DNA from: Candidatus Bathyarchaeota archaeon
GTDB taxonomy: Archaea > Thermoproteota > Bathyarchaeia > Bathyarchaeales > SOJC01
Assembly: GCA_004376645.1 (NCBI GenBank)
Contig: SOJC01000077.1
Coordinates: 1 to 50,374 of the forward strand
Reading direction: 5' to 3'
Length of the DNA stretch: 50,374 nucleotides
Shown here: in pieces, positions 1 to 50,374 of the stretch
Numbering within the stretch: the stretch's first letter is position 1
Layout of the letters: each line of letters starts with the position of its first letter
Translations under genes and position numbers: made by a program
The notes under the pieces: model-generated
What the model was told of the DNA's origin: nothing
Seen by the model: the letters and a program-made list of their open reading frames with translations, nothing else
Databases searched by the model: none

Positions 1-103
1 ACATTTTAGAGCAGCTGAACAAACATCAAATCCTACTAGTCAGACTCAAGGCTTGTGGACTTTGCTTTTCTCTTCTGGGTATTAGCATGCATGCTCTTTG
101 CAT

Positions 104-649
104 TCAGCTTGTTTCCACCAGTTGGCTTCTTAGTGTGAAACCTATTTTGAAGGCGCTAAGGTTTGCCTCTGCAGTCTCCAGTCTGACGGAGGCTACAATT
201 GCCTTTTCCATCGCTTCTTCACTTACAATGCTTGTGATCTCTGTCAGGGCACCTAGCATGATGACGTTTGCAAACATCTTGGATCTCAACAAGTTTTCAG
301 CAACCTCGGTGACTGGTAGAGAATATGTCTTAGCTCTCATTCTGGGGGGCTTCACCAAGTCCTTGTCAATTAATACTGCTCCATCTTCTTTCAAGTCTTT
401 AACGTTCATATCAAGGGCATCTTGGCTCATTGCCACAAGAACATCGCACTTCCTGACCAATGGAAACCCTATTCTCTTATCTGCAATTATCACCTCACTC
501 TTTGCTGCACTTCCCCTCGCTTCAGCTCCATAGCTCTGTGTTTGCACAACCTTCTTCCCGTCATAGACCGCTGCCCGACCAAGAATCCGGCCTGCTAACA
601 CTACTCCCTGTCCTCCTAACCCGCAAATTCGCACTTCAATTTTTGTCAT
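104..649 (-). CDS. 2-oxoacid:ferredoxin oxidoreductase, gamma subunit
   Basis: The 181-aa ORF has an N-terminus (IRICGLGGQGVVLAGRILG...QSYGAEARGS) typical of the Kor/Por/Vor gamma subunit. It overlaps the beta subunit gene by 4 nt. Substrate specificity cannot be told from sequence alone. Confidence 0.85.
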   Translation of the reverse strand: MTKIEVRICGLGGQGVVLAGRILGRAAVYDGKKVVQTQSYGAEARGSAAKSEVIIADKRIGFPLVRKCDVLVAMSQDALDMNVKDLKEDGAVLIDKDLVKPPRMRAKTYSLPVTEVAENLLRSKMFANVIMLGALTEITSIVSEEAMEKAIVASVRLETAEANLSAFKIGFTLRSQLVETS

Positions 650-1464
650 TGCTTCTTCGCCTTCCTCAATACCGTCTGGATCCTCTCTGAAAGCGTTGGA
701 AGGATCCTTGAGACGAACTCGCCCACAACTATCTTCTCTTCCAGTTCCCTCTCACTCAGCTGTTCTGCCTCATCAAAGGTGACGCTCTGCTCTTTCAACC
801 ATAGCAACATCTCTCCAGCGTTTTTGAAGCCCGCGCGTCGACCGTAGGCAGTTGGACACTGACTTACAACCTCGACAAAACTGAAACCTTTAGTGACCAA
901 AGCCTTCTTAATCGATTCTCTCAGTTGAACCAAGTGGGCTGTGGTCCACCGGGCTGCATAACTTGCTCCAGCAGTTGCCACTAGTCTCGCAGTGTCAAGG
1001 GAACCTTCGAAGCCCCCGTAAGGAGTTGTAGTGGTCTTGACGTTCATGGGAGTTGTTGCCGCCACTTGACCTCCAGTCATGCCATAGATCATGTTGTTGA
1101 CCATAACGACTGTGATGTCCAAGTTTCTTCTAGCGGCGTGGATTAAATGGCTTAACCCAATCCCCACCAGATCTCCGTCTCCACCAAAGACGACCACTTT
1201 CAAGTCAGGACGTACAAGCTTGACACCGGTTGCTACAGGTATGCTTCTACCGTGGGTTGTGTGTATGGAATCTGCCTTAAAGTGGGGGGAAGGGATCCAA
1301 GAGGCGCATCCGATACCACTGCAGAAGACAAATCCCTGAAAGTCTTTGTGACCAAGCTCTTGAACAGCCTTCAGGAAAACTGTAGCCACTGTTGTTCCGC
1401 CGCATCCTGCACAGAAAGGGAAGCGTATATCTCTAAGATAACTTGAGAGAGAAGCCTTGCTCAA
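646..1464 (-). CDS. 2-oxoacid:ferredoxin oxidoreductase, beta (TPP-binding) subunit
   Basis: N-terminal Cys motif (FCAGCGG) and a TPP-binding GDGD...NN motif (VVFGGDGDLVGIGLSHLIHAARRNLDITVVMVNNMIYGMTGGQ). It overlaps the flanking alpha and gamma genes by 4 nt each. Confidence 0.9.
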   Translation of the reverse strand: MSKASLSSYLRDIRFPFCAGCGGTTVATVFLKAVQELGHKDFQGFVFCSGIGCASWIPSPHFKADSIHTTHGRSIPVATGVKLVRPDLKVVVFGGDGDLVGIGLSHLIHAARRNLDITVVMVNNMIYGMTGGQVAATTPMNVKTTTTPYGGFEGSLDTARLVATAGASYAARWTTAHLVQLRESIKKALVTKGFSFVEVVSQCPTAYGRRAGFKNAGEMLLWLKEQSVTFDEAEQLSERELEEKIVVGEFVSRILPTLSERIQTVLRKAKKQ

Positions 1465-2615
1465 CGTTCTCCCACACTCCCTTCGATTACAGAGAAAAGC
1501 TCCTCTGGCGTCACCATCTCTCCACCCCCAATCTTGTTAACAGGCGTGACTCTTGCAGCACCCTTAACTACCCTCTGCACCTCAAAGAAAACTTGTTGCA
1601 GGTTCATCTCAGGCACAATAATGTTTTTGGCTTTCTGCGCCATCTCTTCCACAGCCTTCTCAGGAAATGGCCAAATCGTCTTTAAACGAATAAACCCAAC
1701 TTTTATTCCCCTATCTTGCGCCATCTCCACCGCCTCGTAGACTGCCCGAGAAGCACAACCGTACGAAACCACGCCAACCTCACAGTTGTCCACGTTGACA
1801 GCTTCGAAGTCAGCTAACAACTCGACGTTACTCCTGATCTTCTCGACAAGTCGAGTCACAAGAACACGATGAATCTTCGGATCTGCCGTGAAACGGACAC
1901 CGAATTCGTCATGGGTTGAGCCAGTAACTGTCACATTGAACCCTTCGCCCACCGAAGGCATTGGAGCCACACCATCTCCATCGAAGAACGCTTTATCGGT
2001 AGACTTTGGCTTCTTTCTATCGACGATTGTTATCTCCTCCAGAGGAGGCACAACCATCTGCTCACTCATGTGGGCAATTATCTCGTCAGCCAGCAAGATG
2101 ATGGGGGTACGATATTCTTCAGCCAGATTAAAGGCTCTCACTGTCAGGTCAAACATCTCTTGAACTGAGTTTGGCGATAACACTATTGAAGCGTAGTCTC
2201 CATGGGTGCCCCATCGGGCTTGCATTACGTCACCCTGTCCACATTTTGTAGCCTGCCCAGTACTAGGCCCAGCTCTCTGAATGTCAGCTATGACGCAGGG
2301 CGTCTCAGTCATGAACGCATATCCTATATTCTCTTGCATGAGGCTGAAACCTGGACCTGAAGTTGCGGTCATAGCCTTTGCCCCAGCCCAACTTGCCCCA
2401 ATCACAGAAGCTAGGGAGGCGATTTCATCTTCCATTTGAATCATTATCCCTCCTGCCTGAGGAAGACGCTTCGCTAAGTGTTCAGATATCTCGCTAGCTG
2501 GCGTAATTGGATAAGCAGCGAAAAACCGGCATCCAGCAACGATTGCGGCTTCAGCTAAAGCTTCATTCCCCCGCATGAAGTGGCTACCAGAAGTTAGATG
2601 ATTAACCATACACAC
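1461..2615 (-). CDS. 2-oxoacid:ferredoxin oxidoreductase, alpha subunit
   Basis: 384 aa with the pattern GNEALAEAAIVAGCRFFAAYPITPASEI...MEDEIAS...TATSGPGFSLM characteristic of OFOR alpha subunits. No delta (ferredoxin-like) ORF lies between it and the upstream gene, so the operon looks like a three-subunit alpha-beta-gamma type. Confidence 0.9.
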   Translation of the reverse strand: MCMVNHLTSGSHFMRGNEALAEAAIVAGCRFFAAYPITPASEISEHLAKRLPQAGGIMIQMEDEIASLASVIGASWAGAKAMTATSGPGFSLMQENIGYAFMTETPCVIADIQRAGPSTGQATKCGQGDVMQARWGTHGDYASIVLSPNSVQEMFDLTVRAFNLAEEYRTPIILLADEIIAHMSEQMVVPPLEEITIVDRKKPKSTDKAFFDGDGVAPMPSVGEGFNVTVTGSTHDEFGVRFTADPKIHRVLVTRLVEKIRSNVELLADFEAVNVDNCEVGVVSYGCASRAVYEAVEMAQDRGIKVGFIRLKTIWPFPEKAVEEMAQKAKNIIVPEMNLQQVFFEVQRVVKGAARVTPVNKIGGGEMVTPEELFSVIEGSVGER

Positions 2616-2768
2616 GCATCCCTACATAGTTTTGTCTGTATCCATCCCTTGTCTTAAGGTTTATCTAAATGCCTCTTGAGCAACGTCTGAGGGGAATCTA
2701 AGAAAACCTGAACAGAGAAAAAGAACTGGAGGGATTGATACTTCCGATCTTGTCAAATCACGGGATTA

Positions 2769-5700
2769 TTATTCTCTTCTCTTCTTGATGTAAAGCACTA
2801 CTATCCCAGCGATCCCAATTCCAGCCCCTGCGATGTAGAGGTATAATGAGTATTGTTTTAGGAAGGAGGGGGGGCCAACTGTGAAGCGCACGTAGGAGGA
2901 TGAACTTTCGTAGATCCAGTCATTTTCTGGAAAGATTGCTTGAACACTCCAAGTTCCTAGTGTTTCAAGCTTGAAGCTAGCAGTGAATGTTCCATTAGTT
3001 GATGTTGTGACCGTTTGCTGAAATGTTCCATTGGGGGAAACGTATACCAGTGTTATGGTTAAGTTTTGGGCGGCTGGTGTTATGAAACCCGTTAGTGTTA
3101 GGTTTTCTTCGATGGCAACTGTATCTGCCTCAAGAGTTATGTTTAGTTGAGATTCGAATTTTACTGAGTAGCTTCCGTTGTATGTAAGAATGTTTTCGAG
3201 AATATCCACTGCTTGAACCTTGTACTCCACAGTTGTGCCGGCTTGTTGACCAGGCACAATCGCAATGGCTGTTCGGTTGTCTACTATCTGCATGGTTAAG
3301 GTTGTGGTGTCTTGCCAATGGTTGATGGAGTAGAAGAGTGTTGAATCCTCTAAATCTGTGAGTGGGGAAACGAAGGATAGGGTTGTTTCGTTGTCGGGAA
3401 TTACTTTAAGAGGAGGAGATAGGGATTCGATGAAAGCTTTTCCGAATTCCGTCTTCACAAGGAACCTTATCACTTCGTTGCCTTCCTCGCCCAAGAAGAC
3501 GAGGTGGTAGAGATTGTTGCCTTCAAACGGCGACGAATAGTTGATTAGCATATCCTGTCCGTAAAACTCGCAGCTGGCACTTGCCACTCCGCTGAAACCT
3601 TTGCTTTCAAGATTATATCCTCCAAAGCCTTGCTGATCAAGCTCTCCAAAAAGCCCTGCCTCCCAAGCCAATGGTATATCTTTCAGTTGGCCTCCCACTC
3701 CAAGCTCGGGGTTAGCCATCAAATAGAGTCGAACCTCATACATGTCTAAACCTTCAGGAACTCTAATGCGAACCTCAAAACGAGAACTGTTAGTCGCAAA
3801 CTCGAAGGCCCAACTAGTATTTTCTACGTGCATGTAGTTCTGCTTTCCCTGAATGTAGACTTCATTCCATAAGTTGCACTCTACGTTCTCAATGATCATG
3901 AAGGTGCCTGCTTTGGCAACCTGGCTCTCCCGGGGATCATTGCGGATGATGAATGTGTAGTTGCCTGTCTGCTTTGGTGTGAAGAAGGGCTCGTTGAGAC
4001 TTGTCACCGTAATTCCTAGGTGTTCCTGCAACTGGGCAGATTGTGTATGGTATCCTTCTAATGTGCCTAGCGGATTAAAGACGTAGATGTCATAGTCGGT
4101 CTTGTCATCAGAAGTCTTCTCAACCCAATCTCCGTAGAAGTAAATATGATACCTTTTACCTTGAGTTAGGTGGCAGAGAATTGTGTAGTTGGAACCAACT
4201 GGGATTTGGGACTCACTGATCTGTACGGGAAACATAGGCTTGCTGATGTAGGTCCAGTTACCGTACGGAGGAGTGTTTACAAAGATCTTGGCGCTTTGAA
4301 CTGTGAAATTTTTCTGTTGACTTGAGGTTTCATAGATGATGTTATTTCCGTCAAACCACGCTTGAACCATCCAACACCCAGTTTTTTCTGTGGCGAATTC
4401 AACTCTCCAGCTTCCGTTGACATCTGTGTGTGCGACTGCTTCAGAGGTTGTATTCAGGGTGGCGAAGAGTACACGTACAGTAAGGTTTTCCACAGGGGGG
4501 CTTAAGTATCCATCAACCGATACAGGTTCGCTTATGAAGGCGTTCTCTTTATCCAACGTGAAGCCTAATGAAGCCTCATGTTTTACCGTGTAATTTCCGT
4601 CAAAAAATATGTAGCTGTCAAGCATATTCAAAGCTTCAACCCTGTATTGGACAAGCGACCCCGCTTCCTGACTTGGAACTACGGCAGAAGATGTCCAGTT
4701 CTCGTTCACAGTCATCTCTATCTCAGATACGTCTTCCCAGTCGTCTACAGAGTAGTACAGCTTGGCTTCCTTCAGTTCGGAGTCAGATGAAAAAACCAGT
4801 CTAGTGGGGTTTCCTGGGTAAACTCGATCAAGAGGATCAACCAATGTTAGTACGCCCTCTTCGAATCTTGTCTTTACTGCGAACTTGACCAATCCATCAC
4901 CATTTTCACCTATCAAAACAAGATGGTAAAGACGTTTGCCAGAGGTGGGTGATGTATAGTTGATGAGCATGTCTTGTCCGTAGTACTCGCAGCTGGCATA
5001 AGCTATGCCTCTGAACTCTTTGCTTTCCAGATTAAAACCACCGTAGTCTTGAGGATCAAGCTCTCCATAAAGCCCTGGCTCCCACGCTAAAGGAAACTCG
5101 TTAAGTAGCTCCCCCATTCCAGCTTCTGGGTTGGCCATCAGATAAAGACGAGCCTCATACATATCTAGACTCTCAGGCACCATTATGGAGACTTCGATTC
5201 GCTCACTGTCAGTAGCGAATTCAAAAGCCCAACTGGTGTTGAAAGTAGGCACGTCATTCTCTTTACCTTGAATGAAGATGTCATGCCACCTATTACACAT
5301 TGCATCCTCAATGATCATGAATGTTGCAGGTTTGGCTGCTTTGCTTTCTCTCGGATCATTTCTAATGACAAAGCTGTAGTTTCCTGAATTCGTCGGAACG
5401 AAGTGGGGTTCGTCTACATTTGTGCCCAAATGCTCAGGCAACCCAACTGCCTCTGTATGGTAAGTTTCGAGTTCACCACTTGGATTATAGACGAAGACGT
5501 CATAGTCGGTGTCAGGGGTAGAACCATAGTCTACCCACTCTCCATAGCAATAGACGTGATATGTATGGTTGGCTTTTAAGGGACAGAGAACTGTCCAATT
5601 AGAGCCCAATGGAATTTGGGAATCATTGAAGTATACGGGGAACATCGGCTTCTCCACAAAAGTCCAGTTGCCATAAGGTGGAGTGTTAATGAAGTGGTGA

Positions 5701-5828
5701 ACGTACCTCAGGTATTCTGGAAAGCTTTCAGCCTTTCCCGAGAAAGGTGAAGGCCAACTCAAAGCAAACATCAACAAGATAATGGCTATCATAGTGGAGA
5801 ACAATCTAGAAGAGCCAACTAGTCTCAT
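2769..5828 (-). CDS. Large secreted, membrane-anchored surface glycoprotein candidate with two homologous ~470-aa halves
   Basis: 1019-aa ORF with a hydrophobic N-terminal signal-like segment (IAIILLMFALSWPSPFSG). It has a C-terminal TM helix plus basic tail (IAGAGIGIAGIVVLYIKKRRE) and many N-x-S/T sequons. FINTPPYGNWT at aa 46 recurs as FVNTPPYGNWT at aa 516. I recognise no enzymatic motif. Confidence 0.7.
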   Translation of the reverse strand: MRLVGSSRLFSTMIAIILLMFALSWPSPFSGKAESFPEYLRYVHHFINTPPYGNWTFVEKPMFPVYFNDSQIPLGSNWTVLCPLKANHTYHVYCYGEWVDYGSTPDTDYDVFVYNPSGELETYHTEAVGLPEHLGTNVDEPHFVPTNSGNYSFVIRNDPRESKAAKPATFMIIEDAMCNRWHDIFIQGKENDVPTFNTSWAFEFATDSERIEVSIMVPESLDMYEARLYLMANPEAGMGELLNEFPLAWEPGLYGELDPQDYGGFNLESKEFRGIAYASCEYYGQDMLINYTSPTSGKRLYHLVLIGENGDGLVKFAVKTRFEEGVLTLVDPLDRVYPGNPTRLVFSSDSELKEAKLYYSVDDWEDVSEIEMTVNENWTSSAVVPSQEAGSLVQYRVEALNMLDSYIFFDGNYTVKHEASLGFTLDKENAFISEPVSVDGYLSPPVENLTVRVLFATLNTTSEAVAHTDVNGSWRVEFATEKTGCWMVQAWFDGNNIIYETSSQQKNFTVQSAKIFVNTPPYGNWTYISKPMFPVQISESQIPVGSNYTILCHLTQGKRYHIYFYGDWVEKTSDDKTDYDIYVFNPLGTLEGYHTQSAQLQEHLGITVTSLNEPFFTPKQTGNYTFIIRNDPRESQVAKAGTFMIIENVECNLWNEVYIQGKQNYMHVENTSWAFEFATNSSRFEVRIRVPEGLDMYEVRLYLMANPELGVGGQLKDIPLAWEAGLFGELDQQGFGGYNLESKGFSGVASASCEFYGQDMLINYSSPFEGNNLYHLVFLGEEGNEVIRFLVKTEFGKAFIESLSPPLKVIPDNETTLSFVSPLTDLEDSTLFYSINHWQDTTTLTMQIVDNRTAIAIVPGQQAGTTVEYKVQAVDILENILTYNGSYSVKFESQLNITLEADTVAIEENLTLTGFITPAAQNLTITLVYVSPNGTFQQTVTTSTNGTFTASFKLETLGTWSVQAIFPENDWIYESSSSYVRFTVGPPSFLKQYSLYLYIAGAGIGIAGIVVLYIKKRRE
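2874..4283 (-). repeat. Intragenic repeat B (aa 516-985 of the 1019-aa protein)
   Basis: Second copy of the ~470-aa module, at an exact 470-aa (1410-nt) offset between the FxNTPPYGNWT anchors. I verified the offset on the nucleotide sequence (F codons at 5693..5691 and 4283..4281). Confidence 0.75.
4284..5693 (-). repeat. Intragenic repeat A (aa 46-515 of the 1019-aa protein)
   Basis: This is protein-level homology to aa 516-985. Shared blocks include PPYGNWT, SQIP.GSN.T.LC.L, DYD..V.NP.G.LE.YHT, GNY.F.IRNDPRES, NTSWAFEFAT, VRLYLMANPE, ASCE.YGQDMLINY.SP and LYHLV. Boundaries are approximate. Confidence 0.75.
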
Positions 5829-6000
5829 CTTGCACAGCCCCCTCGAAGAATCACTCTCTTCAGAGGATAATTGTTATGAATTCCAAATACAGATTCCAAC
5901 ACTGAACTCGAATCTGAATATAGCCAAAACTGAGCAACATCTCGAATCTCACCAAAAAAGAAAGAAGGGAATGAGAACGACCTTGGCTTCATGCAATGTC

Positions 6001-6534
6001 TTAATCTTCGATGTTGAACGGTAAGACTGCGAAGATATGTGCATCTGTTGCATTAGTTATTTCGTATCCAAACAATAAGTACGCACCATAATTTTCTTCA
6101 GCAACTAACGGAGTCTTGAGGGCTTTGACCGTCACGTTTTCACCTTGAACAAGGAAACCATTGTCGAAAAGATCCTTTGCTCTAACAATTTCCATTCCCA
6201 CGGACCAGACAGGAGGTAGCAACACTCTGACTTGCCCATCTCCGACGTCTAAGATCAACATATGTCTTGTCAAACCAACAACCGTTCCATCAACGGTTAC
6301 TGGCTCCGAGTTTTTAATGATCCAATACCAGTGTTTTTTATGACGGAACTCATTGCGCCAATAACATCTTTGTCTAATCCAAGGATGCTCTGACGCTACA
6401 TCTAGGATCTTGCACTCTTCAGGGGAAATGTCTGCTTGAGTTGCCATAATCGTTGGAACATAGAAAATTAAACCTACAGCTATAGCTACCAGTATTCCTG
6501 CAATCGCAATTTGTTTCTTCGATTTCATCTGCAT
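6001..6534 (-). CDS. Membrane-anchored hypothetical protein
   Basis: 177 aa with an N-terminal TM/signal anchor (KKQIAIAGILVAIAVGLIFYV). The central segment TVDGTVVGL..HMLILDVGDGQVRVLLPPVWS...GENVTVKAL resembles small OB-like secreted domains (MamS/MamX-like pattern). That resemblance is recalled from memory and weak. Confidence 0.5.
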   Translation of the reverse strand: MQMKSKKQIAIAGILVAIAVGLIFYVPTIMATQADISPEECKILDVASEHPWIRQRCYWRNEFRHKKHWYWIIKNSEPVTVDGTVVGLTRHMLILDVGDGQVRVLLPPVWSVGMEIVRAKDLFDNGFLVQGENVTVKALKTPLVAEENYGAYLLFGYEITNATDAHIFAVLPFNIED

Positions 6535-6751
6535 TCACCTCCTTACATTTTTCACCATTTTCAAGTTTGTTTTCAAAAAATAACTTCTAAAAACTCACTA
6601 TTAAGCGAAACGGTTACAAAAAACCCGAATTATTGCAAAACAAGGTTCTATGAACCTCGAACAGCAATCCAAAATAGTTCTGGAAACCTAGAACCTTAAA
6701 CCCTAGACCCCAAGAGAGAGCTCTTTACTCAATCAAACCTGCAGACGTAAC

Positions 6752-8224
6752 ATGGAAAGATATTTACCCTCTCAGGGCAGCTACGTAAATGAAGGTGAAA
6801 CCATGGAAAAAGACATTACAGATTACGCGCTGGACTATGCCCGAAGGAAGCACATCCAATATGCAGAAGTAAGAGCACACCGAACAAAAAATGAACAGTT
6901 AGTAATCAAGAACGGAGTTTTGGACGCCTTCCTCTCAACCATTGACAGCGGTTTCTGTGTTAGGATACTCACCGAAGGAGGCTTAGGCTTTGCGTCAACC
7001 AACAAGTGGACAAAAGATGAAGCAAAAGCAGTAGTGGACACAGCTTACAAGTTCGCCACTATGGCAAAACGTAAAGACAAGATTACTTTTGCAGAAGAAA
7101 AAGGTGTTGAAGCGAAATGGAGCGTTCCACAGAAAAAAAAGATTGAAGATATATCTCCAGAACAGAAAATTGAGGAGTTGATGGAAGTTGACAAACGCTT
7201 ATCATCCCAAGACGGATTGAACATTCCGGGAAGGATAATAGCTTGCTCGATGACACTCACAGAGAAATACTTCGCCAACTCCGAAAGTTCAATAATCTCA
7301 TCTTTTGTACCCAAAATAGGGCCCTTCGCTTTCATAACGGTAGTTGAAAATGGCAAGCCCGAACAAGCCTACAAACAGTTTGGGCGAAGCGGAGGATGGG
7401 AAGCCTTCGACGAGTGGAAAATGGCTGAATCCCTACTTCATGATGCAAGGGTTCTCCAGAAACTGATCAAGGAAGGAAAAAACGTCAAACCCGAAAAGAT
7501 GGATTTGGTATGCGGACCTGAGGTCACAGGAATCGCCGCCCATGAGTCCTGTGGACACCCAACGGAAGCAGATCGAATATTGGGGCGTGAGATGAGCCAG
7601 GCAGGACGCTCTTTCATATACCAAGGAGGATCTTACTGGTTAGGAACAACAATAGGCAGCAACCTGGTTACAATAGTTGATGATCCTACTGTGGAAAACA
7701 GCTACGGCTACTATGAGTATGATGACGAAGGTATCAAAGCAAGACCACGATACTTGTATAAGAACGGTGTGATAAACGAGTTCCTCCACAACAGAGAGAC
7801 TGCAGCGAAGCTAGGCACAAGAAGCAACGGATCCTCAAGAGCAAACAGCTACTCAAGAGAAGCCATCGTTAGAATGGCCAATACATTCCTACTGCCAGGC
7901 GATTGGACCCAAGAAGAGATCATCGAAGATGTGAAATATGGAATCTACATGCGATCCTTCACTGAATGGAACATTGATGACGTACGTTTCAATCAACGTT
8001 ACGTGGGAAGAGAAGCATATCTAATTAAAGATGGGGAGTTAAAACACCCAATAGCCAGACCGGTAATTGAGACGACTACACAGACTTGGTGGAGTGCTGT
8101 TGACGCGATATCGAAAGAGATCGATTATGATGCTGCAACCTGCGGTAAAGGTGACCCAATGCAAGGAGCACCTGTATACACTGGCGGTCCAACTATACGT
8201 CTAAAGGAGGTGTACGTGAGATGA
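6752..8224 (+). CDS. tldD: TldD family metalloprotease
   Basis: HESCGHPTEADR (an HExxxH motif) and the C-terminal GDP.QG.PV..GGPTIR pattern are typical of TldD. The true start is probably the ATG at 6803 (MEKDITDYALDYARRK), which is preceded by a GGTGA Shine-Dalgarno (SD) element. Confidence 0.9.
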   Translation: MERYLPSQGSYVNEGETMEKDITDYALDYARRKHIQYAEVRAHRTKNEQLVIKNGVLDAFLSTIDSGFCVRILTEGGLGFASTNKWTKDEAKAVVDTAYKFATMAKRKDKITFAEEKGVEAKWSVPQKKKIEDISPEQKIEELMEVDKRLSSQDGLNIPGRIIACSMTLTEKYFANSESSIISSFVPKIGPFAFITVVENGKPEQAYKQFGRSGGWEAFDEWKMAESLLHDARVLQKLIKEGKNVKPEKMDLVCGPEVTGIAAHESCGHPTEADRILGREMSQAGRSFIYQGGSYWLGTTIGSNLVTIVDDPTVENSYGYYEYDDEGIKARPRYLYKNGVINEFLHNRETAAKLGTRSNGSSRANSYSREAIVRMANTFLLPGDWTQEEIIEDVKYGIYMRSFTEWNIDDVRFNQRYVGREAYLIKDGELKHPIARPVIETTTQTWWSAVDAISKEIDYDAATCGKGDPMQGAPVYTGGPTIRLKEVYVR

Positions 8225-9546
8225 GCGAAGTATTGACAAAGACCCAGGAGATAGTCAAGGAAGGGATGACCTTAGGGGCAGACGAAGTTCTGGCTAAAAC
8301 AACCTTTGGCAGGTATAGACAAACAAGATTCAGCAACAATCAAATCGACATAACAGTAGCGTGGAACGACTATGTAACGGATGTCACCCTCGCATGGAAG
8401 AAACGTCTAGTTTCAACACAAGTCAGGGATTTCCAAAACACAAGCAGCATCGTAAAGCGTCTTTTCGAACTGGCTAAGGTGTCAAAGGAGAATCCTACAT
8501 ATGGTGGCATCGCAAAAGGCACTTTTGAATATTCAAAGCCTACCGCAGATGAATCTCTGAGAGAGCTGGAAACCCCTTCTGAGTATGTCCTTGAAGCCAT
8601 AGAAGCTGCGAAGAAAGAGGCAGGTGAAGAAGTCAACGCCGGTGGAACTCTCTTCACGAAATATGAAGATGTCTACCTTGTTTCTTCGCAAGGACCTATT
8701 GGACAAGACGAGAGGTCAGCGATTGAACTCTCAATCAGAGCCTTCTCTCGGATTGACGCCTCCGGCCATGGAGTCGAGTGCTGTTCTTCGTTAAAGGACT
8801 TCAAACCTGCCAGGGCTGGAGAGAAAGCAGGTAGAATCGCGAAGTTGGCTAGAAATGTAAAGCAGGGGGAAGAAGGAAAGTATGACATCATCTTCGATCC
8901 ACTCTTCTTCGGTTCAATGCTGGCAACTTGGGGCTCTATGGCCTCCGCATTCAGCGTCATGATTAAGCTGTCAGTTTTCGTAGACAAACTCGGCAAGAAA
9001 GTCGGCTCCGACATTGTCACACTCAGAGACAATCCAGCGAGATACTGCGTGAGCAACCACGTATTCGATGACGAAGGATTTCCCACACAAGAGAACATTT
9101 TCATCGACCGTGGAATCCTCAAAACATACTTGCACAACACATCCACAGCTAAGATCTTCAAGACTCAAACAACTGGCAACGCTGGACTAGTACAACCCGC
9201 AGCATGGAACATCGAAATGGACCCAGGAGATCTAAGCAAAGACGAGCTTTTCAAAGAAGTAAAACGTGGCCTATACCTCACAAACACCTGGTACACAAGA
9301 TTCCAGAACTATGCCACAGGAGATTTCTCCACAATTCCAAGAGACGGCATCTTCCTAATAGAGAATGGTGAAATTAAGCAATCATTGAAAGACCTGCGAC
9401 TAAGCGATAACGTACTCAGACTCCTCAACCAAATCAAAGGCATCTCCAAAGAGAGGCAACATGTCCACTGGTGGCTTGAAGCTGATCCTCCATCTCTATC
9501 ACCATATGTCCTAGCAGAAGACATACAGATGACAAGGCCAAAGTAG
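8221..9546 (+). CDS. pmbA: PmbA/TldE family protein, the metalloprotease partner subunit
   Basis: 441 aa, paralogous to TldD but without the HExxxH motif. It overlaps tldD by 4 nt and is preceded by a strong GGAGGTG SD. Confidence 0.85.
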   Translation: MSEVLTKTQEIVKEGMTLGADEVLAKTTFGRYRQTRFSNNQIDITVAWNDYVTDVTLAWKKRLVSTQVRDFQNTSSIVKRLFELAKVSKENPTYGGIAKGTFEYSKPTADESLRELETPSEYVLEAIEAAKKEAGEEVNAGGTLFTKYEDVYLVSSQGPIGQDERSAIELSIRAFSRIDASGHGVECCSSLKDFKPARAGEKAGRIAKLARNVKQGEEGKYDIIFDPLFFGSMLATWGSMASAFSVMIKLSVFVDKLGKKVGSDIVTLRDNPARYCVSNHVFDDEGFPTQENIFIDRGILKTYLHNTSTAKIFKTQTTGNAGLVQPAAWNIEMDPGDLSKDELFKEVKRGLYLTNTWYTRFQNYATGDFSTIPRDGIFLIENGEIKQSLKDLRLSDNVLRLLNQIKGISKERQHVHWWLEADPPSLSPYVLAEDIQMTRPK

Positions 9547-9609
9547 CTTGTTCCTCCTCCCGCAAATCCTCACAAGCAGAACATGCCAAAACCTATCTGA
9601 GGAGTTATC

Positions 9610-11655
9610 TTGAGACTAGAATTGGGCAGAAGGGTGAAGGAAGAACTCTCTGGCGGAGTTGCTAAATCCTTTGTAGCTGAAATCACCCGATTCCACAGAG
9701 TCCAAGCCTCAACCATGTTTCATGAAGCAGCAAACTACGTGAAAGCAACATTACACAACATCGGACTTAAAGATGCGAGAATTGAACAGTTCACTTCAGA
9801 TGGAGAGACAAAGTATTGGACATGGACCACCCCAATTGGCTGGGAAGTGAAACACGCAGAACTGAACCTAATTAAACCAAAAGAGAAACTCATCGTCCGA
9901 TACAAAGACACACCAACGAGCCTTCACACCCACAGCAAAGGCACACCAGTCGAAGGCGTGACAGCAGAACTGATAGATGTAGGAGAAGGCACTAAGCCAA
10001 AACACTACGAAGGAAAAGACATCAATGGAAAGCTCGTCTTGGCATCAGGACGAGCGAAACGAGTGCACGAAGAAGCAGTCTACAAACACGGAGCCATCGG
10101 CGTAATCACGGATACGCTGACACATGAGATCGAAGACATTCGGGAAAGTCTAGACATACCTGACGCTCATGCCTACCAGTCAATCTGGCCAACAAAAGAA
10201 GAATTGGACAAGGTAAGTTTCGGTTTCTCCTTAAGCAAACGTCAAGGAAGTCACTTGAGGGCAATGCTTAGAGAAGGAGAACGGGTCGTCCTAAACGCCA
10301 AAGTCGACGCAAGATTATTTCCAAGCAAATTAGATGTAGTAACAGCAACAATCCAAGGCAACTTAAAACCTGATGAGGAAATTTTTCTAATCGCCCACCT
10401 ATGTCATCCAAGACCGAGCGCGAACGACAATGCTTCAGGCAGTGGCTTACTCATAGAGATCGCGCGCACAATAAAAACCTTGATAGATTCTGGCAAAATT
10501 AAACAACCAGCAAGAACCATACGGTTCCTATGGGTACCCGAAACCTTTGGTACAATCGCCTACTTGTACCATCACAAAGACAAAGTGTCAAAGCTAATCG
10601 CAGGAATCAACCTTGACATGGTAGGACAAAACCAAGAAATCTGCAAATCAACCCTTAACCTAGACAAAACACCTGACTCCAATCCTTCATTTCTCAACGA
10701 CTACATCTTCAACCTCCTAGAACGTTCAGTAGGAGAATTCGACCACAAGACAGCCTTCGGTCCAGGATCCACATTCAGATACACCATCACCCCTTTCAGC
10801 GGAGGAAGCGACCACGCAGAATTCAACGACAGCACGTTCAATGTCCCGTGTGTTATGCTACTTCAATGGCCAGACCTCTACTATCACTCCAGCATGGACT
10901 CAATTGACAAGGTCAGCGAGGATAGTTTGAAACGTGTAGGCTGGATAGCTACAGTCGCAGTCTTAACTCTTGCCAGTGCCACAAGCGAAGATGCAATCAT
11001 CATGGCGAACTTGACAAGAATCGGAGGGCTAACGAGGATCCAAGAAGCAGTAAAGAAAGCAATCGCAGACCTACACAAAATAATCAATGGAGCCCCGGAA
11101 GAGTTGGCGAAGAAATTATCAGAAATCGCGTTCAACCTAAAAAACAAAATTGAGCACATCATGTGGCGGGAAAAGCAGGCAATCAAATCAGTGAAAAGAA
11201 TAGGAAGTACTGTTGAACTCAACATCATCACACAATATACCAAAGATATAGAACAAAAGTGTCAGCTTGAATTGAAACGGTTCAACGAAATTCTAACCAC
11301 CATGGCAAAAACAGCTGGTATAACATTCCCAATCCAATCACAGGAACTGGAGGTAGTGAAGCAGGCGAGAAAGTATGTGCCCAGTCGATTGTTCAAGGGC
11401 CCTCTTAGCACCGACGCTTTAAAGAAGGCTATAGGAGAGGAACAAATTGAATGGCTTGAGGAGACCTCAAAGAAAGATAAAGAGTTCAGAAAGAAAACGT
11501 ACGAGATTATCAACTTCATGAATGGAAAACGCTCAATATACGATATCGCGAAGGCGGTGTCAGCAGAGTACAGCGAAACAAATCCAGACTATGTGATGAA
11601 ATTCATTCAGCTCCTTGAAAAAGCAAACTTCATCTCTATCCAGAGGTCAAACTAA
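9610..11655 (+). CDS. M28-family aminopeptidase-like protein with a C-terminal winged-helix domain (DUF2172/DUF4910/HTH_47-like architecture)
   Basis: 681 aa with a TTG start preceded by GAGGAG. The M28-type metal-ligand region reads HLCHPRPSANDNASGSGLLIEIAR ... GGSDHAEF. The C-terminus (INFMNGKRSIYDIAKAVSAEY...FIQLLEKANFISI) looks like a wHTH. The family names are recalled, not searched. Confidence 0.7.
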   Translation: MRLELGRRVKEELSGGVAKSFVAEITRFHRVQASTMFHEAANYVKATLHNIGLKDARIEQFTSDGETKYWTWTTPIGWEVKHAELNLIKPKEKLIVRYKDTPTSLHTHSKGTPVEGVTAELIDVGEGTKPKHYEGKDINGKLVLASGRAKRVHEEAVYKHGAIGVITDTLTHEIEDIRESLDIPDAHAYQSIWPTKEELDKVSFGFSLSKRQGSHLRAMLREGERVVLNAKVDARLFPSKLDVVTATIQGNLKPDEEIFLIAHLCHPRPSANDNASGSGLLIEIARTIKTLIDSGKIKQPARTIRFLWVPETFGTIAYLYHHKDKVSKLIAGINLDMVGQNQEICKSTLNLDKTPDSNPSFLNDYIFNLLERSVGEFDHKTAFGPGSTFRYTITPFSGGSDHAEFNDSTFNVPCVMLLQWPDLYYHSSMDSIDKVSEDSLKRVGWIATVAVLTLASATSEDAIIMANLTRIGGLTRIQEAVKKAIADLHKIINGAPEELAKKLSEIAFNLKNKIEHIMWREKQAIKSVKRIGSTVELNIITQYTKDIEQKCQLELKRFNEILTTMAKTAGITFPIQSQELEVVKQARKYVPSRLFKGPLSTDALKKAIGEEQIEWLEETSKKDKEFRKKTYEIINFMNGKRSIYDIAKAVSAEYSETNPDYVMKFIQLLEKANFISIQRSN

Positions 11656-11687
11656 AAAGATTGACTATTTATATCTAGCTCTACGTC

Positions 11688-11729
11688 GTTTCCGCTTTTT
11701 CTTCTCTCGTCTCTTCCTTTTCTTTTTCC
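11688..11729 (+). terminator. Oligo-T / polypyrimidine tract; candidate archaeal terminator between convergent genes
   Basis: The sequence gtttccgctttttcttctctcgtctcttccttttctttttcc contains two T5 runs. It starts about 33 nt after the M28 gene stop. Confidence 0.3.
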
Positions 11730-11896
11730 ATTTAGCTCGCATCTATGCAGCCTCTATTCAACAGCGAGTGTCACATGGCAACCATTGAGCATGCCTAAGC
11801 AGTCAAATGATCCCTTTGTTGTCAGCCCAATACTTACCCAGTTGTTAAAAACCTTATGGTTAAGGCTCTACTTCCCAAGGTGAACTCACTGGAGAA

Positions 11897-12685
11897 TTAA
11901 AACCCTAAGAGATTCGAGATTGTGGGCACAGAGACGTAGATTTTTACAAAGATCCCAACAATTATGACAGCAATCGAAACTAACACCAACAGATAGTCGT
12001 TTCGCTTCATCTTCAGTGTGTATAAGTTGGTTCGCTTCTCAATTGCGCCCCAAGCTCTTGCCTCCATAGCTTCTGCAAGTTCTAGACTTCTTCTAATGGC
12101 GCTGATGATTAGGGGAATGAGAATTGGAATATAATTCCTTATTCTTCTTAAGAAGTTGCCTTTCTCAAGTTCTAATCCTCTAGCCTTCTGAGCATCCATG
12201 ATTGTCTGAGCTTCTTCAGCTAAGACTGGTACAAACCGCACCGCAGTCGTGAAAGCGAAACAGAATTCGTAGGGGATATGACTCTTCTCAAGAGCCAGAC
12301 CCAGATGGTCGGGAGAAGTAGTTAGAAAGAAGATTGAGAATGACTCAACAAGCGCTATGAAGCGTAGAGTCATTGCAGAAGCGTATTCGACGTCACTCGC
12401 CGTTAACGTATAGCCAGCGTATATGAATCGGAAGAGAATATTCGTTCCGAAAATGATCGAAGCTAAGAACGCGGCTCCTCTAAGTGAACGAATCCATTCC
12501 TTTTGAACCCGCGCTAAAATCACGAAAGGGATTTGAAACAGGAACAGAACAAGTAATGGAAGCAACTCGAAAAAAATTATTGCAACCACAAAGATGGAAC
12601 AAACATAGAAAAACTTGATCCGTGGATCTAACATGTGGATGGGTGAAGAAATTCCTCTAAACTTTAAACCATCGAAGACGCTCAT
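11897..12685 (-). CDS. ecfT: ECF transporter transmembrane (T) component (EcfT/CbiQ family)
   Basis: 262-aa polytopic membrane protein with the C-terminal ARG...E / A..RS motif region (AQKARGLELEKG...ISAIRRSLELAEAMEARAW). It overlaps the upstream ATPase gene by 4 nt. Confidence 0.85.
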   Translation of the reverse strand: MSVFDGLKFRGISSPIHMLDPRIKFFYVCSIFVVAIIFFELLPLLVLFLFQIPFVILARVQKEWIRSLRGAAFLASIIFGTNILFRFIYAGYTLTASDVEYASAMTLRFIALVESFSIFFLTTSPDHLGLALEKSHIPYEFCFAFTTAVRFVPVLAEEAQTIMDAQKARGLELEKGNFLRRIRNYIPILIPLIISAIRRSLELAEAMEARAWGAIEKRTNLYTLKMKRNDYLLVLVSIAVIIVGIFVKIYVSVPTISNLLGF

Positions 12686-13500
12686 TTTCCACCCAGCCGC
12701 TTCAAGAGAAGCTCCTTTGCCTCGTAGAGATCAATCACATCAAGGGGAAATTCGAGGTCCTTTATTCCCATGAAAATCTCAGTTACTTGAGGCAGCACAA
12801 CTGACGCTTGAGTCAGGAGTTCAACATCTGTTAGCACGTCTTTCCCAATACCGTCAGCTACAATTCTTCCTCCAGACATGAGTATAACTCGTGGGTTGCA
12901 TTCTGACACAAACTCTACATCGTGGGTGACAACTACGACTGTCTTCCCTTGGGTATTAAGTTGGATTATGAATTGCCGAAGTTTTTCTTTTTGACTATAA
13001 TCTTGACCTATGGTGGGTTCATCCATGACTACAACTTGAGGGTCCCAAGCTAATACTGAAGCCAAAGCAACACGCTTTCTTTCTCCTCCACTCAACATGA
13101 AAGGAGACGCCTTCCGGTATTCCATTAGTCCCAGCAGGTTCAAGGCCCAAGTGACCCGTCTCTTCAGAGGAGCTTCCTTGAAGCCGAAGTTTTTGAGAGC
13201 AAATGCGATCTCATCCTCAACTGTTTCGCAGAAAAGCTGGTTATCTGGGTTTTGAAAGATGAACCCTACCTTTCGGGCAAGTTTAGCAACACTTACACTT
13301 TCAGTGTTCACACCATCAACTAGGACTGCTCCCTTCGACGGCTTCAAGAGACCGTTGAAATGTTTTATAAGAGTCGTTTTTCCCGCTCCGTTCTGACCCA
13401 TTATAGCTACGAACTCTCCTTTTCTGATCTCCAAGGAAATGTTTCGTAGTGCTTCAACCCCATTGGGATAGGTGAACCAGAGATCCTTAATTTCGATCAT
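12682..13500 (-). CDS. ecfA: ECF transporter ATPase component (EcfA')
   Basis: ABC ATPase with Walker A GQNGAGKTT, signature LSGGERKR and Walker B VVVMDEPT. The C-terminal extension is typical of ECF A components. Confidence 0.9.
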   Translation of the reverse strand: MIEIKDLWFTYPNGVEALRNISLEIRKGEFVAIMGQNGAGKTTLIKHFNGLLKPSKGAVLVDGVNTESVSVAKLARKVGFIFQNPDNQLFCETVEDEIAFALKNFGFKEAPLKRRVTWALNLLGLMEYRKASPFMLSGGERKRVALASVLAWDPQVVVMDEPTIGQDYSQKEKLRQFIIQLNTQGKTVVVVTHDVEFVSECNPRVILMSGGRIVADGIGKDVLTDVELLTQASVVLPQVTEIFMGIKDLEFPLDVIDLYEAKELLLKRLGGK

Positions 13501-14345
13501 GCCTTCAGAGCTCCTCGCACTAGCTCTCCCATTTCTTCCGCCATAATGGGCACCTTCTTTGAGTGAAGTGCCTTCTGTTCTTCCAGAAGCTGGAAGAGTC
13601 GTGTAACCTTCGGAATTCCGACACCGAGCATACGAGTCTTTTCCGAGTTCAAAACCTCTCTCGGTTCACCATCTAAGATGATTTTCCCAGCATCCATTAC
13701 AACTACATGATTCGCATATCTTGCAACCAGATCTAGCCGGTGCTCGATCAAGATGACTGTTACATCCAAAGATTCGTTTAACTTGCTAATCACTCCGAAG
13801 ATCTTCTTAGCACCTACTGGGTCAAGAAAGGAGGTTGGTTCATCCAACACTAGAATTTCGGGATTCATAGCCATTATGCTTGCTATGGCCACTCGCTGTT
13901 GTTGCCCTCCAGAGAGTTCATGTGGTGCCCGTTCCGCCAAGTCCATAATTCCAGCAGTTTCCATGGCCCAATTCACTCGTTCCCTCATCTCCTTCCTTGG
14001 AATGCCAAGGTTCTCCAAACCAAATGCTACGTCCTTCTCCACAGAAAGTGCAAAGAGTTGATTCTCTGGATTCTGGAACACTAACCCCACACACATTGCA
14101 AGTTCATGGATTGGATGGTCCACAACATTAAGACCATTCACAACGATCTTGCCCTTCAGTTCTCCCTGATAGAAATGAGGAATCAAACCATTTAGGCATC
14201 GACATAAACTGGTCTTTCCACATCCGCTTGGACCTGTAAGGATGACAAACTCACCCTTTTGAATCTCAAACGAGACATCATCAAGGGCGGGTTTTTCAGC
14301 ATTAGGATATGTATACGTTAAGTCTTTAGCTTCGACAATTACCAA
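13497..14345 (-). CDS. ecfA: ECF transporter ATPase component (EcfA)
   Basis: ABC ATPase with Walker A GPSGCGKTS, signature LSGGQQQR and Walker B ILVLDEPT. It is the first gene of the A-A'-T module. Confidence 0.9.
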   Translation of the reverse strand: MVIVEAKDLTYTYPNAEKPALDDVSFEIQKGEFVILTGPSGCGKTSLCRCLNGLIPHFYQGELKGKIVVNGLNVVDHPIHELAMCVGLVFQNPENQLFALSVEKDVAFGLENLGIPRKEMRERVNWAMETAGIMDLAERAPHELSGGQQQRVAIASIMAMNPEILVLDEPTSFLDPVGAKKIFGVISKLNESLDVTVILIEHRLDLVARYANHVVVMDAGKIILDGEPREVLNSEKTRMLGVGIPKVTRLFQLLEEQKALHSKKVPIMAEEMGELVRGALKA

Positions 14346-14625
14346 CCTATGTCGCTCACCTTACAGCAAGATTCTCCCATTTAAGAGTAGCTACCTAATA
14401 TTTCGTAACGCAAAAGACAATATTTTGGCTCTGACACTCCTCCTAACATGCACGCGCTTTGCATATATGCGACGCATGCATGGGACTACTCAAATTATGT
14501 GAGACCATGAGAAAAATTGAAGAAGGGGAGATACTTGGCTAGGTCTGACATGTTCATAGTCAGCTTGAAAAGCTACTAAGATCCATGAATGCAACGTTGA
14601 AGCATCTTGTGGAACATATGAAACT

Positions 14626-15621
14626 CTAGGCGCTCCCAAGCTTCCTTTTCAGCAGCCTGATGCAGTGCTTCAAGCATTCTTCTTGGTCTCCGACACCATT
14701 GACTCCAGCAGACATTGCATGCCCACCACCCATACCTTGAAGATATTCCCCCAAAGGCTTTGCCAGATCTCGTCCAAGATGGACTTTTGTCGCCTGATGG
14801 AATTTGTGAGACGCGCGCATACTGATTTTGAGCTTATCGTCTCTCTGCCCAGCTACAATTGCCACATGGGCGCCCAAGGAAACTAACGCCCTTGCAGCAG
14901 AAGCTTGATATGCGCCAACATATGAAAGTGCCACAATCCATTTCCCAACTTTAAGAAGCTTGGTTCTCCTTGAAGCCTTCAAGCGTGCCACGCGTTCAGA
15001 TTCCTCCATCGGCATTGAGAGTAGGGAAAGCGTTTCTTGGGCTTTTACACCCGAATCTATAAGATCAGCGACAATCTTGAGAGTTGTTGAGTTTGCCAAG
15101 ATGAAGTGGCGTGTATCGAATGCTATACCTAAAAACAGCAATTTGGCCTCAGCCTCAGTGATTCGAACATTCATATCCATGAAGAATCGGTAGACAATTT
15201 CACAAGTGGAAGAGGCGTTCTCGTCAGCAACAGTCAAGGTTGCCAACTGTTCAGTTTCAGGATGGCTGGCATGATGGTCCACTACCACGATTGGGGAGTT
15301 TGCAGCCTCTACCCTTTCAGCCCAATCCCCTAGCTGCTGGATTGTGTTGGTGTCCAGCAATATGATGGTATCGGCTTCTTCAATTAGCGGATTTTGTGTT
15401 AGACTCTTTGAAAAAGCTGCCAGCACGCGTCTGGAAAGCCTGCTGGGTCCTTCTGCCGCTGCGATTTCAATTCTTAATCGAGGACGAATACGTTGCAATA
15501 GACTTGAAAGGGCAAGAGCTGCCCCTATTGCATCTGGATCCGCATTGTGATGGCATAACAGAATTACAAACCGGGCGTTCATGCGATCTAGAAGAGCTGT
15601 TAGATCCTGGATCGGCAACAT
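14626..15621 (-). CDS. DHH/DHHA1 family phosphoesterase (NrnA/aRecJ-like)
   Basis: Motifs HHNADPDAIGAA, LLDT, VVVDHH and GGGHAMSAG are present. Confidence 0.85.
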   Translation of the reverse strand: MLPIQDLTALLDRMNARFVILLCHHNADPDAIGAALALSSLLQRIRPRLRIEIAAAEGPSRLSRRVLAAFSKSLTQNPLIEEADTIILLDTNTIQQLGDWAERVEAANSPIVVVDHHASHPETEQLATLTVADENASSTCEIVYRFFMDMNVRITEAEAKLLFLGIAFDTRHFILANSTTLKIVADLIDSGVKAQETLSLLSMPMEESERVARLKASRRTKLLKVGKWIVALSYVGAYQASAARALVSLGAHVAIVAGQRDDKLKISMRASHKFHQATKVHLGRDLAKPLGEYLQGMGGGHAMSAGVNGVGDQEECLKHCIRLLKRKLGSA

Positions 15622-15774
15622 AGTCCACTCAAGTGTCGTTCCAACATTTCGAACGTTTGCACTGTGGCTTCATCAGTAAGTCCTTTCGCAATGCAAATTC
15701 TCAACAAAGGATAAAGCATTTGGTCATCTGCAAGCTCAGGCAAGCTGATATTTTTCAATAGCTACACCTGAACG

Positions 15775-16155
15775 CTAGAGGTTAGTTGCAGTGGCGCCGG
15801 ATGATCCAGGGCTTAAATCTCTTCTCAGCTTCGCTTGTAGTTGGTTAAGCTGTGTTCGCAGCCTCTCTTCCTGTTTACTAAGCACCTGCACGCGTGTATC
15901 CAAGAGCTCCTTTCGTTCTCTCAAGTCTGCCTCAACTTTGTCCTTCTTCGACTTCACAAGGAGTGAACCGATGGATTTGTAGATGACGGCTTCTTCGGTG
16001 AGTGTACCCAACTCTGTCAAGGCTTGTTCAGTTTCGCTGGTCTCGAGCTCCACTTGCTGCTTCTGCGTCAAAACTGTTTGAAGACTACGTTGAAGCTGCT
16101 GCAGTCTAAGAAGCCGTTCTTGAACTTGAGGTGGAAGGTCTGACACTTCACTCAT
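15775..16155 (-). CDS. pfdB: Prefoldin beta subunit
   Basis: 126-aa coiled-coil protein (LPPQVQERLLRLQQLQRSLQ...AVIYKSIGSLLVKSKKDKV...). It lies next to pcc1, as in many archaea. Confidence 0.85.
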   Translation of the reverse strand: MSEVSDLPPQVQERLLRLQQLQRSLQTVLTQKQQVELETSETEQALTELGTLTEEAVIYKSIGSLLVKSKKDKVEADLRERKELLDTRVQVLSKQEERLRTQLNQLQAKLRRDLSPGSSGATATNL

Positions 16156-16212
16156 TCCTTTTCCTCAGAACACCAACCAAGGATCTTCTGCAGCAATATT
16201 GACTCGTGTTAA

Positions 16213-16488
16213 TTAAGTGTTTTTGCCCTGGTTTTTCTCAAGTCGTTCAGTGGTCTTGTATGTGTCAACGATGAGGGCAACCCATCTGAGATATGAGTTT
16301 AACGTCGCTCGAAAAGCCGCTAGATCCTTTGCTTCAACTTCTATTACTAGCCTCTTCCCAAAACCTTCGATAAGAACCTTGGATCTGGATGTCACTGGCT
16401 TTCGTGTCTCTGGAAGCAGAGCATTCAGTAGAATCTTTACCATTCTCTTTGACGGTAGTTCAATGGAAACCCGGGAATTCCTTTTCAT
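16213..16488 (-). CDS. pcc1: KEOPS complex subunit Pcc1
   Basis: 91 aa with the pattern SIELPS...LLNALLPE....SRSKV.IEG.GKRLVIEVEAKDLAAFRATLNSYLRWV, which matches the Pcc1/CTAG family signature. Confidence 0.75.
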   Translation of the reverse strand: MKRNSRVSIELPSKRMVKILLNALLPETRKPVTSRSKVLIEGFGKRLVIEVEAKDLAAFRATLNSYLRWVALIVDTYKTTERLEKNQGKNT

Positions 16489-16566
16489 TCTCTAGAACTC
16501 CCTACTTGACGAACCATGCATTCGGAGCAATATTGAATATCAACTAGAAAACTGGCCATATTGGTT

Positions 16567-17799
16567 TCATGCTCGTTTCTTAGCGCTAACAATATTGATG
16601 ACATCTCTGTCCTTCAATCTGTAATCTTCTCCAACTCTCGTTTTTGCTCGAGCTTCTATGGCATAAATAAAGCTATCACCTAGTTCTGTATGTATAAGAT
16701 ATGCAAGTTGGCGAGCTGTCGTTCCATAGGGAACAATATATGCGTCCGGTAGCACTTCCCCTTTATGGTTAGAAAGTTTCTCTATGTCCTCAACGGGATA
16801 GACAACTATACAATTTAGAAGCTTAAAATAAGCCGCGTTTATAGCTTCTTGGATCCCTGTTGCTCCAAAAGGAGCTAGGACTCTCTCCTTTATTGTTTGG
16901 AGAGCACTTAGCTGCATCTCTGTTAATACCTCAGATTGCAGTATGTTAAAGTTGCAGTCACCGGGCGTATAATCTATCCAGTTCCTTTCTGCTGCTCTGC
17001 GCATGGCAAGTTCAGCTTCCGCACTACATGGTATAACAGTATGATCTTGTTGTCTCAGTCTCTCCAAATTAGGTGCGGCGGTGGGCAGATCGATCTTATT
17101 CGCTGCGATGAGCATAGGTTTTGCGACTCTTCGCAAGGCATCTGCAAACTTTACGATGTCTCCCTCACTCCACAAACCAGGTTTCTCAGAATTCAGCTTA
17201 GTCTTCTTGATTGCTTCAAATATGTGCTCTCGTTTGATGGAGAGACCGGTTAATTTGTCTTCGAGTTGATTAACCAACTTCCCTGTGCCCCCCGATTCAA
17301 TGGTTCTCGCCATTCTAGCCCAATCGCGCTTCAAAATCCTAGCAATCCACATTGCGATTTCAACCTCAAGGAATCGTGTATCTTCTAACGGGTCATGGGT
17401 TCCGGGTTTACACTGTCGACCCTCAATATCTGTGGCTCCTGCAGCATCTACGATGTGAATAAGAGCGTCAGCCCTTCGAATCTCGTCTAAGAATTGATTC
17501 CCTAAACCTCGACCCTGCCAAGCCCCTGGTACTAATCCAGCGCAATCAATCAACTCAACAGGAATCAAACGGGTTCCGTTCTTGCATAATGAATTGACAG
17601 GATTGTCCAGCACATTGAATTCTGTATGTACACAAGGAGTGCGAACATAACCTACTCCACGATTTGGCCTGATTGTCGTGAATGGATAATTCGCGATCTC
17701 TGCTGGTGCCAATGTGGCCGCAGAGAAGAACGTGGATTTTCCTACATTAGGTTTGCCTACAATCCCTATTGCATATGGATGTTGTTTCTTGGTTGACAT
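16567..17799 (-). CDS. ychF: YchF/OLA1-type Obg-family P-loop ATPase/GTPase with C-terminal TGS-like domain
   Basis: G1 motif [14 protein letters not shown], then DCAGLV and NKID. At 410 aa it has the usual archaeal length. Confidence 0.85.
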
Positions 17800-18043
17800 T
17801 TCTAATGACTCTACAGGTATTTTCTGTTGGCATCAAATAAAGGCTTAATCAGAGCCTATCGGAATATAATATATCGCTATCGAACTATCTCAGAGAAGGA
17901 TGCTGCTTTTAAGGTGAGCAAAACTTAATTGTCACCTTCTTCTGTGAGTTAATTGCTTGAACTGGATTTCTGTAGCACATTTAAGCAACAAGATTTATTA
18001 AATCGTAATACTCGGTTCTGTTGTTGCGGAGGAACAGGTCGAA

Positions 18044-18358
18044 TTGCTTCCACAATTAAAAATTTGCGGACACAACGAGGAATATGAAAACATCGTCAGC
18101 GAAGCTGTAGATAAAACCCTCAATCAGGTTCTTGGTTCTGCTGCAGCCAATGCCATCTACTTCTATTTAGAGAAAGATCACGCAATAAAGAAGAACGAGA
18201 TTCCAGAGAAGCTTGAGTCCTTCTGCGAAGCAATCCAAGAATACCTCAGTACTGGAGCAGCGATGGTAGAGAAACAAATATTAAGAAACTTCTACTCAAA
18301 TTTAGAGTTATATGAAGAAAATAGCCCTACAAGTTCGCTGATCAGCTCAAAACACTAA
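18044..18358 (+). CDS. Hypothetical protein
   Basis: 104-aa ORF with a TTG start. It is soluble and helical-looking, with no recognisable motif. Confidence 0.4.
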   Translation: MLPQLKICGHNEEYENIVSEAVDKTLNQVLGSAAANAIYFYLEKDHAIKKNEIPEKLESFCEAIQEYLSTGAAMVEKQILRNFYSNLELYEENSPTSSLISSKH

Positions 18359-18666
18359 CACTATAATAGATCCAAACGGATAGCGACTCCTCAATAAACC
18401 TAAGATATTTATTAGAAAACTACCCCAAATAACTTAGTGCGGTATTGATGTCGCAAGAGATACCATCAACAGACCATTGGCAAAGACCTTATTCAAAAAA
18501 ACCCAATGGCCTAGAAGTCCGAACTAGTCAATCTAAGTCGTTTAGAATAAACAAGAAAAACTCTCTGAAAAGCACCTACTTTGCAGAAACCAGCAGAGGC
18601 TCATTACTTCCGAATAAATCCCGCGAAATATGCATTTGCTTCATTTAAGGACGTCTGAGATTAGTC

Positions 18667-19410
18667 TTGAAGTTCACTCATAATATAACTGCCACGCTGT
18701 ACATAGCTCTCTCTCTTTTAGGACTTTTCCTGATCATTGCACTAGTGGAATCTTCTCATCCAACGACAGCAAATCTCTCCTGGCGGAAACCTGCCATAGG
18801 CACTTTATTCAGCATAGTGTGCATTACAGGAATCTTAGCCGGTGTATTCCCTTCAAAATGTTCAAGCACGATTCATTTTGGGAGGATTCAGTCAACAACT
18901 CGGGGGGCAGAAAACGAAACAGTATTTTCTGGGCATCACCCACGCTGTGGACAATTCAAGGCTCACATATTCCAAATAGGTGACAAAGTTTTTTGCGCTG
19001 GATGTACAGGGTTGATTATTGGAGCTGTTCTCTCCCTCTTTGGAGTTGTAATGTGCTTCACGAACCAATGTACTTTGTTAGATGGTCCTCTTGTATTTTG
19101 GGTTGGTGTCATAGGAGTCTGCTGTGGATTACTTCAATATCACTTCTTCAATTGGGGAAGTTATTTTGTTCATCTTATTGTAAACGTGCTTTTCGTTTTT
19201 GGTTCTTTCTTGCTTCTCATAAGCGTTGATGCAATTACAAAGAGTTGGATCATCGATGTATACTTGATTGTCCTAAGCGTTTTCTGGGTGTTCACCAGAA
19301 TCTCGCTCTCTCAGATGGATCACAAAAGGATCTGTAGTGCATGCCCCATGGAAAGGTGTAAATTCTCCAAAGAAAAGGATGAAGAACTTTATTCACGACG
19401 CATCCCGTAG
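18667..19410 (+). CDS. Polytopic membrane protein with a Cys/His cluster (DUF2085-like)
   Basis: 247 aa with several TM helices. The HHPRCGQF...KVFCAGCTGLIIGA segment resembles the CHQ..RSF...CARCTG motif of DUF2085 membrane proteins. A C-terminal CSACPMERC motif is also present. Confidence 0.5.
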   Translation: MKFTHNITATLYIALSLLGLFLIIALVESSHPTTANLSWRKPAIGTLFSIVCITGILAGVFPSKCSSTIHFGRIQSTTRGAENETVFSGHHPRCGQFKAHIFQIGDKVFCAGCTGLIIGAVLSLFGVVMCFTNQCTLLDGPLVFWVGVIGVCCGLLQYHFFNWGSYFVHLIVNVLFVFGSFLLLISVDAITKSWIIDVYLIVLSVFWVFTRISLSQMDHKRICSACPMERCKFSKEKDEELYSRRIP

Positions 19411-19739
19411 AGAGCCCCAGCTATGATAAGTACTCCGAGAATGACTATCATCAAAGGCCATAAGACGTCCAAAACTTGTAGTCCGGAGAGTATAGCAAAT
19501 CCTATGATAACGATTATGAGCCCGAAGATTATCCCCGCTATTGCTCCTCCGTATGGAAGCCCAAAACATTCATCTTCCGAATGGCGTCCTTCACTAGATC
19601 CAAAGCATCCGCCTTGTGAGCGGTATCTTTTTGGGGTAACTTCTCGAAGGGATACTTTACAGTTCGAACAGACATCAGCATCATCCTCATTCTTGGTTCC
19701 GCACTTTGTGCAGTAAACCAACTTCATTCTCTCCGACAA
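19389..19739 (-). CDS. Zinc-ribbon membrane protein
   Basis: 116 aa with an N-terminal CTKCG...CSNC zinc ribbon followed by two hydrophobic helices. Its 3' end overlaps the convergent 18667..19410 gene by 22 nt. Confidence 0.55.
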   Translation of the reverse strand: MSERMKLVYCTKCGTKNEDDADVCSNCKVSLREVTPKRYRSQGGCFGSSEGRHSEDECFGLPYGGAIAGIIFGLIIVIIGFAILSGLQVLDVLWPLMIVILGVLIIAGALYGMRRE

Positions 19740-19805
19740 AATACTGCTTTCTGTCGTTTCTGTTCTTAAGTCTTTTGGACTGCATATATCGATGTCGTAG
19801 TCTGA

Positions 19806-20315
19806 TTACGCAATATACTTTTCATTGGTAGCCTCAAAGTTCTTCACAATCTCCATTACTCGTTTTGGCCCTTTCAAGTTATCTAATGGAAGCCCATAAA
19901 GTAAAGACCAAGGACCTAACTTCGCAAATCGTGTCGCAGCATGATCTTGACCTAAACAATTTTTCGTTACCTTATACACCAGGGATCGCACTTCTGACTC
20001 TTGTATGTGTCCTAAGGCGTGTAAGTACTCATGAAGTAGCAATGTATAGATCAAAGCGTTCAACGATTTTTGAGATTTTGTAATAGCCGCTACTACCTGG
20101 GTAAGCGCGCGGTTCAAGACGATGTTGTTTGTTCCTAAGGGATGGTAAGCTCCGAGTCTGAGAGGGAAATCGTCAAGGAAGAGCATCATACCTTGCCGAT
20201 GCTGCTTCAGGACAGCTCTTACGTTATCCTTCACTATTTCCCAGATTTCATTATATCCTTGAGCGTCACTCAATCTCTTCTTGTTTTGTTCAATAATATC
20301 CATGATTCTCAGCAT
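19806..20315 (-). CDS. Hypothetical protein with HExxH motif; possible minimal zinc metallopeptidase
   Basis: 169 aa. LLLHEYLHALGH contains HExxH followed by GH. I recognise no other family signature. Confidence 0.4.
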   Translation of the reverse strand: MLRIMDIIEQNKKRLSDAQGYNEIWEIVKDNVRAVLKQHRQGMMLFLDDFPLRLGAYHPLGTNNIVLNRALTQVVAAITKSQKSLNALIYTLLLHEYLHALGHIQESEVRSLVYKVTKNCLGQDHAATRFAKLGPWSLLYGLPLDNLKGPKRVMEIVKNFEATNEKYIA

Positions 20316-20372
20316 CGATTTCAGGGAATAATTATAGCTTTTCTTGATCTATTGCAAGCTGATTATCTTTCT

Positions 20373-20828
20373 TTAAGGTTTTGGTGAAAGAATCGCGAAG
20401 ACAGCAACAGCAACTAGTGCTAAACCCACTACGACAAAGAGAAGAACATATTCTTGGGGAAACCCTAAGATATAATGTTGCACGTCGTAGTTGAGAGTCA
20501 CTTGTTTGGCCTCCTCTGAGAATAGGTTTTCAAACTGCAATGTGTAGACACCTGATTCTAGAACTGTAAATTGAAAACTCTTTGAGCCCACGTTCTTGTA
20601 GCTTAGAATAGGGTTTTGATTAGCATCAAGAATGGAGAAATTTATGATACTCTCATGGCTCACTACTACAAATCTGCCTGAGACGCGGTCTCCTTCATTC
20701 AAATCCAAAGTCTTTACGACGCGATCCACCGCTTTGACTATGAAGTTCCCTGAATATGCTTGAGCAGGGCTTGTTAGCAAGCAGTTGAGTATCGAGAGAG
20801 CAATGAGAACTCTAATGAGATGTTTCAC
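20373..20828 (-). CDS. Secreted type-I membrane protein with an emp24/GOLD-like beta-sandwich domain
   Basis: 151 aa with a signal peptide (LIALSILNCLLTSPAQA/YS). The core LNEGDRVSGRFVV....INFSILD.NQNPILSYKNVGSKSFQFTVLESGVYTLQFENLFS...KQVTLNYDV follows the GOLD pattern (G.Y..CF.N..S....K.V.F). A C-terminal TM helix is present. Confidence 0.5.
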   Translation of the reverse strand: MKHLIRVLIALSILNCLLTSPAQAYSGNFIVKAVDRVVKTLDLNEGDRVSGRFVVVSHESIINFSILDANQNPILSYKNVGSKSFQFTVLESGVYTLQFENLFSEEAKQVTLNYDVQHYILGFPQEYVLLFVVVGLALVAVAVFAILSPKP

Positions 20829-21089
20829 GCCGAGCTACCACTTCTTTGGTGAATGTCACGGAAGAAAAGTCTTACTTTCCTAGAATCAAGATTTTGATTA
20901 CACTTTTCGCTAGGACATGATAGGTTATCCAAAGCATGTCATGCACAAATCTCTGATTACATCCCTAGAAAATTCCATCAACCTCCGTTGGAATGCACAG
21001 CGTCACATTCCTGATTCAACAACAAGCTAGGCTTACCCTTCCACTTTAATAAGTGAGAACCTGTACTTCATTGAGTAAGGCCACTTAAG

Positions 21090-21791
21090 TTGAGGACACC
21101 ACAAGCTAGTACGAAATTGTGGAGACATCAATATTTATTGTTCAGGCTTGCTGCGATGGGAGCCTATCATAGAACCATCAAAGTTTCAACCCAATATTTG
21201 GCAGAAAGGATAGGAAGTTCCCAGCAAACAGCTTCCCGCCATTTGATTGAATTGGACCAATTGAACTGGATCAAACGGTTAATTACAAACGAAGGTTGCT
21301 TAATCGCACTTACAGACAGCGGAAAGGCGCAATTGAAAAATCTATATTCAAAACTCAAGATCGTCGTGGAAGCTGCACATCCTCTTTCAGTGACTCTTGA
21401 AGGCATAGTGTTTAGTGGTTTAGGTGAAGGCGCATACTATGTTAGACAAGATGGATACCGAAAACAATTCATCGAAAAACTCGGATTCGATCCCTATCCG
21501 GGCACCCTGAATATTAGACTTACAACGGATTACGATATCGCAGCTAGCAAAGAGCTAGAAAATTACCCAGCCATAGAAATCGAAGAATTCAAGGATGAAT
21601 CAAGGACTTTCGGTCATGTCAGATGCTACCCAGCACTTATAAACAACAAAGCTAGAGGTGCATTAATCGCCGCCTTCCGAACGCATTATGATTCTTCAGT
21701 ATTAGAGATCATCTCCCCTCATTTCCTACGCAGCCAACTCAAGATTAAAGATGGACAAAAAGTGAGGCTTGAGATTTTCACCATGCCATGA
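21090..21791 (+). CDS. ribK: CTP-dependent riboflavin kinase fused to an N-terminal winged-helix domain (RbkR-like)
   Basis: The C-terminal half (GEGAYYV...GYRKQFIEKLGFDPYPGTLNIRL...) matches the archaeal RibK (MJ0056) family. The N-terminal ~80 aa (STQYLAERIGSSQQTASRHLIELDQLNWIKR) form a wHTH. The start is TTG. Confidence 0.85.
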   Translation: MRTPQASTKLWRHQYLLFRLAAMGAYHRTIKVSTQYLAERIGSSQQTASRHLIELDQLNWIKRLITNEGCLIALTDSGKAQLKNLYSKLKIVVEAAHPLSVTLEGIVFSGLGEGAYYVRQDGYRKQFIEKLGFDPYPGTLNIRLTTDYDIAASKELENYPAIEIEEFKDESRTFGHVRCYPALINNKARGALIAAFRTHYDSSVLEIISPHFLRSQLKIKDGQKVRLEIFTMP

Positions 21792-21817
21792 ATCAGCCTT
21801 CCAAGTGAGCAAGGCGT

Positions 21818-22291
21818 TCAGGGTTTCCGCTTATACAGTTCAACAATTTTCTTCTTGATCTCACTGCTACTATTGAGTTCATCTTCGCCAAACTGTCCGA
21901 TTCCCACAATCTTCATTTTTAATTTTCGCTCTGAGACAACTTTTCTCACGATTTCTTTGATACCCTTCTGATCATGTCCCAGAGCAATCACATCCGGGTT
22001 TATTCTCTCGATCACTTTATAGATGTCAAATTCTTCGTATCCTAGAACTGCTTCATCTACTACTTCCAAAGCTTCCACTAATGCTCGTCTTTGGTTCTCT
22101 GACATCACTGACCTCTCACCTTTCCTGTTTTCAACTGTCCTGTCTCTGGCAACAACAACGACGAGTTGCGCGTTTTCTCCACCAGCCCTTTTCGCTTCTT
22201 CCAAGAATTTAACATGTCCCAGGTGAAGTAAGTCAAAAACGCCTGCAGCTATAACTATAGGGCGCCTCTTCATTCTTTCTTTGTGGTCCAC
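21818..22291 (-). CDS. ribL: FAD synthase (FMN adenylyltransferase), archaeal RibL type
   Basis: Cytidylyltransferase-fold motif AAGVFDLLHLGHVKFLEEAK in a 157-aa protein. It overlaps the upstream DUF357 gene. Confidence 0.85.
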   Translation of the reverse strand: MDHKERMKRRPIVIAAGVFDLLHLGHVKFLEEAKRAGGENAQLVVVVARDRTVENRKGERSVMSENQRRALVEALEVVDEAVLGYEEFDIYKVIERINPDVIALGHDQKGIKEIVRKVVSERKLKMKIVGIGQFGEDELNSSSEIKKKIVELYKRKP

Positions 22292-22533
22292 TGGAACTTC
22301 ACCATCTTTAACAATCTTAATGCGTCAAGCAAACCTTCGCAGTAGGCTATCGAGACAAGGGCTGTCTCAAATCTTTTTTGGTCACAATAATACAACGTGT
22401 CCTCAAAATACCTCTTTGCATGATCTAAGATTTTCCCAGCCCCTACAGCAACACCATCCTTTGCCTGCTGTATTTGCTCGAAAGTATATTCCACACTACC
22501 GACATATCTCGCAACAAGATCTTCAATTGTCAC
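22270..22533 (-). CDS. DUF357 domain protein
   Basis: 87-aa helical protein (YFEDTLYY...ALVSIAYCEGLLDALRLL). It occupies the position where DUF357 is usually found, next to or fused with ribL. Confidence 0.6.
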   Translation of the reverse strand: MTIEDLVARYVGSVEYTFEQIQQAKDGVAVGAGKILDHAKRYFEDTLYYCDQKRFETALVSIAYCEGLLDALRLLKMVKFQWTTKKE

Positions 22534-23333
22534 TTAACCCACCCCCCAATAATATCAGGTGCATGCGCTAGCGTGACTAGTGCTTCTGCTTCCACAAAAT
22601 GAAGCTTTCCTGGAAAGATTAGTATGTGCGGTGGTCCTCCAAACTTGAACTCTAGAACCTCGTTGAACAAACCAGCTTTCACAGTGGGATTTTTTGAGCC
22701 GGCTCTTGCTATGCCTACGACCAACGTTTTGTCAGTAATCACTGATTCATGTTTAGCGTCCTCAATCGAAAAAAGCATTTGAAGCGCCGTATGCACGTGC
22801 ATATACTGGTCTTCTTCTACTTTGAGATCCAAGAAACAGAGAGTGTGGAGCCCAGCTCTCATATTCATCTTTATGACGTTGTATGGTGTTTCTGAAACAG
22901 GACAGTTTCCGTTGAATGGTACTGTCACGCTTCTTCCAAACTTATAGTTCTGCAGACCTGATAATGCAATTGCTGCAGATGTTATTGACGCCCCGTGGAT
23001 TACACGTGTTCTTATACCATTTCGCTCCGCTCGTATCCTCAAATCTACATGTGTTGTAGCTATCATGGGATCTCCTGGCACTAGGAACACGGTCTTACCT
23101 TTCTTTGCTTCAGTGAGAATTTGCTCTCCATCTTGCTCCTCTAAGTTTTGTCTTGTTAGAAGAACGATTTTGTCTTTGATTAGGAGTTCCAAGTTTTTAA
23201 TTCTTAACCCAATCATTAGACTTGTATACAACTCTGCGAAAACTGAATCTGCGCTTCTCGCCTCTTCTAGACCTCGTAGAGAGATATCATTCTCGTCGAA
23301 CAAACCTAAACCGATAAAAACGAGTTCGCCCAC
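22530..23333 (-). CDS. dphB: Diphthine synthase
   Basis: N-terminus LVFIGLGLFDENDISLRGLEEARSADSVFAELYTS, then GDPMIATTH and the tetrapyrrole-methylase fold pattern. Length is 267 aa. Confidence 0.9.
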   Translation of the reverse strand: MGELVFIGLGLFDENDISLRGLEEARSADSVFAELYTSLMIGLRIKNLELLIKDKIVLLTRQNLEEQDGEQILTEAKKGKTVFLVPGDPMIATTHVDLRIRAERNGIRTRVIHGASITSAAIALSGLQNYKFGRSVTVPFNGNCPVSETPYNVIKMNMRAGLHTLCFLDLKVEEDQYMHVHTALQMLFSIEDAKHESVITDKTLVVGIARAGSKNPTVKAGLFNEVLEFKFGGPPHILIFPGKLHFVEAEALVTLAHAPDIIGGWVK

Positions 23334-23416
23334 TCAGATCACCACGTGTCTACGTAATTCAGCGAAAAATATTAGGTTACCTATACTGAAAAGAGAAGTC
23401 AAGGATTAGGTTGTTG

Positions 23417-23493
23417 GGGCCCGTAGCTCAGCAAGGCAGAGCAGCGGACTCTTAATCCGTAGGTCGCGGGTTCAATTCCCGTCGGGCCCGCCA
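23417..23493 (+). tRNA. tRNA-Lys (anticodon CTT), with genomically encoded CCA
   Basis: Manual cloverleaf fold: acceptor GGGCCCG/CGGGCCC, D stem GCTC/GAGC, anticodon stem GCGGA/TCCGT with loop CTCTTAA, T arm GCGGG-TTCAATT-CCCGT, discriminator G, then CCA at 23491-23493. Confidence 0.9.
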
Positions 23494-23556
23494 CATCCTT
23501 CAGCTATAGTCTCCAACTCGTAAACAGATATAGCTGCATCGTTCCTTCCGAAGAGT

Positions 23557-23796
23557 CTATTTTCTGGCCTTGATCTCCTTCTTTAGCTTCTCCATTTCCT
23601 GTCTAAGATTCAAGACTTCGAAGAATAAGTACAAAGATCCGTGCTTCACAAATTGCTCTACTTTCTCAGTTGTTGGTTTCTCTCCTATTTTGTCTCCTAC
23701 TGTCTCCACAACTTCCTTAACAAAGAGTTCTTTTTGGCTCATCGCAAATCCAAAGATAGAGAAAGGGTGGTTTGTGATAAAAGTTATGAACTTCAA
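23557..23796 (-). CDS. Hypothetical small protein
   Basis: 79-aa ORF. A more plausible start is the internal ATG at 23742 (MSQKELFVKEVVE...). It is charged and helical, with no recognisable motif. Confidence 0.35.
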   Translation of the reverse strand: MKFITFITNHPFSIFGFAMSQKELFVKEVVETVGDKIGEKPTTEKVEQFVKHGSLYLFFEVLNLRQEMEKLKKEIKARK

Positions 23797-23923
23797 AACA
23801 GGATTCTACGTAAACTGTCGAGTAGCAACATATAGTCTGTAGTTCACTCAGAGATCCACTGACAACAAAGATACTGCATTAAATTCAACCTCTGTCGAGC
23901 CTAACAAGATTACAGTATTGGGA

Positions 23924-24352
23924 TCATTCACTACTATCAACAATGAGTTCTATGAGTATCTTCCGTGAACTCTTCAGCTCCTTCAACATTCGCTCTGAGA
24001 AATCACTCGCTGTTTTATCCGCTTTTATTCCAAGTGTTCTCCTACAGACAAAGTTGCTTTTTCGTATTACTAGATCTGTTGGATGACTGAGAGTAATGTT
24101 TGGGCTACCCCATGCTTGAATCACTTCTTCTTCGTTGCCAACTCGGAATATTACGGTTAATTTCGCCCTTGCATTCCGCAAAGCCCTTTTGAACGTTTCA
24201 TTCAAGCTTGGACCGCTCTTATCCGCCGCTACAACAACTATGCAGTCACCTCTCTCAGTCAAACGGGGTTCCTTTGTTATTTCAAAGGTCTTCTTATTTG
24301 TGGCAAGTATGTTTCTGTGACCGTGCGCGGTCACCTCTTCAACCACCCTCAA
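23924..24352 (-). CDS. DUF371 domain protein
   Basis: 142 aa. AHGHRNILATNKKTFEITKEPRLTERGDCIVVVAADK matches the conserved start of the archaeal DUF371 family, as recalled. Confidence 0.6.
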   Translation of the reverse strand: MRVVEEVTAHGHRNILATNKKTFEITKEPRLTERGDCIVVVAADKSGPSLNETFKRALRNARAKLTVIFRVGNEEEVIQAWGSPNITLSHPTDLVIRKSNFVCRRTLGIKADKTASDFSERMLKELKSSRKILIELIVDSSE

Positions 24353-24400
24353 TGCCTCCCCCTCTCAGACATAGACGAACCACCCAACATTATGATAATT

Positions 24401-25354
24401 TCATTCAAGCACGTCTATTGAATCAACTTTGCCATCGCCAACCAAGTCAAATCCTTGTATAACCGTGGCGAAATTATCTTCGCCTTGATAGTTTTTCAGA
24501 AGCTTCTTCCAATATTTGACGAACGCTAAAACGCACGCCTTTGTCCCTACAGCTTTGTTTCCAGCGAAAACGATGGTTCTTTTCTCTTTATCCCACGGAT
24601 TCACTATCTTCGCTACTAGACCCATCGTATCAGCAGTGTAGATGTTTCCAGTTTTTTCAGATACCAAACCACCGAAGATGAAACCGTGTTCTGAGGGTGT
24701 CATGTTGAAATTAATTGGTAAGTATTTGTTAATCTCTTGTGTAAGCAGGTTCGTCCCTGGACCGCCTACCAATATCAGATTATTCTTCTCTTCTTTCTCA
24801 GCTTTCATATCTACATCAAGTTTTATGATGAAGTCATCCGGAAGCTTTGAGTACTGTCCTAGATAAAATGTTAGATAAGCTGCGTAATGACCATCACGAG
24901 CACTTGTTTTGAATGGCCCATGAGGATCTGGGCTTCCCACTACTATCGTGCCTTCGAATGCATCATCGTCGAGAATTGGGTGTAGAAATTGCAAGACTTT
25001 CTTTGATGTTAAGGTCGAAGGAACACGGCTTCGCCTTCCTCCGAATGGTAACTCAACTCCAAAAGCTGGAAAACTTGCTCTGTAAAACTTTGCCATCGCC
25101 CCTTTTCTTTCTTCTTCTTTAACTTTTGTTATTGCTTTTGCTTGTACGAGTTTCCTTATGTGATAATAGACTTTTTGCTCATGTATACCAAGCCTTCTAG
25201 CGATCTCCATGGGATACATTGCTTTCTCGCTGAGCATGTGAAGAATTTCCCAAGATAGCTTATTGAGGATCAACTTCAGCTTTCGGGGATCATTGTAGAT
25301 GCAAATTTCTTTTCCTTCTTGCTGTTCCTTGGAAAATAACAGTTTTTGCTTCAT
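24401..25354 (-). CDS. Winged-helix regulator fused to a C-terminal S-layer-like (LILVGGPxxN) domain
   Basis: The N-terminus (ILNKLSWEILHMLSEKAMYPMEIARRLGIHEQKVYYHIRKLVQAKAI) is an ArsR-like wHTH. The C-terminal ~200 aa contain NLILVGGPGTNLLTQEIN, a motif I associate with archaeal S-layer-related domains. Confidence 0.6.
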   Translation of the reverse strand: MKQKLLFSKEQQEGKEICIYNDPRKLKLILNKLSWEILHMLSEKAMYPMEIARRLGIHEQKVYYHIRKLVQAKAITKVKEEERKGAMAKFYRASFPAFGVELPFGGRRSRVPSTLTSKKVLQFLHPILDDDAFEGTIVVGSPDPHGPFKTSARDGHYAAYLTFYLGQYSKLPDDFIIKLDVDMKAEKEEKNNLILVGGPGTNLLTQEINKYLPINFNMTPSEHGFIFGGLVSEKTGNIYTADTMGLVAKIVNPWDKEKRTIVFAGNKAVGTKACVLAFVKYWKKLLKNYQGEDNFATVIQGFDLVGDGKVDSIDVLE

Positions 25355-25384
25355 GAGGACTCATGGGAGCATAAGCTACTCCCC

Positions 25385-25394
25385 TTTATAAAAA
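25385..25394 (-). promoter_or_regulatory. TATA-box candidate for the 24401..25354 gene
   Basis: TTTATAAAAA (TTTTTATAAA on the minus strand) ends 31 nt upstream of the ATG at 25354. This would give a very short leader. Confidence 0.3.
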
Positions 25395-25584
25395 TTTTTT
25401 TAGTAGTCCATGCATAACACGGCTTGACAAAGATCACAGAGGGTAATGGTAGGCTTAAAGGTCAAAATTCGCTATTAAATTTCTTTTAAACCTAAAAGCT
25501 ACTTCCTAAAAATGCTTAAAAATAGCGGTTCCTAGATTAGCTATTGAATCTCGTAGTCAACAAATTGTAATGGAATTAACGTAA

Positions 25585-27441
25585 ATGTGCGGAATATTCG
25601 GTTGTATTCTGAAAGAGGGTCAAGCAGCACCTATAATTCACGCAGCGTTGAAAAGGCTTGAATATCGAGGCTATGATTCCGTGGGTGAGGCCACATTAGA
25701 CGAGGGGAAACTATACGTGAAAAAAGACGCTGGAAAGATCGATGAAGTCCATATGCGCCGTAATCTTGATGATTTGCCAGGACGTATAGGCATTGGACAC
25801 ACTAGATGGGCTACACACGGGGCGCCTTTTCAAGTCAATGCCCATCCTCACTTTGACTGTTCAGATCCGCCTAAGATTGCCGTCGTTCACAATGGCATTA
25901 TCGAAAACTTCGCGGAACTCAGAAGGGAGTTGGAAGATGCAGGACACGTCTTTAGGTCAAAGACAGATACAGAGGTAATACCTCATTTAATCGAGGAGTA
26001 TCTGAACAGTAAACAGTTCGCGACTAAAGGCAATGTTGATTCAGAATTTATCAATGCTACTATCGCTGCTATTGGGCGTCTCCAAGGTTCTTATGCTCTT
26101 GCAGTAGTCTCAACGTCGGACCCTGACATGATACTATGCGCGCGAAATGAAAGCCCTCTTGTTTTAGGTATCGCTGACAATGCTTGGTATTTTGCGTCTG
26201 ATATTCCAGCGTTTCTGCCTTTAACAAATAAGATTATCTTTGTGGAAAATGGAGAACTGGTAGTTCTAAGAGAGAATTTGCTTGAAATTAGAAAGGTAGC
26301 TGATGGGAGTCTGGTAAGTCGCGAGACGAAGCTCGTCGATTGGCCCCCTGAGATGGTGGAGAAACAAGGTTATCCTCACTTCATGTTGAAGGAAATCCAT
26401 GAACAACCACGTTGCTTGCGGAACACTTTACGGCTACAAGAAAAATATCTGGAACTCCTTCCCACCTTTCTGGATAGAGCTCGAGAAGTCATTATGGTAG
26501 CTTGCGGAACTTCCTATCATGCTTGCCTTGCAGCGTCATACATGTTCTCGAAACTGTCTTTCTTAGCCACTCACCCAGTAATAGCCTCCGAATTCACCGA
26601 GCAACATGGCAAATCAGTCAGCATTGACAGTACAATCCTTGCTGTTAGTCAATCAGGAGAGACTGCGGACACGTTGGCCGCAGTTGAGACTGCTCGGCAG
26701 CGGGCTGCCACAATTCTAGGGTTGACCAATGTTGTAGGTTCCACTTTAACTCGCATATCTAGAGTTTACGTTGGTCAACAATCAGGTCCAGAAATCGGTG
26801 TTGCAGCTACTAAGACATTCACTTCCCAACTCTCTGTTCTCTCACAATTAGCAATACGGTTAGCGAAGAAACGAGGTAAGGTCTCGCAAGAAGAGATAGA
26901 CCTCCTAGAAGAGAAGATCGAGGAAATCCCAGATATTGTCGAAAACATAGTAGAGACCCAAGAGGAAAAAGTCAGGACGTTAGCCAGAAAGTACAAAGGA
27001 AAGCAGTGTTTCTTCTTCTTGGGCAGGGGAATTAGTTACGCAACTGCGTTAGAAGGTCGTCTGAAGCTTATGGAAGTCGCTTATGTTCCTTCCATTGCTT
27101 TCCCTGCAGGTGAAAGCAAACATGGACCTATCAGCCTCATAACTCAAGGATTCCCAGTGATTTTTGTGTGTCCTCCAGATGAAACTAGAAGGACTGTTAT
27201 TGGGAATATCATGGAGATGAAGGCTCGCGGAGCTTCTATTATCGCAATTTGCGAGAAAGGCGATGAGGACATAATAAAGTTGGTTGATGATTACGTGGAG
27301 ATTAAGGAAGGGATTCCAGGGGTTCTTTCACCGATACCTTATGTAGTGCCTCTCCAACTCTTCGCATACTACATGGCCATTGAAAGAGGTTGCGATCCTG
27401 ATATGCCTAGGAACCTAGCGAAGTCAGTGACAGTAAAATAG
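25585..27441 (+). CDS. glmS: Glutamine--fructose-6-phosphate aminotransferase (isomerizing)
   Basis: N-terminal nucleophile MCGIFG, GHTRWATHG, two SIS domains and the C-terminal NLAKSVTV(K/E) pattern. Confidence 0.95.
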   Translation: MCGIFGCILKEGQAAPIIHAALKRLEYRGYDSVGEATLDEGKLYVKKDAGKIDEVHMRRNLDDLPGRIGIGHTRWATHGAPFQVNAHPHFDCSDPPKIAVVHNGIIENFAELRRELEDAGHVFRSKTDTEVIPHLIEEYLNSKQFATKGNVDSEFINATIAAIGRLQGSYALAVVSTSDPDMILCARNESPLVLGIADNAWYFASDIPAFLPLTNKIIFVENGELVVLRENLLEIRKVADGSLVSRETKLVDWPPEMVEKQGYPHFMLKEIHEQPRCLRNTLRLQEKYLELLPTFLDRAREVIMVACGTSYHACLAASYMFSKLSFLATHPVIASEFTEQHGKSVSIDSTILAVSQSGETADTLAAVETARQRAATILGLTNVVGSTLTRISRVYVGQQSGPEIGVAATKTFTSQLSVLSQLAIRLAKKRGKVSQEEIDLLEEKIEEIPDIVENIVETQEEKVRTLARKYKGKQCFFFLGRGISYATALEGRLKLMEVAYVPSIAFPAGESKHGPISLITQGFPVIFVCPPDETRRTVIGNIMEMKARGASIIAICEKGDEDIIKLVDDYVEIKEGIPGVLSPIPYVVPLQLFAYYMAIERGCDPDMPRNLAKSVTVK

Positions 27442-27498
27442 TGCACTGCCGTAAGTCGCAAATTCTTAAGGAACCTCGTCAGTATTCTAGGATGGAAG

Positions 27499-28191
27499 GT
27501 GACAGAGATTAGAGAAGGCTCGGATGGTTGGGATCAACTAGTTGAAAATCTTGTCAATGGAGGAGTTCTCCGTTCCCCAAGAGTCATCCGAGCAATGAAA
27601 CAAGCGCCTCGTTACTGCTTTTTGCCAGAACGATCAATTGAGTATGCCTCCATGGATACACCGCTCCCAATTGGCAGGGGACAGACGGTTAGTGCCCCTC
27701 ACATGGTAGCGATTATGAACGAAGCATTGGAGTTGAGAGTAGGTCATCGCGTTTTAGAGGTAGGAGCTGGCTGCGGTTGGCACGCAGCGACCATCGCAAG
27801 AGTTGTGGCCCCAGAAGAAACTCCTAGAACAGAACGAGGGCATGTCTTCACTGTTGAGATCGTTCCTGAATTGGCAAAGATGGCCAGGGGGAATATACTA
27901 CGTCTCGGTTTTGGGGATAGAGTGACAGTGATCCATGGAGATGGTTCTTTGGGTCTTCCTGACAGTAGCCCTTATGACCGCATTTTGGTTACAGCAGCTG
28001 CCCCAGAAGTCCCCCCTCCCTTAGTTAAGCAGCTTAAATCGGGAGGGATTCTGATTATTCCTATTGGAGGAGTGCACCTATTTCAGTCTTTGACTCGTCT
28101 TCGCAAAGAATCTAATGGTTCAACAATCGAGGAAAAACTAGGCGGGGTAGCCTTTGTTCCGCTGGTTGGAAGCTTCGGACATAGAATCTGA
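27499..28191 (+). CDS. pcm: Protein-L-isoaspartate O-methyltransferase
   Basis: PR..F.P...YA..D.PLPIG.GQT.SAPHMVA, the SAM motif VLEVGAGCGW, and LK.GG.L.IP.G. The start is GTG. Confidence 0.9.
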   Translation: MTEIREGSDGWDQLVENLVNGGVLRSPRVIRAMKQAPRYCFLPERSIEYASMDTPLPIGRGQTVSAPHMVAIMNEALELRVGHRVLEVGAGCGWHAATIARVVAPEETPRTERGHVFTVEIVPELAKMARGNILRLGFGDRVTVIHGDGSLGLPDSSPYDRILVTAAAPEVPPPLVKQLKSGGILIIPIGGVHLFQSLTRLRKESNGSTIEEKLGGVAFVPLVGSFGHRI

Positions 28192-28199
28192 GCCTTCTA

Positions 28200-29234
28200 C
28201 TAAAAGAAAGTATCGAGAGTAGTTCTAGTCTTTTCCTCTCTCATTCCCCGTCTCATCCTTTCTAAGGCTCTTCTAACTCTGTTTTCTGAAAAGTCGCGCT
28301 CTCTACACAAAAAATCAACGACGCCTTCTGCATCGGGTTCCTGCCATTCCAAAACATAATTATCTCTTACATTTGGGTTTAGAAACAAATCTCGTATCTG
28401 CTGTAGATCGACTGGAAAAGAATTTTCTCCCAAAAAGCCTTCTGCAATCTTGTCAATGGTACCATACTCTTTGATGAGCCTGAGAGCTGTTTTTGGACCT
28501 ATACCTTTTACACCCTCAGGGTTGTAGTCTGTTCCAATAAGTATCCCTACATCCACCAGTTGCTCATAGGAAATGCCAAGCTCTCTTAAAATTGTGTCAA
28601 GTTTAACGACTTCAGGAACAACTTCTACATACACTGGTTTTCTAGGGAGTTTGCGTCTCCCACTTATGGTGACATTCCGAATAAGAGTTGGTGCACCAAA
28701 GAGTATGGAGTCATAGTCTTGACTCGCGCAGAAATCCGTGTCTCCCCTTTCTGTCATGTAAGCAGCTTGTGCTTCTCCTTCTCCAAGGGCTTGAACCCAT
28801 GGAATCCCCATAAGTGTCAATAGTCTCTTGCAGTCTTGCGCCATGTAATTCTTGAGTTGAGATGTAGCTTGGGCATACGTGCGGGCTTCCTCTGTTTTGC
28901 CTTCTGCTATGGCTTTTTCATATTTGACGACAGCGTCTTGCTTCGTCTTCATTCGTCTTTTAATCTCGATTTCCTTTAAGGCTGGTGGAGCGCCATCAAA
29001 TACGTAGGATACTCTGATGCCCATTTCAACAAGGTTCGAGGTTCGATACAGGACACCACTAAGGTGACTTGTGACTCGACCTTCACAATCCTTCAATGGA
29101 GTACCATTAGGTTGACGAATAATTGCCAGAAACTGGTAGAGAGCGTTGTATGCATCGACTGCTATTGATTTTCCAGCAAGATCTTGGAGGTTAACTTGGA
29201 TTTTCGGCACTAAATCCTTGAAGTTAATTCCCAA
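28200..29234 (-). CDS. fen: Flap endonuclease 1
   Basis: MGINFKDLV...IAVDAYNALYQFL, GEGEAQAAYM, SQDYDSILFGAP and GIGPKTALRLIKEYG (an H3TH motif). The start is TTG. Confidence 0.95.
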   Translation of the reverse strand: MGINFKDLVPKIQVNLQDLAGKSIAVDAYNALYQFLAIIRQPNGTPLKDCEGRVTSHLSGVLYRTSNLVEMGIRVSYVFDGAPPALKEIEIKRRMKTKQDAVVKYEKAIAEGKTEEARTYAQATSQLKNYMAQDCKRLLTLMGIPWVQALGEGEAQAAYMTERGDTDFCASQDYDSILFGAPTLIRNVTISGRRKLPRKPVYVEVVPEVVKLDTILRELGISYEQLVDVGILIGTDYNPEGVKGIGPKTALRLIKEYGTIDKIAEGFLGENSFPVDLQQIRDLFLNPNVRDNYVLEWQEPDAEGVVDFLCRERDFSENRVRRALERMRRGMREEKTRTTLDTFF

Positions 29235-29399
29235 GATCTACCCACCAGCTATATGAACGTCGTAGAAGCAAAATAAACGTTACCTTGCTCTTAGTCGCGC
29301 ATGAAGAACCCGTCACGTCGGGTTAAATCGGAGATATGATAACATACGAAAAGGTTTTTAGTCAAGCCCACTGTTTCTTGTCAAATATATGAGCAATGT

Positions 29400-30149
29400 T
29401 TGCATGAGGTGAAAATACGTTTGTCAATATTTGCGGCTCCAGGAGCTTACGATCGAGCTATAACCGTGTTCTCCCCAGATGGTCGCCTGTTTCAAGTAGA
29501 ATATGCTCTCGAAACAGTAAATCGAGGGGCAACAATAGTCGGAGTAGTCTGCCCTGAAGGTGTAGTTCTGGGGGCAGAGGAGAAGATCGAATCGAAATTA
29601 CAAGACTCAAGCTTTACATGGAAGATATTCGCAGTAGACACACACATTGGTGCGGCAGTCGTAGGTTTAGGTTCTGACGCACGTATTCTAATCGACCAAG
29701 CAAGAGTATACTGCCAAAGCAACAGACTAATGTATGATGAACCCATAGACATCGAAGCAATCTCCAAGCGAATAGGCGATATCAAACAACTCTACACACA
29801 ACATGCCGGTGTACGACCTTTCGGGGTTTCGGTTATATTTGGCGGTGTGGACAAAACAGGTAATCGGCTATTTTCCACAGATCCAAGCGGAACATACAGA
29901 GCATATAAAGCAATCGCCGTAGGCGTAGGAAGAGAGACAGTAGAGAGTATACTGAAGACTGAGTACCGCGAAGACCTGAGCCTACAGGAGGCCGTGAAGC
30001 TCGCCATCAAGAGCCTCAAGAAGACTCTTGAAGCTCGAGAAGAACAACTGCGAGTCAAAATTAGCACTGTACCTTCATCTACAAAAACTTATCAGATGAT
30101 GCAAAACGAAGAAGTAGAGAAGCACCTCAAGACCATAGAACAAGAGTGA
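29400..30149 (+). CDS. psmA: Proteasome alpha subunit
   Basis: YDRAITVFSPDGRLFQVEYA signature. The real start is probably the in-frame GTG at 29409 or the TTG at 29421, which follows GAGGTGA. Confidence 0.95.
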   Translation: MHEVKIRLSIFAAPGAYDRAITVFSPDGRLFQVEYALETVNRGATIVGVVCPEGVVLGAEEKIESKLQDSSFTWKIFAVDTHIGAAVVGLGSDARILIDQARVYCQSNRLMYDEPIDIEAISKRIGDIKQLYTQHAGVRPFGVSVIFGGVDKTGNRLFSTDPSGTYRAYKAIAVGVGRETVESILKTEYREDLSLQEAVKLAIKSLKKTLEAREEQLRVKISTVPSSTKTYQMMQNEEVEKHLKTIEQE

Positions 30150-30158
30150 CCACCAAAA

Positions 30159-30848
30159 ATGAGCGATCGATACACTGTTGCGCGTATAACCCGCAATGGT
30201 GAACACTTCGAAATTCTTGTAAAACCGCAACCTGCCCTGAGCTATACCATGGGGAAGGAAACGCTGATCTCCGAAATCTTGGTAACAGATACAATATTTA
30301 CAGACGCAAACAAAGGAACAAAAGCTGGAGAAGATAAGCTCAAAGCTGCCTTTGAAACAACAGACACCAGAAAGATCGCGGAAATTATACTGAAACGAGG
30401 AACATTGCAATTGACCACGAATCAAAGGCGACAGTTGACCGCTGAGAAGAGGAAACAGATCATAACCTTCATAGCCCGGCAAGCCGTTGATCCAAAGACG
30501 AACCTGCCACATCCACCCATCCGCATTGAGCAAGCGATGGGAGAAATCAGGTATTCCATAGACCCCTTCAAAGAAACTGAAGAGCAGGCAAAGGACATTA
30601 TCAAACTCTTGCGTCCCGCTCTTCCCCTCAAGGTGGAACAAATCCAAGTGGAAGTGCGAATACCTCCACAGTATGCAGCGAGAACTTATGGAACTGTGAA
30701 AAATTATGGAACAATCAAAAGGGAAGAATGGCATGCAGATGGCTCATGGTTCTCCGTAGTCGAGATGGCAGCAGGCTTATATGGACCTTTCTTGGATAAG
30801 CTCGGAGAACTGACAAAAGGAAATGCAGAAGCAAAGAAAAAGTTGTAA
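30159..30848 (+). CDS. sdo1: SBDS-family ribosome maturation protein (Sdo1)
   Basis: 229 aa with the N-terminus ARITRNGEHFEILVKP and IRIEQAM. It sits at the conserved position between psmA and rrp4. Confidence 0.9.
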   Translation: MSDRYTVARITRNGEHFEILVKPQPALSYTMGKETLISEILVTDTIFTDANKGTKAGEDKLKAAFETTDTRKIAEIILKRGTLQLTTNQRRQLTAEKRKQIITFIARQAVDPKTNLPHPPIRIEQAMGEIRYSIDPFKETEEQAKDIIKLLRPALPLKVEQIQVEVRIPPQYAARTYGTVKNYGTIKREEWHADGSWFSVVEMAAGLYGPFLDKLGELTKGNAEAKKKL

Positions 30849-30867
30849 AGAAATCAAAACATAAAAT

Positions 30868-31587
30868 TTGGTGATTCGGAAAATGCCAACGTTCTTTGAA
30901 AGAAAACAAATTGTGACTCCTGGTGACCTGATTGCCGAAGGAAACTATATTGCTGGGGAAAATACGTTCAAAAAAGACGGAAAACTGTACTCGACTCACA
31001 TCGGACTAGTTGAATACGAAGAACGCAAAGTAAGTGTCGTAGCTTTGAAAGGGTTCTACGTTCCAAGAGTTGGAGACACCATCATCGGGAAAGTAACAGA
31101 CATAACCATGGGAGGATGGATAATGGATATCAAAGCGCCATATGCAGCACTCCTCCGCGCATCAGATGTCGTTGAACGATCTTACAGACCGCAGAAAGAC
31201 GAACTATCATCAATCTTTGACATAGGAGACCTAGTTATAGCCAAAATTGTGTCCTATGATAGAACCCGTGACCCACTTCTCTCAATACGAGAGCCAGGAC
31301 TTGGAAAGATAACTCGTGGCCAAATCATCGAGATTACTCCAACGAAAATCCCGCGCGTCATAGGCAGAAAGGGCTCGATGATATCTATGATAAAACGTGA
31401 AACTGGATGTCATATTCTTCTGGGTCAGAATGGATTAGTACTCATCAGCGGAAAAAACCCAGAATATAACAGGTTAGCGATCATAGCCATCCGCAAGATA
31501 GAGAAGGAGTCACACACAAGCGGCTTAACAGACCGAGTGACAGAAATGTTGAAGAAAGAGAAGGAAAGTGAGATTAAGAATGACTAA
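30868..31587 (+). CDS. rrp4: Exosome complex RNA-binding protein Rrp4
   Basis: S1 domain ([20 protein letters not shown]) plus KH domain ([13 protein letters not shown]). An alternative start is the ATG at 30883. Confidence 0.9.
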
Positions 31588-32314
31588 ATCAGATGAAAAG
31601 TTAATTGACAAAAATGGTCTTAGAATAGATGGAAGAAAACCAGACGAGTTAAGATCCATAAAAATTAAAGTAGGCGTCCTTAGCAATGCAGATGGTTCAG
31701 CCTATATAGAACAAGGGAAAAACAAGATATTAGCAGCCATTTATGGACCGCATGAAACACATCCTAAACATCTTGCGTTACCTGATCGGTCTCGGCTAAA
31801 ATGTAGATACCACATGGCGCCTTTCTCGGTTGATGAAAGAAAGTCGCCTGCTCCCTCTAGGAGGGAAATAGAGATCTCAAAAGTAATACGACATGCCCTG
31901 GAACCATCTATCTTTCTGGAGTACTACCCAAGAACGTCAATCGACCTTTACATAGAGGTACTCCAAGCTCATGGTGGCACGAGATGCGCAAGCATAACTG
32001 TTGCTTCATTGGCTCTCGCAGACGGAGGAATCCCAATGAGAGACCTAACCGTAGCTTGCGCCGCCGGAAAAGTGGATGGTCACATTGTGCTTGACCTAAC
32101 TGACAATGAAGACAAAAAAGGCCAAGCAGACGTACCTCTCGCTATCATGCCGAATCTCAACGCCATAACGCTCCTCCAAATGGATGGCCAATTGACAATC
32201 TCAGAATTTGAAGAGACCGTCGAATTTGCCCTCAAAGGCTGCAAACAGCTCTACGAGAAGCAAAGAGAAGCTTTAAAGGCAAAATACGTGACCGTGGAGG
32301 GAGAGGAAGAGTAG
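31568..32314 (+). CDS. rrp41: Exosome complex exonuclease Rrp41 (RNase PH-like)
   Basis: [13 protein letters not shown]...[21 protein letters not shown], the RNase PH fold. The likely start is the ATG at 31580. Confidence 0.9.
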
Positions 32315-33105
32315 TGTCAATGGTTACCCGGATAAAGCAGAAACAGATAGCTCAACTAATTAACGACGGGAAAAGATTGGATGGAAGAGAATTTGACAAG
32401 CATCGTGAGATCAAACTAGAAATAGGCGTCATCGAAAAAGCTGAAGGATCAGCACGCGTCTTTTTAGGTGACACTGAAGTCTTGGTTGGGGTAAAAGTTG
32501 GAATTGGTAAACCTTTCCCCGATACTCCTAGCGAAGGAGTTCTAACAGTGAATGTTGAACTTGTTCCTCTGGCATCTCCAATGTTTGAACCAGGTCCACC
32601 AAATGAAGACGCCATCGAAATTGCAAGAGTCACAGATAGAGGCATTCGAGAAGCAAAGACTATAGATCTTGAGAAATTATGCCTTCAGCCAGGAAAGACC
32701 GTTCTTGTAGTTTTCATCGATGTGTATGTACTCAACCATAACGGCAACTTGATAGATGCCTCTGCCATTGCAGCTTTAGCAGCCCTTCTAAACACTAAAA
32801 CGTCGAAGTACGAAATTGAAGAAGGAGAAGTTAAGGTGAAACCCGGTTACAACCAATTGCCAATTCGAAACCATCCAATAGCAGTAACATTCGCAAAAAT
32901 AAATGATAAACTCATTGTCGATCCCTCGCTTGAGGAAGAAGAAGTCATGGACGCTAGATTGACAATTACGATTGAAAAAGAAGGAAAGATTTGTGCAATC
33001 CAGAAAGGAGGCACAGGCCAAATCACAAAAGAGCAGATTATGGAAGCAGTAAAGACCGCTGAAACAAAAAGCTCTGAGATTCGCAAGATGGTTGTGAAAG
33101 ACTAA
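32314..33105 (+). CDS. rrp42: Exosome complex subunit Rrp42
   Basis: RLDGREFDKHREI..E.GVIEKAEGSARV.LGDTEVLVGVK, an RNase PH-like non-catalytic subunit. It follows rrp41 directly. Confidence 0.9.
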   Translation: MSMVTRIKQKQIAQLINDGKRLDGREFDKHREIKLEIGVIEKAEGSARVFLGDTEVLVGVKVGIGKPFPDTPSEGVLTVNVELVPLASPMFEPGPPNEDAIEIARVTDRGIREAKTIDLEKLCLQPGKTVLVVFIDVYVLNHNGNLIDASAIAALAALLNTKTSKYEIEEGEVKVKPGYNQLPIRNHPIAVTFAKINDKLIVDPSLEEEEVMDARLTITIEKEGKICAIQKGGTGQITKEQIMEAVKTAETKSSEIRKMVVKD

Positions 33106-33371
33106 TGGGAAGAACTAAGAAAATCGGACTAGCTGGGGGCTTTAAGGCACGATATGGAGCAACTGTTAGAAAAAGATTTGTAGAAGTCACAACAGAATCT
33201 AGAAGAAAGCACAGATGCCCCCAATGTAACCGACTCAGTATCAAACGCCAAAGCGTTGGAATCTGGAGCTGCAAGAAATGTGGCTTCACCTTCACTGGTG
33301 GAGCTTACAGCCCTTCAACCAAACTTGGGGTCACAGCAAAGCGAGCCGCAAAAAGATTGTCTGAAGAATAA
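33105..33371 (+). CDS. rpl37ae: Ribosomal protein L37Ae (eL43)
   Basis: MGRTKKIGLAGGFKARYGATVRKR plus the zinc ribbon CPQC...CKKCG. Length is 88 aa. Confidence 0.95.
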   Translation: MGRTKKIGLAGGFKARYGATVRKRFVEVTTESRRKHRCPQCNRLSIKRQSVGIWSCKKCGFTFTGGAYSPSTKLGVTAKRAAKRLSEE

Positions 33372-33410
33372 TTTAGGGCACTTACAGAAAGGATGAGCAA
33401 CGATCGTTGC

Positions 33411-33656
33411 TCATTTGGTTCTTCTCTTCCTCTTAAGCAATTCCACACGTCGTTTACCCCTCGCCAGAGCAGAAACATTAATTATGCCCTCTATTTCCAG
33501 ACGCATTAGTTCTTTGTTCAAAACATTAAACCCTAGATCACTGTGGATTTCTTTAGCCATATTATACAACTCAGTGTCAGTGGTAGCTCCTTTGCGCTGC
33601 AATAATTCCACGACAACAGTTCGTAGAGGATAAGGCTTCCAAGTTTTACTGGTCAT
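33411..33656 (-). CDS. Small basic winged-helix-like protein
   Basis: 81 aa. VVVELLQRKGATTDTELYNMAKE...LNKELMRLEIEGIINV...RGKRRVELL looks like a wHTH, with a basic KRKRRTK tail. Its start codon lies 12 nt downstream of the cdc48 stop, on the same strand. Confidence 0.45.
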   Translation of the reverse strand: MTSKTWKPYPLRTVVVELLQRKGATTDTELYNMAKEIHSDLGFNVLNKELMRLEIEGIINVSALARGKRRVELLKRKRRTK

Positions 33657-33668
33657 GTCAGCGCCCCT

Positions 33669-35855
33669 TTATGCTACGGGCGTGGTAGGCTTTTTCAACT
33701 GTCTCATAACTTTGACAAACCCTTTGTACCATGTTTCCATATCAGGCGAGATTGTTGGACCGATCATATTCGTTGCTTCTTTAAAGTCCACGAAGGATAC
33801 AATCTTGGAAGCTATGCTTTTTCTAAGCGCGTTCAAAGCAGCCTCACGGCATAATGCTTGAATGTCAGCGCCGCTGTAACCTTTTGTCATCTTTGTAAGG
33901 ACATCCAGACTAACATCGGTCTCAAGGGGCATATCTTTTGTGTAGAGTTTAAAGATTTCAAGCCTGGCTTTTTCGTCAGGTTCAGGCACATAAATTAACC
34001 TGTCGAAACGTCCAGGTCGCAGTACAGCTGGGTCAATAATGTCAGGTCTGTTTGTAGCCGCAATGATAACTACATCTTCCAAAGTCAATATCCCGTCCAT
34101 CTCTGTTAGCAACTGACTGATTACACGCTCAGTTACACCACTATCCCCAAGTCCCATTCCCCTCCTACGCACAAGAGCATCAAACTCGTCGAAGAAAACT
34201 ACAGAGGGAGAGGCCGTTCTCGCCTTCCGGAACACTTCTCTTATTGCTTTCTCTGATTCTCCAACCCACTTGCTGAAAACCTCAGGTCCCTTTATAGTGA
34301 TGAAGTTCGCTTCACTTTCCGTGGCCACCGCTCTGGCCAACAGTGTTTTCCCGCATCCAGGTGGACCATACAACAAGATTCCCTTAGGGGGCTTAATGCC
34401 TAGCCGACTGAAAACCTCAGGGTTCTTCAAGGGCCATTCAACAGCTTCAATTAACTCCTGTTTAACCTCTTCCAATCCGCCTATTTCATCCCACTTAACA
34501 GATGGAGTTTCTATGTAAACTTCGCGCATTGCGGTAGGTGTAACCTCCTTGTAGCCATTAAGGAAGTCTTCCATGCGCACATCCATCTTCTCTAAGACTG
34601 CTGGAGGGATGTTTTCCTCTTCCAGATTAATCTCTGGCAAGTATCGTCTCAACGACTTCATCGCCGTTTCTCTGGCTAGAGCTGCAAGATCAGCACCAGT
34701 GTAACCATGAGTTATAGCCGTTAATTTCTTTAGATCAACATCTTCTGCCAGAGGCATACCACGAGTGTGAATTTGTAGGATTTCGTACCTTGCTTGCTTG
34801 TCGGGAACACCTATCTCGATCTCTCTGTCAAAACGTCCCGGTCTTCTAATTGCAGGATCAAGGGCTCCAGGGCGGTTTGTCGCCCCTATGACAATTACAT
34901 TTCCTCTACCACTCAAGCCATCCATTAAGGCTAGGAGCTGGGCTACAACCCGTCTTTCCACTTCGCCAGTAACTTCTTCCCTTTTCGGAGCAATCGCGTC
35001 CAACTCGTCGATGAATATGATACTTGGAGAGTTTTGCTGTGCTTGCTGGAAGATTTCTCGCAATCTCGCTTCTGACTCACCATAAAACTTGCTCATTATT
35101 TCTGGACCATTGATTGAGAAGAAATTCGCTTCAGATTCATTGGCAACTGCTCTTGCAAGCAACGTCTTCCCACAACCTGGTGGGCCATGAAGAAAAACAC
35201 CTTTGGGTGGCTCAATCCCTAGACGTTGGAAAATTTCTGGATGTCTGAGGGGAAGCTCCACCATCTCTCTCACTCTTTGGATCTCCTCATGAAGACCACC
35301 TATGTCTTCGTAAGTGGTACGTGGAAGACCTTTCACTTCAGGAGCAGGTTCGTTGAGGATCTGAAATTGTGTATCTTTGGTGATGCGAACAATTCCGTGG
35401 GGACGACTCTTTGTGACGCTAAAAGGTATAGCATGACCAAGCATCATGACTAGCGTTGTGTCCCCCTCAACAAAGGTCCGCTCCACCAACCGATTCTTCA
35501 CAAAATTCGTGAAGTCCTCATCTACATTTAGATGCATATCAACAGGCGCCAAGACAACGTTTGTAGCGTTTTTCACAGTAGCAGATTTAACTACTATATA
35601 CTCATTTATGGCAACGCTTGCATTTTTACGAGTGAACCCATCTATACGTATTATGCTCTGATTTTGGTCTTCACTATACGCTGGCCATGTAATGGCACTC
35701 GTTGCCCGTTTACCAGTGATCTCTATAACATCACCGGCGCTTATGCCAAGTTTTCGCATCGCATTCTGATCCAACCGTGCTATACCTCGCCCTACATCCC
35801 TTTGTTTTGCATCACCAACACGAAGCTGAATCTCACTCACCTTTAATCCTTCCAT
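33669..35855 (-). CDS. cdc48: CDC48/VCP-type AAA+ ATPase
   Basis: N-terminal double-psi barrel region ([19 protein letters not shown]) and two AAA modules. Walker A motifs are GPPGCGKT (twice), Walker B motifs are IIFIDELD and VVFFDEFD. Length is 728 aa. Confidence 0.95.
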
Positions 35856-35925
35856 TTTAGAACAGCTAACGTTGCATGCAGTCGAATTGAGATGAGTGAC
35901 TTATAAATCTTACAAACTGATAGTG

Positions 35926-36201
35926 CTACCGGGTTCTCCTAACCATTAATGTTTGGATCCTACTAACTTCTGGGATATTCTCAATATTTTGCTCTACACC
36001 ATCTAAGATACCTGTTTCGTCTTCTGGAATTTGAATATGGGCGATGAGCACATTTAAGCCAAAGGCGATGGGTTCAGTCTGAAAGTTTGCGTATATCTTA
36101 GCCTTTGACGGAAGGACTTCCTCAACTTGCTTTTGAAGCTCGTCAAAGTTCACTTCTATGCCTATCGGAAAGATCTTCAGGCTCAATATAACGTTCGCCA
36201 T
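35926..36201 (-). CDS. ef1b: Elongation factor 1-beta (aEF-1beta)
   Basis: 91 aa with the typical pattern ILSLKIFP......D.L...V......K......EPIAFGL..L......PED..G. It follows the small zinc-ribbon gene, as in many archaea. Confidence 0.85.
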   Translation of the reverse strand: MANVILSLKIFPIGIEVNFDELQKQVEEVLPSKAKIYANFQTEPIAFGLNVLIAHIQIPEDETGILDGVEQNIENIPEVSRIQTLMVRRTR

Positions 36202-36204
36202 TTT

Positions 36205-36399
36205 TCAAGGCCCCATGAACCCGCATTTTGGGCATCTGTATTGACGACCAAATTGGCGGCATTTTTGACATCTCCAGATGGTTATCTCACCACAACTAGG
36301 GCAGTTAAATTTTGTAGCTTCTGTGCCCTGAGGTATTGTTCTATTGCAGCTTGAACAAATTGGTGTGTGTATCATGGTTACAGTGTTAGTTGTTTTCAT
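36205..36399 (-). CDS. Zinc-finger protein (double zinc ribbon, COG2888-like)
   Basis: 64 aa with CSSC...CPSCG...CQKC...CPKCG. It lies immediately upstream of ef1b. Confidence 0.7.
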   Translation of the reverse strand: MKTTNTVTMIHTPICSSCNRTIPQGTEATKFNCPSCGEITIWRCQKCRQFGRQYRCPKCGFMGP

Positions 36400-36583
36400 T
36401 TGACCTTTTTCCGTTCCTAACGCGAAGCTGTATATTGAAAGGTTGCTTATATTTGCTCTGTTAGACCTTGTTAGACCTTGTTGTTGGCTCTTCGCAAAAC
36501 TGCAATTGAGTACTCATTGTGTCCAGTTGACAACACTGGTGTCAAGAAAAATGCTCAAAGAAGGCATATCCAATAACGCAACA

Positions 36584-37339
36584 CTACCAGCGTCCTAAAA
36601 CTGACCTCAGAATTTTACGAGGAGAGAAACACACTAAGGTTGAGTAACGTAGGCGTCTTCCGAGCAGGCGGATTAGACCTGCAGCATCAGTTCCTAGTTT
36701 GCAGACAAGCAACTGTTCCAACATGCCTAATGAGGAAACTGCAGCTACATCACTCACAAATCTTGCCTTTCTTATTGCTTCAACAACTTCTTCATGCATA
36801 CTTCCTAGAACAATTAAACGATCAAGGCGGGAATCAATCCAATGGTGGTACAGTTTCATTTGCTCCTGTGTCAACTCTGCCTCAAACTCTGTGGCTTTAG
36901 CTGTGACTACTCGGATTTCTAGAGGGATACCATCAACTAGTCCGTACAACTCCATTATCTCATCTAAATCACACTCTTTGCCATCGACTAGTTGGCGTTG
37001 AAGGCGATTTATGGGGACACTTGCGTAAATAGGGTTTGGCGAGAAAACTCCTATATCAACAGTCAACTTACCCTTTCTCGAAAAGACTATTCTCCCCCTC
37101 CAAACAGAAAAACGTGTGACATAGTTAGCGGAGACAGGGGCCAGTCCTATCTCTCTTGCTAGAAGATTTATTGCGGCCTTTTCGTCTTCACCAATGACTT
37201 TGACTTTGATCCATCCATTTGTCACGTTGTGGCAATCGGAAAACCTAACTCTAAGTCCTCCACACATTCTCCCCAAAGCTTCTCTAAACCCTTCTAATGA
37301 ATTTCGGGAAACTTTCTGGAGTACTACAACCTCACTCAA
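36584..37339 (-). CDS. Conserved archaeal hypothetical protein (DUF2110-like)
   Basis: 251 aa with no catalytic motif. It lies downstream of tfe and the HD-domain gene, where I recall DUF2110 proteins being found. The assignment was not verified. Confidence 0.4.
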   Translation of the reverse strand: MSEVVVLQKVSRNSLEGFREALGRMCGGLRVRFSDCHNVTNGWIKVKVIGEDEKAAINLLAREIGLAPVSANYVTRFSVWRGRIVFSRKGKLTVDIGVFSPNPIYASVPINRLQRQLVDGKECDLDEIMELYGLVDGIPLEIRVVTAKATEFEAELTQEQMKLYHHWIDSRLDRLIVLGSMHEEVVEAIRKARFVSDVAAVSSLGMLEQLLVCKLGTDAAGLIRLLGRRLRYSTLVCFSPRKILRSVLGRW

Positions 37340-37354
37340 AAAAGTAACACCCTT

Positions 37355-37882
37355 CTACTCCAAGTAAGAATGGAACTCTTCATGCCACCTCATCAGACGT
37401 TCGATGGAAGCAGCTGGAATGTGACTGTCCCGAAGTAGGCGCTCGACTATTACCCTAATTGGTATAGTCGTTGAACCTACAACCATTTTATCTGCGTAGG
37501 CGACCAAGCGTTCTTCAATGGAGATGGGAATGTAGCTCTTCTTCGGAAATCCCAGCCGCTCAGCCTCTTCCTTCGAAATCCCACCACCAATGTGCCGTTC
37601 AATTATTGATAATACATGGAGAGGAAGACCATGTTCCTTAGCGATTCTGGCGCCCACGATGGCGTGATCAACATCATGGGTTCTTGCGCGTCCAATATCA
37701 TGTAAAAGTGCTCCAATCCGCACAAGATTGACATCGACTTCTAACCCCTTTCTTCTACAACCTTCAGCTATCTTTACTCCAAGGTGCGTAACAGTTTTGC
37801 AATGCTCAATCACACTCTTTGAACAGCCAACATCTTTTAGGAGCCGCAGTGCTGTCTCTTCAGACGGCAGGGATCTACTCAC
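37355..37882 (-). CDS. HD-domain metal-dependent phosphohydrolase (TIGR00295-like)
   Basis: H...HD motif (LLHDIGRARTH..DH). Length is 175 aa, and it overlaps the tfe 3' end by 8 nt. Confidence 0.75.
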   Translation of the reverse strand: MSRSLPSEETALRLLKDVGCSKSVIEHCKTVTHLGVKIAEGCRRKGLEVDVNLVRIGALLHDIGRARTHDVDHAIVGARIAKEHGLPLHVLSIIERHIGGGISKEEAERLGFPKKSYIPISIEERLVAYADKMVVGSTTIPIRVIVERLLRDSHIPAASIERLMRWHEEFHSYLE

Positions 37883-38384
37883 CCAACTCCTTCCCTAGCT
37901 GATCAACCTTACGAGAAAGGGCTTCTATCACTTTGCTATTTTCAAAATGCATCATAGGCTTGTTGCACATTGGACACCTAAAGATTAGCTCCACCGCTTC
38001 CTCAAAGGGAACCCGTCGACACCCAAGAGTACCACAGTGGTAGAAGTCATGGTTCTTCTCAAACCGAAGTCGTGTGTCCAATTTCTCTAAAACATGCTTT
38101 TTTTGATTGAGAATGTATCCTTCAAGTTGATCTGGCTGAAGTTTCCAATGAAATATGAACCAGCCTGTATTTTGATCTCTGGATCTCCTTAAAGAGACGA
38201 GCGAATGATCATAAAGCTTATAGAGAATCTTACGAACTGAATTCAACCTAATTCCAGTTTTGGACGCAATCTGATCATCTGTAGTCTCATCAGCATCTTT
38301 AAGTGTGTAGATTATCTCGATTGCTTCCTCTTTTCCCAACGCTTCAGCCACCTTGACCAAGGTGTCAGCGTCAATGAAAGTCAA
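37875..38384 (-). CDS. tfe: Transcription factor E (TFE alpha)
   Basis: N-terminal wHTH (IIYTLKDADETTDDQIASKTGIRLNSVRKILYKLYDHSLV...NTGWFIFHWKL) plus a zinc ribbon (YHCG..C......CPMC). Confidence 0.85.
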   Translation of the reverse strand: MTFIDADTLVKVAEALGKEEAIEIIYTLKDADETTDDQIASKTGIRLNSVRKILYKLYDHSLVSLRRSRDQNTGWFIFHWKLQPDQLEGYILNQKKHVLEKLDTRLRFEKNHDFYHCGTLGCRRVPFEEAVELIFRCPMCNKPMMHFENSKVIEALSRKVDQLGKELGE

Positions 38385-38472
38385 CGCAGAGAACCTCTAT
38401 CAACAATACATATACTTCTCATGTGAAGCACAAATCTCTTTATGGAGTCTATATTTAGCTTTTAAACTTTGC

Positions 38473-39021
38473 CTATGATAACAATCTCTTTCCACGTTTT
38501 TGCGGGACAATTCGCATTTTAGCATTTTCAAACCTCTTCACGAGTTCCCTGCCGCAGAAAAAACGATCGAGGAATACAGCAAGACTTGAACACTCGGAAT
38601 GAGGTTGATTTCCTACAGCCACATTGAAATCTGAGACTTTACTAGAGAAGAATTCACTTGGAACTTTCTGACTACCCACAATAACCATCACATCTTTGCC
38701 TGTTGCACGGATTCGTTGAAGGACTGTGCTTGTTTGCACATTCTCGCCGTAGGCAGTCAGATGCACAACAATACCATTCTTAGTCCTCCAGGTTCCTACG
38801 GCGGTTTTCCATGGAATACCCATTTGGAAGAAGAAGGGGCCACCCCAATTGGAAACAACTTCCGCTATCGTTTTCTTGATCTGTCTATCTTCGACATCTG
38901 CGAGGATCATCCCAGACGCATTGAAGGCTCTAGCTGTGAGGGCGACATGGGTTGTTAATCTCTCATCTCGGAGTCTATGACCCCATCTTAGCACTACTAT
39001 TTTTGGCAACCTTTGTCCCAC
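38473..39021 (-). CDS. trm56: tRNA (cytidine56-2'-O)-methyltransferase Trm56
   Basis: IVVLRWGHRLRDERLTTHVALTARAFNASGMILAD matches the aTrm56 SPOUT family N-terminus. It abuts the hflX stop with no gap. Confidence 0.85.
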   Translation of the reverse strand: MGQRLPKIVVLRWGHRLRDERLTTHVALTARAFNASGMILADVEDRQIKKTIAEVVSNWGGPFFFQMGIPWKTAVGTWRTKNGIVVHLTAYGENVQTSTVLQRIRATGKDVMVIVGSQKVPSEFFSSKVSDFNVAVGNQPHSECSSLAVFLDRFFCGRELVKRFENAKMRIVPQKRGKRLLS

Positions 39022-40191
39022 CTATGTCGAGGTTTCAGGTTCAGTTAAGACACCACCATAGTTTTCTACACGACCAAGAATTGTGCCTACAAAATCAGAA
39101 ACAGCTTCAAAAGTCAGCTTGACTCGATCTTCTTCATATTTCACTTTCTTCACGTGGGCATGGCTGAAGATCCATGAAACGAAGGAGAGAGTTTCGTCGT
39201 TAATCGGAAGAGTGATCGTTGCCTGGATTTGGCTCTTAAGAAGTTTTGAGAGTTGCTGTTTCAGAGTATCAATGTTAATGTTTTCAAGAGCTGAAATCGA
39301 AACAACATCAGAGGTGATACTGCTCATGGCTTCCATTCTTTGTCGAACTTCCAGTTCCGAGAGCAAATCGATCTTGTTAAGCGCAATTACTAGAGGTATT
39401 TCGTAGGCTCCTATCTTTTCGATTGTATCAAGGCAGACTGATAATTTCCTTTCAATGGTTTGAAGTGACTCATTTGCATCCACAATGAGGAGAATTAAAT
39501 CGGCGAAAGTTGTTTCCTCAAGCGTTGAGCGGAAAGCATCTACTAGGTCTACAGAAAGCCTTTCAATGAATCCGACAGTATCTGTTAGAAGAACTCGCTT
39601 TCCAGATAACTCAATAAGCCGCGTCGTTGTAGACAATGTTGTAAACAGTCCTTCGCCAGTTGGGACTGCCTCTTCGACAAGAAGGTTGAAGAGCGTACTT
39701 TTTCCAGCATATGTATATCCCGCCAACGCAATGGATAAAAACCCGAGTTCTTTTCTTCGCTTTCTATGTAGACTTCTCTTCTTCTTGATCTTTTTCAGCT
39801 TCTCTCTGATTGAGTTGATCTGTCTCTTCACTGCCTCATAGTAGATGTCTACTTCATACGCACCTAACCCCATAAAGCCTGGTTGCTCTCCCAGCCTTGC
39901 AAGGCGAACTTTCTCCTTAGCATGCGTTAATTCATAGCGGAGCCTAGCAAGTTGTATTTGAAGTTTAGCTTCAGTTGTTGATGCTCTGTGAGCAAAGACC
40001 TCGAGTATCAACTGAAACCTATCTATTGCCTCTACGCCAGTTTTTTTGGCGATATTATAAACTTGAACGGGTTTGAGTTTGTTGTCAAAGATTAGCTTTC
40101 TCACTTTGTGCTCTTTCACTAATTTCACGATTTCTTCAAGCTTGTCTCTCCCCACTGAAAATCGTGAATCTAACTTCCGCGATTGCTCCAC
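39022..40191 (-). CDS. hflX: GTPase HflX (minimal ORF; the true N-terminus probably extends to about 40296)
   Basis: HflX N-domain and coiled-coil (EAKLQIQLARLRYEL) and G domain (GYTYAGKSTLFN, DTVGFI, NKID). In-frame conserved sequence continues upstream of the GTG at 40191; see the finding covering 40192..40323. Confidence 0.9.
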   Translation of the reverse strand: MEQSRKLDSRFSVGRDKLEEIVKLVKEHKVRKLIFDNKLKPVQVYNIAKKTGVEAIDRFQLILEVFAHRASTTEAKLQIQLARLRYELTHAKEKVRLARLGEQPGFMGLGAYEVDIYYEAVKRQINSIREKLKKIKKKRSLHRKRRKELGFLSIALAGYTYAGKSTLFNLLVEEAVPTGEGLFTTLSTTTRLIELSGKRVLLTDTVGFIERLSVDLVDAFRSTLEETTFADLILLIVDANESLQTIERKLSVCLDTIEKIGAYEIPLVIALNKIDLLSELEVRQRMEAMSSITSDVVSISALENINIDTLKQQLSKLLKSQIQATITLPINDETLSFVSWIFSHAHVKKVKYEEDRVKLTFEAVSDFVGTILGRVENYGGVLTEPETST

Positions 40192-40310
40192 TGCTGCGAC
40201 TATGGTGTAACCAGCTGCATCTGTCAGGCTTTCAAACTCTTTAAGATTCCTAAATTTCTTTCTCGGATGCTGCTGAACAATTATTGCATTTGTAATTCTC
40301 TTTCCTCCGA

Positions 40311-40826
40311 TTATCGTTCCTTATTTTTAACTAGGTCACCGAGGGTGACAGCTTTTGATTGAGAAGGGGCTAATAGGTTCTTAGGTACATTGTCTTTAGA
40401 AATGGGGACAAGGAGCTTGATCTTCAGTGCATATTCGAGTTTCTTGGCAAGTTTGTGGTTGGGAGCCATCTTGTGGCCTTCCAATTTTTTGAGTTGTGAT
40501 ATTTTTTCGTTTATTTTTCTTCCCAAGTCTTCATGGCTCAATCCTCTCGATTCTCTCGCTTGACGTATGCGGGTGCCGAAATCCTTAACTAATTCCAAGG
40601 CGGGTTCCAAAGGAGACTGGCGTTTCGTTGCAGTCTTTGGTTTGTTTCTCAAAGACTTCTTTGGCTTAGAACTTAATCTGAAACGCTCATTGGTTTTTAT
40701 TTCCCAGCTCATAGAGCCGAGCAGGGCACAGTCGTTACATACGACAAGTCGCGCCCCCTCGATTATTGCTTTGTAAGGCTTTCCCATTATGTATCGACCA
40801 CAGACTTCGCACTGCAATTGTGTCAC
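40311..40826 (-). CDS. mbf1: Archaeal multiprotein bridging factor 1 (aMBF1)
   Basis: N-terminal zinc ribbon (CEVCG...CNDC) plus a C-terminal Cro/C1 HTH (IRQARESRGLSHEDLGRKINEKISQLKKLE). Confidence 0.85.
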   Translation of the reverse strand: MTQLQCEVCGRYIMGKPYKAIIEGARLVVCNDCALLGSMSWEIKTNERFRLSSKPKKSLRNKPKTATKRQSPLEPALELVKDFGTRIRQARESRGLSHEDLGRKINEKISQLKKLEGHKMAPNHKLAKKLEYALKIKLLVPISKDNVPKNLLAPSQSKAVTLGDLVKNKER

Positions 40827-40891
40827 CTAACCAAACTGTTTTACCATAGCTCCGATTCTTTATATTTATCGCGTAAGTTAATGATGCCATA

Positions 40892-41377
40892 ATGTTTATG
40901 AGTTCTTTGTGGAGAATCCGTTCGATTGCTGACTATCAGTTTGGTGAGGGAGCTGGAAAAACGCTTTTTCCTGACGGGGTATGTGTCTTCTACTCTCGCA
41001 GAACTGGAAGAATAAGACATGTTTTTTTCAAGCGTAGACTCATCGCTACCTTGCGTCCCACTGATGGTTTTTTCTCTTTGACAGTAGAAGGTGGAGGTCA
41101 CCTCATGTTGATTGACCCTAATCGGCTGTGGGTGGAAGTACAAGATGACGTAACTGACTTCATTTCTATGGGAAGAACAGTTTTTGCCAAGCACGTTATC
41201 AGATGTGACGTGGAAATCAGGCCTGAAGAAGAGGTTGTTGTAGTGGATAGTCAACGTAGGGTTGTAGCTGTTGGAAGGGCGATTCTATCTGGAGAGGAGA
41301 TGTTGGTTTTCCAGCGTGGTATTGCTGTTCGGATCAGGCGGGGCGTGGCAGAGAGCGGCAGTAAGAGTGAAAGTTAA
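40892..41377 (+). CDS. PUA domain-containing protein (pre-PUA plus PUA, ArcTGT-C-terminal-like)
   Basis: 161 aa. IRSIADYQFGEGAGKTLFP... forms the N-domain and the C-terminal PUA pattern is V..D.RPEEEVVVVDSQRRVVAVGRA..SGEEM....GIAV. Confidence 0.7.
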   Translation: MFMSSLWRIRSIADYQFGEGAGKTLFPDGVCVFYSRRTGRIRHVFFKRRLIATLRPTDGFFSLTVEGGGHLMLIDPNRLWVEVQDDVTDFISMGRTVFAKHVIRCDVEIRPEEEVVVVDSQRRVVAVGRAILSGEEMLVFQRGIAVRIRRGVAESGSKSES

Positions 41378-41418
41378 GAAGGAGTAGCAAGAAAGATAGT
41401 AGCTGAAGGGAAGCAGAT

Positions 41419-41775
41419 TTGCGCAAGGGAATGAGTCAACGAGAAACTAAGCGGATCATGAAGCGTATGGGTTTGAGTATGGATGTAATGTCTGATGTTG
41501 AGGAGGTTGTTTTCAAGATGGGCTCGAAGGAAATGATTATTGAGGATCCAGAGGTGGCGATATTGAATCTTAAGGGTCAGAAGGTGTTCCAAGTTACTGG
41601 AGGAAAAATTACTGAAAGAGCTTTGGTTAGTGAAAAGAAGATTGTGACAATTCCTGCAGAGGATGTAAGACTCGTAGCTGATCAAACTGGAAGAGGTGTC
41701 GAAGAGGCGAGGCGTGCATTGGAGGAAAGCGGGGGAGACTTGGCTAAAGCTATTCTTCTTCTTCAGGTAAAATAG
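41419..41775 (+). CDS. nac: Nascent polypeptide-associated complex protein (aNAC)
   Basis: NAC domain (VEEVVFKMGSKEMIIEDPEVAILNLKGQKVFQVTG) plus a C-terminal UBA domain (EDVRLVADQTGRGVEEARRALEESGGDLAKAILLL). Confidence 0.9.
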   Translation: MRKGMSQRETKRIMKRMGLSMDVMSDVEEVVFKMGSKEMIIEDPEVAILNLKGQKVFQVTGGKITERALVSEKKIVTIPAEDVRLVADQTGRGVEEARRALEESGGDLAKAILLLQVK

Positions 41776-41776
41776 A

Positions 41777-42241
41777 TTAGAACTGGTTTAAAACGTCCTG
41801 CTTCTCCATTATGTAGTTGCAGTAGTGACATCTTATTACCAAAGGTTCTCTGGATTTTACATAGAATTTTGATTGCACTGGTTCGTTGCTATTGGATATG
41901 CACGCTGGGTTACCGCACTTCACTGTTCCGCGGATGATGTCCGGTAGTTTCACTCGTTTCTTGTCAGCAACTTGGTATCCGCGGATTATGTTTATTGAAG
42001 CGTGGGGGGCCAAGAGTGCTATTTTGTCGACCTCTTCTTGTTCCAACTCTCTTCCCTCAACCTTTACGATGTCTTTGGTACCTAGCCCTTTGCTGGGAAC
42101 ATGCAGGGCAATCAATACTATTCCATTCGTCCGCCCAGTTATACCTAAGATTTTAACAACGTCCAAGGCATGCCCGCCCGTAATATGGTCGATTACTGTT
42201 CCATCCTTGATCTTTGAGACAAGTAGAGTTCTAGTGGCCAT
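41777..42241 (-). CDS. pyrI: Aspartate carbamoyltransferase regulatory subunit
   Basis: LLVSKIKDGTVIDHI and the C-terminal zinc domain C.NP.CISN...C.YC. Length is 154 aa. Confidence 0.9.
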   Translation of the reverse strand: MATRTLLVSKIKDGTVIDHITGGHALDVVKILGITGRTNGIVLIALHVPSKGLGTKDIVKVEGRELEQEEVDKIALLAPHASINIIRGYQVADKKRVKLPDIIRGTVKCGNPACISNSNEPVQSKFYVKSREPLVIRCHYCNYIMEKQDVLNQF

Positions 42242-42260
42242 TCAGTGATTCGCCTCTTAG

Positions 42261-43286
<1,026 letters not shown>

Positions 43287-43335
43287 TCTGCGGTTTTCAA
43301 ATGGGTCGTGTCATCGCTACTTAGGAGGATATTTT

Positions 43336-45432
43336 CTATACTGCGTATCTATGTCTATCTTTGAATTCTTGTAACTTTCCAGCGTTCCATCCTCTTATCT
43401 GCTGATAGTATCCTGTGATCCTCGACCAGTACTCTAAGTCGTCGCCCTCTGCTCCGCAACGATTGCACCGAGTCTGTAGATTGCCTTCTACACTATTACA
43501 CTTTCTGCAAATAGTCATGTCTTTTGTCAAGGCGAAATAGGCTGCCAGCGACTGGGTTGCGATACGCTTGATCAACGCCCAAACAGCTTCCGCTGATGGG
43601 TTGTTTTCACCGAGCCAGATATGCATTATAGCGCCTCCTTTTGTTAAGGGGTGGAAACTCGCCTCAACGTTGATTCGGTCTAGCAACGGAATTCCTGCAG
43701 ATGGGCGTACGTGGGAGCTATTGGTGTAGTAGATGCCCCCATTGCCAATGTCTCCTTGAACTATCGCCTTTTCTCCAAAGGCCCTTTGGTCTATGAGGGC
43801 TAATCTGTGGGCACAACTCTCTGCAGGCGTTTGAATGCATCCGAAGCGGTAGCCTGTTTTCTCTGCGTAAGCATTCACTCTATCAACCATGTGTCTAATG
43901 ACTCGCAATCCAAAACTCCAAGTATTGGAGTCTTCATGGAGCTCCTTACCCACGTGAGCCTTCAATAACTCATTCAAGCCTACAAATCCTATATTCAAAA
44001 CTTGTTTATCCAAGTTGAGATAGGGCTCGCCAAGGCAGTCCATGGTGCAGAATGGCAGTATGCCATTGTCCATCCTTTCTCTAATGACTTTTCGCTTGAT
44101 CAGGAGAACTTCCTTAGCAAGATCCATTTTTTCGTCCAGTTTCTCAAAGAGCATGTTGTCATCTCCCTTCGCTTCATAGGCTAGCCTAGGTAAATTGATC
44201 GTTATCACTTGCAGACTTCCCATTCGCATTGCGCCCTTGTGGAAGTCTTTTAGCTCATCGCTGTCAGGTGTGAAAATCAGCCTGCAACACTGACTGTTCA
44301 CAATATCGGGCATGTAGTCGGGGCAGAGGTTGAGGAAGTAGGGAGTTCCAAATTTAGCTGCTAAAGCAGCCACTTTGAGGTATTCATCTTCGAACTTGCC
44401 TAAATATTCCCGTCGTAGTTTCACTTCACATTTAGGGAAGTTGAACATTTTCCCTAAGTAGTCTCCGGCTAAGTAAACATCGAGTATGGCGTTGAAGAAG
44501 GCGTTAGCTTCTTCATAGTAGTCATGGTACGTCTCTGAGGTGGAGACTTTTCCTCCAGGGAGCACAACTGGGATGTCCCAGATGATCTTTGGCACAGCAC
44601 ATTCGAGTGCTATCGAGGAGAAAACGGTTTGACCGCCTCTTGCGACGTACATCTGCGACATTTCGTAAATGAACATCTGAGCCAGTTGTTTCATTTGTTT
44701 ATAGGGCATGTTCCTTACGAATGGGGCTAGCCAAACATTGAAGAAGTCATAGCCTTGTCCGCCAGCCCAATTGGTTTGCGCTGCTGCCAGAGCCTTTGCA
44801 GCGTGGAGAATTGCCACTTCTGGATGCTTTGCAGGACCTGCTACAGCTGTGTGCAAGCCTTGCCCATCGACGATTAATCCCTTCCTCAGGAAGAAACGTA
44901 GATCATGTTCTTGACAGAACGGTCTGATTGCAAAGTATTCGAGATCATGAATATGGATGGCCCCTGAGATGTGGGCATCTGCCAAGTTGGACGGCAGGCA
45001 GTTTAGAAGCGAATATTGATCGAAAATCGTGTCAGCAGCGAGTTTATGTATAGTTTCCGGATTGTGCTGAAGGTTGGCGTTTTCTTTGTCACCAACTTTG
45101 ATGAGTCGGGCTACATCATATAGTGGCAAACCAAGCCTAGTGTACTTTGCTCTTGCATCCTCCAAATTGTTTTCTAGCAAGGCTACACATACAAATTCAC
45201 GAATCAGTGGTGCAGATAAAAAGTTAAGATCTAGTTTCTCTAAGTGACCTGCTGTGTCGCGCGCTATCTTGTCTGCAACTTCAGATGAGAGTTCAGTTTC
45301 CTCAAGCAGAGAGTTTTTGATTCTTTCAACGCTAAAGTCATCAAACATTATTCTTGACGTTCTAACATGTGGAAAGTACTTGAATGAATCGACAACATAT
45401 TCTTGTTTGCTCATGGAAAATCCTCGCGGCAC
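43336..45432 (-). CDS. nrdD: Anaerobic ribonucleoside-triphosphate reductase (class III RNR)
   Basis: HIHDLEY..RPFC, NSQCCRL, VITINLPRLA and a C-terminal zinc ribbon (CRKC...CNRCG). The glycyl-radical motif SRITGYY....WNAGK..EFKDR follows. Confidence 0.9.
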   Translation of the reverse strand: MPRGFSMSKQEYVVDSFKYFPHVRTSRIMFDDFSVERIKNSLLEETELSSEVADKIARDTAGHLEKLDLNFLSAPLIREFVCVALLENNLEDARAKYTRLGLPLYDVARLIKVGDKENANLQHNPETIHKLAADTIFDQYSLLNCLPSNLADAHISGAIHIHDLEYFAIRPFCQEHDLRFFLRKGLIVDGQGLHTAVAGPAKHPEVAILHAAKALAAAQTNWAGGQGYDFFNVWLAPFVRNMPYKQMKQLAQMFIYEMSQMYVARGGQTVFSSIALECAVPKIIWDIPVVLPGGKVSTSETYHDYYEEANAFFNAILDVYLAGDYLGKMFNFPKCEVKLRREYLGKFEDEYLKVAALAAKFGTPYFLNLCPDYMPDIVNSQCCRLIFTPDSDELKDFHKGAMRMGSLQVITINLPRLAYEAKGDDNMLFEKLDEKMDLAKEVLLIKRKVIRERMDNGILPFCTMDCLGEPYLNLDKQVLNIGFVGLNELLKAHVGKELHEDSNTWSFGLRVIRHMVDRVNAYAEKTGYRFGCIQTPAESCAHRLALIDQRAFGEKAIVQGDIGNGGIYYTNSSHVRPSAGIPLLDRINVEASFHPLTKGGAIMHIWLGENNPSAEAVWALIKRIATQSLAAYFALTKDMTICRKCNSVEGNLQTRCNRCGAEGDDLEYWSRITGYYQQIRGWNAGKLQEFKDRHRYAV

Positions 45433-45671
45433 ACCACATTATCGCCACTTAACACTTAGAGTTTTCAACACATAATTAGTAGCAAAAACGATGATTTCAT
45501 GTGCTTCCATTATGGACTTCATTTACGAAAACATGTAAATTTTGCAGTTCTTGCACGTTACTTTAATTTTTTAGAATAATCCATATAAAATCTTGTAGTT
45601 GCACTATCAAAAATTGACACACCGAATGTTTGACAAAAAGTTGTATAAAGCATAGACTGAACTGTTCGAAG

Positions 45672-47672
45672 CTAGCAGAATTCCACTGAAAAAATATTAA
45701 TGGAGCTACAGTTGGGACACTTCAGATGGAGCCCTGAGAAGGTGTTCCCGCAATTGCGGCAACATATAGCAGAAGTATTGTATGCAAAAAAGCCGATATC
45801 ACTTGTCACAAGTTGTCTTGTTTTGGCTAAAAGGGCTTCTGCAGAAGTTGGCTGGTCTGGCAATTGTATCAGTGTCAAGTGTCCACCAAAGGTTAGTTGA
45901 TGTATTCGTTCCTCTAGCAAAAGTTGCTCCTTCTCACCTAATGAAACCCTATTTATGTCACTGTAATGCGGATGATCTTTGCTGCCATGAGTTCTAACCA
46001 CACCCCAGCCATACTTCTCCACATCAAGTTCTGCCAGCCTGTACGCCGCTGTCTTATTTGGAACAATAGCTGATGAAAGCCGGATTCGTGGTTTCTTTGA
46101 TTGTTTTTTGACATAAGCATGGATGTGTTTCAAAATCTTTTCAGTGAGAACGAAAGCTTTTCCATAATCCTCCGGCACATGTCCTTGAGCAACCATTAGT
46201 TCTTCAACAGCTTCGGGGAGGCCTATAGAAGCTATCGTTCGTGAGGCATTTTCTAGCCTAAAGTACTGATCATTGTTTGCCCTTTGGCTGAAGTACAACA
46301 GACGATTCTGTTCCATTCGCCTTTTGATTGCTTGGTATTTTATCTCCAGAGCTTGAGAAGCCATCTTTAGTTGATTGTCTAGAAGTTCAAGGAATTTGTC
46401 TTCATCTCCTTTTGACTCGAAAGAGAGTCTGGGCAGGTTGACAGTAACAACATCAAGATTCCCTGTTCGTTGAACATCCAATTCTTGATCTTGTAGCCAA
46501 TCATCCTTCATTCTTAATCCTGAGGCTGTGTAGGTGGTGTTCTTTTGCTCTTCAGAGCATAGGTTCGCAAAATACACAAGGACGCTTCTCGAAGCGAGTT
46601 CGTGGGCTTTATAGAGTAGAGTCTCTACCTCATCAGTTCCAAGAGATTGTCGCCTAATCTTTGCCACTATCTTTGGATTTCTTAATGGATACGATTCGTT
46701 CTCTTCCCTCAACACTTCTAGCAGGAGGAGGGCTAGATGATTGGCTTCTTCAGCATATCCATCCTCCGTAGAGAGTTCGAGAGTCAGTGTCGTAGGTTCT
46801 TCTCGATTAGTTTGACTCAGGTTTCTGATAAAAAGCCGTAGAAGCTCTCTGACCCTATTAGGAGAGAGGTCTTTTGTGAAGGGAGCAAGATATGTGTTGA
46901 AGTTCTCTAGGCTTTGATATCCTATGATATCATTTGCCGCGTTTCGGATAATATTGGTGGCGAGATTAAGAGCGGCCTCGAGTGTCTTTGGTTTGTGACT
47001 TCGCAGAAAGAAGGACAGATTGTGAATGATTTCGTTTGGCTTCAATATCCATGTGGCGAGGCTATTGAGGTGAAGACTACCTCCCAGATAGGCGTCCGAA
47101 ATTTCACGAGGCAGTATGTTAAGAAGTGTGTATTCTTCCATAACAGCATCTCCAGCAGCTTTCTGGATTGCTCCAATATTCTGTCCTGAAGTTTCGATAA
47201 GGCGGGAGACTTCGTGAACAGGAAGGCCTAATCTTGTGAGGTCATGGCGATAGTCTTCATAATGCTTCTCCAGCAAAATCGTGTTGACGATTTCTCGGAT
47301 GAGAGGGGCTGTTAGGTATTTGGTCTTAAACTGCTGCAAGCGTTTCTCTGTTTCCCGAGCTATCTTCTGAGCTAAGTCCGTAGGTACATTAGCTTCTATG
47401 ACTAAGGACTGTGTGATCCTGTTTCGATCGAATTCCTCTATTGAAAAATGGGAGGTGCGGACAAGCATCTTCCTGCGCTTATAGGTTTGATCTTCTATTT
47501 CATCAGTGAATTTAATTATGTATCGGCCAAGATCTGTGAGACGGTATTTCCTATTTTCCACATCAGGTTCAATCAAATCAGCCTTCAAAAGAAATTTGAG
47601 ATGGTATGCAAAGCGTCCAGCATCACGGGTAGAGTCAAGCTTTAGAGAAATCATCAGCTCGGAGTAGGACAA
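45672..47672 (-). CDS. NrdD-like paralog with N-terminal winged helix, lacking the radical-chemistry residues (putative pseudoenzyme/regulator); the open frame extends upstream to 47804
   Basis: It is collinear with the adjacent NrdD (shared blocks LTAPLIREIV, TRLGLPV.EVSRLI, VVTVNLPRLSFESKGDE). Three substitutions stand out: RPFC becomes KPNE, SQCCRL becomes TASGLR, and the protein stops right after the zinc ribbon with no RxxGY motif. The N-terminus carries an ArsR-like wHTH (IRIQILNLLQEKGSLSYSELMISL...GRFAYHLKFLLKADLIE...YRLTDLG). Confidence 0.8.
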   Translation of the reverse strand: MSYSELMISLKLDSTRDAGRFAYHLKFLLKADLIEPDVENRKYRLTDLGRYIIKFTDEIEDQTYKRRKMLVRTSHFSIEEFDRNRITQSLVIEANVPTDLAQKIARETEKRLQQFKTKYLTAPLIREIVNTILLEKHYEDYRHDLTRLGLPVHEVSRLIETSGQNIGAIQKAAGDAVMEEYTLLNILPREISDAYLGGSLHLNSLATWILKPNEIIHNLSFFLRSHKPKTLEAALNLATNIIRNAANDIIGYQSLENFNTYLAPFTKDLSPNRVRELLRLFIRNLSQTNREEPTTLTLELSTEDGYAEEANHLALLLLEVLREENESYPLRNPKIVAKIRRQSLGTDEVETLLYKAHELASRSVLVYFANLCSEEQKNTTYTASGLRMKDDWLQDQELDVQRTGNLDVVTVNLPRLSFESKGDEDKFLELLDNQLKMASQALEIKYQAIKRRMEQNRLLYFSQRANNDQYFRLENASRTIASIGLPEAVEELMVAQGHVPEDYGKAFVLTEKILKHIHAYVKKQSKKPRIRLSSAIVPNKTAAYRLAELDVEKYGWGVVRTHGSKDHPHYSDINRVSLGEKEQLLLEERIHQLTFGGHLTLIQLPDQPTSAEALLAKTRQLVTSDIGFFAYNTSAICCRNCGNTFSGLHLKCPNCSSINIFSVEFC

Positions 47673-47952
47673 GGACCCTTTCTCTTGAAGCAGGTTAAGG
47701 ATTTGGATACGTATGGAGGCCGAGATAGCCTTTAGTACTCGGATACCAGCTTTGTGGATACGTTGAATTCGCGGGCTAGGCAGAGTGAAACACCTTTTGA
47801 GCGACTATCTCTTTCGAGTCCTTTAGGTTTAAAGGTTAGGGAAGAATGATACTGACAATAGAACGGCAAGGACAATTCTGTTAACAGATTCTTGGCTTAG
47901 TTCACCATTTATAGTGAACTACCTCAGCTTTGCCTGAGCAGGACTGACAATG

Positions 47953-47959
47953 TTTAAAT
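47953..47959 (+). promoter_or_regulatory. TATA-box candidate for tRNA-Leu
   Basis: TTTAAAT ends 28 nt upstream of the mature tRNA 5' end at 47987. Confidence 0.35.
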
Positions 47960-47986
47960 CACAATTGAGGTATTTTGAGCAGATGG

Positions 47987-48086
47987 GCGGCGGTAGCCAA
48001 GCCAGGTCAAAAAGTATATGGCTAAAGGCGAAGGACTCAAGATCCTTTCCCGTAGGGGTTCGCTGGTTCGAATCCGGCCCGCCGCA
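47987..48086 (+). tRNA. tRNA-Leu (anticodon CAA) with an ~15-nt D-loop insertion (putative non-canonical intron)
   Basis: Manual fold: acceptor GCGGCGG/CCGCCGC, anticodon stem AAGGA/TCCTT with loop CTCAAGA, long variable arm TCCCGTAGGGGTTC, T arm GCTGG-TTCGAAT-CCGGC, discriminator A, no encoded CCA. The D region reads GCC-AAGCCAGGTCAAAAAGTATATGGCTAAA-GGC, against the canonical GCC-(G/A)AGCC(T/A)GGTCAAA-GGC. Confidence 0.85.
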
Positions 48087-48201
48087 TCATCTTTCTAGTT
48101 ATTCAAAGCAAATCCTGAGAAATCAGAAATGCAGTTGTTCCTCAAAGGATTCAAGGGTGTGTTATTGCCGTTTGTGAGAATTGGTTCTAGAAGAAGACAT
48201 G

Positions 48202-48837
48202 TTAGAACTTTGCTGATTCTTCGAACTGACCCTTCCTAGTGAAGATTAGAAAATCAACGCCATCACCGCTCATAGAATCTCGGCTTAAGGCTGATTTCAT
48301 AGTGCGGACTACAACATCTTTCACTTCTTGGAGGGTCATACCTTCCCTGTAATTCTCCTCGAGAACTCCTATAGCTATCTCTGCGCCAGTTCCCACAGCA
48401 GCATAGTCATCAGGAATCACAGACCCCAAAATGTCTAGAACATATATCGATGGTCCTTCATCATCAACTCCCCCAATAATCGTCTGTGTAATCAATGGGA
48501 ATAACCGTCTGCCGAAGAGAAGATTAGACATGACTTTCGCAGCGGATCTTATAGATATTCTTCTGTTAATGTCCAGCTTGAACAGATTTGCATAAGCTTC
48601 CACCTCTCGTATTAGATTCTGCATATCGGCAACTAATCCAGCACACGCTGCTCCTATGTGATCTGTGATCTTGAAGATTTTTTTTCCAGCTTTGCTTGTA
48701 ACGAAATATCCATAGGTGACTCGTTTCTCAGAGGCGAGTATCACACCATCAGAATAAACTACACCGAGAGCTGTGGCCCCCGGCATTAAAAAGTATGGGT
48801 GTTGCTGATTGTGATCAATCAAATCCGTCGACTCCAA
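48202..48837 (-). CDS. psmB: Proteasome beta subunit (with propeptide)
   Basis: The propeptide ends ...MPGA, followed by TALGVVYSDGVILASEKR (the catalytic Thr context). Length is 211 aa. Confidence 0.95.
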   Translation of the reverse strand: MESTDLIDHNQQHPYFLMPGATALGVVYSDGVILASEKRVTYGYFVTSKAGKKIFKITDHIGAACAGLVADMQNLIREVEAYANLFKLDINRRISIRSAAKVMSNLLFGRRLFPLITQTIIGGVDDEGPSIYVLDILGSVIPDDYAAVGTGAEIAIGVLEENYREGMTLQEVKDVVVRTMKSALSRDSMSGDGVDFLIFTRKGQFEESAKF

Positions 48838-48983
48838 AGTGGGAATTGACTATGCCAGCTCATCAATTTAAACTTAATTACGAAAAGGCGTATGAAACAC
48901 CTATCGTTTTGACGCCGCTCTCCCCTAAAGTTGGAACGTAAAGAATTAATTCCCAACTTGTCGTTATAGGATGGGAGCGTGAA

Positions 48984-49577
48984 ATGATAGAGCTGCATAT
49001 TCAAGAGTTTGAAGAGTTTTGGTGTGGCACCGCTCTCAGGAATGGCAAGATTTTCGCAACGACATTTGCCGTTGATAAAAGGTATGTACATAAATCTTTG
49101 ATTAAGGAGTTACCTCATCGTTCGGACTATCATATTATACGAGAGGGAAACTCTCTTGGGGAGGAAATTTTGAATGTCGTAGGAAACATGCTCCGAGGAA
49201 AGGATGTTTCCTTCAGTTTTCAGTTCGATATGGCTCGTCTATCGGATTATTCCCAGAAAGTGTTGAAGTTGACCTCGCTTATCCCTACAGGCTACGTGGC
49301 GACTTATGGGGATTTGGCTAAGGTGGCAGGCGGAAGCCCCAGGTCTGTAGGTCGAGTAATGGCGACTAATCCTTTTCCCCCTATAATTCCTTGCCATAGA
49401 GTTGTAGCTGCAGATATGACGCTTGGAGGCTATGGGGGTGGCTTGAAGATAAAATGGCGGATTTTGCGGAAGGAGAATCGCAACTATAAGAAAGTTTTCA
49501 AACTTAAAGCCAATGAAAAATCAATGAAACTATATCCAATCTGCTTACTTAGAGCTAAAGATAATAAGCTTGGATAA
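48984..49577 (+). CDS. ogt: Methylated-DNA--protein-cysteine methyltransferase
   Basis: GYVATYGDLA...SPRSVGRVMATNPFPPIIPCHRVV contains the PCHRV active-site motif. Confidence 0.85.
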   Translation: MIELHIQEFEEFWCGTALRNGKIFATTFAVDKRYVHKSLIKELPHRSDYHIIREGNSLGEEILNVVGNMLRGKDVSFSFQFDMARLSDYSQKVLKLTSLIPTGYVATYGDLAKVAGGSPRSVGRVMATNPFPPIIPCHRVVAADMTLGGYGGGLKIKWRILRKENRNYKKVFKLKANEKSMKLYPICLLRAKDNKLG

Positions 49578-49605
49578 GTACAATCAATTTGAAAGGTAGT
49601 TCTCC

Positions 49606-50130
49606 ATGACTTTGCGAGGTCTTTATGTAGGGCGGTTTCAACCTTTCCACCTAGGTCATCTTCACGCCATAAAGCATATTCTGTCCAACGTTGACGAAGT
49701 GATAATAGTCATTGGCAGCGCTCAATACAGCCATAGATTGGACAATCCTTTCACTGCTGGAGAACGAGTCACGATGATCTGCAAGGCATTAATAGAAGCT
49801 CAAATAACCCCTTCAAAGTATTTAATTATCCCAATTCGAGATTTACATGTTCATATGATGTGGGTAGCAGAAGTAAGAGGGTACACTCCAAGGTTTGAAG
49901 TCGTCTATTCTAACGAGCCTCTAACCTGCCGACTTTTCATGGAAGCTGGTTTCCCAGTTAAATCAATTCCCTTCAGCAAACGCCATCTTCACTTGGCAAC
50001 TGAAGTAAGGGAAAGAATATTAAGAAACGAGAGTTGGACTGAACTCGTACCTAACAGTGTTGCTGATTACATTAGGGAGATTGATGGTGTTGGGAGGATG
50101 CGAGACTTGGCCAAAACTGACAGAGTTTAA
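49606..50130 (+). CDS. nadM: Nicotinamide-nucleotide adenylyltransferase (archaeal NMNAT)
   Basis: RGLYVGRFQPFHLGHL motif and SIRERI-like C-terminal region (ATEVRERIL). Length is 174 aa. Confidence 0.9.
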   Translation: MTLRGLYVGRFQPFHLGHLHAIKHILSNVDEVIIVIGSAQYSHRLDNPFTAGERVTMICKALIEAQITPSKYLIIPIRDLHVHMMWVAEVRGYTPRFEVVYSNEPLTCRLFMEAGFPVKSIPFSKRHLHLATEVRERILRNESWTELVPNSVADYIREIDGVGRMRDLAKTDRV

Positions 50131-50374
50131 CCGTGAGATTGTGATTGGATTCTAATTGGATCACCAACCTTCGCCTTGTAGAGTTTCTCGGCACTACCTT
50201 GGTTTGCATGCATGAACTGCGCCCGTAGGGAAGTATGGTGCACAGATGCCAAAACAAAGGCGCCCATACGGATGTTGAACTTTTCTATCTTATGAGAGAT
50301 GTCAACGATTTCCGCCTTAGGACACAAACTTAGAATAACGGCTTTCATCTCTGCAACATAGGGATCTCGCAATC
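50127..50374 (-). pseudogene. DUF62 (SAM hydroxide adenosyltransferase/SalL-FlA family) remnant, internally deleted; its 5' end runs off the window
   Basis: The N-terminal family signature DPYVAEMKAVILSLCPKAEIVDISH...MGAFVLA joins after ~50 aa directly to the family's C-terminal tail (ANQGSAEKLYKAKVGDPIRI). The central ~150-190 aa, including the VDPGVG region, are missing. Confidence 0.5.

Follow-up and report, generated by a model that had tools for sequence, protein, structure and literature searches.

The stretch of DNA analysed here, a window of 50,374 nt from a Candidatus Bathyarchaeota archaeon, carries a tandem, collinear pair of homologues of NrdD, the catalytic subunit of class III ribonucleotide reductase (RNR), both on the minus strand. 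A sequence-only reading of the window had described this pair as it indeed stands, taking the downstream copy for an active enzyme and the upstream copy for a dead one turned regulator. What, then, is the second copy kept for? The best explanation of our observations, and one that we consider rather probable, is an ATP-cone-controlled transcription factor for RNR genes that is analogous, not homologous, to NrdR.

An NrdD paralogue without catalytic residues

The downstream gene (43336..45432, minus strand) encodes a type 1 NrdD of 698 aa and is presumed to be the gene under regulation. Its product matched TIGR02487 with 517 bits against a cut-off of 326 and PF13597 over profile positions 1-562 of 562 (E=8.7e-160), and the NxN flap (N118-A-N120), the HxHD motif (157-160), Cys170, C382-C383, TPAES, a zinc ribbon and Gly674 in SRITGYY could all be read from the sequence. 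With every catalytic motif present and the family score above cut-off, this copy is a canonical class III RNR. No radical-SAM ORF (nrdG) was found within the window. An Rfam search of positions 45300-48300 gave no match, and hence no known riboswitch in the nrdD leader; the same search also failed to detect the intron-bearing tRNA.

The upstream gene (45672..47783, minus strand, stop codon at 45672-45674) was delineated from its open reading frame, the starts of orthologues, Pfam matches (DUF7347, ATP-cone, NRDD) and dN/dS. It encodes a protein of 703 aa consisting, from the N- to the C-terminus, of an ArsR/SmtB-type winged helix, a divergent ATP-cone, a non-catalytic NrdD barrel and a zinc ribbon. 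Comparison with orthologues places the start codon at 47783-47781, where the window has CTG, the 99%-identical and 90%-identical relatives have ATG and L001 has TTG; position 47804, at which the gene was previously said to begin, is merely the first codon past the upstream stop. The dead and active paralogues are 29% identical (E=1e-77).

The NrdD-type barrel (residues 191-660; 45804..47213, minus strand) was analysed using alignments, Foldseek and the key motifs of the enzyme (PMC11226230). PF13597 matched only profile positions 7-529 of 562 (E=3.9e-64), and the TIGR02487 score of 223 bits fell under the equivalog cut-off of 326. The full protein was modelled by AF2 at a pLDDT of 84 with class III RNRs as its top structural matches; these class III RNR structures were matched with Foldseek E-values of 2e-24 to 1e-17 and TM-scores of 0.55-0.74, E being about 1e-24 to the NrdD structures of S. 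thermophilus, P. copri, T4 and T. maritima. The fold is thus retained, but the equivalents of the catalytic cysteines and of the radical glycine are gone. Upon alignment, RPFC is replaced by KPNE, with E251 in the position of the cysteine, and the finger-loop SQCCRL by TASGLR, with G422 and L423 in place of Cys-Cys, while the protein terminates 11 residues past the fourth cysteine of its zinc ribbon and is devoid of a glycyl-radical domain. These are the three losses reported earlier, and no frameshift rescues the last of them, no R-x-x-G-[YF] motif being encoded in any frame of the 239-nt spacer downstream. Further losses, beyond those previously listed, set the dead paralogue apart from NrdD: the NxN flap is deleted (7-residue gap), HIHD has become H238-L-N-S, the TPAE glutamate is a lysine, and the 14-16-residue beta-hairpin of the specificity site is missing. 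The NxN flap and HxHD are the substrate-binding motifs of NrdD (PMC11226230). The protein had been credited with an allosteric scaffold; of this the window copy retains only a non-canonical ATP-cone, the hairpin, the flap and HxHD being lost. The zinc ribbon, by contrast with the lost motifs, was retained as claimed (within residues 661-703; 45675..45803, minus strand), and its four cysteines (C675, C678, C689 and C692) are invariant in an alignment of 18 sequences (A2) and at least 95% conserved among 80 species.

A winged helix and a divergent ATP-cone at the N-terminus

Residues 11-103 (47475..47753, minus strand) form an ArsR/SmtB-type winged helix-turn-helix, an addition not found in NrdD. 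Modelled alone by AF2, the N-terminal domain reached a pLDDT of about 90 and its top Foldseek matches were SmtB, CadC, CzrA, HlyU, NolR and BigR (TM 0.65-0.80), in agreement with the ArsR-like fold that had been claimed. Helices alpha1 to alpha3, the recognition helix RDAGRFAYHLKFL, the beta-wing and helix alpha5 can all be delineated, so that the first 100 residues or so share with ArsR/SmtB proteins the full alpha1-alpha5 fold and the H-L-K-x-L recognition helix. At the profile level, the domain passes the cut-off of the winged-helix family DUF7347 (32.6 bits versus 27.6) but falls short of those of Pfam HTH_5 (18.3 versus 22) and NCBIfam ArsR (NF033788; 22.7 versus 55). It differs from ArsR/SmtB proteins also in that no cysteine occupies the alpha3 metal-sensing position, as read from the sequence, and in its predicted sensor, which would be the fused ATP-cone and pseudoenzyme rather than a metal site.

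The segment that follows (residues 108-190; 47214..47462, minus strand) had been proposed to be an ATP-cone, and it scored 31.4 bits against PF03477 (cut-off 25.8), with a fold modelled at pLDDT 60-80. This assignment needs one correction, namely that VRTSH stands in place of V-x-K-R-D-G (K-R-D-G being replaced by T-S-H-F), whereas the C-terminal motif Y..YRH.LTRLGLP is kept. The Lys-Arg pair missing here contacts the triphosphates in characterized cones (PMC11226230). The VRTS variant is common to the dead paralogue and the neighbouring active NrdD, and the segment APLIRE...TRLGLP is invariant between the two proteins.

Among 80 species, mean conservation was 0.79 in the winged helix (40% of columns at least 95% conserved), 0.83 in the ATP-cone (47%) and 0.61 in the core (about 14%, including EEYTLLN.LP..I.DAH..G and NLPR). 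Between Bathyarchaeia and Nitrososphaeria, sequence identity is about 65% in the cone, the most conserved domain, compared to 29% over the whole protein. The winged helix and the ATP-cone are therefore the most constrained parts of the protein, which is where a regulator needs constraint, and it is this pattern that argues for an RNR regulator controlled by an ATP-cone.

Spread, gene neighbourhood and promoters of the family

At least 560 copies were confirmed by tblastn in species-representative genomes, and a thaumarchaeal query matched 473 protein clusters. The family is present in Bathyarchaeia and in Nitrososphaeria, an occurrence that is new here, and the latter include ammonia oxidizers, which are obligately aerobic and to which an oxygen-sensitive NrdD enzyme would be useless; in this distribution, too, the family departs from NrdD. 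Catalytic residues were surveyed in the best 80 of the at least 560 matches, all species representatives. The catalytic set is absent from 80/80; the first active-site cysteine is kept in none, the radical cysteine in only about 17, and the radical glycine in a single one (L067), which itself has neither cysteine, the other 79 having no glycyl-radical motif. The NxN flap is missing throughout. Ratios of dN/dS for the whole gene of 0.10 (against the 99%-identical relative) and 0.16, together with 0.15 for its dead core, indicate that the gene is functional and under purifying selection. A search with the N-terminal region for stand-alone winged-helix and ATP-cone proteins yielded nothing but family members truncated by contig ends or frameshifts. 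No published description of the family was found, nor any mention of it by text search in papers on RNR phylogeny and databases, in keeping with the earlier impression that it had not been characterized.

In Bathyarchaeia, genes for three different NrdD subtypes are found immediately downstream of the family gene and in the same orientation. In Nitrososphaeria, the family gene lies directly upstream of the class II, B12-dependent RNR NrdJ in 7/7 loci (TIGR02504 535-723 bits versus a cut-off of 400 in the three proteins scanned), and no NrdD was seen in these loci. The neighbourhood thus tracks RNR function, not RNR ancestry. Co-occurrence with RNR genes of several types holds in two classes but is incomplete: no RNR was found within 2.5-6 kb in 32 of 62 informative Bathyarchaeal loci, in 30 of which pyrB directly follows, and adjacency may for this reason partly reflect ancestral synteny. 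In view of these loci, the proposed role as regulator of the adjacent nrdD proves too narrow.

The nrdD promoter module (45521..45619, minus strand), a candidate operator region recognized as a phylogenetic footprint, comprises TGTCAATTT (45611-45619), CTACAAGATTTTATATGG (45581-45598), TCTAAAAAATTAAAG (about 45560-45574) and the inverted repeat ATTTAC-N8-GTAAAT (45521-45540). One conserved module precedes the three NrdD subtypes of Bathyarchaeia; about 68 of 87 metagenome matches fall at the same intergenic position, for which the module is highly specific, and the TGTNAATY box is fixed at -22..-24 in 83/100 non-redundant sites, with 1.8 expected. The module is invariant while the remainder of the spacer diverges, and the recognition helix is likewise invariant. 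It may, however, be mostly core promoter (BRE/TATA) rather than operator. A generic stable-RNA or tRNA promoter was considered and rejected, most tRNA genes in the loci having no module; tRNA-linked copies are insertions or duplications inside the same locus, which also drive the inserted tRNA genes.

Ahead of the family gene itself, a BRE/TATA-like block, CCCTAACCTTTAAAC (47827..47841, minus strand), lies 44-58 nt before the start codon, occurs once in the window and is conserved upstream of orthologues of 42-90% identity; a Shine-Dalgarno-like AGGTG is found at 47791-47795. The palindrome TAGTTCAC-N8-GTGAACTA (47898-47921), unique in the window, was rejected as a conserved operator since it is absent from 80/80 orthologous loci. 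Comparison of the family gene's own promoter with that of nrdD revealed no convincing common motif of the kind expected under autoregulation in the window's class; some class-B loci have a similar ACAGATTTTTATAGGATAC. Upstream of thaumarchaeal nrdJ, GGTGTCAAT-like boxes resemble the Bathyarchaeal GTGTCAATTT box, which is only a hint of a cross-class operator given the relatedness of the loci and the frequency with which this 8-mer turns up by chance. The NrdR box, which we take to have the consensus ACACWAWATWTWGTGT and to occur as tandem 16-bp palindromes at RNR promoters, had no match with up to 3 mismatches near either RNR-family gene of the window, the boxes conserved there being different ones.

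These neighbourhood and promoter data also bear on an unlikely alternative, namely that the protein is a transcription factor or chromatin-associated protein with non-RNR targets, its adjacency to RNR genes being inherited with a syntenic block (tRNA, family gene, RNR, pyrB, pyrI). In its favour, pyrB is the commonest conserved neighbour (49/80 loci), the divergent tRNA gene upstream is widely conserved, and the family gene remains intact in loci that have lost nrdD (L010, L015, L029, L035 and L038). Yet the RNR slot has been refilled by non-orthologous enzymes, three NrdD subtypes and NrdJ, with the arrangement kept, and in Bathyarchaeia the promoter module was preserved along with it; passive synteny across two classes is hard to invoke for such a pattern. 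Moreover, ATP-cones such as the putative sensor are elsewhere known in RNRs and NrdR (PMC9110341).

A candidate regulator of RNR genes

Conservation across two classes, adjacency to RNR genes and the pattern of constraint support the idea of a nucleotide-sensing RNR transcription factor beyond what the sequence-only reading had offered. Counting against it are the cone without its Lys-Arg pair and the CTG start of the window copy, as well as some 470 residues of dead barrel under purifying selection, more than a dimerization scaffold seems to need. The loci without an adjacent RNR, the want of a motif shared by the two promoters in the window, and a module that may be core promoter weigh in the same direction.

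Somewhat less likely than inherited synteny is a non-catalytic, RNR-associated subunit at work post-translationally. By attaching to the active RNR, or else to its activase or redoxin partners, it would modulate dNTP synthesis or determine where it takes place, the winged helix then tethering the complex to DNA or serving as a protein-interaction module. NrdD is a dimer with one monomer active at a time (PMC11226230), the segment shared unchanged by the dead and active paralogues and the selection on the whole barrel and zinc ribbon would suit such a partnership, and so would adjacency to RNR genes. In Nitrososphaeria, however, the neighbour is NrdJ and no NrdD was seen in the loci, so that heterodimerization through an NrdD interface is excluded as the general function. 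Furthermore, the specificity-site hairpin, which lies at the dimer interface, has been deleted in the window subclade, no RNR adjoins the gene at half of the Bathyarchaeal loci, and constraint is strongest in the recognition helix, part of a canonical DNA-binding fold.

That the barrel has instead kept or gained a non-radical enzymatic or ligand-binding activity, making the protein a one-component regulator of some metabolite other than adenine nucleotides, strikes us as improbable. While the selection acting on the core, its highly conserved columns and the non-canonical cone would all be compatible with another ligand, the NxN flap, the His and Asp of HxHD and the TPAE glutamate are gone or variable family-wide, the hairpin is gone in the window subclade, and it is the ATP-cone, not the core, that is most conserved. 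Finally, the idea of a pseudogene in decay, or of a normal nrdD garbled by misassembly or a frameshift, to which the CTG start and the many fragmentary or frameshift-split database entries of the family might point, is effectively refuted by a frame intact over 703 codons, by the low dN/dS against the 99%-identical relative, by the same architecture and losses in 80/80 species representatives and in metagenomes from many sites, and by the spacer, which encodes no downstream glycyl-radical motif in any frame.

The protein is thus probably an undescribed regulator of DNA-precursor synthesis. As an RNR regulator, it would be a transcription factor built from a ribonucleotide reductase stripped of its chemistry. 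We infer that its N-terminal winged helix binds RNR promoter DNA, the putative operator being, in the window, the conserved module in the 239-nt spacer before nrdD, and that its cone, though non-canonical, binds ATP and dATP. By altering how the protein oligomerizes or how its domains are arranged, as in NrdR and RNRs, nucleotide binding would switch its attachment to DNA, with the dead barrel and zinc ribbon acting as a scaffold for dimerization and signal transmission. The presumed direction of regulation is feedback control of dNTP synthesis, the protein filling the role of NrdR with a non-homologous DNA-binding domain.

Like NrdR, the family protein pairs an ATP-cone with a predicted DNA-binding module, shows genomic association with RNRs of several classes, and is predicted to control their transcription in an adenine-nucleotide-dependent manner, possibly via its oligomeric state (PMC9110341, PMC12176259). 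Homology to NrdR does not extend over the whole protein, though: its DNA-binding domain is an ArsR/SmtB winged helix where that of NrdR is an N-terminal zinc ribbon, its only zinc ribbon is the C-terminal one of NrdD type, preceded by a dead RNR barrel of about 500 residues, its cone has no K-R motif, NrdR-box-like palindromes are absent around the RNR genes of the window, and it is confined to Bathyarchaeia and Nitrososphaeria. Archaea had been said generally to lack NrdR, but some do possess it (PMC9110341, PMC2795772). The concept of fusing a DNA-binding domain to an enzyme has precedents. Among the enzyme-derived one-component regulators are NrtR, a Nudix-like domain joined to a winged helix (PMC2330246), and the archaeal ThiR and RbkR, with which BirA and NadR may be grouped. 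As in the present family, their DNA-binding domain is coupled to one that descends from an enzyme of the pathway under control and that is often catalytically inactive. The family differs from these in that its sensor would derive from the very enzyme regulated, the RNR catalytic subunit, is far larger and comes with a separate ATP-cone.

More tentatively, and with slightly less than even confidence, we suggest that, for Bathyarchaeia and Nitrososphaeria, the missing archaeal equivalent of NrdR is this ancient pseudoenzyme, which would have lost its chemistry before the two classes diverged and gained an ArsR-type domain, with its own ATP-cone setting the transcription of whichever RNR class is in use. 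On this reading, switching may consist of nucleotide-driven oligomerization over two independent dimer interfaces, ArsR alpha1/alpha5 and the NrdD core. Obligate aerobes, too, have their family proteins annotated as 'anaerobic' or 'oxygen-sensitive ribonucleoside-triphosphate reductase', a widespread misannotation that distorts metabolic inferences from metagenomes and that the present analysis corrects. Regulation can be tested directly in cultured Nitrosopumilus and Nitrososphaera, strains of which carry homologues adjoining nrdJ. Transcriptional control of archaeal RNRs is largely obscure, NrdR covering most bacteria but only some archaea, and the family would provide a candidate regulator for two very abundant groups, the Bathyarchaeia of sediments and the ammonia-oxidizing Nitrososphaeria. 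If our reading is correct, it would be a striking case of a pseudoenzyme, an entire radical enzyme maintained over hundreds of millions of years in the service of regulating other RNRs, either as a sensor or as a scaffold. It would also be the first RNR-derived transcription factor and, in ammonia oxidizers and sediment archaea of global abundance, would govern dNTP supply as a master regulator.

A catalytically dead NrdD paralog fused to a winged helix

Two collinear NrdD homologs are encoded on the minus strand of the window. The downstream copy (43336..45432) encodes a catalytic subunit typical of class III RNRs, which scored 517 bits against the NCBIfam equivalog model TIGR02487 (cut-off, 326 bits) and covered the Pfam NRDD profile from end to end. 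Using the essential elements described in a study of Prevotella copri NrdD as a checklist (PMC11226230), its sequence was found to harbor the NxN flap (N118-A-N120), the HxHD motif (157-160), the first-strand cysteine (Cys170), the finger-loop cysteines (C382-C383), the TPAE glutamate, the zinc ribbon and Gly674-Tyr within SRITGYY. No radical-SAM (CxxxCxxC) ORF was found in window positions 1-50374, and thus no nrdG activase lies within 50 kb of nrdD.

The upstream copy, hereafter dead-NrdD, is a paralog of this enzyme (29% identity, E=1e-77 in pairwise alignment). Its gene had been thought to extend to position 47804, which proved to be merely the first codon past a stop. All orthologs start with 'MP.P...HKAG' at the codon equivalent to window positions 47783-47781 (minus strand), which reads CTG in the window, ATG in the 99%-identical GCA_023127975.1 and in a 90%-identical genome, and TTG in another. 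A Shine-Dalgarno-like AGGTG is found 8 nt 5′ of the CTG, and use of the first canonical start listed, a TTG at 47672, would remove helices 1-2 of the DNA-binding domain. On these grounds, the gene was taken as 45672..47783 (703 aa). The CTG of the window could be a genuine, if rare, start codon; it could also reflect a lesion particular to the strain or an error in sequencing.

Pfam searches revealed an N-terminal winged-helix domain in the dead-NrdD protein (DUF7347, 32.6 bits, over cut-off; ArsR HTH_5 fell slightly under its own), an ATP-cone (31.4 bits, over cut-off) and an NRDD match limited to profile positions 7-529 of 562; the TIGR02487 score, 223 bits, was under the equivalog cut-off. 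The AlphaFold model (pLDDT 84) displayed a confident winged helix, a long linker helix, the ATP-cone and an NrdD barrel, the nearest solved structures to which were class III RNRs (Foldseek, E down to 2e-24). Residues 1-104 modeled alone (pLDDT 90) best matched ArsR/SmtB repressors (SmtB, CadC, CzrA, HlyU, NolR, BigR and SqrR; TM 0.65-0.8), inclusive of alpha5, the dimerization helix of ArsR/SmtB proteins. Profile and structural matches thus agree with the ArsR-like winged helix put forward in the sequence-only reading.

Alignment with the active paralog confirmed the replacements of RPFC by KPNE and of SQCCRL by TASGLR recognized in that reading, as well as the end of the chain 11 residues past the fourth zinc-ribbon cysteine; rescue by a frameshift into the spacer (45433-45671) is excluded, as none of its frames holds a glycyl-radical motif. 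HIHD is furthermore changed to HLNS, a 7-residue gap takes the place of the NxN flap, the glutamate of TPAE is changed to Lys, and a 14-16-residue beta-hairpin region, which corresponds to the specificity-site hairpin in P. copri NrdD, is missing. A family scan of GTDB species, each represented by one genome, confirmed at least 560 matches; the 80 best were all from Bathyarchaeia except for one evidently mis-binned record. Among these 80, the first Cys was found in none, a finger-loop Cys was kept in about 17, and the radical Gly position was Ala, Ser, Thr or missing, with a single exception devoid of both Cys. In longer relatives (740-775 aa), FSRVSAKHLP aligns with SRITGYY and is a relic of the radical domain, so that the family displays successive stages of decay; the ~700-aa subclade of the window is its most reduced form. 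Profiles, alignment and family scan thus establish a dead NrdD paralog beside a canonical NrdD, and catalytic death is complete and old.

The dead-NrdD gene is a working gene. Comparison with the 99% relative gave a dN/dS of 0.10 and comparison with the 90% relative one of 0.16; values by domain were 0.15 (dead core), 0.10 (cone) and 0.16 (winged helix). As a measure of conservation across 80 species, the frequency of the most common residue in each column was averaged by region. The ATP-cone reached 0.83 and the winged helix 0.79, with 47% and 40% of their columns, respectively, conserved to at least 95%; the barrel reached 0.61 (14%) and the zinc-ribbon region 0.60. RDAGRFAYHLK, the recognition helix, is nearly invariant. 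The cone of the family has VRTS[RH] in place of V-x-K-R-D-G, a variant common to the dead copy and the active paralog, and keeps the C-terminal basic/aromatic motif Y..YRH.LTR. In characterized ATP-cones, the Lys-Arg pair contacts triphosphates (PMC11226230).

Association with RNR genes of different classes

Gene neighborhood provides the strongest functional evidence. At 30 of 62 informative Bathyarchaeal loci, nrdD lies directly 3′ of the dead-NrdD gene on the same strand, and about 68 of the 87 metagenome stretches found in a promoter-pattern search were dead-NrdD/nrdD junctions. Three subtypes of nrdD occupy this position: one window-like (type 1; 75-94% identical), one 41-44% identical with a glutaredoxin-like gene (PF00462) in front, and one 31% identical whose cone has the canonical K-R-D-G. 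At class-B loci (e.g., L028 8480-8785), a ~101-aa glutaredoxin-like gene (PF00462, C-x-R-C site) abuts the type-2 nrdD on its 5′ side, an arrangement that would fit a redoxin-dependent NrdD subtype; the type-1 nrdD of the window has no such adjoining gene. In the last 760 nt of locus L085, the glutaredoxin-nrdD operon is intact and the dead-NrdD gene is reduced to its last ~40 codons, a gene-loss remnant.

The family extends to Nitrososphaeria. A partial Nitrososphaerales-labeled homolog used as a lead yielded 473 further protein clusters from Nitrosopumilus, Nitrosotenuis, Nitrosopelagicus, Nitrososphaeraceae and Cenarchaeum symbiosum A, labeled 'oxygen-sensitive ribonucleoside-triphosphate reductase' in databases. 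These proteins are 29% identical to that of the window overall and ~65% in the cone (YVRTS...YLT.SLIRE...YR.KLARLGLP), and their parts follow the same order: winged helix (SGKFAYHLRKL), cone, Cys-less barrel, zinc ribbon, then the protein end. Ammonia oxidizers are obligate aerobes, to which a glycyl-radical enzyme would be useless; the homologs they harbor therefore offer an independent argument for a non-catalytic role. In public records, as for Cenarchaeum symbiosum A (L172 8001-10060) and L173, L177, L178 and L179, the thaumarchaeal homologs are frequently broken up into at least two ORFs and carry the label of an oxygen-sensitive or anaerobic RNR, probably as a result of long-read assembly frameshifts and misannotation.

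The slot after the dead-NrdD gene was occupied by a class II RNR at 7/7 Nitrososphaeria loci with downstream sequence. Three of the NrdJ proteins were scanned and scored 535-723 bits against TIGR02504 NrdJ_Z (cut-off, 400 bits); pyrB converges on the RNR gene in two of the seven loci, as in the window. With three nrdD subtypes and a class II RNR found behind it, the slot has thus been refilled by non-orthologous RNRs and the arrangement kept. This speaks against one of the main rival explanations, a regulator that has other targets and owes its position to old synteny, in favor of which stand the 32 Bathyarchaeal loci (of the 62) with no RNR within 2.5-6 kb, 30 of them with pyrB directly after the dead-NrdD gene. 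The comparison shows a family of much greater breadth, and with a closer tie to RNR genes of several classes, than could be known from the window.

The promoter module and flanking elements

A module between the dead-NrdD gene and nrdD is nearly invariant, whereas the remainder of the spacer diverges. It consists of GTGTCAATTT, ~13 nt, (C/T)TACAGAATTTTATAC, 6-9 nt and TCTAAAAAATTAA, followed in the window's class by an inverted repeat, and the window has a single copy of it. Boxes of the window's spacer lie at 45611-45619, 45581-45598 and 45521-45540, the last being the inverted repeat. The position of the first box of the module is fixed, at -22..-24 in 83 of the 100 non-redundant sites (1.8 expected), and TATACA-type palindromes are concentrated at the module (20 of 30 matches in 886 kb). 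Part of the module is probably BRE/TATA, and some part of it may be an operator. GGTGTCAAT-like boxes occur upstream of thaumarchaeal nrdJ and are only suggestive of a link between the thaumarchaeal and Bathyarchaeal promoters.

In some lineages, tRNA genes are inserted behind the module or a duplicate of it; comparison with tRNA genes led us to reject the module as a general tRNA promoter. At L090, L118, L101, L152, L100, L098 and L105, tRNA genes (Ser-GCT, Leu-TAA, Gly, Arg, Pro) stand between dead-NrdD and nrdD. The insertions are repeated and lie right behind the conserved promoter, sometimes with a second copy of the promoter and of the glutaredoxin gene's 5′ end, and the site looks like an insertion/rearrangement hotspot. 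At a few loci, the promoter is kept before another small ORF or before nothing. In one Bathyarchaeal lineage, a conserved 85-aa Cys-rich ORF (CxxC...CxxC) that matches no Pfam family replaces nrdD behind the same promoter at L015 2902-3159, L029 8545-8802, L035 5201-5458 and L038 5364-5621; at L010 8118-8400, promoter and leader are kept and nrdD is gone, a gene-loss remnant.

The ~130-nt nrdD leader of the window (45433-45560, minus strand) contains blocks, ACCATAG and TGAAAAYTCTAAG, that are conserved among type-1 loci; L125, L131, L040 and L046 lack the leader. It matched no Rfam family and may serve as a regulatory RNA or as a second promoter. On the other side of the dead-NrdD gene, between it and a tRNA gene, lies a palindrome (47898-47921) with perfect arms, TAGTTCAC-N8-GTGAACTA, and TATAAAT inside, unique in the window and found in none of the orthologous loci. 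The tRNA-Leu(CAA)-like gene (47987-48086, plus strand) has an acceptor stem GCGGCGG/CCGCCGC, an anticodon loop CTCAAGA, a long variable arm, a normal T-arm and a ~14-nt insertion in the D-loop region, which is probably a non-canonical archaeal intron; it was not called by ARAGORN or Rfam. L001, L005 and L006 have the same tRNA in divergent orientation 5′ of the ortholog.

A candidate nucleotide-sensing regulator of RNR genes

Literature searches found no publication on the dead-NrdD family, members of which are named in databases as hypothetical, ArsR regulator or, wrongly, anaerobic RNR. Besides old synteny, the main rival explanations are a protein that senses a different ligand through its barrel and a post-translational RNR partner, the latter being unlikely as a general role, given the class II RNR neighbors. 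The comparative evidence supports the proposal, originally made from the window, of a nucleotide-sensing RNR regulator analogous to NrdR (PMC9110341, PMC12176259), which is also the most economical reading, although the DNA-binding part of the protein is not homologous to that of NrdR; the kinship of the family is one of kind, with ATP-cone regulators and enzyme-derived one-component regulators. On balance, we lean towards the dead-NrdD protein being a pseudoenzyme transcription factor for RNR genes, with an ATP-cone that would report adenine-nucleotide status.
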